DNA from: Lama guanicoe
Lineage: Eukaryota
NCBI GenBank assembly: GCA_013239625.1
Contig: MU053520.1
Location: 959,103-1,023,102, forward strand
Reading direction: 5' to 3'
DNA: 64,000 nucleotides
Shown: positions 1 to 64,000 of the stretch, piece after piece
How the letters are laid out: every line of letters starts with the position of its first letter
Position numbering within the stretch: the stretch's first letter is position 1
Notes under the pieces: generated by a model
What the model was told of the DNA's origin: nothing
The model's input: only the letters and a program-made list of their open reading frames with translations
Database searches by the model: none
Program-made: the position numbers and the translations under genes

Positions 1-1079
1 CTGGCTTCATCTCTTGCCACATTATACTCCCACCATTCTGGCTGTTTTCTAGTTCTGAGAACACATGTCATTCCCACTTCAAAGCCTTTGAATTTGAAAT
101 TCCCTATATCAGGGTTGTTTTTGTTCCCACTTCGTATTGCCGATTCCTTCTCATCTTTCAAGGATGGAAATATTCCACTTTCATAGGTTGTCCTTTTATT
201 ATTTACTTTTAAATTTCTGTACCCAGTCTCTTTCTTTCAAAACATGCATCACAGTTTGGAATTGCATATTTATTTATTGGGCTTCTTAATGTCTATCTTC
301 CTCTGTGGATGCTGAGAACCAAAAAGATGGGATAACATGAACATGCCACTTAGCATCAAGCATAAAGTGACCATATAATTCATGGTCAATAACATCTGGT
401 AAATGAATGATCAAATATAAATAAATAAGTAATGCTACACATACATAATTGTACACTAATAAGACCACACTTCAAAGACCATGTGAAAAGCCATGGCATA
501 AATATTGTAGAAAATATATTTTTTAACCTCCCTTGCTGCTGTGTATCCAAAGTTCAAAGCAGTATGTAATAATGAATAGACAAAAAAAAAAAAAAAACTT
601 CAGAAAGACACAGAATATTAACGTCAAAATGGACTTGAAATGCTTTGCTTTAACCTTTCAGTTTTTTCTAGAACTTAGCAAAATGTAGATCCAGGCAACC
701 TTCAGAAGACAAACACAGGGACCTCTAAACAGCAGTCCTAAAAAGTAAATCCAGAGGAGAAAGACCAGAAGTTGTCTCCCAAGAGAACCATCCAAAGCTA
801 AAAGTGATGTTAAAAGTAAAAAAATCTGCACGCACACACTCCCCACCCTGCCACACTGCCTTCCCTCTCAAGTCAGCAAATTCCAACCACATTGGCATTT
901 CTCAGTCATTTTGGAAGGGCAAACTCTGCCTCAAGCAGATTGCCCATGTTGTCTTCACTTCTTGGAAGGATCTTCCTTTCATGTAACTTACTGGCTCACC
1001 TTAAAATATTACCTCCATGTTCCTGAAAAATAAACCAAGTAGCTCTGTTTTGTTCTGTTGCAGCACTTGTAAATTTTAC

Positions 1080-1317
1080 NNNNNNNNNNNNNNNNNNNNN
1101 NNNNNNNNNNNNNNNNNNNNNNNNNNNNNNNNNNNNNNNNNNNNNNNNNNNNNNNNNNNNNNNNNNNNNNNNNNNNNNNNNNNNNNNNNNNNNNNNNNNN
1201 NNNNNNNNNNNNNNNNNNNNNNNNNNNNNNNNNNNNNNNNNNNNNNNNNNNNNNNNNNNNNNNNNNNNNNNNNNNNNNNNNNNNNNNNNNNNNNNNNNNN
1301 NNNNNNNNNNNNNNNNN
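1080..1317. other. assembly gap (N run)
   Basis: Run of N. Confidence 1.
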
Positions 1318-1321
1318 TGGT

Positions 1322-1545
1322 TTCTTCTCTTTTTTTTTAATTGAAATATAGTCAATTTACAATGTGTCAATTTCTGGTGTACAGCATAATGTTTCAGTCA
1401 TACATATATACACATTTTTGTTTTCACATTTTTTTCATTATAGGTCACTGTAGGATATTGAATGCAGTTCCCTGTCCTATGCAGAAGAAACTTGTTTATC
1501 TGCTTCATATATAGTAGTTAGTAGTTGCAAATCTCGAACTCCCCA
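1322..1545 (-). mobile_element. short L1 3'-end fragment (lineage-type L1 tail)
   Basis: T-rich tail then TTGAAATATAGTCAATTTACAATG...TCTGGTGTACAGCATAATG...GCAAATCTCGAACTCCC. The same motif family occurs at 41195 and 47765. Confidence 0.8.
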
Positions 1546-1549
1546 TCTT

Positions 1550-1805
1550 CTAAGGGCTCTCTGCTTGGCTTGTAGAGGGCTGCTTTCTCCCTGTAACTGC
1601 ACATGGTCTTCTCCATGTGTGTGTTTTTGTCCTAATCTCCTCTTTTTATAAGGACATTTGTCACATTGGATTAGGGCCCATTTTAAAGATTACCCTTTAA
1701 CTTCATTACCTCTTTAAAGATCATATCTCCAAAATACAGTCACATTCTGAGGTACTGGGGATTCGGATTTCTTGAAAAGAGGGACATAATTTGGAACTTA
1801 ACACC
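1550..1805 (-). mobile_element. MaLR LTR fragment (MLT1A/B-like)
   Basis: CCTAATCTCCTCTTTTTATAAGGACA...GGATTAGGGCCCA...CAGTCACATTCTGAGGTACTGGGG are typical antisense MLT1 motifs. Confidence 0.75.
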
Positions 1806-2934
1806 ATTATATTACCAGTGTATTTCTCAGAACCTGGTACATATGGGTGCTTTTATTTAAAAAAAAATTTAAACTGACTATACTTCTATTAAAGAAATGA
1901 TATTTATAAAAGACATGAATAATTGAGTGCAATATTTCTTTGTGCAATTAAGAGAAATGAGGCACAAACTACTCTTAACGAAGTCCTGTAAAACAACTCC
2001 TCAAAACCATACTTCGAGGGAAAATACGGTGATTTTTGGCTTTTAAATATCTAACAGCCAAGTGTTCTCGGAGACATTCAGATAGGTTTCTTTTAAATGA
2101 ACACCTCAAAAAGGGACAATCCAATCAAATTTTTAGCCAGAGAAGCAAAAGAGATGAATCTTGAAGCTAAAATCTATGCATGATCTTAAAGAATCAAATG
2201 TTTTTAAGTACAGCGTTTACTCTTATTTGTATCAGGCATATGAAGAGTTTGTAAATTGTACATTTCTCGTAAATGAAGTCACTGTTCTTAAATTTGTGAA
2301 GTAAATACACTTGGAGTTGGATCTTGTTACATCAATAATTAGATAATATCTTCATAAAGTCCTCATGTTTTAGAAAAATTATGGGAATGAACATAAATAT
2401 TCATTCCTGTTCAATATGTATGCCCTCTGGAATCCCAAGATGTGAATAGCAATATCTTATAATGCGAATCAGAGTATTCATTAAATGCTTCTGGATAATC
2501 TTTAGAGAGTACATTAAAATTCAAGTGTTATTATGCATATGGGTAGCCTGTAAAACTCAAAGAAAGATTTCAAAAGTAACTGGTGAATAACTTCCTAGAA
2601 TAAAAACTTATTAATAAAAGTATCAGCCTAGAGGAAAAGGTCAAGTGGTTACATGGAGCAAAGGTTCTTAACAGTAAACCCAAGAGAAGGATATTTTGAT
2701 AAAAGATCAATATTATGTGTCATAATCACAGAATCCCAACAATACGTTGTTTGTTTCAGTGCAATTCACTTGTAAATGCTTTGTTGTTGCTGTTTTGCTG
2801 CTCTTTGCTATTTTGTTCTATTTTGTTTTGTTTTGTTTTTATACTGGTAGGATGTTTGCATATATTTGTGAAACACCAGAAAAGAGACATTTTAGAAATA
2901 TTACTATGAATTTTAATGAGTTCAATATTTTAAA

Positions 2935-5480
2935 TTTTTATTTTTTAAATATCACAAACAATTCTCTTTTGATGTACAATTCTATGAATTTTAACCCACA
3001 TATAGATACATGTAATCATGTCCATAATAGGACAGAAAGCAGTTCCACCATCCCCAAAACTCTCTTGTGCTATCTCCTTATAGTAAAACTCTTCCCTCAA
3101 ACCCAACCCCTGGGACCCAATGATGGTCTCCCTCTCCAGAATTTTGTGTATGAGAATGTCATATAAATGGAAGCACCTCTTACTTGGCTTTTTGAGACTA
3201 GTTTCTTTCATTCAGCATAATACCTTCAAGTCTTGTTCAACTTGCATGTATCAATAATTCATTCCTTTTTATTACTGAATACTATTCCATTTTATGGATT
3301 CATCACACACATTTACTCATTCATTGAAGGACATTGGGTTTTTCTTTTATTTTTTTTTATTTTATTATGATTTTTTTCTTAATTCCTGTGTTTTAGGATT
3401 TGTCAGAATTAGGAACTATCTCCCCAACTGGTTGAGTTCTAATTTAGGTTTTTTGTTTTTGGGTGTGTTTTTTTTTTAAACCAATACCATTGAGATATAA
3501 GTAGCACCCATTTAAATTTGCTGTTAGATGGATTTGGAAAAGTGTATAAATCTGTGTAACCACCACCAAAATGAAGATACAGAACATTTTTATCACCCCC
3601 CCCAAATTCTCTCCTATCCCTTTGCAGTTAATCCCCTCCATCCCCTGCAGTCCCATCAACCACTTACCTGTCACTATACATTATTTTGTATTTTCTAGCA
3701 TTTTATATAAATAGATTCATACAGTACATATTCTTGTAAGGCACTTATTCCATTCCTGAGGGCTCCACCCTCATGCTTAAGCACCTCGACATTGGGTTTT
3801 TCTTGTTTTGGCAATATAAATAGAGCTGCTATAAGCATTAATATGCAGTTTTTTATGTGAATGTAAATTTTCATTTCTCTAAGGTAAATGCCTAGGAGTC
3901 AGACTGCTGGGCTATGTAAATTGTGTATGTTTAAATGAGTAAGAAACCATCTAATTATTTTTCAGAATGACTATGAAATGCTGAGTTCTCACTAGCAGTG
4001 TCTCTCAATCCAGTTTTTTCACATCTCACTAGAATTTATTGTCAGCATTTTTTCCATCATAGCCATTCTAACAGGAAGTACAATGATTTCCCATCCTGGC
4101 TGTAATTTGCGTTTTCCTAAAGGTGAATAATGCTGAACATCTTTTCATGTGTGTATTTGCTGTTCTTATATTCTCTGCGGTGAAATTTTTGTTCAAATCC
4201 TTTGCCTACTTTTTCAGATAGTTGATTATTTTCTTACTGTAGCACTTTACTTATTTTTACATTATTTCCATAGAAGTCTTTTAGTGAATAAGTGACTTGC
4301 CAATACTTTCTCTAACTTGGTGGCTTGTCTTCACTCTTTTAAAGAGTTTTCTGCAAAGAAAAAAATTAATTTTGGTGAAATCCAATTTGTCATTTTTAAT
4401 GGGTTATACTTTTGGTTATCTAAGAACTTTATGCCTTAGCCTAGGTCACTAAGATTTTTCTCCTATTTCTTTTTCTAGGAGATTTGTATTCTTATGTTTT
4501 GTATTTATAATCCATTTTGAGTTAATTTTTTTTGTATAAGTGCAAGGTGTAGTTTGAGGTTTAAATTTTTACATATGCATAATCAATAGTTTCAGTGTCA
4601 TCTGTTAAAAAGTCCAACCTTTCTTCATTGATTTGCTTTTGCACCTTTGTCAAAAGCCAGTTGTCCATGTTTGTTTGGGTCTATTTCTAAACTATTCTTC
4701 TTCCATTAAGCTATGCCTTCATACTTTTGGCAAATCCACAATGTTTTGATTATTGCAGCCCTTTATAATTAGCCTTGAAATTGGTAGCCTAATTCCTCCC
4801 ACTTAATTCTTCTCTTTCTAAATTATTATAGCTGTTTCAGTTCTTTCGCTCTTTCATATAAATTTTACAGTCACCTGAGGTATAGCCACAAAACCATCTC
4901 CTGGAATTTTGATTAGTATTGTGTTAAATTTATGGATCAGCCTGAAGAGAACTGACACATTTATTATATTGAATATTCAAATCTATGAACATTGTATATG
5001 TCTCTATTTAAGTCTCTGATTTCTTTCACCAGTATTTTTTTAATCCAGTTTTTAGCATGCAAATTCTGTGTATGTTTTGTGAGATAGATAAGCATTTCAT
5101 TTTTTAAAGTTGTAATTGGTTTCATTCTTTCTTTTAAATTTTGGTTTCTAGTTGTGCATTAGTATATAGAAATACAATTGACTTTTGTGTGTTGATTTGG
5201 TATCTGATGACCTTGCTAAACTCACTTATTTGTTCTAAATGTGTGTGTGTGGTTGTGCATATATATATATATATTCCCTGGGATTTCCTACACACATAAT
5301 CATGGTGACTTTAAGTGGAAATAGTTTTATTTCTTCCTTTGTAATTTGCATGTCTTTAACTTCTTTTCTTTGCCTCATTGCACTGGCTAAAAACACTAGT
5401 ACTATGTTGAAGAGGAATAGCAAACACAAATATCCTTTCCTTCTTCTCAACCTTCAAGGGAAAACATTCAGACACTTTGG
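2935..5480 (-). mobile_element. old L1 (L1MC/MD-like) 3' UTR and degenerate ORF2 3' region, interrupted at 3347-3787
   Basis: Antisense L1 motifs (GAACATCTTTTCATGTG, CCATTTTGAGTTAATTTT, TGACCTTGCTAAACTCACTTATT). The track ORF 5235-5450(-) gives RT-like LLFLFNIVLVFLASAMRQRKEVKDMQITKEEIKLF. Confidence 0.85.
3347..3787 (-). mobile_element. orphan retroposed fragment (poly(A) tail + unique DNA + old L1 3' piece + MaLR piece) with 17-bp TSD
   Basis: Identical GACATTGGGTTTTTCTT at 3330-3346 and 3788-3804. A T-rich tail with TTTATT lies just inside the left copy, and the host L1 reads through when the insert is removed. Confidence 0.75.
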
Positions 5481-7681
5481 ATAAGCCTGCCACTTTTGAT
5501 GCCCTAGGGTGTGTGAGAAGCCAGTAACCAGGTCTTTAACTTTATCTTGCCAACTGAGGCTGTTTCTGTCTTGTTCAGGTGACATCTTGAGAGCCAACTC
5601 TATCTCTCTCCAGCACTCTCTGGGGAAAGAAAGAAGAGAATCTTCTCAAGTGATCAAAAATCCAAAAGTGACTGTTGACTGCTGCAAACCACATCCATCT
5701 TGATGACAAGCTTGTCCACATTCAAAAAAGCCTTCTAACCTGGGATCAGTATTTCTTTTAACCTATGATTTAAGTTTGTATTCTCTTTCTTAAACTAAAA
5801 TAAACTAAAATTATCCATGTTTTCTCTTTTCAAATGTGCTTGCATTAAGCATTCCTTAATTCCTTTGAATCTCCTGATGATCTTGAAGTGACGTAATATA
5901 ATGTCCAAGGAAACTACAGAAAATAATTCTTCAACAAATATTAACACACATGCATAGAATACATGGGATGCATGTTTACAAGTACATGCTATTATACTTG
6001 TGTTCCTATTAAATATAAGATATGTGTGAATGTAATATATGAGTGTACAATTATATAAACTCCTCTGAAAACCTAGAAACAATTAATAGTGTTTAGCACT
6101 AATAAGTCTTTCAGTTGGGCCTCAAAAATAATGTCCTTTGAATGAGCAAATAAAGCATATAATACTGACTCTTCCCCGTATATCAGGACTGTGTTAAAGA
6201 CTCAGTGAAAAATAGGCATAAAGGCTTTTTAAATCCTTAGAGAAAGTTTTGTGTAAACCCTTTTTGTATTTGCATACCTCATATGTATGCTAATAACAAA
6301 GTTTCTTTGGAGATGATTTTCTGCTCAGGGCACTATATATTGAAGGTGATATCAGTTTTGTTTATCTTGTGAGAAAATAAGGCAACATTCGTATATCAAG
6401 AAGAATAACACACAAGCTCAAAAACAGTCACAAAAGAAAAAATGATGTATTATTTTAATAACATTTTGCATTCTTTTTGCACATTTTATCATAAAGATCA
6501 ATAAAATGTCCCAACTGATAATAAATGTAGGAATTATTCAACCTCCTGTCTTAACAAATTGTCTCAGGAATGGAAGACAATAACTGTATTTTTACCCACC
6601 CAGCCACGCAGCTCAACAATTTATGCTAGAAAATCCAAATCTCAAGAAGAATTGTAGACTTTCCAGGAGCGATGTCAGTCAGAGCTTGAGTCAGGGAGAG
6701 GCTGACCCAAGAAAGTAATCAAAATCCACATAGTAGGGTGTTGCACCTTGAAATATAAATCTAGTTTTTAACAAATAGAAATACAATCTATGGCAATTGC
6801 TCATTGTTGTTTTCTTAAACTTTCAAAATAGGACTTTATCACATACGTTTCAAAGTTACTGACACAAAGTAAAAGGGGGCGAATTAAGGACTTTCCCACA
6901 GTTAGCCTAACTTCTTCTAGTGGGTGGGGGTGATGAGATGTCTCCCTGAGAGTTCCTAGCACACTGAGAATGTGCTATGTGATTCTTACACAGTCTATCC
7001 ATTGCAAAGCTCTCCATCTTCAGTGAAATAACAACCTCCTTCCGGCGTGTTGTTGCTAGGTTACCAGTAAATAGAGCTCCCGTAGTGCAATATATTCATA
7101 CAGGAAGAGTCAGGAGATAAGTAAGAAAATAACTACAATAACTCTGTCATGCTTATGCAACTGGATGCATTAATATACATCCAGAGGCATTTTTCTAGGC
7201 AGAAGGAAGAAAGATTTATTTTCCATTTTGAATCTTCTTAGTAATTGAGTGTCTCCCCTATATCCCAAACACCTTGAAAGCATTTCACTTAAAGACACTG
7301 CTTAATCCAAAAGTCTAGATTCCTGGATTTCTCAATCAATATTGCCGCTGATTGGCTCGAGTGCTGACATTTGACAGAGAAAAATTACAAATGTCATTTT
7401 TGGAGGGGACCTTGAGTTTACATATTCTAGCCCACAACCTTAAAAAGAAGTTCAAACTAACTCAGTTTGAAGGATCATGTGGTTTATTATGGAAGGGGTC
7501 CACCAGACAATGCTGCTTCTACTAAGGGCTCAGTGTAGTTAATACATTTACTTGCCTTTGTTATACAAACTCATGGCCATTTATGTACTATAATCACTGG
7601 ACAAAACTTTAAACATGAGATGCCCATGCCAGGAACTTGTAGATGGGGCCTGGCATCAATATGTTTTAAAAGCTCCATTGG

Positions 7682-8040
7682 ATAGTGGGCTGGGGCTGCC
7701 TGAGCCACTGGTCCTGCACAGAGATGCTTCAAAGCCTTGTTAAGAATGTTTGGATCCTCATGAAGCCCTACTATGCCCAAGTTTACCAAGAGATTTGGGT
7801 AGGTATGGGGTTGATGGGCTGCGTCTTTTATAAAATCAGGAGTGCTGATAAAAGAAGTAAAGCCTTGAAAGATCCCAGTCCTCTGCTTGCTCATGGCCAC
7901 CATTAGCCAGCTTTAAATGGAAAGAACATTGTTCTGGCTGTATTGGTTGGGGATGTGGGGCATCGTGTTGGCTGGAAGACATTCTGCTGCCCTCATGCAT
8001 GAATAAACATACCTCTGAGATCCTCCCCCACCAAAAAAAA
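7682..8040 (+). pseudogene. ATP5MJ: processed retrocopy of ATP synthase membrane subunit j / 6.8 kDa proteolipid (ATP5MPL, C14orf2) mRNA
   Basis: Intronless, with short 5' UTR, ORF 7724-7906, AATAAA 8002-8007 and A-run 8033-8040. TSD AAAAGCTCCATTGG (7668-7681) vs AAAAATTCCATTGG (8036-8049). TTTT/AAAA L1-endonuclease-type site at 7664-7671. Confidence 0.93.
7724..7906 (+). CDS. ATP5MJ: intact 60-aa ORF of the ATP5MJ retrocopy (expression unproven)
   Basis: [60 protein letters not shown] matches the 6.8PL family pattern (MLQS..K..W..MKPYY...YQEIW.G.GLM....[13 protein letters not shown]...GHH). No stop or frameshift; purine at -3. Confidence 0.45.
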
Positions 8041-8910
8041 TTCCATTGGTCAATATGATGAGCAATTTGATTTGCAAAGTAGAGACTTGTCAGCCTGCAG
8101 ATCATCAAATAGCACATTCTTCCTTCAGAAGGTTTTAAGATGAAAGGGCAGAGGAACATATACATTTAGAATTGTGCATGATTCTGTTAATATTAGTAGA
8201 ATATCAAAATCACAATATGTCAAGAGGGAAAATCTTAAATGAATTTATTTCTTTCACCAGGCCTCTCCTATCTTTTTCATTCACACTCAAGAAATTATAT
8301 TGCTTTAGAGAAAATAAAAGGACAGAATGAGCAACTAACTCCATCTGTAAATTTTTTTAAATAAAGCTAGATTCCAAAATTGCACCTCTAAAGTGTGAAT
8401 TCGGGATTTGAACATTTTTGCAAATGAAGGGTAAAAAATAAAACCTACCAGAAAATGGAAAATAAAATCTTTTCCACTTACCACTTTATAAAAGTGACTG
8501 TAAAAATGTGCAAAAAAATGTGCAAAATCACCAGTGATATTCATGCAATCCCTGAAAAATAGGTTTGAGTAGGCTAGAGGATTAAATACGAGTGGAACTG
8601 TGTGAATTATGCATAACCAAAAAAAATAATCCAAAAGGGTATAGAATGTACTGAATTTTTTAAGTTCTATTTTTCTATATTGATGGTTCAGAAAGGAGGG
8701 ACGCATTTTTTCCTTTTTTTTTTTTTCTCCACTTTACAAAAAGAGGTCTTATTCCTTAGTCCCTCATCATAGACACTCAGGTTAAGTAGTAAAAACTATT
8801 GATAACTTTCCCTTCAGGAAAACTCAGAAAAGTGCAGATCTAGTAGGATTCTCAACATTTGAAAGAGAAATTTTTTTGAATTTATATTTTTCCCTTTCAG
8901 TTTTTTTTAT

Positions 8911-9112
8911 TTTAACCTCTGGGCGGGAAACCCTGCAAGATAAAAACCAAGTTTTTCCTCTAATTCTTAGATGGAAATCACCAGCTTGTTGACTCTCAGT
9001 TTTTGTTTGTTTGTTTGTTTGTTTGCTTTAACCTCTGGGCTGGAAACCCTGCAAGACAAAGACCAAGGTTTTCCTCTGATTCTTAGGTGGGAACCACCAG
9101 CTTGTTGACTCT
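8911..9112 (+). repeat. ~86-bp direct duplication (8911-8996 and 9027-9112) separated by (TTTG)n
   Basis: TTTAACCTCTGGGC.GGAAACCCTGCAAGA.AAA.ACCAAG.TTTTCCTCT.ATTCTTAG.TGG.AA.CACCAGCTTGTTGACTCT occurs twice. Confidence 0.9.
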
Positions 9113-9424
9113 AGCTGCCTTTCCTCTGCATTATCAGCCTCAGGCTGACCAGTCAGCTGCCTCTGGGAAGAGGACTGAATTGCATTCAGGCCTGTCAGAG
9201 TGGCCTCTGATTCCTCCAACCCTCAGGCAAAGGCTTCAAAGTCTATCCTCGAGCTCTGGCCTTGCCCCCACCTTGTACTTGAATGTTTCCCAAAATCCAA
9301 GATAGAATTTTAGCACAAATCAAACAGTGAGGAGCTTGTGGAAAATGAATATTCTTGACTGGCAACAGTTCCTAACAAGGAGCCATCTATGTTTCAGAGC
9401 TTGTCACTAGCACTGAATGTCCAC

Positions 9425-9650
9425 ATCTGTGTACGTGCATAGAAAACTCTGGAAAAGTAATGTACTTCACTGGTAACAGTGGTTATCTCTGGGACAGGGA
9501 GTGGGATTGAAGTCGGTGGTTGAAGTAACTTTCATTTGTTTTATAGTATTTTAATTTTGTATAATTAATTTATAATTTGAAATGTGTAATGTTTAATTTT
9601 ATATCAATAGTTAATGTGAATTTAAAATATACTTAACATTAAATAGAACA
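9425..9650 (+). mobile_element. ancient L1ME-type 3'-end fragment
   Basis: GCATAGAAAACTCTGGAAAAG...GGTAACAGTGGTTATCTCTGGG...GTGGGATTG. Confidence 0.55.
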
Positions 9651-10639
9651 AAAAGTTCTATGGAATATTCTGTAAAATAGGGCTTTATCTTTATCTTGCA
9701 GGGTTTACCGCCCAGAGGTTAAAAAAACAAAACTTAAAAATGTCAAAAGCAGAAATTCAAAAAGATTTCTCTTTCGAATGTTGAGAGTCCTACTAGATCC
9801 TCACTTTTCTGAGTTTTCCTGAAAGGAAAGTTACCAATAGTTTTTACTACTTAACCTGAGTGTCTATGATGAGGGACTAAGGAATAAAACCTCTTTTTGT
9901 AAAGTGGAGGAAAAAAACTAAAAACATTTGTCCCTCCTTTCTGAACCATCAATACAGAAAAATAGAATTTAAAAAAATCAGTACATTCTATACCCTTTGG
10001 GATTATTTTTTTGGTCATGCATAATTCACACAGTTCCACTCATATTTAATCATCAAACCTATTTTTCCAGGATTGCAATGCCAGTGGTGATTTTGCACAT
10101 TTTTTACAGTCACTTTCATAAAGTGGTAAGTGTTGCCTACTGACCCAAAGGACTAGGTTGATTACAGATTTTATAATATTGTTAATGAACATAAGGTAGG
10201 CGGGAGGGAGGATATGCGTGTGATCCCCAGTTCTCCATTTCCATTCCATGACATCAATGAGATGGCACATAACTTCAAAATCCTCTCCAAACAGTGCTCC
10301 AAAAGGCCACTACTAATCTGTAAGTGCTGGCCCATACTACCATATAAAGTCTTCTCTGGTGGCCTGTTTCTTAATGAAGCAGACACTAAACCTCTGTACT
10401 GGGTCTTCTTTCTGTGAGGGTGTATCTGAGTAGCTCAGGGAGCTTTCCCAAGTTCCAACATTAGAAAGTCTGATTTTGTGCAAGTATGATTAGACCTTGG
10501 GTGCACCTGTTGCAGACAAAACCCCCAACTGATTCTGATAAGCTGGCTATGAATTGTCATTATGAATCCAGCTCTTTTGCCCCTTTCCCTGTCTGCCCAT
10601 TCCTGTCTCCCTCTAATCCTAGAGGAAACTAATTATAGG

Positions 10640-11084
10640 AATGAGATCACTGTGCAGTTTAACCGAACTCTTGACTTATGCTCTACTGAATGCACACAAT
10701 ACCTCGTCTAACCTGTTAATTATTTTCCAAGATTAAAAAATAAAGTAAGAATAAAGAACTAAGTAAAGAATGACTAGCTCTCTACCCCCAATTCTGCGGA
10801 CAGATTGCTAGGGCAAGATAACATCTTTCTCCAGATGAGGAGCCAGCCAGTCTACACGCAGTGGGGAATGATGCAGACAGAATCTATCCCCCTGCCTTGA
10901 TGATCCACTTTCCCCCTTTTCCACTTGAAAATTGTTGTGGCCAAGTAGACTCTTCAGGACACAAGTCTACCATCTCCCCCAGATTGCTAGCTTTCTGATT
11001 AAAGCATCTTTTTCTTTTTACCAACACTTGCCTCTCGAGTATTGGCTTTTGAGTGGCAAGCAGGCAAATGTGAGTTTGGTAACA
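10640..11084 (+). mobile_element. ERV1-class LTR (5' boundary uncertain)
   Basis: ATTAAA signal followed by U5-like ACTTGCCTCTCGAGTATTGGCTTTTGAGTGGCAAGCAG...GAGTTTGGTAACA terminus. Confidence 0.7.
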
Positions 11085-14000
11085 ATTATAAATTTATAAA
11101 TATTGATGATAGTGTAGGTCTAGTACGTATAAATTCAGATGACTTGGTTGCAGGTCTGAGTCTAGAATTAATTAGCCTTCTGATCTCAGGCAGGCATATA
11201 GCTGCCCCAAGGTTTAGGATTTTCACTGACAAATGGGATTAATAAAATGTTCCCTCTATTTCTTATGATTAAACTCAAAATGATCCCTGGCTTGGCCGTA
11301 CACTATCTGTGGGATTCTGGATGGATCACTTTACCTCTGGGTCCTCAATATCTTCATCTCCAAAATTGGGATTGTGTTACTAGATCAGTGGTTCTCAATC
11401 TCTATTCTGAATCAGAACCCTTGAGGGCAAAGTAGGCTCAGGGGATGGTGGGGTGGGATGGAGGGAAGTGTAGTTAACATGCAGGGAGGTCCTGAACCCT
11501 CTTCCTTGCTTCACCCACGTCTTATGTTTGTGTATTGGATCCTTGTTTGAGATTCTTTCACAGCCAAATATATTTTAAAGCACAACTCTGAATTCAGAGC
11601 TAGCTCACAATTCTCTAAATCTAATTCACAGGATTGTCAGGTTCAAATTAGATAATGGTTGTTAGTGTGTTTTGTAAAATGAAAAACTAACAAGCTGAGT
11701 GTCCTTGGAAGGATTATAATAGGGGCTTAAATTTTCTCAGCTTGCAGAACTTCATTGGTCTTGCCTTGCTTTCTCTTGCCCTTGCACCCTTATGCTGCTC
11801 ACAAAAGAACCCACAGTTTCCTGATCATACCGTTTCACCAGACTCTTTGGTCCCAACCAAATGCTGGCCTCAGCCAATTTCAACAAAAGTAGAACATACA
11901 TTCATAGTATCCCTGCTTCTTACCCTTTTCCATCTGGCAGGTCTTAGAAAATAACCACCTGCCTCCACTGGGAATATGAGTGTTCAGGGAAGATTGCTGG
12001 GTCCCCATAGTAATTATCCTAACCTCTGCACAAAATTGAGTCTGTGGCAGTTAGTCCTTCCTTGAACAATACATCAAAGTGAGCAGTTTTGTCAGTGTCC
12101 TGCTCAACTCACCCTTCTCACACCCACAATGCCTCTCCCCTGATGATTCTCAATATGAAAAAGCCCAGCTTTGAATCTAGCCATCCTATACTGGCAGTAG
12201 AGAAGAACTTGTTCCACACGTGTGAATTGGAATGACTTGTGAAGGCTGAGTTCAACAAGTATACAGTTTATAATGGGCCTACTAGGCATCAGTTTTACAG
12301 GTACACAGATGAATAGGTAGTGACTGGTCTTGATGAGCAGGGAAACTCAAGAAAGAGCCATACACGTAGTTACTGTACATACACTGCAGTAAACAGAGGT
12401 GAGAGTCTACGCAGTGTGTCATGGAGTGTGTTATATCCTTAGCTTTTGGATGCTTTCAGTAAGTTTTGTGGAAACATACAAGTTGGGTCATGAAAACTAA
12501 GTAAGAGCTAGCCGAATAAGGAAAGTTGGAATGGATTTTTTCAATCGAGGCAATAGCATTGACTATAAAGTGGGCAAAAACTACAATCAGGCTGTTATTC
12601 GTGAAGTCTATGCAGAATGACTGGGAACTTAGCTCAAGAATGACATTGCGTCTTGGAGGGAGTTTATGCTAATGTTAAAGCATTTGAACTTTATTCTCCA
12701 AGTTATAAGAGGGCCCTTGAAGCATTTTAAGCTGAGAAGTAATCTACCTTCACAAATTCTGCGTATTTTTACATATGTCTTGAAATTGTTGTTTGGGTAA
12801 ACCTCTGCTTCTAATTTGCTATTTACATTTGCACATCAAGAGATTTTCTATAGAAAAGCACATGCAAATTATACAATACCACTGCTATAAATGCAACTGC
12901 TCTGGAAACATTTTGCAAAAACTGCTGTGGAATATTTTAAAGCATATACGTTTATTTTGAAATCCAGATTCCTGAATGTTAACCTCTTTCTCAATGTTTG
13001 CAGTGATCCTGTTCTTGGCAAACACATAGCTCATTTACTAAGGCTTGCATTTTACTGACACTGGCTTAACAAAGCACTCGAGGCTTTCGTTTACATTTCT
13101 CACTATGCCATTAGAATTATGCAGATCTGTTCTGTCACTGACATTGCTCTACCTAATTATTTTTATTTTATTTTGCATATTCATTTGAGCATTGGATTCA
13201 TTTTCTTCAGCCTATTCTCTGACTTTGAAGTGTTTGGCAGTCCCTTCACACATTTTTGATACTTCTTCCCTGACTAGATTCTAAAATATAGCAGTTGGCT
13301 ATCTTTAATAGAGTGGTTTGGAAGTTTTTTACCCTCTGCCTTTGTAGGTTGAAGTGATGGCATCTCAATATCTTCTCAGGTGTGTTAACAGGAAGAGGAT
13401 GATAAAAGTCTAGCCTAGTTCTTCCTCCCCAGTTCATTTCCCTGTTTTTTTTTTTTTAAACCCCTGCCAGCCCCTTTCCCATGTCCATTTGAATAGTGTA
13501 AAAAGAAGACTGAGCTAAATTCTTTCCTCCGTTCCATCTCCACACACGTTCTGCAGCTTGTCCCCACACCACTTAGGGTAATCTCATCCGAGGAAAGAGC
13601 TATTTTGACTGACCTCCAACACTGAAAGAATGGCAAGCCACCAATATTTCACTCTTGTAAGCCACAGCTTCAGAACAAGATCTGAATAATAGAATAATAA
13701 TGACGATGATAATGAAAATAACAGTAACACCTACCAGAGATTGAGCAGATGGTTATGACTTGCATAAACGATCTCTTAATTTTTGCAACAATCTTACAAA
13801 GATGTCATTAAGGTTATATCAAATATGCAGAAGGGTAAGCTATGTTTATTCACATTAAATAATGTTTCCCACATCAGAAAACTAGTAAGTAGAAGTGCTA
13901 GTATTCATCCCCAGTCTCTCTGACTTTAAAGCCTGTTTGGTTAGCCCCAACCTAGGTCTGCTCTGCAATCCGTACCTTCAGACATTCATTGATTCTTTCA

Positions 14001-14234
14001 ACAGGTAGCAGATAGCCTACCACTGGGGGGAGTTAGAAACTGCAAAGGATGCAAAGAAAGTAACACCTGCTCTGCTCATACAGTTCAGCAAATTAGCACC
14101 ATACAAGACAGAAAAAGAAACACTAAGACAGCAAATGTAGAATATCTGTTGCCAGAGGTCCAAGGAAGAGATTCCCCAGCTGGGTGCCTAGAAGGGCTCT
14201 TAGCTATGCTGCTTCATTAATACTCCGAGAAATC

Positions 14235-15545
14235 TGAACTGAAACTACAAGTAAATGTCCCTACACATCAATCAGATTGGCAAAGATTTTAAAGTCTACT
14301 ACTACGAAGTGTCAAAGATGTGGTGTAAAATGAGTTTTGTAGAATCAATTTTCCATAATCTAGAAAAATTGAAGAGGCATATACCTTAGGATGCAACAGT
14401 TCTTCTCCTAGGATATCCCAGAGATGCTCTTGCAAAACTCTATTAAGAGAAACATACAAGTATGTTCACAGAAGTGTTAGGTGGTTAGATAAGTGGGCTC
14501 GCCAGGCAGACAAGTGGAGGAAAGGGAGGATGGTCTGGAAGATGGCAGTATGCCCACCTTCAGCATGAGGGGCTTTACTTCCTCTAACTGAGTGCTAGCA
14601 AAATACTGGTTAGAACCCAATAGTCATGACTGCACAGTAGCAACAGGGACCTAACTGGACATGGCCCAATGCTCATTGTAATATAATTAGCATTGTGGTT
14701 TAGCCCCCTCCTCACCAACCATGGTGTTTTCTGTGTGTATCATAAGTAAGGCCATGCACAAATGGGGGTTGGCATGACTAAGTGCTCAAGGGGCAAGAGC
14801 CATCAATCAATCAGGAGACCACCTCAAAGCAAGGGTATAAGAGAAAGGGACAAACAAAGACCATTGCTACCCTCCCTTGGATCAGCCCTCCTTCCACTCC
14901 TGGAGCTGTACTTTCACTTTGCTAATAAAATCTTTAAAATCTTTCACTAGACAATACTTTCATCTCCTGTCTGACTTCTTCTCTTTTGGGGAAGACAAGA
15001 ACTGAGGCTTTTGCCTTTCCCCTTTTGGGATAACAGAAGTATTATTTGCAATAAGCCAAAAATTGGACAACCTAAATATCCACCAGGAACAGACTTGATA
15101 AAGACAAAAAAGTGTGATACATTTCTGCAATGGATTTAACTGTAGTAATTAAAACGAATGCACCCTAACTAGTGCCTTGTCATCAGTGCATTTCACAAAC
15201 AATAGTAAATGAAAGAAGCAGATCACAAAGTAACCCAGAGTGATTCCCACTACATAAAATTTTAGAATAGGCCAAATCAAGCTATTTTTTTAAGGATGCA
15301 TGCATATGTGGTAAAACTGGTTCTCACAAAGGTCAAGCCGTTGAAGATCTCTATTACAAAGGCAGAATGAAGTGCACAGAAGCTTTGTGTACAACGGATG
15401 GTACACAATCTCTTAAGATAGATGGTAGATACACAAGTAATTTCCAATTAGTCTTTATGCTTCATAATTGTCTTTTAAATTGTCTTCATGTGACAAATGT
15501 CATTCTATGTGCAAAGGATTTTTCAAATACACCCAATTTTTTTTT
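14235..15545 (+). mobile_element. old L1 (L1ME-like) ORF2-end/3' UTR fragment split by a solo LTR
   Basis: ATCAGATTGGCAAAGATT, CTTCTCCTAGGATATCCCAAGAG, ATGTTCACAG|...|TATTATTTGCAATAAGCCAAAATTGGACAACCTAAATATCCA. Confidence 0.7.
14475..15035 (+). mobile_element. complete ERV1-class solo LTR (561 bp)
   Basis: TGTTA...TAACA termini, 4-bp TSD GAAG (14471-14474, 15036-15039), TATAA 14836-14840, AATAAA 14924-14929. Confidence 0.88.
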
Positions 15546-17569
15546 TTAAAGACAGCTAAGAGTTTGTAGTGGGATTACTATTTATGTAAGCACCAGAAAA
15601 CAAGACTTTGGCATTACAGAGAAGGGTAAAAGGTGCCCTAGGCAAAAGTTCTGTGCAACTACTGCTACTACTAATTTAGGTTGTGGTTGTTATAAAATAT
15701 GGGATGAATAATCAGAATCATTGTGGAGATGAAGCCCCTGAATAATTAATATGGGTGTGAATGGGACTCAGTGGAGAGGTAACATAGGCCAGAACATAAC
15801 CCAGATTGTGGGCAGGGAAGAAACTAAAATCAACAACATCAAATGTTTTTGCAATAATATCTGCCCAGTGGAAGAAGTTCTAAGAATGTGCCTGTGATAA
15901 AGTAACATCCATTTTACAAAGAGAGGAGAGGGCGATGTGGTAGACGTGAGTCCATTTGAGGATCGTAGCCTTGAAAATGTGTTAACAGTCTCAAAGCATA
16001 TGTCATGTCAATATTTAGTACATGAAAGAAGAGGTGGTTATGTAGCATCATGAGAACAAATGAGGTCAATATTATGATACAGAGAGTATAGGCCTTCTGA
16101 GAAAAAAATCCCCAATAAAGCCAAAAAAGGAGAACAAAGGGTGTTTTCAGACATTTAAAGTTTAAATATAGAAATGATGGGAAGTAGATGTTGTTCTAGC
16201 AGGGACCAAAATTCATGAAGTTCCCATGGCAGCAAAGAAACAGCACAGGCAGCAGCCTGGAGCTCACGAATCTTAAATGTTTCCAAGGGTCAGAGAAAAA
16301 GCAGTGGTAGGAAGTGTAATTAAAAAGGATATAGGTACTCAGAATCACATTTTGTGAATGAGTAGCTCAGATATGCCTCCTGAAGTCAGCCTTCAGGATG
16401 TGACTCAGACCACCAGACTGGGACTCCTGATGGCCAACTGCTTTGGGTGAGGCAAAGGGAACTGCTGGCTGTCCTCTGGCCAAGAGATGGCCTCACACAA
16501 TGTTAAAAGCCTTGGACTTCATCCTTACTGCTCAGCATCCTTTCAGTTTTGGTATCACATTAGCCCTTTCTCAGTGTGATGTCATGAACCGGGAGTGGTA
16601 GGGCATGGAGCACACGGTGATTTCTCCTGTCTGTCCCTGAGTGTGGTGGAATTTAGGCTTTCATTTTGAAAGCGGTATCATTTCATTTCAAAGGCACACA
16701 AAGCTGAATTAACACACAGGTGTGGATTTTAAAATCTCATGAAATAAGTGAAGTCATTGTATTCAGTGAGTTCTCAATGTTTTCATGAAGCATATTAACA
16801 AAAATTATGTTTCACAATCATCACACTGAGCTACTACTCTCTGTTACACTGCAGTGTCACTGGATCTGAATGAAAAGCTCCTAATAAAATTATGTTATGG
16901 TAATATTATCAATAATGACATAATTACTGTGACAGTCATCACAATATGAGGGAATTCATTCTAAAATGTCACTACGCAGTCGAACAAGTTGAGTGTAAAT
17001 AAAAAGCCATCATTTGTAGCCTATGAGCAATTCTCTGCTTAATTTTTCATACTGCAATTTGCAGTAAAAATGACAATAGTGAGACTCATATTTTACTTGA
17101 CAAGAGGAAAGCTGAACTTTCTCTATTATCTGTCACTGAATCTACCCATTCGCTTAGCATCTGCTATTTAAGTGGAGAGTTGCACTACGTGGTGATCAAA
17201 ACTTACCATGGATTTGTTCATCTTTTTGCCTCCAAATGGCATCCAGAAGCCTAGTAAGACATTGTGTCCTCTATTTATGCAGGCTCAAGCAGAACGCCAT
17301 CTCTCCTTTGATGGACATCTGGCTACACAAAGACTGAACCAAAGCTTTGTCATGACTGCTATTCTATACTTGGTCAACCTCAGTGCTGAGAGTGTCCCAG
17401 TCATATCCTTAAATAAATCATTATTGCCTCCTTTTTAAATATATGAGCCACTTAAAAAATAAGCAAAATTGGGAGAATGGTAACAATGAATCCTATTCAT
17501 TCAGTGTGTACCTATCACCCAGCATAAACAATTAGCAGCATGTATCTGACCTCCCTCCTCTGTAATCCT

Positions 17570-17760
17570 CTCCACCCTGTTCTCTCACTTAACAGCTGCA
17601 ACAAACCTGTGGGCTAGAGTCCATCATTACCTCAGTTTTACAAAGTAATTGATGCTTTCAAAGGTTAAATAATTTGGTGAAGGTCACACCTAGTGAGTGT
17701 TAGACTGGGGATCAAAGACAGTTTTCTCTATTCCAGAGTCTTTCCTCTGGTCTGCTTTTT
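17570..17760 (-). mobile_element. MIR fragment
   Basis: GGTTAAATAATTTGGTGAAGGTCACAC...AGACTGGGATCAAA core. Confidence 0.6.
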
Positions 17761-17824
17761 ATTGAGTTCCATGAAAATTAGTGGTATCTGGAGCCTTACG
17801 AATTGCCATATCAGTCACAGCACT

Positions 17825-18240
17825 GTCATATAATAGATGGTGCACTTAAATTGGGTGATTTGAGGAAAGGTTAATAAAGTGACTATTTTCAAAGGACTAA
17901 TGAAGTTCCAGGAGTTAGTAAAATCAGGAGGCAGTGCCATTAACTCTAGGCCCAGACAGGAAGGAGAGTGAGTGGTTACAAGAACCCAGGTTCAGAAACG
18001 GCTGTGTTTTCAGTCACTTGATAGGAGCCCCTTCATTCAGTTAAGGGACATGGTCACCGTGGATGAGTCCAGAAAGAGTGCCCCGGGCTATCTCGCACTC
18101 CCTTCCTTTACTTCCTTACTTATGAAGTGGAAACCCAATCAATTGCCAGAGGTCAAGGAAGCACACTGATAGAGCCCACACACATCAGCCTCACAGGGCA
18201 CAGGGCACAGAGTTCGAAGGGCAAAGAGGATGCTCAGCCC
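17825..18240 (-). mobile_element. old MaLR (MLT1K/L-like) fragment
   Basis: ATAGATGGTGCACTTAAATTGGGTGATTTGAGGA...GAAACCCAATCAATTGCCAGAGGTCAAGGAAGCACACTGAT...CAGCCTC. Confidence 0.55.
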
Positions 18241-18669
18241 AATTGTTTATCTATAGTCAGGGAAGATGTGGTGGGTTAATGTGACCCTCTCCTTACCAGA
18301 AATTTAGGAATCTTGGTAAAGAAAACAATGATGGTTATCCTTCATTTAAAAAAAAACTGTATTATTTATTACATTGGTAAAGCAGACAAATTTTTCAATA
18401 ATTTCTACTAATCATTAAATCAAAATCCAAGTCAGCTAGTGACACATGACACTTGACACTTCAAGCAGCAGTAAGTACCTACAGAGTATACAACACATTA
18501 TACATCCTTAGTAAATGTTTGTTGAATACATGTTGATATAGAATAGTCCAGCTGGATTTGAAAGACCGTGCTTATGACATCAGGGAGGAATGGAAACAGA
18601 ATGCAACAGCCCTGTTCCTTTCGGATTCCATCGGTGAGCCTTTGGCAGACGTTTATTACGGGGGCTTTG

Positions 18670-18840
18670 TCCCAGCTGCCTTTCAGAATTCCTGGGGGGG
18701 ATGTAAACACATGAAGATGTTTAAATCCACCCAGCCACACCCACTCAGTCAGAATTACCAGACAGAGGGCGTGGTATCTATACTTATTAAAGCCCGAGAG
18801 GGGATTATCAAGCTTAACTAGAGTGAAGAAGCCCTGATTT
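18670..18840. mobile_element. MER5-like hAT MITE remnant
   Basis: CAGAATTCCTGGGGG...CCCAGCCACACCCACTCAGTCAGAAT pattern. Confidence 0.45.
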
Positions 18841-19861
18841 TGCCTTGAACCTCTTGATAATAAACACATGATTATCTAAGAATCTGAATGCAGTGAGAAA
18901 GAGGAACTCCCAGATGACTTTTCCAGACTGTGGTCTCTCTGAAGGTAGAGCCCTGTGCCTCTTTCATTCACTTATATATTCCAAATACCTAGAACAGTGC
19001 CCGCAATGGATATCCAATAATACTCTGTAGAGTGAATGAAATGGTTTAATTCCAACATGAGCTAACGCATACAAGTAACTTAGCACAATCACCACCAAAT
19101 TGTGGCTTAACAGCAATTTAATCTCTTTTATTCTTCTAATTAATTGATTACACATCAATCTTTCATTACTAATAAATCATCCACACTCTCCCTTTTGGCA
19201 TTTCTTAGTCCAGTGACATATCCAAACATGAGGCAGGGAGAGAGGAATGAAGAATCGTGTAACTACCACTGATTCTCACAGCTGTCTGTCATTTGTATAG
19301 TCCTTTACAGTCAGTGGAATGGATACTGCTTGTCCATCTCTAGGTAATGTGCTTGCTGGTCCAAGTTTGTGCACTATGCACAAAAATTCCTCTTTGTCTG
19401 TTTCCTATATTGCATATTCTTAAGCCTGTCAAAGCTTTACATATACCTGCACAGCCAGGTCATAAGGAGCATCAATGCTCCACTTAAAAGAGCCCTTCCT
19501 CATGAAAGGCTGGCACCCTGTGTGGCTCCTATGGCACCAGCTCAGATGCTTCTTTCCCACCTTTTTACCACTTGCTTAGTAATTTCTTCAGAAAAGTTCA
19601 TTTAGATCCCTGTTTCCTCTCATCTCTCCCCTCCTACAAAGAGCTGTATTTCATAGGTTCCAGAGGCAAAAATAATTTGAAATATCTGCTGTTGGCTATT
19701 ACCTAACAATTTAAGTCTCTAATATACACTGGAAAGTATTATTTAGTGAATGCTGACTACACATCAGATGTTAGGCACCCTAAGGTAGTGTTTATAAAAA
19801 CGTGTTTTGTCTGTCACTATTTTGAAAGGCTTTAGCTTGTGCTCAGATTCCCTGATCCACA

Positions 19862-20160
19862 CACTGTATGATTCTATTTGTATGATCGGTCTGGAAGAAG
19901 CAAATCGATAAAGACAGAAGGTAGATTAGTGGTTGCCAGAGAGATGAGAACACTGGCTGGGGAGGGAGGGGGTTGGCGGGTAGGGGGATGGTAGGTGATG
20001 GCTAATTGTTGTGGGGTTTCTTTTTGGGATAATGAAAATGCTCTAGCATCTAATTGTGGTGATGGGTGCACATCTTGTAAATATGCTAAAAGCTGGTGAA
20101 TTTAAATCAGCTAATTGTATGGTATGTGAATTATATCTCAAAAATGATGTTATATAAATA
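19862..20160 (+). mobile_element. L1MB/ME 3'-end fragment, apparently within a MER103C-like element (~19785-20375)
   Basis: ACTGTATGATTCTATTTGTATGA...GTAGATTAGTGGTTGCCAG...GGTATGTGAATTATATCTCAA. Confidence 0.75.
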
Positions 20161-22377
20161 GAAAGAATTCCCTAATAAGCTTGGAGGCACTCATAACTAA
20201 AACACGTTGCCATAATAAAGTTCTGAGAAACCCGACAGTGAAATATAAACAACCATGGTTAAACTTACCTGCCCATGGCCCGACTTCTTGTTTATTTTGC
20301 TTTACTATAGCCACTCAAATCCTTGACAGTTCCCACCTAGCATTTTCCTAAACACCAGTTTGGGAAGTACTACACATATTTGACAAGAACTCATTTAATC
20401 TTTACAACAGTTCTTCATGAAAGAAGTTATTCCTATTTTAACAGGCAAAGTAATGGAAACTCAGAGAGGTTAATCAATTTGCCCAAGACATCAGAGAGTA
20501 TCCAATGAAGATAAGGTGTGACCCCAGGTTCCCACACACATCTATGTGATTGAATGAGAAGCAGACATTAAAAATATGATGCAATGCTATGTATTCATGC
20601 GGAAGAGATCTACAATAAATCTTAGGGAGGCAGTAGGCAATCATATTGCTTATATATTATATATTTTTCAAAAAGTATATATTTGAATGTGTAAATGTCT
20701 ATGGGTATTTGTGTGTGTGTATGAATATGCACTAAAGAGGTGGTGGTGTTACAGACTATTTTCAATTTGGGAGTATATTCTAATTTTTCAACAAAATGCA
20801 TGCATTAGTTGTAAACAAAGAATGAGACTAAACAATCCTCCCCTCCTACTTCCCACCCCCGTCTCCTATTTCCTATAAGGACAAAAAGCATCTTGAAAAT
20901 GTTTTACGTGTTAGAGATGCAGCTAGGAATCCAGAATGTTCTTTTTCAGGAATATGAGAATTTTAAGTTCTCCGTCTGATATCTCAGATTGACCCTGATT
21001 TTGATATTTTTGTTTTTAACTTTAAAATTCTGCTTCCTCTTCCACAGAGATAATGAAACGTAGAATCTTTATTTTCTTCTTATAGTTGATAAGTTGCGGT
21101 AATATAAAAAGCACAAAGAAAATCAGAGTCAGAGAGACCATAAGTGAGAAGCAAGTCAAGCCTTTTCATTTTAGAGATGAGGACGATAGAAGTCCAGAGA
21201 GGTTAAATAATTTGTCCAATCTCACACAGCTTGCTGGGAGAATGAAAGCTAATCTTCACGTCTCTCAGTTCCCAGCCCAGCCCTCTTTCTCCTAAGTAAC
21301 ATTACGTCCCCAAGAAAACTTGATTTGCCACACAGTCCCACACTAATTAAAGGCATTCACACTTCCTCTTTACGTGGGCAAAACCTTGTCAGATGGTACC
21401 CAGCAGGGACCTCAAGACTAAGGCTTCCAGAGTGGCAGGAATGGATGCTTTTAGTTGTCCCTCTATCCCAATAAACAACAGAACAAGTGTTTTCAATATT
21501 GGTTCTGTGGAGGAACATGCCATGCTAATGTAGTGTCGCATTGTGCCTGCCAAAGAGAGATTTCTGGGCCCTTGTTCCAATCCTGGACACTGGGTGATGT
21601 GCTTTAAAGCTGGGTTGCAAAACCTCCCTCCTATAAGTTGTTGCCCCCTTAAGATTTTCCTTCATATAATTCTGTGATTGGTTTTGTGCTTCATCGGAGA
21701 AATGCAAGGAGCTCAGGAAAGCTGAAAACTATAATGCCTGTGAGTTAAGGGATTTTACTTTTTGCATTATAGCCATCAAGTTTTGATTCAAGATGCAGAA
21801 CCACTGGATAGCTAGATAGATAGATGACAGATATATAAAATTTTTTAATGCAGCTTGATTTTTTGGAACTGATCTGACAGTCACAGATGGCTAAGCCTCA
21901 GTCTTATTACAAACTGACCTGATGTTTATAAAAAAAAAATCGTATTAGTTCCCTATTAGGTATAATCTCACAGAACACCTACTTCAAACAAGGTCATTGT
22001 ACAACACAAAATATCAAGAATTCCCCTCATTAAATGAGTGACTACTGCTTAAGTTTAATTTCTGCTTTTTTATTCCATCCTTATAGATAAGATTTATTAA
22101 AAATTTCCAATCATAGAATTATCTTTCCTTTCCAATAATTCAATTTATATCTAACCTCTACTTCCTGAGGCTCTCCCCAAAATTATTCAACCAAAGCCCA
22201 AGTCCTTTCACCGATCTTTCTAATATCCTCTCACTGAGATAACCCACATTTCTCCATGGTATGTATATACTCTCTCAGTGCCGTGAATAAAAACACAAAT
22301 TCTTCAACTTCAGGTGTTCCTGTGGGCTTGGCTGAAGAGCACGGATTTTGCATATACTGTCTCTCTATGTAGATGTA

Positions 22378-22577
22378 TAATTGACTCTTGAATAATGCAG
22401 GTTTGAGCTGCATAAGTCTACTCACAGGTGGGTTGTTTTCAATAAATACGTGCTACAGTACTGTGTGATCCAAGGTCGATTGGTTCTGCAGATGCAGAAC
22501 CACGGATACAGAGAGAGGATTTTCAGCTGCACTGAGGGTCGATGCCCCGAGCTCCTGCATTGTTCAAGGGTCAACTG
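22378..22577. mobile_element. Tigger2/MER8-like TcMar MITE
   Basis: Terminal inverted repeats (TAA)TTGACTCTTGAATAATGCAGG ... CCTGCATTGTTCAAGGGTCAACTG, preceded by TA. Confidence 0.8.
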
Positions 22578-22600
22578 TGTATATTTCCATATATAAAGAT

Positions 22601-22644
<44 letters not shown>
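22601..22644 (+). repeat. (GATA)11 microsatellite
   Basis: Direct reading. Confidence 0.95.
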
Positions 22645-22659
22645 TAAAGGTAGACAGAT

Positions 22660-22865
22660 AGATTTATTTTTGTTACAGAGATTTGACCTTGCACAATCAT
22701 GAAAAGCTGGTTTAATAGTCTCTGTGACGTGGTTCTCTGCCCACCTGATGCTGGATCTTGAAGGGCATAGGACAGGCAGTTGGGAAAGAAAGGGGGATAC
22801 AAAGTGGGTGACAGCAAGAACAAGCTGAATCTTTGGGGACAGCGATACAAACTCATGCTTAGCTT
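22660..22865 (-). mobile_element. MLT2-like (ERVL) LTR fragment
   Basis: GTTACAGAGATTTGACCTTGCACAATCATG...AGCAAGAACAAGCTGAA following a GATA/TA tract. Confidence 0.5.
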
Positions 22866-22899
22866 TATATAGATACCGATGGTCTCCTACAGAAATATG

Positions 22900-23795
22900 C
22901 ATATATGTATCTCTATCCACTGGTTAGTATACACACAAATATCTTCTGGCCCATCAGCTGTGATAGCCAAGAAGCAAAAATACCTCAGTAGCAAAGAGGA
23001 CACCTAGTGTCCAGATCTTGGTTTGTAACGCCACTCTCTAGCACAAGGAACCAGAAGTCCTTGGAGAAGCGGTTTGTTCTAGGACTGGGGCAGAAATATA
23101 CAGTATGAGCCTGGGGCTTTTGGTGCTAAAAAACAAGAAAGTGCTCCAGAAATCACTCTGATGGGGATATGTTAGTGACACAGCAGCCACTGAAAGAACT
23201 CCTAACAGCCAACGCTGGCAACAAAATCAAGTAGTATTGAATTATAACACAAAGAATGAAGTAAATATGTATGAGTCCATACTAATACAAGTTAAATGAA
23301 CAAAAAACATGGGGAAGAACAGATAAATCTCTCATGCAGAAGGATTCTGAATAATGGATGTAACTATTTTGACTTTTAGGAGGTAGAGCTTAGCTCTCAC
23401 TCCCAAGTGTGAGCTGAGCATGGTGGCTTCCTTTCAAAGCATCCAGTATAGATGGCAGAGGAAAAAAAAGTACTTTCACAGTGATTAAGCCTGCCAAATA
23501 TGACCTCAACCCAGATAATAAAAGCTAACAGCTGTGATAAGTCATATTGATAGTGTATACACTTGAAATTATGTGATGAGAATGCTAATTTACCTCGATG
23601 TTCTTCCTCCCCCAAACCCATGGCTCTAGAATAATTATGAAAAAGAAAAATTAGAAAACCCCAAGAGAAGAAACAGTCTACAAAATACTTGATCAGTACT
23701 CCCCAAAACTGTCACAGTTACCAAAAACAAGAAAAAATGAGGAACTGTTCTAACCCAGAGGAGCCTAAGGAGTTATTATTACTAAGTGTATTGAT
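22900..23795 (+). mobile_element. L1MD/MC-type 3' UTR fragment
   Basis: CACCTAGTGTCCAGATCTTGGTTT...AAGGAACCAGAAGTCCTTGGAGAA...AGTCTACAAAATACTTGATCAGTACTCCCCAAAACTGTCA. Confidence 0.75.
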
Positions 23796-23890
23796 GTACT
23801 GACTCTTTTAAGTTGTGAATTTCTCAGATTGTCTGGGACTGGTCTCTGTACAATTTTTGAGAAGAGGAATCATACACAGCTTTTTGGTGC

Positions 23891-24033
23891 TTTTTTTTTG
23901 TGGAGAGAAAGGTAATTAGGTTTTCTTACTTATTTATTTAAAAAATTTGTGTTTATAAAAAGAGGTGTTGGGGATTGAACCCAAGACCTCTTGCATGCTA
24001 AGCATGCATTCTACTGCTGAGCTGTGCCCTCCC
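23891..24033 (-). mobile_element. tRNA-derived SINE, Vic-1-like (camelid)
   Basis: T tail, AGGTAATTAGGTTT.CTT.TTTATT, then GGGGATTGAACCCA.GACCT...CATGCTAAGCATGC..TCTAC..CTGAGCT (antisense B/A boxes). Confidence 0.85.
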
Positions 24034-26119
24034 ACAACACACACTTTGTTTTAATCACTTCATCCTCAGCATCTTGCAGACTTCCCAGCATGCAGGAGGG
24101 CCTAGTAAATGCTTGAATGAATGATATAACAGAGTGAGTGAATTTGCAAATAAAAATATTAAGACTACTGTAGTAACAGTGTGGTTTCATGGAAAGACCA
24201 TGAGCTTCAGAGTCAGACAACTTCATCACTTGGGGCCTGAACAAGTCATTTAACTTCTAAACTGAAAGCACAAACGCATTGGTGACTCTACTTTTATACG
24301 TTTAACCCAAACCGCTTCTCTGAACTACAGCACTTTGCAAATCACTCTTTGGCTGGGTGAACACTCAGTTCATCTTGTTAAGTTCCAATATTTATTTTTT
24401 AAAAATCAGCTATTCCTTCAATCATGCTTTATACAACAGATGGCAAAATATATTTGATTCATATCTGAATAATATCATGACCAGCTAGCAATAAAGAAGA
24501 TAGATTTAAGTAATGCCTTTGTTTTCTTCCTGAGGAGTTTTTCAAAGATGGAAGCGAGTGGAAGTTTTTGTTGCTACCATTGCTTTTGAAGCTTATCTGT
24601 TTGTTTGTTTTTAAATTCCCCTTTGTGTTCAGGCTTCAGAGCTGGAAAATAAATCTGACACCAGCTTTATTCTGTTGTATAAATAGTGAGCTTGAGAAAT
24701 GAAATCTCTTTATACTTTTACCATAGATTTACTTAAAACAAGGGTAAGAAGGATAAGAATTTATGTCCCTATGTCTTAGGGTACTATTTTGAGAGATGTT
24801 GGGATATTTCAATTAATATGATTTGAAGAACGCTCCCTGATCATTTGACTCACCAGTGGTGGACCACCATCCTGTCTCACCAAACAGAAGTCCTTTAGAT
24901 CACTTTCCTGGCCTGATGGCTTCCTGGGCAGGCCAGTGTTCCCTCTCATGCAGCTATACAAAATTCTCACGCTTTTTTCAGTGGCCTCCAAAGACCCAGA
25001 GTCTTGAATTGGAAGGGATTTTTCCCACATCCTCTTTCTCTTCTTGTATTATTTCACCAAGCTTCCCCCATTCAGAAACCTTAAGTCAAAACTAGTCGTG
25101 AGTGTGCCAGTAAGCCCCTTAGTGCAGAGTCCGCACATCAAAACATTTCATGTTTATGATCCATGTCTCTCTCTCTCTCTCTTTCTCTCTCCATAGACTA
25201 TAAGTTTCAGGAGTGCACAAATTTGTCTTTTCAAAACCTTTTTCCTTGATGTATCCATTCTATCTAGAACAGTGAATGCAGACTGAATGAGTGAATCATT
25301 TCCCATATATAACATGTGGGATCCATGCAAAGTTAATACCTATCATTTTGCTCATGCTGAATATGCGACAAATCCAAGAAATGCCCTTGACTTGAAGATC
25401 TGAAAAACCTTGCTATGGTCATGTGTGTGGGTACTGAATGATACACAATGCCAAAGCCTTGCAAGAGAAAAAATAAAGAAAACTAGAAAGGATAATGATC
25501 ACCATGGGCTTACACAAAATATCTTGTAGTTACAGTATCCTACTTTAAACCGATAGCAGTTTAATTCCACTTGCATAGAAAACTCTGCACTTTTCCTTCT
25601 CCCCTCTCATTATACCACAGTTTATATCTAATTATTTTCCATATTCATGAAAAATAACTATAAATTTTAGTTATAGCTATTTTTAATACTTGTATCTTTT
25701 AACTTTGATACTATAATTAAAAGTTATATAACTAGTACCATTATAGTAGCATCCTATTCTGTATTTGTCCATATATTTACCTTGATCAGTGAGCTTTATG
25801 TTTTCTTATGCTGTCACAGCAGGAGATCATGGCTCTGGGCTGCTGAAGTTTGACCATAACACTAGTGAGCAAACACAGCACTGCTACATTTTTCTCACAA
25901 TAGGAAATAGGAAAGTAGCCAGAAAGGTGTATTTGATAATGAAAAGCACAAAAATACAGTTCCAGGAACATGAATGGAGAGAGATGGGGTACTTAGACAT
26001 GCACTGATGACATAATTACAACAATGTAACAACCTCTCTTCTCCCCATTAGTCTAAATTCTCACCAATGAATCACTATACATCACATGGCCAGATGAATT
26101 TTATAGTACATTTTCCTAT

Positions 26120-26222
26120 TCTTTTTTTTTAATTGAGGTATACTTGATGTACAATATTATATATTTCTGGTGTCCCACACTGTGATTCACAATTTTAAAG
26201 GTTACCATTTACAGTTATTACA
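26120..26222 (-). mobile_element. very short L1 3' tail
   Basis: T run + AATTGAGGTATACTTGATGTACAATATTATA. Confidence 0.6.
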
Positions 26223-27412
26223 TTGAAAAACAAAATTATTTATATAGACAAGAACCCACAGAAATATTTGTTCAAGGTCAGCACATCCTGGATGGTCCCT
26301 GCCTATATTAGTTACAAATTATAATCATAGTGTACAAATAATTGTGTCTCCTGCTATACCATAAATATTAATTTTGCCATGCAGAGACTTCATAACATTT
26401 TTTTAATGATGGCTTCATACTAGTACAGGAAGTGGATATATCACAATTTGTGTACTAATCCTCGTAATATTCAGCATTTTATTTGGTCTGTGCACTCATT
26501 TTTTGTTTGACCTTTTCATTTTTCTCTCATTAGTTTGTTTGGCTGTGCCTTGAAAGTTGTTTTCTTCCCCTCATTTATCTTTTGATTTTTTTCTACTCTT
26601 GTCTTAATTCCTTGTGTAAATTTTGCTCCTTCATTAATGACTTGGTTATTTATAGTTAGTATTTTGTTTCAGTCTTTGTCTATACATACTTAAATTTATC
26701 TTCTCATCATAAACTGACAGACCGATCCTGCTCTGGCTTCCAGAAGGAAAGCAATCCTTCTCTCCTATAAGATATCCATTGGCTTTTTCTTTCTTTTTTA
26801 TTTTTTTTCCTGGTTTTAATACCAGTTAGCACTAGCTCTCCCTCTGCCACATTTTGAACTTTTGAGAAATGAATTTTGGTTATCACTATAGTGCAATCTG
26901 TATTTTATTCTATGCTGAACTTGTAATTTCTTGCCCTCAACTCACTCAGAGTCAGAAAGCCCTTCTAAGCCTTGACTACAGGAAATTCTTACTCATTTTT
27001 AAAACTTATGCTTAGATATCACTTCTATGAGGTTTTTCTTGCCCTTACTCTCCCGACTCTCAGGCAAAATTGTTTCCTCCAATGCCTATGGTTTATAAAG
27101 ATCTATTTTACTGTGTGGGTCTCCCTCAAGCTCTAGTTGGAGCTTTGAGTGTAGCAGGCTGGTTCTGCTGGCTGTTGTATCTCTCACACTCAGCACAACT
27201 CATGGTGCTTCATAGCTGATCAATGGATGCCTCGCTGTATAACTGTTTATCATAAGAAACACAAAAATTCAAATCTATTTTCCATCCCAATTACTTTCTG
27301 TTTCATTTTGTTTAATATTTTTATTTTAACTCTAAAATATTTTAATTAGGCACAAAGGTACAGAAAACAATGCCACAATCATTCATGCATCTACCTCTGA
27401 AATTAAAGAGAT

Positions 27413-27535
27413 TTTTTTTAGTGTGGAAGAAAGTAATTAGGTTTACTTATTTATTTTTGGAAGAGGTACTGGGGATTGAACCCAGGACCTTGTGTATGCT
27501 AAGCCAGCACTCTACCACCAGAGCTATACCTCCCC
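27413..27535 (-). mobile_element. tRNA-derived SINE, Vic-1-like, with 16-bp TSD
   Basis: Same body as the 23891 copy. TSD CTGAAATTAAAGAGAT (27397-27412) / CTGAGATTAAAGAGAT (27536-27551). Confidence 0.9.
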
Positions 27536-27944
27536 CTGAGATTAAAGAGATCTTAATAGTTTCCACTATTTGCTTTTCACATCTTCCTATTTTAAAATAA
27601 ACAAAACATTACAAATATCACTAAAGCCTCAATATCCCTCAGGTCTCCTCTCCTCCTTCCCCCCCTTTCCAGGGCTAGTGCCCTGCAGTTGGTGTATATC
27701 ATTCTCATGCAGGCTTTTTAACATTTAAATATAGATATTGCTGTGTTGTGTGTTTAAAAAGAAATCTCAAAATTATATTGAGAAGAAAAAATGTGATAAT
27801 TTTTTACCACTACCTTCCATTATTAGACCTGCATTTTAGGATGCATGAACAAGAAAATCAAACAAATGAATAAATAAGCTTCCACATCTATAATCTTAAT
27901 GGCTGTATTCAACTCCTGATATCATACTTTTTTAATTTATGTAT

Positions 27945-28007
27945 TTTGTGCATTAAGCCAGAGTTATCCAGAAAAACAGAAGCAGTAGGGAGGGTGTGTG
28001 TGTGTGT

Positions 28008-28047
<40 letters not shown>

Positions 28048-28428
28048 AGGAATTGGCTCACTGTTTATGGAAGCTGGCAAGTCCAAAATCCACAGAATGG
28101 GCCAGCAGGCTGAAGACCCAGGAAAGCTGATGTTCCAGTCTGTTTCTGAAGGTTGTCTGCTGTAGAACCAAGAACAGATGTTGCAAACCAAATCTGAAGG
28201 CAGTCGGCAGGAGAATTCTCTTTTCCTTGGGGAAAGTCAATTTTTTTGTTCTATTGAAGCCTTCAACTGATTGGATGAGGCCCACCCACATTCTGCGGTA
28301 GGGCATAGACTTTACTAAACCTACACAAATGTAAATGTTAATCTCACCTAAAATCACTCACAGTAATGTTTGAGCCATATCTAGGTACCCCATGGCCCAG
28401 CCAAGTTGACCCACAAATGAACCATCAG
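27945..28428 (-). mobile_element. MLT2B/C-like ERVL LTR containing (TG)n(TA)n at ~27994-28043
   Basis: CCAGAAAAACAGAAGCAGTAGG, AAGGAATTGGCTCAC, CCTTCAACTGATTGGATGAGGCCCACCCACATT, GGCCCAGCCAAGTTGAC. Confidence 0.85.
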
Positions 28429-29004
28429 ATTTCTCGGAATCTATTTTCCTGGTTTCAGGTAAGTCTTTGAACACCACCCGTCTTGTGTTCAGGAGAGACA
28501 TGCTGTGACTGAAACATATTTCTTATCACATGTAAGATAGTCATAGCATCATATCTCGTCATGACCCTCACTGAATTGTAGTCGTGATCCCTCCCTCTCC
28601 TCAGTCTCATGCCTTTCCATGTATGTTATGAGTTATGAACAAGTCCATCCCAATATGTCTTTCTTCATTTAACTAATAGGAATGATTAAAACCCAATCTT
28701 TTTATATGAAATAATTACCTTTCCTCAAATTGGTCTTTGTTTCTCATGTGAATGTTCCTCCTGGTTCTTTTTGGCCAAAGCTCCTTAAGCTAAAGCCCTC
28801 GCCTGCTACAGCCTTGAACCCTCTGCCATTCATTCCTAATTAAAGTTATGTTTAACCCATTTTGTGAGATTTTAATTAATCCTTCAAGCCTTCCTTCAAG
28901 CAAACATTCATACCTGAAGTATTAATTTACTTGTGTTTATAAGATTTTAATTAGATCTCCAAGGCTGCTTCTTTTGAGCTTTCTCTTTGACTTCTTGTTC
29001 TGCT

Positions 29005-29420
29005 GCCATTTTTCTTAGATTCTAAGATGCCCTCAACTGTAAGATGCACTGTAAAAAGAAAAATAAAAAACTTTTTTATGTGGGAGATGGACGGGATTGA
29101 ATTAAATGTCTATATTTCCTTTTAAAAATAAATACACTGCCAAAATAATGTATTTATCCTTATAATTGCATAGCACTTTCATTTTTAATATGACAATTAA
29201 AATTTTAATAAAAAAATCTTTTCTTTAGACAGAATCCAAAAAGTCTTTTCAGTTTCTTTTAGTCACTGACAGTTAGGAATATCATCAGAGTAATGATGAT
29301 ATTATGTCAGTTTGGAAACTTCTCTGCTCTGATCTTTTGTATGTATTCTGTTCATGTTTGAGTTAGGTATGCATGTGACAAAATGTGCAATAAAGAAATG
29401 TTACTTCCTATGCTCTGAAA
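29005..29420. mobile_element. possible MER104/Kanga-like (Tc2) fragment
   Basis: TTTTCTTAGATTCTAAGATGCCCTCAACTGTAAGATGCAC resembles the recalled terminal motif; the extent is uncertain. Confidence 0.35.
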
Positions 29421-30429
29421 TCATTTCATCACAAAAACAATTTCTTGCAGATTTCATGGAAAAACACCAATAACAGTTTGTAGGGTGATGTCTAGTAGTA
29501 GAACTTTACAGTTTTGTTTTCTGGTTATTTATTAATCATATGTCTAGTGTTTTTGTTCAATTGTTTTCCTTAAAATGGGTCATTTAATCTAGTTGTCTAG
29601 ATTTGTTGATGCAAATTCATATAAGTAGTGTCTTATAGTCTTGTTGCCAGGTCAGCGTTTCATTTTATTTTTCAAGTGTATTTTCACTTTTTTGCCTACA
29701 ATATTATGTTTTTTCCCCTTTATCAATTCATTCCTTCTACTCTTTTTCATATTCTCTCTTTACCTTATTTCGTTGTATACTTAACTTATTTATTTTAAGC
29801 TAATTTTTTTGTTTGCTAATGTGGTGGGAGAAATTTGCAATATTTTTTATATGTGCATGCACTTACGTGTTTGTGCACACACACATATACACTTCATTCA
29901 TCAGAATGGGACTGCTCAATTTAAAACCTAAATCAAGGCTGATACACATCCATGGAAATAACAAGAACAAATATTACAAAACTAATGAAGTTTGCTATTA
30001 TTTAAACTTGATCTAATTTAAGTAGATAAGAAATCAGAGACACCACAACATAACAATGAGGTTCCACAGACTCTTAAGTTCTTAGTAGGTTTCACCTAAT
30101 AAACAAAATACTATTTTCTCCGAATGGATGCTACCTAAAAAATTTTGCATATTAATTGGAGCCCATCCTCATCTTCATCCACCTCCAAAATGGGTTCAAC
30201 TGGGGGTAAAAGCATCACTGTTCATCCCACAAAAGCTGGACACCCTTCTAGGCTACAAGACTTCACCATGTGGAGTGAAGAATGGCACACATACAACCAC
30301 TTCATCTTAAAGGAATAAAGTTTTCCTACAGGAGACACATGGACTTTGGCAATGAAATAAATTAGAGAAAGACAAAAGTTCTGTGATCTCACTTATATGT
30401 GAAATCTAAAATTAAAACTACAATTACAC

Positions 30430-30665
30430 AAAACTGAATTTTACCAACATCCCGAATGAGCTTGGAAGCAGATTCTTTCCAGAGTCTTTAGATATGAATC
30501 CAGGAAGCCAACCCTTTAATTTCAGCTTTGTGAAACTCAGAGCAGAGAAATCAGTCAAGCCTACTGGACTTCTCACCTACAGAACTATGAGAAAGTAAAT
30601 GTATGTTGCTCAGAGCAGCTAAGTTTATGGTAATTTGTTACAGCAGCAATAGAGAATTAACATAG
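30430..30665 (+). mobile_element. MLT1D-like LTR 3' half
   Basis: GAATGAGCTTGGAAGCAGATTCT...CCTACAGAACTATGAGA...TAAGTTTATGGTAATTTGTTACAGCAGCAATAG. Confidence 0.8.
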
Positions 30666-30694
30666 ACACTAACATTTTTTTTGAAAATTTACTT

Positions 30695-30850
30695 ATGCAG
30701 CAAGTACTTTCTGTGTATTATCTCATTTAATACAAACAACCTTCTGAAGTAACAGCTAGCTTTATTCCAATTCTGCAAAAGAAGTTAATTAGCTTAACTA
30801 CTGTTGCACAGCTAGTAAGTGGCAAAGCCAGGATTCAAACCCAGGAAGCA
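30695..30850 (-). mobile_element. MIR fragment
   Basis: TTATCTCATTTAAT...CACAGCTAGTAAGTGGCAAAGCCAGGATTCAAACCCAGG. Confidence 0.8.
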
Positions 30851-30870
30851 CAACTGTAAGATGCGTCTTT

Positions 30871-32224
30871 TGGAATAAAGACAGTCTCTTCAGCAAATAG
30901 TGTTGGGAAAACTGGACAGCAGCATGTAAAGCAATGAAGCTAGAACTCTCCCTTACACCATACACAAAAATTAACTCAAAACGAATCAAAGACTTAAACA
31001 TAAGACAAGATGCAATAAACCTCCTAGAAGAAAATATAGGCAAAACATTATCTGACATACATCTAAAAATGTTCTCCTAGAACAGTCTACCCAAGCAATA
31101 GAAATAAAAGCAAGAATAAACAAATGGGACCTAATTAAACTTTTAATCTTCTGCACAGCAAAGGAAACCATAAGTAAAACAAAAAGACAACCTATGGAAT
31201 GGGAGAAAATTTTTGCAAATGAAACTGACAAAGGCTTGATCTCCAGAATATATAAGCAGCTCATACGACTTAATAAGAAACAACCAAACAACCCAATCCA
31301 AAGATGGGCAAAAGACCTAAACAAACAATTCTCCAAGGAAGAAATATAAATGATCAATAAGCACATGAAAAAAATGCTCAATATCACTAATTATCAGAGA
31401 AATGCAAATCAAAACTACAATGAGGTATCACCTCACACCAGTCAGAATGGCCATCATTCAAAAGTCCACAAATGACAAAGGCTGGAGAGGCTGTGGAGAA
31501 AAGGGAACCCTCCTACACTGCTGATGGGAATGCAGTTTGGTGCAGCCACTGTGGAAAACAGTATGGATTCCTCAAAAGACTAGGAATAGACTTACCGTAT
31601 GACCCAGGAATCCCACTCCTGGGCATATATCCAGAAGGAACCCTACTTCAGGATGACACCTGCACCCCAATGTTCATAGCAGCACTATTTACAATAGCCA
31701 AGACATGGAAACAGCCTAAATGTCCATCAACAGATGACTGGATAAAGAAGAAGTGGTATATTTATACAATGGAATACTATTCAGCCATAAAAACTGACAA
31801 CATATTGCCATTTGCAGCAAGATGGACGTTGCTGGAGAATGTCATTCTAAGTGAAGTAAGCCAGAAAGAGAAAGAAAAATATCATATGAGATCACTTCTA
31901 TGTGGAATCTAAAAAAACCCAAAACATAAATACAAAACAGAAACAGACTCATAGACAGAATACAAACTTGTGGTTGCAAAGAGAGTGGGGGGTGGGAAGG
32001 GACAGACTGGGATTTCAAAATTAGAATAGATAAACAAGATTATATTGTATAGCACAGGGAAACATATACAAGATCTTGTGGTAGCTCACAGCAAAAAAAA
32101 AAGCGACAATGAATATGTATATGTTCATGTATAACTGAAAAATTGTGCTGTTCACTGGACTTTGGCACAACATTGTAAAATGACTGTAACTCAATAAAAA
32201 CAATGTTAAAAATTAAATTAAATT
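30871..32224 (+). mobile_element. young 5'-truncated L1: disrupted ORF2 C-terminus, 3' UTR and A-rich tail
   Basis: Translation includes [58 protein letters not shown]. It carries an in-frame stop and frameshifts, then AATAAA and an (AAATT)n tail. Confidence 0.95.
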
Positions 32225-33109
32225 AAATTAAAACAACCAACCAAAAAATGACAACAACAAAAAAATAAAACAGAACTCATAGAAATAGAGTGTAGAATGG
32301 TAGTTTCCAGGGACTGAGGTGGGAAAAATAAGGAGATATTAGTCAAAGAGTACAAACTTTCAGCTACAAGATAAATACGTTGTGAGCATCTAAGTTAAAG
32401 CATGTTGACTATAGTTAATAATACCATTCTTGAAAGATACTAAAGGAGTAGTTTTAAGAGCTTACTACACACTCACAAAAACTATATAAGGTGATGTTAA
32501 TTGACCTTATTGTGGGAATCATTTCATAATAGATACGTGTATCAAATCATCATGTTGTACATCTTAAATTTACACAATGTATATGTTAATTATATCTCAG
32601 AAAAGCTAAGGGAAACAATATCAACTAAAAAAAGCTAGATGTAAAAAAGAGAGCACCTTGGGTTTCACCTTCAAGTGTTAGGTTAGGGGTGAAATGTACT
32701 GAAAGGATACATACTCCCAGTCTCTAGGTGCTTTTCTGTTGTGATTCAAGGAAAATAACCCTAGTTACATATTTTTTTCATCCTCAGACAGTACTTCCAG
32801 AAATACATGTGTGTGTTAATATTGGTACCATGGGGCTTAATAAAAGTTTCTTAAAGACAATGATACTGAGGCTGAATCTTGAAAAAGTAGTGAGTTTTAC
32901 TGATGTGGATGAGGAAGAAAAGGCCTAGGAAGAGGAAAGGTGCAAACAAAGGTGCTTTCATCTACTCTGAATACAAACTCGACTTGGAGACAGCAGATGG
33001 AGCCAGAAATAACAGCTTTATTCTGATGGGAGTGATGTAGGTGAGGTGTGTGACCATGAAACACCTTCTGGTGCTCTCATGGGGCAGACAGCTTCTGACG
33101 TGGCTCCCA

Positions 33110-33625
33110 GTGGTGCTGGCGTACATCCCGTGTGCTCCTGGTATTCTTGCCCTTGTGTATTTCCCTGCTTTGAGGGTAGCCTGGACAAGTGGCCTGCCTC
33201 TAATACATGGAGTCCAGCAACAATCAGATGTCACTTCTTCAACTGAGTTGTAGGGAAGCTCTGACTCGCATATGCTTTTATTCTCCCCTTTTCTTCCTGG
33301 CTCTTCTCTGCTTGCTCTCTCTGTTGGAAGAAGCTGCCTTGTTGAGAGCTGTCCTATGGAGAGACACACATGGGAAGGACTTGAGAGCAACTTCTGCCCA
33401 ACAGCCAGCAATGGCATGATTAAGCTGGGGAAGGAATCCTTCCCCAATCAGCCTGGAGATGACACTAGCCCTGGCTAATACATTAATTTCAACCCCTGAG
33501 AGAGAGAGTGAAGCAGAGGATAAGCCAGACCTGGATTACTGAGCTCCACAAAACTGTGAGATGGTAAATGTTGTTTCATCGCTAAGCTATAGGCTAGTTT
33601 ATTAGGCAGGAATCCACAGCTAATG
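33110..33625 (+). mobile_element. MaLR LTR (MLT1F/G-like)
   Basis: CTTCTGCCCAACAGCCAGCAA...CCTGGAGATGAC..AGCCCTGGCTAATAC...CCACAAAACTGTGAGAT. Confidence 0.7.
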
Positions 33626-34866
33626 AAATTCTAGAGAGCACAGTCTCACCCTGAAAATAAAGTTTATGTACAAGGCGAGAATCCCTATTACCAAGGTGAG
33701 ACCGGGTCTGTTGGGGAAACAAAACAAAACAAAACAAAACAACTTAGAAAAAACAAACAAAAACAGAACACGTCAAGCCAGGTTCCTATTTCCCAAATTC
33801 ACCATTAGGTAAATATTGCCTTCTCCTCCAGTTAATCTTATTCAAGGAGTAGAATTGCCCAAACATGACCCTATGTTGCTTGGACAAGAGGCCAGCTAGA
33901 ATTTGGGAGCTCACCTTTCTCTCAGCTAAAAGGGAAACCTCCAAGTTTAAATTTCTATGAGATCGAGACCATTCTCTTCATGGTCTAAGAGACTGCAACA
34001 CCCCACCGACCTCAAGTTCTAGGTGCGGGGTAGCTGGCTTGTCTACACAATATTGTAAACATCAAGCACTACAAATCTAGCATGCATACTGCTCAGTAAT
34101 GTGTGCATTTTTCCACTGACAATGCCATTATTGCTTTCTTGTCCTATGAGAAAAGGGATTCCTGGGGTTGGGGGCATGGTTCCCCTGAAGCAGGACTCAT
34201 TCAGGGTTTAGTAGATGCCCAGGCTGACAGGCTTCTTACTGGGATAATGAGAACTTCACACAAAACTCTGTCTTTTTGTCCCTGGCTTATGAGCTGTCCT
34301 TTTTCCTAATAGAGTCTATTCCACAATTTATGCTGTGTTAAGTTACAGAATTCTTCCAACCAATTGGATAACTCCCTCCTCACCCTCAGAAAGACAGAGA
34401 GGAGTAAGAGACGAAGATATGTCAGAAGTGCTCCTTCTGTATTTTTCCACCTATTAGAGTGGAAGTGTGAGGAGAGACAATGAAGTACCCCTTCCCCATC
34501 TCCCACACACATGCATGTGCGCATGAACACTGTATTTCCACCTACACACGTCAATGGAAAGTAGGGAAATATGAAAAATAGGACAGATTTGGGAGATGCA
34601 GGTGGGTCTGCAGGATAAGATGAAAGGTTAAGTTCAAGGATGTGGTGTGGTAGAGTGCCAAAAGGCCACATTAATAGGGCCAACCTGTTGCAAAATTCCA
34701 CTCCTGGGATGTTGCCCAGTCCAGTAGGAGTGGTGCCCCTCAAGCTGTACAATGCGGTGGCCTTACTGAACCCTTCAATGATATCAGTCACTCATACCTC
34801 CTTCTCTTTTGACCTGTCTTATTTTAGGGGTGGCAGTTTATAGGCACAACTGAAACACAAACAAAC

Positions 34867-34894
34867 NNNNNNNNNNNNNNNNNNNNNNNNNNNN
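34867..34894. other. assembly gap (N run)
   Basis: Run of N. Confidence 1.
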
Positions 34895-36715
34895 TCTAAA
34901 TGAGGACCTGCCACCACGGCACTGAGTTGCCTCTCACCTTCCTGTTGTATTTGTGGGCTGCCCAAAATAAGCATCAGGATGATTCATCGCTGCCTCTGGG
35001 AGCTGTCTGGCAGTGCTCTATTCTGGTGTCTGACTGAAGCCACTTATGTCGTGTGTCACTTTCTGAAGTGACTCAGTTTCAAGCAAAGACGAATGCAGTT
35101 GGAGCATTGTGCAGAAATAGTAAATCACCCCTGCAGCTGACGGCCACCTCGGAGCGGCCTAGCCTGTGAGTAATTCAGGGGCTCTCCAGCATTGCCTTCA
35201 TAAACAGATATTGTTCCACTGATTGCTAATTATTCCTGTGGAAGTTAGAACAGGCCCCAGGCCAGGCAAATAACAAGGTTTTATCCAAAGGAGCTAAAAC
35301 TTTGCAAGATGCACAAAATGTCAAGCTGTTCCCGGTGCCAGACTTTTTCATACGGTGATGAACACCGAATGTATAATTAGGAAGTTTGTATTTAAAGCCA
35401 CTATCTATCTAACTCATCTAAGCAGTCATTTTTGGTAATCAATTGACTAAATTATTTAATTTTTCATAAGTCTCTCTTTTATCATGTTGGCTGAATTTAG
35501 CAGTGATATCTTCCTGTGTCCAAATAAATGATAGCCACACAAGGAATTATCATAAGGAGATTTACCAGGAAGAATAATCTCTCTTCGCTTCTCTTATTAC
35601 CTATTCCCAGAAGATGATGCTTCTATAAAAAAAAATTTAATTTATAATAACACAATCAAAGCTTTGCCTGTTTGTTTTTTAACCATTAAAGATCTTTTAA
35701 CCAAAAGCCCTTTTAGAAAAGTGTGCAGTACATGGGGGAGACTCAGAAGGTCTACTGAATAGTTGGCTTCAACAGTCCAGCAGGACCACATGACTTTGAA
35801 CTTTTCAGGGATGCGCATTTAGAGATGAGAAACTTTACCTAATGGTAATAGATAAAGAAGTCATTTCACCTGAAGCTCTCATCGCTCTCACTCCTGGACC
35901 AAGACTATTTCGAGTTCCAGCTTCTTTATTAGATTCAGTGCTCCCAAGAAAATTTGTATTTCAAGTGCTCAACCAATCTCTGAAACGAAGTTGAGAGGAA
36001 TCATCCTTGCAAATATCAACCTAAAAAACTGACTGCATCAGACACCCTTTCTTGCTTGGTTTAGCACAGCCAAGATGTTAATGAATCAGTCCCAGTCAGG
36101 CGAAATGTCTTGAGCATCTTCTTCTCTTGCTTGATGTCTCAAGAGGCTCAGTGGCTAACTGTCTAATTGAAAAGGGGCATGACTAGACATGTGAAGGGAG
36201 AAGAGCTGCCCTGGTAAACCACAGGCAAAAGACTTCAGAGAAATATTCATGTCCATCAGCTACCGTAGGTTACATCCATAATGTCTAAGTTTGCTTCCAT
36301 TGTTGTCATTCCGTCTTCTCCAACATCAAGTCTTCTGTCTTTTCTTCTCCATAGTTGCAGTTTGAATTATGTGCCCCATCCCTCTTCCCTGTAAAGTGGG
36401 GGCTGACAGAAGGGTGGACAAGGCTGGGGCACATTACATAATGGGTCCAGTGGGCTTAAGGGGGTCTGCCTCTTCTTCTTGATTATCAAGTTCAGTTTAA
36501 GACACGTAGCCTTAAAACTGTCAAGTTCAACTGGCAAAACACAAATTCCCTTGCCAGTGCAAAGGACCTGCACAGATCGGAGGAACTGATGTGTGGGACC
36601 GAGATATTTGAAGAGCTTAGGGGCAGAGTGGCTAAGTGAGCAAATGGAGAGTCACGTGAAATGATTCCAGAAGTATGCCAGACACTCCCTGAAGGTTTCT
36701 GTGCGGTAACCTGTT

Positions 36716-37088
36716 TGCTATAGACTGAATGTCTGCGTCCCTCCAAAATTCATATGTTGAAACGCTAATTCCTAGTGTGATAGCATTTAGAAATGGGACT
36801 TTGGCAGGTAATTAGATCATGAGGGTGAAGTTCTCATTATGATTTTACTGCCCTTATAGGAAGGGACACAACAGAGCTTGCTTTCACCCTCTGCTGTCCA
36901 CCACGTGACGGTACAAGGAGAAAACAGGCGTCTGCGAACCAGGACGCCAGCCCTCACCAGTGGATCTGCTGGCATTGGTACCTTGATCTTAGACTTCTCA
37001 AGGTCCAGAACTCTGAGAAACAAATAAATGTTGTTTCAGTCACCCCGTCTAATGTGATTCATTATAGCAGCCTGAATTGACTAAGATA
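36716..37088 (+). mobile_element. near-complete MLT1A-like MaLR LTR
   Basis: TGCTATAGACTGAATGT...CCAAAATTCATATGTTGAAAC...TCCAGAACTCTGAGAAA.AATAAATG...ATAGCAGCCTGAATTGACTAAGA. Confidence 0.88.
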
Positions 37089-37459
37089 CCATTGGAGTCC
37101 ATTGCTTGGTTGGTCTCATTAAAAGGACATGCTAAAAAAGCATTTATCATTACAGATAAATCAGTCTATGGTGTCATATAACTTACATTTTAATCATTCT
37201 TATTTTATGTATCTAATACGGAAAGAGGAAAGCAGTCTTATCTTTATATCAGTCTTTGTTTCTTGTTTGAGTTTTTTTAACTTGGAGCAGTAAAGATGGA
37301 ACAGACTTGCCCTTGAAAACTAAGGCAGAATAATTTTTAAGTAGCATCTCTACTTTTGTACTGTCTAAGAATGAACCATGGCTTCAATATTGTACCCGAA
37401 CGATCACCAGGAAGCTAATGTACTTACTGCATAAAACCTAAACAACCGGACAACCTGTA

Positions 37460-37642
37460 GCAGCACTGTTCAATATAACTTTCTGCAATGTGGGGAACAG
37501 TCTATATCTGCAGTGCTTAATGTACGACTATTAAGCATTTGAAATATGGCTAGTGTAGCTGAGGAAATGAGCTTTAAAGTGTACTTAATTTCAGTGAATT
37601 TAAATTTCAACATCCACTTGCCTAGGATATATTGGACAGTGG
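37460..37642. mobile_element. MER3-like hAT MITE
   Basis: CAGCACTGTTCAATATAACTTTCTGCAATG...ATATTGGACAGTG. Confidence 0.75.
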
Positions 37643-38944
37643 CAGGTCTATGGTTTCAGTATTGTCTTTTGAATTATTCAAGCCAGGCAAAGTATGTCTT
37701 AGGCCAGTTCTTCACCATTGTGCTGGCTGATGAACCCAATATAAGATACCAATTCTACCTTTGACTCTCATTTGAAACATATTTACCTCATACACACATA
37801 TATGCATGACCGCGCACACACACATACCTTTCCATCTTACTTCTCAACATGTTTATATAAAAACACACAGTCTTACTGTTTAATGTTGAAAGAAAAATAT
37901 CCATAAACTTCAAAGGAGATCTTACAGTATCTAGGCAGCTAGAGCTTTCACACCTGTTTATTTTGAAAAAAAGCTATTATTGTCAAGACCAACTTTTATT
38001 CAGTAAATTTATCTTCTAAAATAGCTATAAATATGAGCAAATCATATGGGAAATTGAGTTTGTTAAGAAAGCTACAGCAGAAAAAGTGAGAAACGAGGCT
38101 TTGTAAAAAGTATATATGTACTGTGGTTCCTTGTGGAAGTACCTGTGGAGAGCCATCGTGGCTCAGAGAATCAGTGCACCCCCTCCTCAGGAGCATGACA
38201 GCCTGCATTCCAGCCCAATTCTACCACCTATGACGTGTGTGATGACATTGGCCAAGTTAACGAACTTCCCTGAGTCTGAGATTTCTTATCTGTACAAAAC
38301 GATATTAGTTCTGACTCTTAAAATCATTAGAAAAATTAAATGATATAATATATGCAAATATCTTCATATCGAGTAGACTTTAAGTATAGTCATTCCTTGC
38401 ATTTCTATTTAAGACAAATATTTTGAAACATCTGAAGATTAATTGAAGTGATGTTCATTCCAGAAATATCCAATCAGTCAGACATTTCTGTGAAATAAAA
38501 GTTCAGTGTGACTTTGCAAGTAGGCTCTATAAAATCAGAATATCTCCAGGCCCCAGGCAGATGATCACATTCTGATGGGGAGAAAAAAGCTGCTTTTTCA
38601 GAAAATCCTTTTTGGTTGGTTCCTGCATTATGATTCGGCAAAATGCCACCTACAACAGATGGACATGAATGCAGGCAACCAAAGAGGCTGTGCTTGCTCT
38701 GCAAGTCTTGGCATATGGCACGGGTTCTCTCTTCAGGCTGTCAAAACAGCTGTTGTCCATTCTCCCCACATGCAGTTACAAAGCTCTGCCAAGAGCATCC
38801 CAGCTTGGAGAAGAACCTGCTGTTAGGAGGGTCTCCTGGGTTAGAAGCCATACTTACTGCCTCTTGAGCCCTTTTCAAATTTTTCTTTACACTTTTTGGG
38901 AATGAAGGGATATTTAACCATGCAGGTACATCTATCCTTTCATT

Positions 38945-39130
38945 AATACTACTATGAATAAACAAGAAGTATAGCACAGGGAACTCTATTCAATATCTTG
39001 CAGCAACCTATAATGAAAAAGAATATGAAAACAAATATATGTGTATGTATGATTAAACTATATGCGATACACCAGAAATTGACACATCATTATAAACTGA
39101 CTATACTTCAATTAAAAAAAAGGAAAAAAA
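38945..39130 (+). mobile_element. short L1 3' tail
   Basis: GTATAGCACAGGGAACTCTATTCAATATCTTG...ACACCAGAAATTGACACA..TATAAACTGACTATACTTCAATTAAAAAAA. Confidence 0.8.
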
Positions 39131-39359
39131 TAACATTGAGGAGGCAAGTCTTGGTAGAAAAAAAAGTGGACAGAGAGACATTCAAATCACAACCAACAAT
39201 TTACTTGCAGTTCAGTAAAGTTGTTTAACATCTTGATCCGCAGTTGTCTCCTTTTCAAGTGGAAATAAACAATACTTGATGGGAGGGTAGTGATGATTTG
39301 GAATACTGATGCAGAGGAAAGCCGTGGTGGTCACAGAGCATCAGTGGTGGTTACAGGTG

Positions 39360-39595
39360 CAATAGCTAACATTTGCTGACTGTTTATTATACGTGAGATA
39401 CGGTTCTAAATGTCTTACAAATGTTCGTAATCCTTTTGGCCCCCCTTACAAACAAATGAATTGATAAAGAAATAGATGAAGCAACTGAGACAGAAGGAGT
39501 TTAAATAACACGTTCAAGACTACAAAGCTAGAAAAGAATAGAATGGGGATTGAAACCCAGGCAGGCTGGCTCCACAGGCTGCACGCTTACACACT
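39360..39595 (-). mobile_element. MIR
   Basis: AATAGCTAACATTTGCTGA...ATAGATGAAGCAACTGAGAC...GGGATTGAAACCCAGGCAG. Confidence 0.75.
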
Positions 39596-40709
39596 GCTGC
39601 AGGTGTTAAGGGAATGGTAACTATTCTTACGGGAAGGGAAAAGATTCACAGGAAATTGAATGTGTTAATGAAATCTCCATTGATGAAAAGCAAATGACAA
39701 CTATAGAGTCTGTGAATGATTTCTAACTGGCACTTCTTGCTTAGGCAGGAAAATCCGCTGAGAGAAGAATAATTCAAAGTCACTCCTTTTTATGAGAAGC
39801 CAGAATTAGTGCTACAAAAATCAGAAACTTAACAGGCATATTATAAAGAAGTAGTGTAATTTAAGCAACTGAGCAAATCCCCAAAGAGATGTTTTTATAT
39901 TTTAATTGCTCACAGTATAAATTTAGTTAACGGGTTTTATATTTTTAAATGTACATTTGATATTAATGCTAGTCTGTATTCATATGTAATTTCACATACA
40001 GCACATTAAACACAGCCTGATCAGATGAAACTGATTTTATTAAATCTGGTAAAAATTAACCACTTGTTGAAACCAGATTGATCTCACATGTATATGTGAA
40101 ACGTTTTTTCAACCAGGTAGATTTCTTTCTTTTTTTTTTCTCTTATCAGGGACCATAGACCTAAGGGGAGAAATATCAATTGAGAGCTAAAACAAAGTTA
40201 AAAAGTAGATATATTTAGACATTTTTAAACCTACAGAAATAAAATCTTCACTGTGCTACTTTGAATATTTAGATAATGCAATGCATCCTTTATGTTATAA
40301 ATGCAACAAGTCTTAAAATACATACTTTGGTGCATATAAACCCTGTTATGAGAATGTTAGGTAACTGGAGATAGATTGAGATAGAAACCCATAGAAGTAG
40401 GCAAAGGGACCTCAAGAGGTAAAGGGAATAGATGAAAGAAAGAAGATAAAGATGAAACACAGAAGAAAAAGACCTCAACCTCTCCAAATTCTGTTCTCTC
40501 TTTTTTCAGTTCAGATCTGCTTAAGTTCTCCCTCCCTCTGCCTCTGTCCAGAAAGTACATCTAAGCAGAGACCTAAGGCAATTGTAGGGTCACCTTCTAT
40601 GAAACAAGACCTCACTCAGAGGTCTCAGTTCTGCCTTGCCTCTCTCATAGTGTCTGCATGTTGCTGGATCATACACTTTACATAGGTTCGTAGCTATTTA
40701 TGCTGAAAG

Positions 40710-41125
40710 GTGTGATAAGCCAAAGATGTCTGTGTCCTAACTCTGAGGACTTTGACTGTATTACCTCAAGTGACAAAAGGAAAATTGCACATGTGAATAA
40801 ATGAATGATCTGGAGATAGGGAGATTATCCTGCATTATCTGTGGGCCCAGTTCAGGGTCTTCATGAGAAAACAAAGGAAGGTCAGAGTCAGAGAGACAGA
40901 AATGTGACAAAGGATGCAGAGGCCATGAGCCAAGGAGTATGGGCTACCACTAGGAGCTCAAAGAAGGCAAGGGGACAGATTCCTGTACAGAGCCTTCAGA
41001 ATACATGTGGACTCACTGACCCATTTTGGACTTCTCACCCTCAGAATGATAAAATAATACATTTGTATTATTTTAAGTCACCTAAGTTTGTGGTAATTTA
41101 TTATAGAAGCAATAGGAAATTCATA
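40710..41125 (+). mobile_element. MLT1C/D-like MaLR LTR
   Basis: GGAGATTATCCTGCATTATCTG, GGCCATGAGCCAAGGA, CTAAGTTTGTGGTAATTT.TTATAG.AGCAATAGGAAA. Confidence 0.8.
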
Positions 41126-41194
41126 AAGAAGGGCTAATTCATGATCAATTCTCCATCACAACAAAATGTGGAAATCTCTGCTTATAGAATTGTA

Positions 41195-41500
41195 TTTGTA
41201 TTGAAGTACAGTCAGCTACAATGTATCCATTTCTGGTGTACAGTACAATATTGCAGTCATCCATATACACACATATATTCATTTTCATATTATGTTTCAT
41301 TAAAGATCATTACAGGTTATTGAATATAGCTCCTTGTGCTATACAGAATAAATTTTTAAACCTATTTTTATATATAAGTGGCTAAAATTTGCAAATCTCA
41401 GACTCCCAAATTTACCCCTTCCCACTCCTTTTCCTTCCGTTTACTATGTCTGCAAGTCTATTTCTATTTTGTAGATGAGTCCATTAGTGTCCTCTTTTTA
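41195..41500 (-). mobile_element. short L1 3' tail
   Basis: ATTGAAGTACAGTCAG..ACAATG...TTTCTGGTGTACAG...TTGCAAATCTCAGACTCCC. Confidence 0.8.
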
Positions 41501-42494
41501 TATGAAACAATAGATCTCAATTGTTCCCTAAATCAATAACAGTCTTTCTTCATCTCAATCACAAAAAGAATCCTAACTCATAAGAAAAAAAATGGATACC
41601 TGCCGAAGGAGGTATTGCAAGTGATACATCCATCCTGGGGAATCTCTGATAACACAATAGTAACATCATTACTGAGACCATCATCTGTTATTTCAAAGAC
41701 TCAAATATTGGGCTCATTGTAGCTAAAGTTTCAGAGGATTCGGTAGAAAAATGTCAGGTGTTGGAGTCTGTTGGCTCCTTCCCGTTTCCTTTGGTATGGG
41801 GAAGACAGGTTAGCACTACTGACTGCAGACAGAAAAGAGCAGGAGAACCAATCTGCTCACTTTTCAGACTACAGTCAATGATCCCAGACTACCTAGCACC
41901 AGAGAACTGTGTGCCTGTTAAATTGCACGTGCCGAGTTCTCTTCTACATTCTAAATGGGTGTGCTACCCAGAAACGTAGTTACCAAAAGAGCCTGAGGAA
42001 TTGGCAAAGCCTGATCTCAGCAGACATCTACCAAGCAACCCCTGCCAGGCAGAGGCAATAATGCCTGGCTGCGCATTGCACTGAGAGCTGGGTGCTGCCT
42101 AGGGGCAGAGCGCAGGTTAGCAATGTGCCAGTATCCCATTCAAGGTACAAGCAGAGGCTGAGGCACAGAGAAACACTGTTAGGACAAGGCTGCAAGGACA
42201 CAGGCATGTTCCTGGGGCTGTTACTATTTCAAAGAGTTAGTGAGGTAAATTGAATCGGGATGAAAGATTATGGTTAAGTAATAATTGGTAATTTGTCATC
42301 TGCCAATTGAAACTCATACAATGAAGTCATCTCACATTTAAGTTGGGTTTGAGACGGTTGGATTGCCAGCAAACCTCAGACTTGCCAAGGCACGCGTATG
42401 ATTGTTCTCCCCTGGCCCAAGGCAATCCCCAGGCTTTTCTCTGCTCATTGAAGGAGTGAGGCTGATGAATCCAAAAGCACGGCTCTGGGACTGC

Positions 42495-42682
42495 ACTACT
42501 GATATGGCAGCTAAGAGCCACTTGTGGGTATTAAATTTATTATATTTTTAGTTTTAAATATTAAAGAATTCATTCCTCAGTTACACTAGTCACACTTCAA
42601 GTACACGTGACTAGCAGCTAACACATCGGTCAGTGTGAGAGGACAGTTCTAACATTTTCCTCTGCTGGATAGTACTGCTCTA
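42495..42682. mobile_element. MER3/MER33-like hAT MITE remnant
   Basis: CTAAGAGCCACTTGTGG.TATTAAATT...ATTCATTCCTCAGTTACACTAGTCACACTTCAAGT...CTGGATAGTACTGCT. Confidence 0.6.
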
Positions 42683-43199
42683 GGAAGTAAATGGCCAAAC
42701 CTCCTGGTGGCTGAAGACAATGAGAGCCAGCACACAAAGTGTCCAGCCCAGGAGGCGGGATCTGGGATAGCCACACTGGCTCAACAAGTACTCAGCCCAG
42801 AGGCAGGACAGGTTCTCAGCAGGGTCTCTGCACCCAAGGCCTCCTAGCTTGATTGTTTACAACACTCTCCCAGTCCAGGGGAATATGATGATATATGTTC
42901 TGTAGTAACTACCATTACAAGCTCCTTTCTCTTTCCCTCTTTTGTAACAGGGAAATCTTACTTGGATTTTTTTTTAATTTTCTCCACTCAAATATTTGGG
43001 AGGCAATGCAAAGTCAGGAAATACAGGAAATGAGTAAGAACTGACAAGAAGAATCTAATCAACCAGAAGAATGTAGGCGGACAAGTGGGTCAAAGAATCA
43101 TACCCTGGCTACTGACAATTACTACATCACCAAAACGAGGGAATAGAGAATTCTACCTTCTCCATTAATTGCAAGAGTACTGTCACAGTTTTCCGATAA

Positions 43200-43870
43200 G
43201 TAGATCCCAGTGAGCAGCATTTATGAATGAGCCCAGCTGTTAGAGAAAGGAAATTCAAATGCAATCAATATGTAGAAAGATAAAGCTCCTGGAGAAAACA
43301 GAGAGAAACTGGAACAAAGAAACACAAAAGGAAAGACAAGACGAGACCACTTACAGAGACTCAATCAGAGCATAAAATAGTTTTCTGGAAATATATAGTT
43401 ATATGTTTATCATTTAAAAGATAGTTGATAATACAAAGGAGAGAATATCCACCAAGACCTGAGTTAGTGTCCTGCAAGATAAAGCAGAAGAAATATTTCA
43501 CAGAAGATAGCATGAATTCAAAGTAATGGGAATAATAAGGGGAAAGAATCAGATACCTGAATGCATTTGATCAAAACCTAACTGATCAAAAAAAAAAAAT
43601 TGCAGAAGAATAAAAAGAATAAAAAGGAACTGATGGGTAACAGAATATTATTAAACAAGTATAAGAAGGAAACATCTCTAAGTTGAGGAAAGATATGCAT
43701 CTACAGTTTTAAAGGATACAATAAATTCTGGGCAGATTTGAAGAGGGGAAAAACCCTACACAGCAGGGTAAAATTCCTGAATTCCAACATAAAGGAAAAT
43801 TCTAATAGTTTTCAGAGGAAAAGCACAAAGTATTTATGAAAAAAAGTAATTCTGGTACCAAATTTTATAA
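43200..43870 (+). mobile_element. highly decayed L1/HAL1-like ORF1 fragment
   Basis: A-rich ORF1-like run (AAGAAGGAAACATCTCTAAGTTGAGGAAAGATATGCATCTACAG...AAAATTCCTGAATTCCAA..AAAGGAAAATTCTAA). Confidence 0.45.
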
Positions 43871-44136
43871 ATCAAAAATATATACTTTTATTTATTTATT
43901 CTTATTTTTTACAAAACCTCATTCAGTCACCTTTTCCAAAAATGTTCCATACAGGTCAACTTTCTGGCTTCTAATGTCTAAGGTTTTGTGTGTTTTTTGC
44001 TTTTTTTTTGGCTATTCCACTTGAGATCCAGTTTGGGTGCTTGTATATTTTGAGGTACAAACGATTTTTCTTATTCCCTTAAAAGTTATATCTCCACTAT
44101 CTCCTAGCTTTCCTTTTACTTAGAATGCAACTTACA

Positions 44137-47100
44137 GGAGTGATGTCACCAAGATGATGGAGTAGGACATCCCAGCCTCTAACCCCTGACAAAGAAAATC
44201 ACATAGACAGCTATCGACGAAGAGCAACAGCTCCAGAAGCACTCAGGAGTCCCCTTAATAAGCTTCTGCAACACAGTGGAGCAAAAGCAAACAAAAAAAC
44301 AAACAAACAAAATAAAAATGAGAACAAAAGTCTTGCAAATAATTACATAAAGCCTGTAGGAAGGATAGTTCTTTTTGCATCCTGCCATCCCCAGGCAGGC
44401 ACTACTGTGTGACAAGATGGAAATTTTTTTCACTAGGAAAAGGAAAACAGGGTGAGCAACCAGCTTCCTAAGCTTTCTGGGGCGCTGCACCAAGGACCTG
44501 CCTCAGCTTCCCACCACCCAGAGACCAGCTAAGATGCCTAGTGACTCACAGGGACAAGGAAGAAAGACAGGGACTGTGAGTATCAGGCATGTGGTGGAGT
44601 GGTCATGGTTCCCAGTGGCCTGCTCAGCAGAAGACCACAGCATCCTTTGCTGCTGAGGATCTTGGTAGCCTGTGTGGGTGGCATGGACTCCCACAGCTTA
44701 CACACTGGGGACCCTGTTGTGGAACCCAGTGTACTGTTCTGCAGAGGGCCCTGGTAGCTTTTGCCACTGAGGAAACCAACGGCTAGCATAGCTGCTCCAG
44801 ATACCCTGAAGATTTCACCACTGAGGGCCCCACAGGTTTCTGTGTTCACAGACTCCACCTGTTTGAGTCCATCCCCACCCTGCCAGCCAGAGCTACTCCA
44901 GACAGCAGTGCCATGAATGCCCTGGGCCCTGGAGTTCACGTCTGAAGACATTCCTGGCCTCTGTGGCTACACAAGTACACAATGCTGGCTCAGGCCTCTG
45001 TGGGCAACCCCCACTGCCATGCATGCACCTGCAGCTAGCCCTGCAGTCACAGGCGTGCACACACCAATAGCCCAGGCCCTTGCAGCTGCTCAAGCACCCA
45101 GGGTCAGCCCCAGCTTCTGTCACTGGCCTTCTCCTTGTGGCACACCTGGATATCACCAGCCCAGACTCTCGTCACCAGCCTCCACTGCCATGCACATGCT
45201 TGTGACTAGCCCCTGCAGACACATGAGTGCATGCTGACAGCTGACTCACCCACAGCTGTTCATGTACCAGGAGCTGGTCCCAGTCACTTTCTAGACCTAC
45301 ACCAGCATGCATGCCTGCAGCTAGCGCCTGCTGCTGCACAAGTGCACACCAACGTCTTGGGTCTCCACAGCTGCTCATGCACCTACAGTTAGCCTTAACT
45401 CCGTAGCTGGTCCTGACACTCACTACTGCACATGCTCATGCAACTGGTCCTTGCTGCCATGTGGGCACTCACAGCCAGACCGCACTGTCAAGTGTATACA
45501 TACCACCAGTTCCAGCCATCACTGCCACCTGCCCTGTTTCCTGGCCACTGAGACTGGAGGTGACACCAAGGGCTTCAAAAGCCCTCACCATGGACCTGCT
45601 GCATCTCTCACCACTAAGGACCATGCAGTTACTGGTGTCATGGGCCCCAGCTATCTTAGCCAACAAGGCACTATGCCATCTCAGACCTAGAACCGACATT
45701 TGCCCCTATGCATGGCATACCACACAACGAAGTCCAGGACAACAGTACACTCACAGGTAAATATCTTTGCTTATCAAAGTCAGTCCATAAAACCTGGAAG
45801 AAGTGACTGCTTCTTCAAATATACAGACAACTGCACAAAGCAATGGAGATCACAAGGAATCAGGCAAACATGATAATACCAAAGGAATACAGTAAACTTC
45901 CAGTAATTGACCCCAAAGAAATGGAGATCTATGCACTGCCTGACAAATACTTCAAAATAACTGGCTAAAAGAAGCTCAAAGAGCTCCAAGAGAACACAGA
46001 TAAATAATCTAACAAAATCAGGAAAACAGTACAAGAACAAAAAATGTTCAACAAAGAAATAGAAAACATAAAAAAGAACCAAACAAATTTTGGAGCTGAA
46101 AATCATGACTAAATTTAAAAAGGCAATAAAGTACTTCAACAGAAGACTCAATCAAGCAGAAGAAAGAATCATTGAACTCAATGATAAGTCATTTGAAATT
46201 ATCCAGTCAGAGGAGAAAAAAAAAACATGAAAAGAAATAAGAAAGTCTATGGGTCTTAAAGGACTTCATCAAATAAAATCATATTTGCATTATGGGAGTC
46301 CCAGAAGGAGAAGAGAGCAAGGCAGAAAGTTGATTTCAAGCCATACTGGCTGAAAACTTTCCTAATTCAGGGAAAGATATGAACACCTAGGTACATGAAG
46401 CTCAAAAGTCCCCAATCAGCTTCAACCCAAAGAAGATTTTACTGAGACATATTTCGATAACTTTGATTCAAAAATCAAAGACAATGAGAGAATCTTGAAA
46501 GCAGCATGAGAAAAAAAAAGGCTCATCACATACAAAGGAATCCCTCCCCCAACCCAAGGATATCTTTCCTCCAAGATTTCTCAGCAGAAACTTTGCAGAT
46601 CCAGAGAGAGTGGGATGATATATTCAAAGCACTGAAAGGAAAAAAAAATGTCGACCAAGAATACCTTCAACAACAAAGCTATCCTTTTAAATTGAAGGAG
46701 AGAGAAACACATTTCCAGACAAGCCAAAGCTGAAGGAGTTCATCACCACTACACCTGCCTTACAAGAAATGCTAAAGGGAGTTCTTTAAGCTAAAAAAAA
46801 AAAAAAGGTTGCTAACTAGTAACTGAAATCATATGAAAATATAAAACTCATTGCTAAGGTAAATATATAGTCACATTCAGAAGACCCTAAGATTGTAACA
46901 ATGGTGTGTAAGTCACTTATGATTGTAGTACATAGGTTAAACAATAAAAGAATTTAAAAATAACTATAGCAAGAGTAATTTGTTAATGGATACACAATGT
47001 AAAAAGATATAAATTGTGATATCAAAAACATAAATGTTGGGTGAGTAAAGATATAGAGCTTTGGTATGCAAACAAAGTTAAACTGTTATCAGCTTAAACT

Positions 47101-47335
47101 AGACTGTTAGAAGTATGACATATTTTATGCAAGCCTCATGCAAACACAATGCAAAACCCTATAGCAGATACCCTATATACTATGGTGTATTTCCTCTGAG
47201 AAAGGAATCAAAGCTTACCATTATAGAAGATCATCAAATTATAAAAAAAGACAGCAAGAGAGGAGAAAGGATCAAAAGAGCTACAAAACACTTGGAAAAC
47301 AATGAACAAAATGTCAATGAGTCCTTACCTTCCGC
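44137..47335 (+). mobile_element. older L1 5' portion: 5' UTR, degenerate ORF1 (~45870-46790) and inter-ORF region, ending at the ORF2 start
   Basis: Starts CACCAAGATGATGGAGTAGG. ORF1 motifs include GGAGTCCCAGAAGGAGAAGAG and DFSAETLQIQREWDDIFKALK. Ends AATGAACAAAATG...AGTCCTTACCT. Confidence 0.88.
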
Positions 47336-47764
47336 AAATCCTGAAGTCAGTTTCCTTCCCTGTCTTCTTTGTCCATGGTTGTCACGATGTTTCTTAAAAC
47401 TTGCTTTAATCTCTGTTTCCAGCCCAAAGTCATGCTAAGTCAGGATACTGGGGGAGAGTGGCCCATGTGACCAAGATGTTCAGCATGCTTTCCTTTAATT
47501 ATGGAAATGTTGAAAGAATGAACTCAGTAATTTATGTTTTCAATGTCCCCTCCATGACCAACGGGAACACTTAGTAGTTCTTCAATTAACGTTCTATGGA
47601 TTATAGCTCTGTGGTATTCACCAAGTTCTATGACAGTTGCCCAGAAACTGCCTCCTACTTTGAGTATTTGTAGATCCTTTGTGGAGAGTAGTCCTTCTTT
47701 CCTATATATGTTTGAGTTTGGATTTTCTCCACCCTTATTTATCCATCAATCCATTCTTACTTAC

Positions 47765-47839
47765 ATTTTTTTTAAAATCGAAGTATAGTCATTTTACAAT
47801 GTTGTGTTAATTTCTGGTGTACAGCATAGTGATTCAGTT

Positions 47840-47874
<35 letters not shown>

Positions 47875-48124
47875 AATATATATATATATTCCTTTTCATA
47901 TTATTTTTCATTATGAGGTATTGAATGTAGTTTCCTATGCTATACAGTAGGACCTTGTTGTTTATTTATTTTATATATAGTAATTTGTATCTGCAAATCC
48001 CAAACTCCTAATTTATTCCTCCAACACTATCTTTCCCCTCGTTAATCATAAATTTGTTTTCCATGTCTGTGAACCTGCTTTGGTTTTGTAAATTAATTCA
48101 TTTGTGTCATTGTTTTAGATTCCA
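47765..48124 (-). mobile_element. short L1 3' tail with (CA)n(TA)n and imperfect TSD
   Basis: ATCGAAGTATAGTCATTTTACAATG...TTTAGATTCCACA. Flanks CATTCTTACTTAC (47752-47764) / CATTCTCCCTTAC (48125-48137). Confidence 0.8.
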
Positions 48125-48744
48125 CATTCTCCCTTACTTTTTATCTTTCAGGAATTTTCAAAATATATGCACCATTGATCATGTCTCTTCTCATTTTCTA
48201 CTGCTATTACTTCTTATCTTTTTAAATTTCCTTTTTGTATCATATAATTTTGCAGGGAAGAAACATAGTTGTAGATGTTTAATTTGGAATCATTTAATTT
48301 TTAGTGCTTCTTTTGGAATGAAAATATGCCTCAAAGGTATTTTCATTTTGAAAAGAGAAATGGGGAAAAGTTGTGTGCTTGGTGGTGTTCCCAGATTTGC
48401 AACACAGTGGCTTCTCTCTCAAATGCTCTTCTTGGCAAAGATGACACGGGCACTTATCAGTAAATCAATTTGTGTGGTGGCTAGGTAAAGCAACAGATAA
48501 TAAAAAGTGCCCTCCGGCGTGGAGCTCTCCTCAAGCACAAAGCATCCAAAGGACTCTGTGCTAAGGAGAATCCTCTTGGTCCAAGGCTCCTGCTCTGTGG
48601 CTCAGCTCTCTGTCTTCTTGGTTACTCACTGATTCTGGCATCTAATCCTCCATCTGTACTGGGAGAATAAGAGTGTCAGAAGCAGAGCGAATACACCCAT
48701 TCTCTTTTTAATCAAAAATTATTAAGAAGTAAGAGAAACAAAGA

Positions 48745-49450
48745 AAAATAGGGAAAAGTCACTGATAGACAATTTATATTAAAAACATAAGAATGGCCCC
48801 AGACATATGAAAATACATTCAAACTCACTCATATTCAGAGAAATTCAAATTTTTAAAAAAACATCATTTCTCACATATCAGACTAGGAAAACTTTTTTAA
48901 AATATATGACAATACATTCTGTGGGTGAAAATGTTGGAAAACATGCACCCTTAAGTGGGAAATGTATCGCCCTTTTGGTAGGAAACTCGTCAGTACCTAA
49001 TAAAATTACATACGCCCCAACATTTGATTCAGCAGCCTCACTTTTAGGAATTATCTTCAAACTAAACCTCCAACACTATAAAAACACACATGCTCTAGGT
49101 TATGTATCAAAGCATTGCTTGTAAATGTGGAAATAATCTAAATGTGTGTGTATGAATAAAATACACCCACACAGTGCGAGCTATACAGCTGTGAAAAAAT
49201 AATAAGAAAGATCTCTATGAATTGATATGGGTAATTTATAGGACATTCTGTTAAATGAAAAAACAAAGCATAAAAAATTATTATAGCATGTTATTTTCAT
49301 GTAAGAAGAGAAGGGGCATAAAAAGATAGCCCCAAGTACCTGTTTACTTTGAAAAAACAAATACAGGAAGGATATAGCCAGAAACTACAGAGACTATTTA
49401 TCAGTAGGGGTAAGTAGGAAAGGAGAACTGGGGAGTGAATATAAATACAT
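48745..49450 (+). mobile_element. ancient L1 (L1ME/MC-like) ORF2-end/3' UTR fragment
   Basis: CATATGAAAATACATTCAAACTCACTCATATTCAGAGAAATTCAAAT...TTTGATTCAGCAGCCTCACTTTTAGGAATT. Confidence 0.7.
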
Positions 49451-50343
49451 ATACATATATTTTCCACATTAAAAAAAAAGGTTATTTCTGAAAGTCTTAG
49501 CAGCAAGAAGAGTAACAAAAGGAGAGATGGACCAACAAAACAGAAGGAGGTTGTGTCCTGTAGGACTTGACTTCATTCTTCAATCAAGTTCTTTATAAGA
49601 GTGAGCAAACATGACTGTTCACACAGTGGCTCAGTGAGTCTCTGTCTCATGGAGTTCCTTCTGGTCCAGCCTGCAGCCTCCACTGAAGCCAATCCAGGAT
49701 GGCCACAAAGTGTGCCTCCTTTCTCCAGCCAGTCATGTGCATTTTGTATAGCTGTGACTTGGAACAACAGTCATGTTTCATAAACCCTTCATATATCTTA
49801 AAATATAAATAATCTAAACCAACTGGGATGTGGAGATTATAATCTCTCTCCCCAAACTAAGAAGGAATTGGGCCAAGCAAATCTTTTGTCAATAAAGAAT
49901 GAAAAGTTAAGTAAACATTAAGCAAATAATTGGTCCTATTAAAAAAGTCAATAGCTTTTAAGAATAAAATTAACTCATGGGTTTTTGAAGAAGTTTTAAA
50001 AGTCTGTTTCTAAATCCTGCATGCCACAAGAGACTGGAATAAAACTTACACAGCATCTTTTTTTCCCTTTTGAGATGAGGGAATATTCAACAAAGGAAAA
50101 ACAACATGGATTCTCTAAAATAAGTAGGAAACATGGGATGGTCATACAATAGAGAGATATGGAAGGTTTACAGATTATTTTTAAAAAGCAAGAAAAAAAA
50201 GTGCCATATTAGAACTCCAAATGACATTCTAAAGCACTACATGTAAACCACATCAATATTTGAAATACAAAAAAGAAAAAACTGCAACCTGATGAGAGAG
50301 TTAAATTTACAGATCGAAAGACTCAGTATAAAAGGCAATGTTA

Positions 50344-51421
50344 CCAGAAGTAAAACAAGAAGACAACCTACGGAATGGGAGAAAATTTTTGCAAATGAAA
50401 CCAACAAAGGCTTGATCTCCAGAATATATAAGCAGTTCATATGACTCAATAATAAAAAAAATAAACAACCCAATCCAAAAATGGGCAGAAGTCCTAAACA
50501 AGCAATTCTCCAAGGAAGACATACAAATGATCAATAAGCACATGAAAAAATGCTCAGTATCACTAATTATCAGAGAAATGCAAATCAAAACTACAATGAG
50601 GTATCACCTCACACCAGTCAGAATGGCCGTCATCCAAAAATCCAAAAATGACAAATGCTGGAGAGGCTGTGGAGAAAGGGGAACCCTCCTACACTGCTGG
50701 TGGGAATGCAGTTTGGTGCAGCCACTATGGAAAACAGTGTGGAGATTCCTCAAAAGACTAGGAATAGACTTACCATATGACCCAGGAATCCCACTCCTGG
50801 GCTTGTATCCAGAAGGAAATCTACTTCAGGATGACACCTGCACCCCAATGTTCATAGCAGCACTATTTACAATAGCCAAAACATGGAAAAAGCCTAAATG
50901 TCCATCAACAGGTGACTGGATAAAGAAGAGGTGGTATATTTATACAATGAAATACTACTCAGCCATAAAAACTGACAACATAATGCCATTTGCAGCAACA
51001 TGGATGCTCCTGGAGGATGTCATTCTCAGTGAAGTAAGCCAGAAAGAGAAAGAAAAATACCATATGAGATCGCTCATATGTGGAATCTAAAAAACAAACA
51101 AACAAACAAAAACAAAATGTAAATACAGGACAGAAATACACTCATAGACAGAGAATACAGACTTTTGGTTGCCAGGGGGGTGGAGGGTGGGAAGGGATAG
51201 ACTGGGATTTCAAAATTGTAGAATAGATAAACAAGATTACACTGTATAGCACAGGGAAATATACACAAAATGTTATGATAAATCACAGAGAAAAAAATGT
51301 GACAATGAGTGTGTATATGTCCATGAATGACTGAAAAATTGTGCTGAACACTGGAATTTGACACAACATTGTAAAGTGACTATAAATCAATAAAAAATGT
51401 TAAAAAATCCATGTTACAAAA
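50344..51421 (+). mobile_element. young 5'-truncated L1 with an open ORF2 C-terminal 187 codons (50527-51090), 3' UTR, A tail and 14-bp TSD
   Basis: ORF includes [20 protein letters not shown] and [33 protein letters not shown] (50330-50343) / AAAAGGCAACATTA (51422-51435). Confidence 0.95.
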
Positions 51422-54400
51422 AAAAGGCAACATTAATTAATACATAGCATCTGAAACAGGACAAATTAACTGGGGTCATATGTCAAGCTTAGAAGCTTAA
51501 AGGAATTGCCATAAAGCATCTGTTGATTCAACACTGATGCTGAATCACAGTCAGTTTCTCCGACAAGATAGATGCTTACAAAGAAAAAGCTGGTGTTTCT
51601 CAACAAAATCAGTGTGATGAAATGCTATTTTGTTAATTACAGAAGTTAACACTTCACACTACCAACCATTAGGCAAACGTGATCATTTTTTTCAAGAATA
51701 ACTTATTTTGAATTATTCCACTCTTATGTTAAAGCAATTTTCTTACCAAATTTTGGACTCATTTATTTAGTTGCTTTTAATTTAGACATACACCAAAGGT
51801 AATATGTTTATATGTCTTTTCTGACATTTTGATTACTTACCTCTAAAAAAAAAACTGTATGTTGTATTTCACAGGAACTCTTTAATTCAAACATAACATC
51901 CTTTATTGTAAGTTATTTTAATTCTAACATTGCTCAAAAATTAAAAGCAATAATCACATGCATGGTAATTTATCCAAGCTATATTAAATTAAAAGCCACT
52001 TATGCCAGAAAACTAGTTAGAAAACTGAACTGGGGTTGGGCTTATCATTTCAGCCAATTTCCAGAGGGTGTTCTATTTTATTTTTACACTTCTTTTAATT
52101 TACAAAAGCAGGACACTCAGATTCAATGTCTAGTCCCATCAGACAGGCATGCCTTGGATATGACATTAATGTGAACCAGTAAAAGAAAAACAAAAGGTTG
52201 AAAGATCTTAATTGATCACATCAAGGTCCAAGTATCTTTGTGATAAAGTCAATTGAAGCTAAACTAGAAATCCGAAATTACACTTCACTTAAAAGTTGAT
52301 GGCATTAACGTGGTGATGAGCTTAATGAGTTACTAAGTGAAAATGTCAACAAATCAGTTATGGCAAATTTAACTCTTGTAAAGCCATACCATGCAACAAA
52401 GATAATAATTTCGGACCAAAAAATGTCTCAAAAGGAATTTTCATGGTGATAATCAGATCTTGTGCATTTGTCCTGTGCATTCATAGCAATTGCTTTTCAA
52501 TGGCTCTCCCTAACTCCAGCCTCCTTCTCCTTACTGTCTGCATCTTGTGATGAGTAATGAATGTATAGGAAATATTTGGTGAGCTAGTGCTTCCTCTCAA
52601 ATTTTTAAGAAATATTTGGCAAATACTGGTGTTATCCTATAGCAGAGAGGTTATTTTTCATCAAAGAAAGGCCAAATGCTTTAGAGTTTACTTTTTTCCT
52701 TTCTTACATATACCAGAAATTAAGCTTCAGATTATTTACTTTTATTACTCAGATAAATAATTGAGAATTTCAAATGTGGGTGTTTCTATTTTGATTAGGC
52801 CAGGTCTGATCTGACATGTCCAAGATTTCAGTCTTCAAGCCAGCCAGTATTATGGGACACTCCTACAGCATAATGACACTGTATTTGCTCCTCAAGAGTT
52901 AATATAACAAGATCTGTACATGCTAAAAAAAAAATCTTTTTAAAGGAAAAAAAAGCTGAAGAGCTCTAGCTCACAGCCTCTTTGTTTGGAGTTTATACTA
53001 CCTTGTTATCCAAGTTTGCATTCTGAGAATAGGAAAAAAATTACTCTCTAAAGTTCTAAACTAAATTAAAAAAAAACTTGCCCTGTATGTGATTATTGAA
53101 CTTACTGTAATTTAATTAGGAGAGTTATAGCTAGATGCCACATTTGTCCCATAGCTTCTGCTCTGAGCAAGTAGTAAGTGGGCCATATCATTTAATTCTC
53201 ACCCTAGACCCCAATTCAAACCAGTAGCTTGTCTACCCATACAGAGCCAGGCACCACTCTGAGAACAGAAATCTCTCTGTGTTCATACTGCATCACAAAA
53301 TGATACTTACAAACTTGAGGTTCGGAACCATTCAGATATTTCAAACAACTCCAACCTTAGCTTATGTGGAGAGCTAGAACAGTGGAAATAACATCTAAAT
53401 ACCTCTTAATCTTTTATTACATCTGAAATAAATTGAAAATGTTAAAAGATAAAGAAACAAAACAAAAACGTTGGCTGGTCCTGCTCTCTTGATATCCTGG
53501 AACTCTGGAAACTTCTGTCTCAATCAGATGAAAGCTAGCCTAGGTCGGAGGGACAACTCTGATTTCAGGAGGATACTAACAGGGTCCTGTGCTCATATGA
53601 GGGCGTTATCCACAGACAAACTGTACTGCATCATCTAAGCCTGTATAGCTTCTCTAAGTCAGCAATTTTACAAATGCCCTTTTTTGGGTGAGAGGATCAT
53701 GATAATGAAGATGAACTTGATCCATGGACATTGCTGCGTGCATTCCCCTAATACAGAGAATATACTAAGTTCCCCAATGGTGGTGACAGTGGAGACAACA
53801 GAGGTCCTTGCAGTCTGAATAAGACTCAGAAAGACAGAGAGACACTGAGTAATAAAGACACTCAACTCTAAAGCACTATTCTATTTGGCTTACAGTTAAG
53901 ACCAATAGTTATTTGGATTACTGGTCTAGGGACACAGATGCCCAGTGTCCAATCTAAGTGTGTAACAATATTTATTACAGTGCCTAAGGTACCTAAGCCA
54001 TGTCAGCCTATAGCCTACTTAGCCTTGTATAGCCTAAATCTTAGCCTCTTTTATCCACAACAGAAAGTTGACTGAGGCAATAGCCTAAGTACACATACAC
54101 TGTTCACTCACATTTGCAGTGAGGCATTTAATAGGTCAGCAGCAGTCCTGGAGCCCAAGACCAGCATCTCAAGACTATGGGCATATTTTACTAAAGGATT
54201 TTTTTTTTTTTAGTGATCTTACTTATTTCATATGCTCTCCCCATATTTGCTCAATCTAAGTTACCAATGGTCATTATTAGTTACCTGGTGCAACAGTGAT
54301 AAAGAGTTCTGCAGGAAAGAGGAGAGAATGGATAATCTAAATATATTAATATTTGCCAATAGAGTAAGTTTTTTTATAGAAATATCAAATCATTTTATAG

Positions 54401-54704
54401 AAAAAGCAAGTATTCTTCCTTATTTTTATTAATTCATAATTGAATTAACTTTGAAGTTTTGGACTAATAAAAGTTCTAAATAACATGCCTGAATAATTCT
54501 AGAACATAAAAATTTAATAAATACAGGGATAAGGTGACTATAAATCATTCATAAAATGACAAATTCTTAATTTAGTACTCTTTAAAATGCTTAATAAAAT
54601 GTTAATGTCAGAGGTAACCATTTTAGAACCCTGTGCAGTGTGAAATTCTTAGCTTATTCTCGGATCACCTTATTTTAGAAATGCAGGCAACATGGATGGT
54701 CTAG

Positions 54705-55270
54705 TCCAGGCTTTCTCAAAGTCTGTTCCACAGTCCCTTGTAACATCTCTATGAAAAATGCCCACTGGTTAATAGCTTTGAGAAACCTTGCATAGAATTC
54801 TTTTCTGGTCAGAGATTTATACAGTAGTAGGTATATTAAAGGAATGGGAAATCTTGTAATGAGGAAATCTTTAACCTTGAAAGGAAATACAGCATAATAG
54901 TTTAAAAGGCCATGGATTCTGGAACTAAATTGCATGGGGGAAGCCCAGCTTTGGCTTCTTAGTGGTTTTGTGAACTTGAGGTAGCTGCTTGACCTTTCTG
55001 TGTCTGCTTCCTGAAATAAAGATTATAGTAGCATCTACTTCAAATACTGCTCATGTGAGAATTTAAAGGAGTTAATACATATGGAAACATGCTTAGTATC
55101 TGACACATCGCAAACATCATAGAACATTTTAGTTGTCATTTCTCAGATTTAACTGACCCTGTATGTGTGTGTTTTAATGGCCCAAAGAACATGAACTTGT
55201 CCAAGATCATTTTTAAAAAGGGAAAACCACATTCACACACACACACACAAATCTTATTACAGGGATTCCC
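54705..55270. mobile_element. MER103C-like element interrupted by a MIR (~54890-55135)
   Basis: CAGGCTTTCTCAAAGTCTGTTCCACAG...TATATTAAAGG; MIR-like CAGCATAATAGTTTAAAAG...TGTGAACTTGAGGTAGCTGCTTGACCTTTCTGTG. Confidence 0.55.
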
Positions 55271-56274
55271 AAGGAGTAGCTGACAGACGGGACTAGGGCT
55301 CAGACCTCCTTCATCTCTATCTAGTCCTAGTGCATGGTGTCATTTCCAGTTTTCAGCTCTCTGTTTTCTAGACTAAAGCGCCTTCCGCCTTTTATGTTCC
55401 CATTCCTTACAGGGAGTTAATTGATCTGTATGAACTTCATCTTCCCCTAAATTTCAAAACCCCAACATTTTTGAAATTTATGGGCAATATCTTGAAGTTT
55501 CAGAAAGGGTTTCAAAATCTTCCCTAAAATTTTCATGATAAATTGATATTGTTCAGTATTGGAGAAAAAATGTATGTCTAAGCTTTGCAGAATTTTCTAG
55601 TGTTTATATTATAAATATATTTGGAGGAAAATGAAATCTATGGGTTTTTTTTTCTGTGAAGATTTTTTTTTAATAGAAGGGCCATTAAAGAAATGGTTTT
55701 GGTTTTATTTTCTTTTTCACAAGGTTCCTCAAAGTCTAGTTGCTTTCTTTTCTTTCTGATATTGTTCCTGCTCCTCCTGTACCAGAGACCCAGGCTTCAA
55801 ATAGCACTGCAGCTTTAAATGAAAACAACCGGAGTCATTGCCCTGGCAACGGAACCTCATAAAGTCCCCACACAGCACTTCTAATTCCACAAGGCTTGAA
55901 ACTAAATAGCATGGAGGTTGGAGCTCTGGCCTTGGACTCTTTCAGTAAAAGAATTCATTGAAATTGCTATTACAATTAGGCTGTTTCATGTGAGAGCAGA
56001 GTGTGGGAACCTCAGATATCTACTGTGAATGTGACAAATGTAGATTTGTGCAAATGAATCACATTTGGTCACATGACCAACTCTAGGTAAACATCTGCTC
56101 TTTACATTTTTTAATGGAAACTGAGTTTGAGGAAGCCTCACACTTTAGGCTGTAAGGAATAAAATCTGTGATACTGGAAAACTCACCATATGTCTTCCAC
56201 TCCTAAGCATCTTTCTTTTTTTTTTTTAACTTTAGTTCTCAAACTTCCTCTCTTAGGCATATGACAAAAAATAC

Positions 56275-56600
56275 NNNNNNNNNNNNNNNNNNNNNNNNNN
56301 NNNNNNNNNNNNNNNNNNNNNNNNNNNNNNNNNNNNNNNNNNNNNNNNNNNNNNNNNNNNNNNNNNNNNNNNNNNNNNNNNNNNNNNNNNNNNNNNNNNN
56401 NNNNNNNNNNNNNNNNNNNNNNNNNNNNNNNNNNNNNNNNNNNNNNNNNNNNNNNNNNNNNNNNNNNNNNNNNNNNNNNNNNNNNNNNNNNNNNNNNNNN
56501 NNNNNNNNNNNNNNNNNNNNNNNNNNNNNNNNNNNNNNNNNNNNNNNNNNNNNNNNNNNNNNNNNNNNNNNNNNNNNNNNNNNNNNNNNNNNNNNNNNNN
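56275..56600. other. assembly gap (N run) with duplicated flanks
   Basis: Run of N; the ~60 bp before the gap is repeated after it. Confidence 1.
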
Positions 56601-56941
56601 TTTTCTTTTTTTTTTTTTTTCTTTTACTTTAGTTCTCAAACTTCCTCTCTTAGGGTATATGACAAAAAAGACACAAATTGTAAAAACTTCTTTAGTAGAA
56701 GGAACATGAAAGTGTTAGTTCAAATCCCCATTCCTTTTATTATTCAGTATTGTGCATTATCACATAGATTGGAAGTTGAAATTTGGAAATGCAGCCATGT
56801 AGTAGCTACTTCCTCACTCCATAGTCAATCCTACGCCAGTGGCTGGAGTTCATTCATTCACTGAGTCACTTGTGCATGAAAGTAAAGTGAAGCAGGTGTG
56901 CCTGTTGTGTTTGCTGCATTAGAGGTTCAACATGATGGAAC

Positions 56942-57556
56942 TGATACAGGAAAAAGGGGTGAGAAAGGAGGGCCATGTCCCAGACCTCAGGCGAGTCCCT
57001 GGAACATGCCCCATCAAGTGAGGGTCCTTGGCTTTGCACAGGAAAGAATTCAAGAGTGAGTCATGGTAGAGTGAAGGTAGATTTGTTCGGAGGGACACAT
57101 ACTCCATAGACAGAGTGTGAGCTGTCTCAGAAGCCCAGAGAGGCCAAGAGCCATGGGGATGTGTGTTTAGTTTAAAGTAAAAGTGGATACACACTCTAGA
57201 TAGAACCCAGGTCATCTCAGAAGGTAAGAGAGCAACCACAAGGTGCGGGGTTGTCAGTTTTCATGGGCTCCATGACTTCATGAGCTGACAAGTGGGAGGA
57301 TTATTCTAGCTGCCTTGGGGAAGGGGCTGGGGATTCCCAATTCAAATTAGGGCATCACCCACTTTTTGACCTTTTAGGATCAGCCTCAGAACCTTCCTGG
57401 TGCCTGTGGGAGTGCCATTTAGTGTGCTAATATGTTACAATGAGTGTACAATGAGGCTCAAGGTCTCTGGGAGTGGAATCTTCTACCCTCTTGGGCCTCA
57501 AGTTCTACGGAAGTTGAATCTTTAATGGTTGTGCCCTGACCCCTTCCCTCCTGTCA
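56942..57556 (-). mobile_element. ERV1-class solo LTR (MER31/MER4-group-like)
   Basis: TGATACAGGA...TCCTGTCA termini and GGGTCCTTGGCTTTGCACAGGAAAGAATTCAAGAGTGAG. No clean TSD found. Confidence 0.75.
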
Positions 57557-58444
57557 CAGAGTTGTTAATGCATGGTAATGGTTGTATTATAACATTCTTT
57601 TGAGGATTTTAGCAAAAAATATGCAAATGAATATAAATAAAACCCCCATTCTCCCTCCTTCTCCCTTCCTAACCTACTTGAGATCCCTTTGCTACAAATT
57701 AAGCTTGGCCTATGAGTGAGGGAGGGAAAAATTCTTTGAAGGCAATCAGGGAGTTTTGTTTTTTTTCCTTCAGATGAAAGCTGTGTTATGAAATTGTTAG
57801 CATGAATGAAATTCAAAGGTAAATGAATTAATTAATGTTGATATTCACATAGCACAGGTAATATTTTTGCTTTAATTGATCTAGCTTTAGTGGAAATTAT
57901 ATGGTTTTGCTGCACTGCAGTCCAAGTCTTGGCTGGAATAGAAATACGAAATTTATAAGCATTCTGGTAAGAGAAGGGAAAAAATTTCCAGCTTGAATTA
58001 TATGTCTCTTCCTCAGTTCCAACTGTGAGAGATGATGATATGACTAGAAAATATGGATAGAAGCAAGCAGAAAACATGAATTAGGGTAGACGTCCAATGT
58101 GTAGGAACCAGCAGACTTTAAATGTATAAAGATCTAACCCTAATCCCCACCCTGTCCCATCCTAAGATCATTTAAGTTGAATGTTGTCTATTCTGAAAAA
58201 AAAAATTAGTTCAAACATATGTACGCACTGTTATGGAACCACTGGTAAAAACTGACCCCCAAAGTCTAAAAGCCCTCCTCTCTACTCCACCTGCCACAAA
58301 CCTTCAGACATGCTGAAGTAGGAGTGTCTCACATTTCTCCTGCAATTAGGGAATCAGATCAGACTTAGCCAACAGAAGGATCTCACCTTTCTTTTCTCTT
58401 TGGTAACTCTTCCTCCTGTTAATGTTTGGTCTGCCTTTGCTTGG

Positions 58445-58892
58445 TGTATTAGTGTCCTGTGGCTGCTGTAATAAATTGCAAACCAGGTGGGCTAAACAAC
58501 AAAGAATGTATTCTCCCTCCTATGGTTCTGGAAATCAAATCTCCAAATCACAGTATCAGCAGGTGATACTCCTATAGGTCTAGAGAAAACTCTGTTCCTT
58601 GTCTCTCCTTAGCTGTTGGTCCTTTCAGGTGTCTCTGAGTTTATGACGACATCACCTCAGTCTCTGCCTCGATGTTCATGCCACGTCCTTCTCTCCTCTC
58701 TTCCGCCTGTTTTACAAAGATGCATGGGATTGCATTCAGGATCATTAGAGCTGCTTTTCTCAAAATCCTTACCTTAATTACATCTTTTGCCATTGTAAGG
58801 TACTATTTATTCTTTGGCCATATAAGGGTCACGGGTTCTGGGGATTAGGGCATTGATATATCGTTTTTGGAAGTCACCATTCAACCCACTAT
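58445..58892 (-). mobile_element. MLT1C-like MaLR LTR
   Basis: TGTATTAGTGTCCTGTGGCTGCTGTAATAAATT...GGTTCTGGGGATTAGG...CACCATTCAACCCACTA. Confidence 0.85.
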
Positions 58893-59814
58893 TTTTGGAT
58901 AGGTTGCTAGAGTGGAAAAATCAAGATTGCTTTCATCGGAGCACATTGTGGCTTCATACCCCACACGGTGAAGAGGACGTCATGGTTTCTGGGCTGCAGT
59001 GCTGGACAGTAGCCACAATAGCTTTCTTTGACCACTGGCCCCTTGGAAGCCTGAATGGACAGTGTATCAGGTGCTAAAGTAATTAAAACTGCCTAGAATA
59101 ATCATTCATGTCGAGGACCCCTCTCTTGTTCTTATATCCCCCTGAAACTGAGTACTAATTCTGTATTTGCTGGGTTTTATGTATTGTATCTCCCACATTA
59201 AACTTCTGCAGGGCAGTAATTATGCCTTCTTCATATTGATGTAACTTGTGCCCCAACACATTAGTTGATTTTTAGTAAATGTGTGTTGAACTGAACTGAA
59301 ATCAAAATTAGCAAGACATCTAGTCTTTTGAAAGAAGTACGGCCACTGTGAAGATGACACAGAAGAACCTTTTGTCCTTTTAGTCCACAATATAAGAGTG
59401 TCTTTCTTCTCTTCCTAGGATACACATGGCATTAGAGATCTCCTTGTCTTTCTGTGTTGTTCCATTTGTTGAGACTTATTGATTGCCAGTCATGCCTAAA
59501 TTATATGTTTCTCTTTCTTCTCAAACACAATCAGTACACACACTCATGAAAATTACCAAGGAGTTTATTGATTTTGTGTTTTCAATATCCTGGGATGTTC
59601 CCTTTAAGTCACTTGGAGGAGTACCCTTTTTGAATGCTTGATAGTAAAGTGATGCAAACAGGCAGCCAGAGCTATAAGACAGCCCTCCCACCTCCTGCAA
59701 TCAGCCACGCTACAAATGCCTATAGTTTCTTTAAAAGATGGGACGGTTTGGGCAGACGAAAGGAATGGACACCAGCTTCCGCAGAGGGGAAAGAAATCTC
59801 AGGGCATTTTCATT

Positions 59815-60065
59815 CTTTTTTTTTTTTCAAATTTTAGATTTATTTTTTACTGAGATAACATTGGTTTATAACATTATGTTTCATGTGTGCAGCATTTTAT
59901 TTCTACTTCTGTATACCTGACATTGTGTTCACCACCACAATTTTAGTTTCCATTTGTCACCATTGAGCTAATCCCCTTTACCCCCAACCCCATCCCCTGA
60001 GGTAAACTCTATTCTGCCCTCTGTATTTATATGTTTGTTTGGTTTAGTTTGGTTCAACCATTTTC
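59815..60065 (-). mobile_element. short L1 3' tail
   Basis: T run + ACTGAGATAACATTGGTTTATAACATTATG...TTCACCACCA. Confidence 0.65.
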
Positions 60066-61883
60066 GTATATAAAGGATAACATACTTTGGCTGAAAATGT
60101 CTGTCCCTTTTTATTTTTTCCCTCTGCTACTTATTTTAGTGTGCTATTAGGCTTAGCCATCTAACTGGGTAGATTTAATTCAAAAGGAACTAAATAAACA
60201 GTAATAGTAAGAATTTGAAGTTATTCTTGCTAAAAATCAGTATTGACAGGGCCTAAATACCTTGAAACATACAATTAGCACTCAGAATAATTATACAATA
60301 TACCTAATTTGTGTTTTGCAAGGAATGAAGCTCTGTAGTTAGATTTGAGCTTCAAAAAAAGTACACTGTCATATTTATTTTTTATTCAGTACATTATGCA
60401 AACTGCTTTGTTGTCCTAAGTGTTTGCTTACAATGACCCTGCCCCCAACAGAAATGCCATCACCAGAGAAGAGTAATGGATTAAGAAAGCCTGCAGCCGT
60501 CACCTCCCCAGCATCTCGTTTTTATGTCCACACAAAGCTGCAGGCATTTTAACAACTGGGGAGCTCAAGAAATTCTGTTAGGTGATGCCAGTCATTTCTA
60601 GGAAGCTTTCCTCATTCATCCATCTCCTCAATTTAAGTTTTTATCATGTGGCATTAAAAGCACCTCCTTCATGCTTTATCTACCTGGAAGACCAGGCTTA
60701 GGTGGAATGGTCAGGATGGAGATGAGAGAAGAAAAACAACGATGGAAAGTGTACAGGCAATAGTTTGGATGCTAAGTGATTGCAGACAGGAATCCAAAAC
60801 TTAATTCACATGACAAAAGTAGAACTGTGGATTTACATGGGACAATGGTTGTTCCAAAGAGGACAACAGGGTGTAACTGAAGTACGCAGGCAACCTTGGG
60901 TAAAGCCAACAGCAGCTCACAAGAGACTGACATGGTAGCTAGGACTGGGAAGCAGTGGATGAGATTTGGACCTAGGTTTACCCTGAGCAAACAAATATTG
61001 AAGGAAGCACACATTCATTTGGGAAACTTTCTCTGTGCTTGTGTGTATTGCTGCTCATGACCCCCAAATCACAAACCAGCCATCACCAGTTCACAGAATT
61101 TCATAACAGGTGTTACAGCTTAAACAGAGTAGTCAGATTCAAAAGCTCCAAAACTCCTGTTTCATTCCCCACTTTCACTACCCTGAGACCAGACATTTCA
61201 CCATTGCAAATCCTTGTTCTCAGACAAACTCAAATTACCCTTTTGAGGAAGCTTTACTAATTCAACCATTTCTTCTCTGAGCCTGACCTTTCCCTGTCTC
61301 TAAGCCAATAAAAGACTTTTCGGCTTTGCAATTCAAATAAATCACTCAGAACATAATTGATAAAGAAGTGTTAACTGTGGTTTATTAAGGGGTACACTTT
61401 TACTCCTTGTTTAGGGTGATTTTCAACTATAGCTTTATTATGCTGACTTTTGTTAAAGAAATTGTTGACCAATTAGCTAAATATTTTAATGGTAGTGAAT
61501 CTAAAATATAGTATTTCTTCTGGAGAGCTGTTTTTCAAGACCTGAGGCTATTCCAAATACCTCTTTCTCAAAAGCTCAAGGCCCACAGAAGCAGGCTGAA
61601 ACTATAGTCAAGATCTACAAGAGAACTTGGTTTCTTTTCATTTAAAAATAGGATTCTAGCAGATAAGTGATTTTCAATGACATCAGAGTGAAATTTACCT
61701 ATGAACGACCCAGCAATGTCTAATACATGGTGACATTTTCACCAATTATTTGACACTTTGTCCTCTAGTTAAATAGTTGGACTTTGGTAACAAGAAATAT
61801 GCTTTGAAACATACTGTAAGAGCCAAGGCAATGACAGATCATTTGAAGGTCTTGAGGTAAGCAAGAAAAAGAATGCTTTGTCA

Positions 61884-61997
61884 AAGAAAAAAAAAAGAAA
61901 AGAAAAAGAAAGAAAGAAAGAAAGGAAGGAAGGAAAGAAGGAAGGAAGGAAGGAAAGAAGGAAGGAAGGAATGAAGGAAGGAAGAAAGGAAAAAAAG
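61884..61997 (+). repeat. purine-rich compound microsatellite (A)n(GAAA)n(GGAA)n
   Basis: Direct reading. Confidence 0.95.
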
Positions 61998-62109
61998 CCC
62001 TGGGAATAGATTAACTACATTGCAAAGAATTGGAATTGGCTATATGTTTTACCCAGTTTTTAATCAGTTTTATAGAAGCTTTAAATGTTCAAGTTTCTTC
62101 TCCTCCACC

Positions 62110-62111
<2 letters not shown>

Positions 62112-62143
<32 letters not shown>
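62112..62143 (+). repeat. (TG)n microsatellite
   Basis: Direct reading. Confidence 0.95.
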
Positions 62144-62144
<1 letters not shown>

Positions 62145-63577
62145 AATCTGATTTTGATGAGAATGCGAAGATGGATCTTAAGAGGAAATATATTACTTTT
62201 TCATATTGTACCTGGACCAATGAATCTGAAAACTCCTGGAGACCTATGAAATTGTTGGGTTGACCTTGCAAGTAAATTAAAAAATATCTATCAGTGAGCA
62301 AATGTACTTCCATAATATTACCAGTTTGGAAACCAAATTGAGCATGATGCAGGGAATACTAGTAGCCAAAAAATATTGAAAGTCATTACTGAGGCTTAGA
62401 TTCAACCTTCTCTTTTTCTGTCATCTGTCAAACACGTGAATATTTCCTTCACGATTTTTTGTCAACCATCCTTATGATTCACCAGACTCTTTACTCTTGA
62501 GGGGAAAAAAAAAAAAAGAAAAGACAAACAGCTATAGATTCTTATGTGGACACTAAGATTCTTAAATGCCAACAACCACCATTTGGGTCATTATAGTACA
62601 AACTGCTACAGCAATTGCTGTTCAGTACAACAAATGCCATGTTTGCCTTATACATTATGTTAAGCTCAAGGATGAGCATCATCACACACCATTCTTCTTG
62701 GCCATAACGCATTACTCATTTCATTTCTTAGTGCAATGAGATGACTCTTTTTCATTTAAAAGAAAATTTAATTGGTTCTGTAGCAGATATTTTAACAACT
62801 TATGATTTAAGGTTCATTAGCAGTTAAAACTAAATGAAAATAAAATACTTTTCTGTGAAAAGCAAATCAGCCTTAAGTCTGAAATAGCATTACAGTTAAC
62901 ATGGGAAACATTTTACCTTCATAGATTAAACATTTTGCACTTCCAATCATCTGACCGATTAATTATCATAACTCTCTTAGTCACAAGAACTCACAGTAGG
63001 ACTTTTGATCATAAGGATATCTCAAAAACTTTGTAAATACATAAAACATAATTCCCCCATTAGCATAAGCCACGTATACCTGTATTCACATATACATATC
63101 CCTGGTCACTCTCAAAATTTTGGATGCATCAGTAAAAATTAATATGTAGGTCTTGGGCTAGTGAAAATAAGAGAAAAAGCCCAAAAAGGCAGCAGTGACA
63201 TTTTGCATTCTTTTCAAATTACAGATTCTTAAAATAATTCAAGAATTTAAGAATCAGGGCTTAATCTTTACTTCCTAACCAAAATATGTAATGATCACAT
63301 TACGAAAATTAAATAAAAATGGGACAGATGGCCTGGTAAAGCAACGCAGGCAAAAGATCAAGGATATGTGCAAGGACTGGTTATTTTGATCCAATTACTA
63401 GGCTTTGCAGTTAAAAACAAAACACACACACATACACACACACACACACATCTTCCTTACTCCTTGCCTCTTATATTTCAATACATTCTTTCTTTTCTGA
63501 CTTCAATATTCAGTTTTTTATTATTTATGGTCCACTTTACACTCAGGTCTACCCATCCAAAGCAGAGCTCCTTATAC

Positions 63578-63731
63578 CAGTGGTTTTCAGATTTGGGTTT
63601 ATCTGCATCATCTTGTTAAAACACAAATTTCTGGGCCTATCCTAGACACTCTAGATCAGAAATCTGCGTCTCTAACAGGCTCCCAGTGATGCCAGTTCTG
63701 CTGGTCCACAGACCACACTTGAAGAACCATT
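63578..63731. mobile_element. MER5A-like hAT MITE
   Basis: CAGTGGTTTTCA...TCTAACAGGCTCCCAGTGATGCC...GCTGGTCCACAGACCACACTTGAAGAACCA. Confidence 0.8.
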
Positions 63732-64000
63732 CTCTGACATACATCTCAAAAATGTTCTCCTAGGACAGTCTACCCAAGCAATAGAAATAAAAGCAGGAAT
63801 AAACAAATGGGACCTAATGAAACTTACAAGCTTCTGCACAGCAAAGGAAACCACAAGTAAAACAAAAAGACAACCTACAGATTGGGAGAAAATTTTTGCA
63901 AATGAAACCAACAAATATATAGGCAGCTCATATGACTTAATAAGAAACAACCAAACAACCCAGTCCAAAAATGGGCAGAAGATCTAAACAAGCAATTCTC
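63732..64000 (+). mobile_element. young 5'-truncated L1 ORF2 fragment running off the window
   Basis: Closely matches 31051-31333 (TCTGACATACATCT...CAGTCTACCCAAGCAATAGAAATAAAAGCA...AAACAAATGGGACCTAAT). Confidence 0.92.

What the first reader, a model, noticed from the sequence alone, without database searches (positions are those of the whole stretch)
8475..10132. Long inverted repeat (~450-bp arms) of unrecognised sequence, able to form a long dsRNA stem or cruciform
Seen: 8475-8944 is the reverse complement of 9690-10132. It includes a perfect 53-bp block (8749-8801 / 9835-9887), and by hand count about 8 mismatches over the ~155 bp around it, with more indels toward the ends. I do not recognise the arms as a SINE, LINE or MITE, and no TSD flanks the outer ends, so it looks like a local inverted duplication rather than two TE copies. 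Established: transcribed inverted repeats are ADAR/Dicer substrates (hairpin endo-siRNA loci), and palindrome arms can be homogenised by gene conversion. Inference: a candidate hairpin-RNA locus or an arm-converting palindrome. It begins only ~435 bp after the retrocopy's poly(A), so read-through would traverse it.
Basis: partly seen in the sequence, partly recalled or inferred. Interest (0 to 1): 0.75.

Follow-up and report, generated by a model that had tools for sequence, protein, structure and literature searches.

The report
Old local inverted duplication, camelid
A 450-base piece of ordinary single-copy DNA was copied once, back to front, 745 bases from its original in an ancestor of camelids and has been decaying since; it is probably a harmless repair accident, with the oddity that the copied piece starts and ends at splice-signal-like motifs.

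Summary
The inverted repeat is real: 8475-8944 against 9690-10132, 406 of 440 aligned bases identical, no target-site duplication. Contigs of two independent DNA runs hold both arms at equal depth, with three of the four junctions, and show no long third copy, so it is neither a misassembly nor a young transposon. A relative about 5% diverged already has the right arm joined to the spacer, so the event is older than that split. At 5 of 9 arm differences the relative's right arm still carries the left-arm base: both arms have mutated independently, and the 53-bp perfect block is within chance (P 0.16-0.63). Conversion is not needed, though one site fits it. A 100-bp tandem duplication overlaps the inner breakpoint and marks the left arm as template. 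Best reading: a one-off template-switch insertion, roughly 17-34 million years old, with no shown function. Transcription, editing and small RNAs could not be tested.

The parts
8475..8944 (.). Left arm, the inferred template (older copy)
   Evidence: Alignment; outer junction seen as loose end in runs X1 and X4; its inner 48 bp continue into 8945-8996 in the same way as in the tandem copy, so that adjacency is the old one
9690..10132 (.). Right arm, the inferred inverted insertion; no TSD, no poly(A) tail
   Evidence: inner junction bridged by contigs of X1, X4, X19, X20 and outer junction by X1, X4
8945..9689 (.). Spacer, 745 bp, with no significant self-complementarity in its unique part; 9430-9600 resembles an old L1M 3' end (recalled, no call)
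8749..8801 (.). 53-bp exact block (partner 9835-9887); length within chance
8897..8996 (+). First unit of a 100-bp head-to-tail duplication that contains the inner breakpoint of the inverted copy
   Evidence: 11 differences in 95 bp
8997..9112 (+). Second unit of the tandem duplication, lengthened by a TTTG run; carries a third copy of the acceptor-like motif (minus strand)
8482..8932 (-). Exon-like unit in the left arm, from acceptor-like AG (rank 103 of 8611) to donor-like GT (rank 32 of 6468); stops in all three frames; use as an exon not shown
8482..8551 (-). Small exon-like cassette inside the unit (weaker acceptor, rank 541 of 8611); 70 nt in the window, 58 nt in runs X1 and X4
   Evidence: homologous stretch in P0002
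9702..10125 (+). Exon-like unit in the right arm (acceptor rank 51 of 8611, same donor)
7674..8049 (+). Neighbouring processed retrocopy of the mitochondrial 6.8-kDa proteolipid gene (PF08039) with an 8-bp TSD; context only, not part of the repeat

Best explanation
One germ-line repair or replication accident. At a break or stalled fork between 9689 and 10133, the free end switched to the opposite strand about 750 bp upstream, copied about 455 bp of the left arm backwards, and rejoined the original track, leaving an inverted copy with no target-site duplication. The 100-bp tandem duplication around the same breakpoint comes from the same episode or the same fragile site. Shown: two copies only, real junctions, left arm as the older adjacency, age above the split from a 5%-diverged relative, independent substitutions on both arms. 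Inferred: the template-switch route, the age of roughly 17-34 million years, and neutrality. The locus could fold into a long duplex if transcribed, but nothing shows that it is or that the pairing is maintained.
For: Both arms at equal depth with separate junctions in two DNA runs of two studies (20.8 vs 19.1; 17.9 vs 17.1), and only 22 and 21 contigs laid at 80% likeness, the 8 listed for each being the arms, spacer alleles and flank. No TSD; no homology between the outer flanks or the spacer halves above 200 shuffles. Relative X19/X20 differs by 37 of 726 bases (5.1%) over spacer, arm and flank alike. Of 9 arm differences in 9753-9917 its right arm has the left-arm base at 5, a third base at 1 and no listed difference at 3; branch counts 5.5, 3 and 1.5 fit equal rates (P 0.29). 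Polarised by hand with P0001 and P0002, 10 changes fall on the left arm and 3 plus two deletions on the right. G-U-compatible changes are 8 and 11 of 19 transitions on the two strands, no bias (P 0.65). An insertion near and inverted to its template is the described signature of microhomology-mediated templated insertions (PMC8421209, passages), and local clusters of direct and inverted junctions are described as local n-jumps (PMC7025897, passages).
Against: Microhomology is thin: 2 bp at the inner junction and only against the tandem copy's version of the template, 0 bp at the outer junction. The empty site was not seen in any run (no joints). It does not explain why both ends sit at splice-signal-like motifs on one strand (1e-4 to 4e-3 for tolerances of 15-25 nt, up to 0.03 at the loosest settings; post hoc, crude matrices). 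At 9888 the outside homologue has the right-arm residue while the relative's right arm has the left-arm base, which needs homoplasy or a conversion. Homologues at 73-76% residue identity suggest 10-15% DNA difference, less than expected between camelids and ruminants (neutral figure recalled), a weak hint of constraint. The relative's left arm was not seen.
Confidence: 0.68

Rival explanations
1. Exon-unit copy through RNA. The left arm is an exon-defined piece of a minus-strand pre-mRNA. An RNA fragment running from the polypyrimidine tract to just past the donor (the stretch that U2AF and U1 would cover, recalled) was reverse transcribed and used as a patch at a nearby break, in inverted orientation. 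The patch is then antisense to the exon and both of its splice signals.
For: Both ends lie within 12-14 and 7 nt of strong splice-like motifs on one strand. No TSD or tail, as in class 2 templated sequence insertions, for which an RNA origin has been argued (PMC5110952, parts 1-2 of 4 read). The donor GT appears kept in P0002, which ends in Trp where the window reads Trp-stop across the donor (stop inferred).
Against: No host gene found: no Pfam match in 91 plus 18 open frames except L1 and the retrocopy, none in six read-through frames. The published insertions came from distant loci, not nearby ones. The coincidence was noticed after the fact, T-rich tracts attract breakpoints anyway, and the overlapping tandem duplication points to a DNA-level event.
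Confidence: 0.11
2. Ancient pair with concerted evolution. The arms are old head-to-head paralogous exons whose introns diverged beyond recognition, while gene conversion kept exon and splice signals alike until about the camelid radiation.
For: Would explain sharp ends at splice signals and unrelated flanks; few differences predate the split in 9753-9917 (at most 3 of 9); site 9888 is discordant.
Against: No coding signal or protein relative; the arm diverges from the relative at the rate of the spacer; the arms have drifted apart by 7.7% with changes on both; the tandem copy shows the left-arm adjacency twice.
Confidence: 0.1
3. Functional hairpin-RNA locus (ADAR or Dicer substrate), transcribed by read-through from the retrocopy or another promoter and kept paired by selection.
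For: Predicted fold of -787 (plus) and -799 (minus) kcal/mol with 410-415 arm-to-arm pairs; uninterrupted helices up to 53 bp on plus and 108 bp on minus. The repeat has lasted longer than the split from the relative.
Against: Any such repeat folds this way. No bias to pairing-compatible changes, near-neutral divergence, five AATAAA between the retrocopy ORF and the arm, no Rfam match above threshold. Endo-siRNAs in oocytes were specific to mouse among 11 mammals (PMC10964541). In human and mouse only 7.8% and 5.7% of intergenic inverted duplicates were expressed, against 7.4% and 5.5% of mirror controls (PMC5398296, parts 1-3 of 6 read).
Confidence: 0.06
4. Terminal inverted repeats of a foldback or MITE-like DNA transposon, or two copies of one unrecognised repeat.
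For: Long arms around a non-coding spacer; Dfam and RepeatMasker were not available, so a very old repeat origin of the template is not excluded.
Against: No TSD; no long third copy at 80% likeness in two whole-genome runs (27 shorter pieces not shown); no other copy in 64 kb; homologues outside camelids are more distant than the arms are from each other.
Confidence: 0.03
5. Assembly artefact.
For: The window's left arm holds a 12-bp duplication near 8502-8513 that runs X1 and X4 lack; the left arm's inner junction lay at the edge of the laid stretch and was not bridged.
Against: Both arms, their distinguishing bases and three junctions are in independent runs.
Confidence: 0.01

Closest known systems
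Intergenic inverted duplicates of mammalian genomes (Chen et al. 2017, PMC5398296; parts 1-3 of 6 read)
   Same: Two reverse-complementary arms, spacer under 1,000 nt, predicted stable hairpin; falls in their longest arm class.
   Different: Arms of 450 bp of non-repeat DNA are far above their typical size (80% quantile 36 nt); expression is not shown here.
Microhomology-mediated templated insertions (MMB-TI; PMC8421209, passages) and local n-jumps (PMC7025897, passages)
   Same: Insertion near and inverted to its template, no TSD, second junction cluster at the same spot; germ-line examples exist.
   Different: About 450 bp copied from 745 bp away, where that search covered templates within 100 bp; microhomology 2 bp and 0 bp; fixed and old.
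Class 2 templated sequence insertion polymorphisms (PMC5110952; parts 1-2 of 4 read)
   Same: No TSD, no poly(A), size near the top of the 73-414 bp experimental range, donor left intact.
   Different: Their donors are distant; here the donor is 745 bp away and bounded by splice-like motifs.
Inverted Alu pair causing TBXT exon skipping (PMC10901737, abstract only)
   Same: An inverted pair that could pair in pre-mRNA and alter splicing, if a transcript crosses it.
   Different: There two intronic SINEs loop an exon out; here unique DNA would pair with the exon-like unit itself, and no host gene or splicing is shown.
Palindromes with arm-to-arm gene conversion (primate sex chromosomes; recalled, search listing only)
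   Same: Inverted arms around a spacer.
   Different: Arms here are 450 bp and 92% alike rather than many kb and above 99%; differences accumulate on both arms.

Membership tests
Local templated inverted insertion (template switch) | Insert is an inverted copy of nearby sequence, template intact | tested here: met
Local templated inverted insertion (template switch) | No TSD and no poly(A) tail | tested here: met
   TSD scan empty for the right arm; sequence
Local templated inverted insertion (template switch) | Microhomology of 2-12 bp at the junctions | tested here: inconclusive
   2 bp inner (only against the tandem copy's version), 0 bp outer; junctions are old
Local templated inverted insertion (template switch) | Empty site in an outgroup | not testable with these tools
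   The only relative laid already has the right arm; no outgroup DNA was found
Arm-converting palindrome | Arms more alike within than between species | tested here: not met
   Arm to arm 7.7% (5.5% in 9753-9917); window to relative 5.1% overall; the relative's right arm keeps the left-arm base at 5 of 9 sites. The relative's left arm was not seen; site 9888 is discordant
Arm-converting palindrome | Tract of identity longer than chance | tested here: not met
   P 0.16 and 0.63 for a 53-bp run
Hairpin endo-siRNA / ADAR substrate locus | Long duplex possible in one transcript | tested here: met
   (prediction only)
Hairpin endo-siRNA / ADAR substrate locus | Transcribed across both arms; 21-23 nt reads or A-to-I editing | not testable with these tools
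   Only contigs were available; strand and level cannot be read from them
Hairpin endo-siRNA / ADAR substrate locus | Pairing maintained by selection | tested here: not met
   8 and 11 of 19 transitions G-U compatible, P 0.65; low power
MITE / foldback DNA transposon | Target-site duplication | tested here: not met
MITE / foldback DNA transposon | Multiple dispersed copies | tested here: not met
   No long third copy at 80% likeness in runs X1 and X4; copies under 80% not tested
Duplicated exon | Acceptor and donor motifs in one orientation | tested here: met
   Ranks 103 of 8611 and 32 of 6468 with crude matrices
Duplicated exon | Spliced in RNA or matching a known protein | tested here: inconclusive
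   No protein match (short queries, weak searches); no suitable RNA data

The most novel reading that the evidence does not exclude
The ends are not chance: the copied unit is a real exon-defined piece of a minus-strand transcript conserved beyond camelids, and camelids carry a neighbouring inverted copy cut to that exon plus its two splice signals. It arose either by an RNA-templated patch whose limits were set by the splicing machinery, or by conversion confined to the exon. In pre-mRNA it would pair with the exon and hide both splice sites, a built-in antisense switch that silenced or tunes the exon.
Probability: 0.12. Interest if true: 0.75.

Novelty: new member of a known kind. Interest (0 to 1): 0.32.

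Why it matters
As a neutral relic it is one more dated example that short-spacer inverted repeats of unique DNA can persist for tens of millions of years without being homogenised or deleted. If the splice-bounded ends are real, it would be a natural case in which exon definition sets the limits of a germ-line duplication and creates an antisense mask for that exon, which is directly testable with a minigene and with cow and camel genomes.

Tried and rejected
No whole genome is held for this window, so copy number rests on laid contigs. No RNA holder was listed among 24 runs; this says nothing on expression. X19 and X20 are guessed RNA and carry adapter-like loose ends (SMART type, recalled); their long pieces cover 47% and 29% of the stretch, about what 0.9 of 2.0 billion letters would give anywhere, they show no joints, and their A-to-G differences have no matched DNA, so they were used only as a relative's sequence, not as evidence for or against transcription, splicing or editing. 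Rfam: one tRNA-like hit far away at gathering score, four sub-threshold hits near the repeat. A 132-aa stop-free frame across the left arm gave PDB hits at E 0.004 (aminopeptidase P) and 0.16 (MOB2); rejected, since the MOB2 match leans on a 12-bp duplication absent from two runs and the other rests on about 30 residues that include allele-variable bases, with domain E 0.069. Pfam, PDB, ESM Atlas and word searches of the arm frames found no family. A 22-nt arm pattern found nothing in metagenome or viral contigs; translated-pattern scans gave L001-L003, chance matches with no DNA likeness beyond one 27-bp hit. Residual homology between flanks: none above shuffles in 6 comparisons. Spacer inversion by crossover between the arms: not seen, the relative has a right-type and a left-type base side by side at 9800 and 9801. 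A crude exon scan listed 20 candidates in the window and ranked neither small cassette among them. Ten literature searches returned no listing on this locus or on an inverted copy bounded by splice signals; only aimed at that idea, and the library is partial. No supplements were read.

Full report
Observation. Positions 8475-8944 align to the reverse complement of 9690-10132 over 473 columns with 406 matches, 34 mismatches and 33 gap columns; it is the strongest inverted match in the window. The 53-bp exact block is at 8749-8801 / 9835-9887, but a run of that length arises in 16% of shuffles of the 42 difference events and in 63% when clustered events are merged. No target-site duplication flanks the whole repeat or the right arm. 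Folded as RNA, either strand pairs 410-415 bases between the arms, with uninterrupted helices up to 53 bp on plus and 108 bp on minus when G-U is allowed.

Context. The window is AT-rich mammalian DNA with L1 fragments; of 91 stop-free frames of 75 residues or more outside the repeat region, one matched Pfam, an L1 ORF1 domain. Just upstream is a processed copy of the mitochondrial proteolipid gene (PF08039, E 7e-36) with an 8-bp TSD at 7674-7681 and 8042-8049.

It is real and two-copy. Of 24 runs listed, 18 held half or more of the sampled words, under six organism codes. I laid 4 of them on 8945-10480, which holds the spacer, the right arm and the right flank, at 80% likeness. In DNA runs X1 and X4 single contigs bridge the inner junction (9278-9803, 9278-9786) and the outer junction (9983-10399, 10000-10399) of the right arm. 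A separate contig carries left-arm bases over 9983-10132 and runs on into the left flank, at the same depth as the right arm (20.8 vs 19.1; 17.9 vs 17.1). Only 22 and 21 contigs were laid; the 8 listed for each are arms, spacer alleles and flank, and 27 shorter pieces over all runs were not shown. So there is no long third copy at 80% or more. The left arm's inner junction was at the edge of the stretch and was not bridged. Both runs lack a 12-bp duplication in the window's left arm.

Age and conversion. Runs X19 and X20 come from a relative: 37 differences in 726 bases, 5.1%, spread alike over spacer (13 of 241), spacer plus arm (21 of 423) and flank (3 of 62), against 0-0.6% for the single-allele contigs of X1 and X4. 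I take it to be an Old World camel (inference from divergence). Its contigs 9495-9917 and 9579-9782 bridge the inner junction, so the right arm predates the split. In the cleanly aligned 9753-9917 the window's arms differ at 9 sites. The relative's right arm has the left-arm base at 5 (9776, 9801, 9824, 9834, 9888), a third base at 9787, and no listed difference at 9764, 9800 and 9910 (the table showed 40 of 79 rows, and the last three rest on its counts by kind of change). About 4.2 changes per branch are expected; the counts 5.5, 3 and 1.5 fit (P 0.29). The plain reading is that the arms were nearly identical at the split and have drifted independently since. With Camelini and Lamini at 16.3 (9.4-25.3) million years (PMC6899786, passage citing Wu et al. 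2014), 7.7% scales to about 25 million years (17-34 from counting error alone), and the clean segment to about 17. Against this reading: at 9888 an outside homologue has the right-arm residue while the relative's right arm has the left-arm base, which needs one homoplasy or a conversion in the relative's lineage, and its left arm was not seen.

Which arm is the template. A 100-bp unit (8897-8996) is repeated head to tail (8997-9112; 11 differences in 95 bp). It contains the inner 48 bp of the left arm and the 52 bp that follow, so that adjacency occurs twice, whereas the right arm's junction with the spacer occurs once. The right arm is therefore the derived copy. The two duplications do not differ significantly in divergence (P 0.22) and may be one event. 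Microhomology is 2 bp at the inner junction, against the tandem copy's version only, and 0 bp at the outer one. The outer flanks and the spacer halves share no homology above shuffles.

The arm is older than camelids. A profile of arm reading frames, searched against 1.84 billion proteins, hit 2 unnamed singletons. P0001 matches 38 of 52 residues of 9866-10021 in one frame, and P0002 matches 29 of 38 residues of 8628-8515. Neither has a Pfam match; I read them as spurious gene calls on homologous non-coding DNA. The front of P0002 looks like a translated ruminant Bov-tA SINE (recalled). Such identities correspond to about 10-15% DNA difference; they are unlikely at 5% (P 0.001 and 0.017) and at 22% (P 0.012 and 0.019). 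They are thus not camelid orthologues, and hint weakly at constraint, since the search returns only the best cases. Polarised by hand on these residues, 10 substitutions fall on the left arm and 3, plus deletions of 10 and 3 bp, on the right; the left arm is not the better conserved one in camelids.

The unexplained feature. Read on the minus strand, the left arm starts 12 nt before the first base behind a strong acceptor-like AG (exon start 8932; rank 103 of 8611 AG sites; the tandem and right-arm copies rank 15 and 51) and ends 7 nt into a donor-like GTAAGT at 8481 (rank 32 of 6468). With the repeat itself left out of the background, a random segment would do this with probability 9e-5 to 4e-3 at tolerances of 15-25 nt, and up to 0.03 at the loosest settings tried. 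The matrices are crude and from memory, and the test is post hoc. A weaker internal acceptor defines a cassette of 70 nt in the window, 58 nt in X1 and X4, 55 nt in the right arm and, by the residues of P0002, 57 nt and stop-free there. All three frames of both full units have stops, and no protein relative was found (short queries). I cannot show that it is an exon.

Mechanism. The best fit is a single template switch or break repair that copied about 455 bp backwards from 750 bp upstream and returned. An insertion near and inverted to its template is the stated signature of MMBIR-type templated insertions, which occur as germ-line variants (PMC8421209, passages), and local mixes of direct and inverted junctions are described in cancer genomes (PMC7025897, passages). 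The route is inferred; the empty site was not seen. An RNA-templated patch limited by splice signals, and an ancient exon pair under conversion, would each explain the ends but lack a host gene.

Function. Not shown. Transitions between the arms show no bias to G-U pairs (8 and 11 of 19, P 0.65). The retrocopy is a processed copy with five AATAAA between it and the arm. Oocyte endo-siRNAs were specific to mouse among 11 mammals (PMC10964541, abstract and passages), and expressed inverted duplicates barely exceed mirror controls in human and mouse (PMC5398296). A survey of camelid transposons puts DNA transposons at 2-3% of the genome and counts MITEs of 50-650 bp with TSDs (PMC8605555, passages), unlike this 1,658-bp structure.

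Verdict. A real, old, two-copy local inverted duplication of ancestral DNA, a new member of a known kind. Earlier notes of this scan list three similar unique-DNA inverted repeats in mammals (unchecked), so the class is not rare. Interest 0.32, carried mostly by the splice-bounded ends.

Noticed in passing
window 9087-9276: Runs X1 and X4, of different organism codes and studies, both carry two half-depth alleles here, one with 5-6 and one with 13 differences from the window in 250 bp, while the next 500 bp are a single contig. The alleles differ by up to about 16 sites, as much as the 5%-diverged relative does, and each shares bases with it; the window looks like a mosaic of the two. Eight differences were not shown, so a short inversion or cluster is possible.
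   Followed up: partly
window 10370-10480: A second pair of alleles in X4 with 1 and 5 differences in 111 bp, next to 400 bp identical to the window.
   Followed up: no
window 7674-8049: Processed retrocopy of the mitochondrial 6.8-kDa proteolipid gene (ATP5MJ, name recalled) with an intact 60-codon frame at 7724-7906, poly(A) remnant and 8-bp TSD.
   Followed up: partly
window 8502-8513: 12-bp tandem duplication in the window's left arm that X1 and X4 lack: private allele or assembly error.
   Followed up: partly
window 10508-11084: Solo-LTR-like element (TG...CA ends, ERV1-like 3' end, plus orientation; label recalled) 375 bp right of the repeat, no clear TSD; it would point away from the repeat but could end plus-strand transcripts.
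   Followed up: no
window 30860-32216, 50343-51408, 63725-64000: Three L1 3' fragments in the same orientation, 87-89% alike.
   Followed up: no
window 44140-47330: Old L1 5' region with GC-rich UTR and ORF1 remnant (PF17490).
   Followed up: no
window 27412-27537 and 23891-24035: Two tRNA-derived SINE copies; one scores as tRNA in Rfam.
   Followed up: no
window 56212-56274 and 56609-56672: 63-bp direct repeat on both sides of a 326-N gap, probably overlapping contig ends.
   Followed up: no
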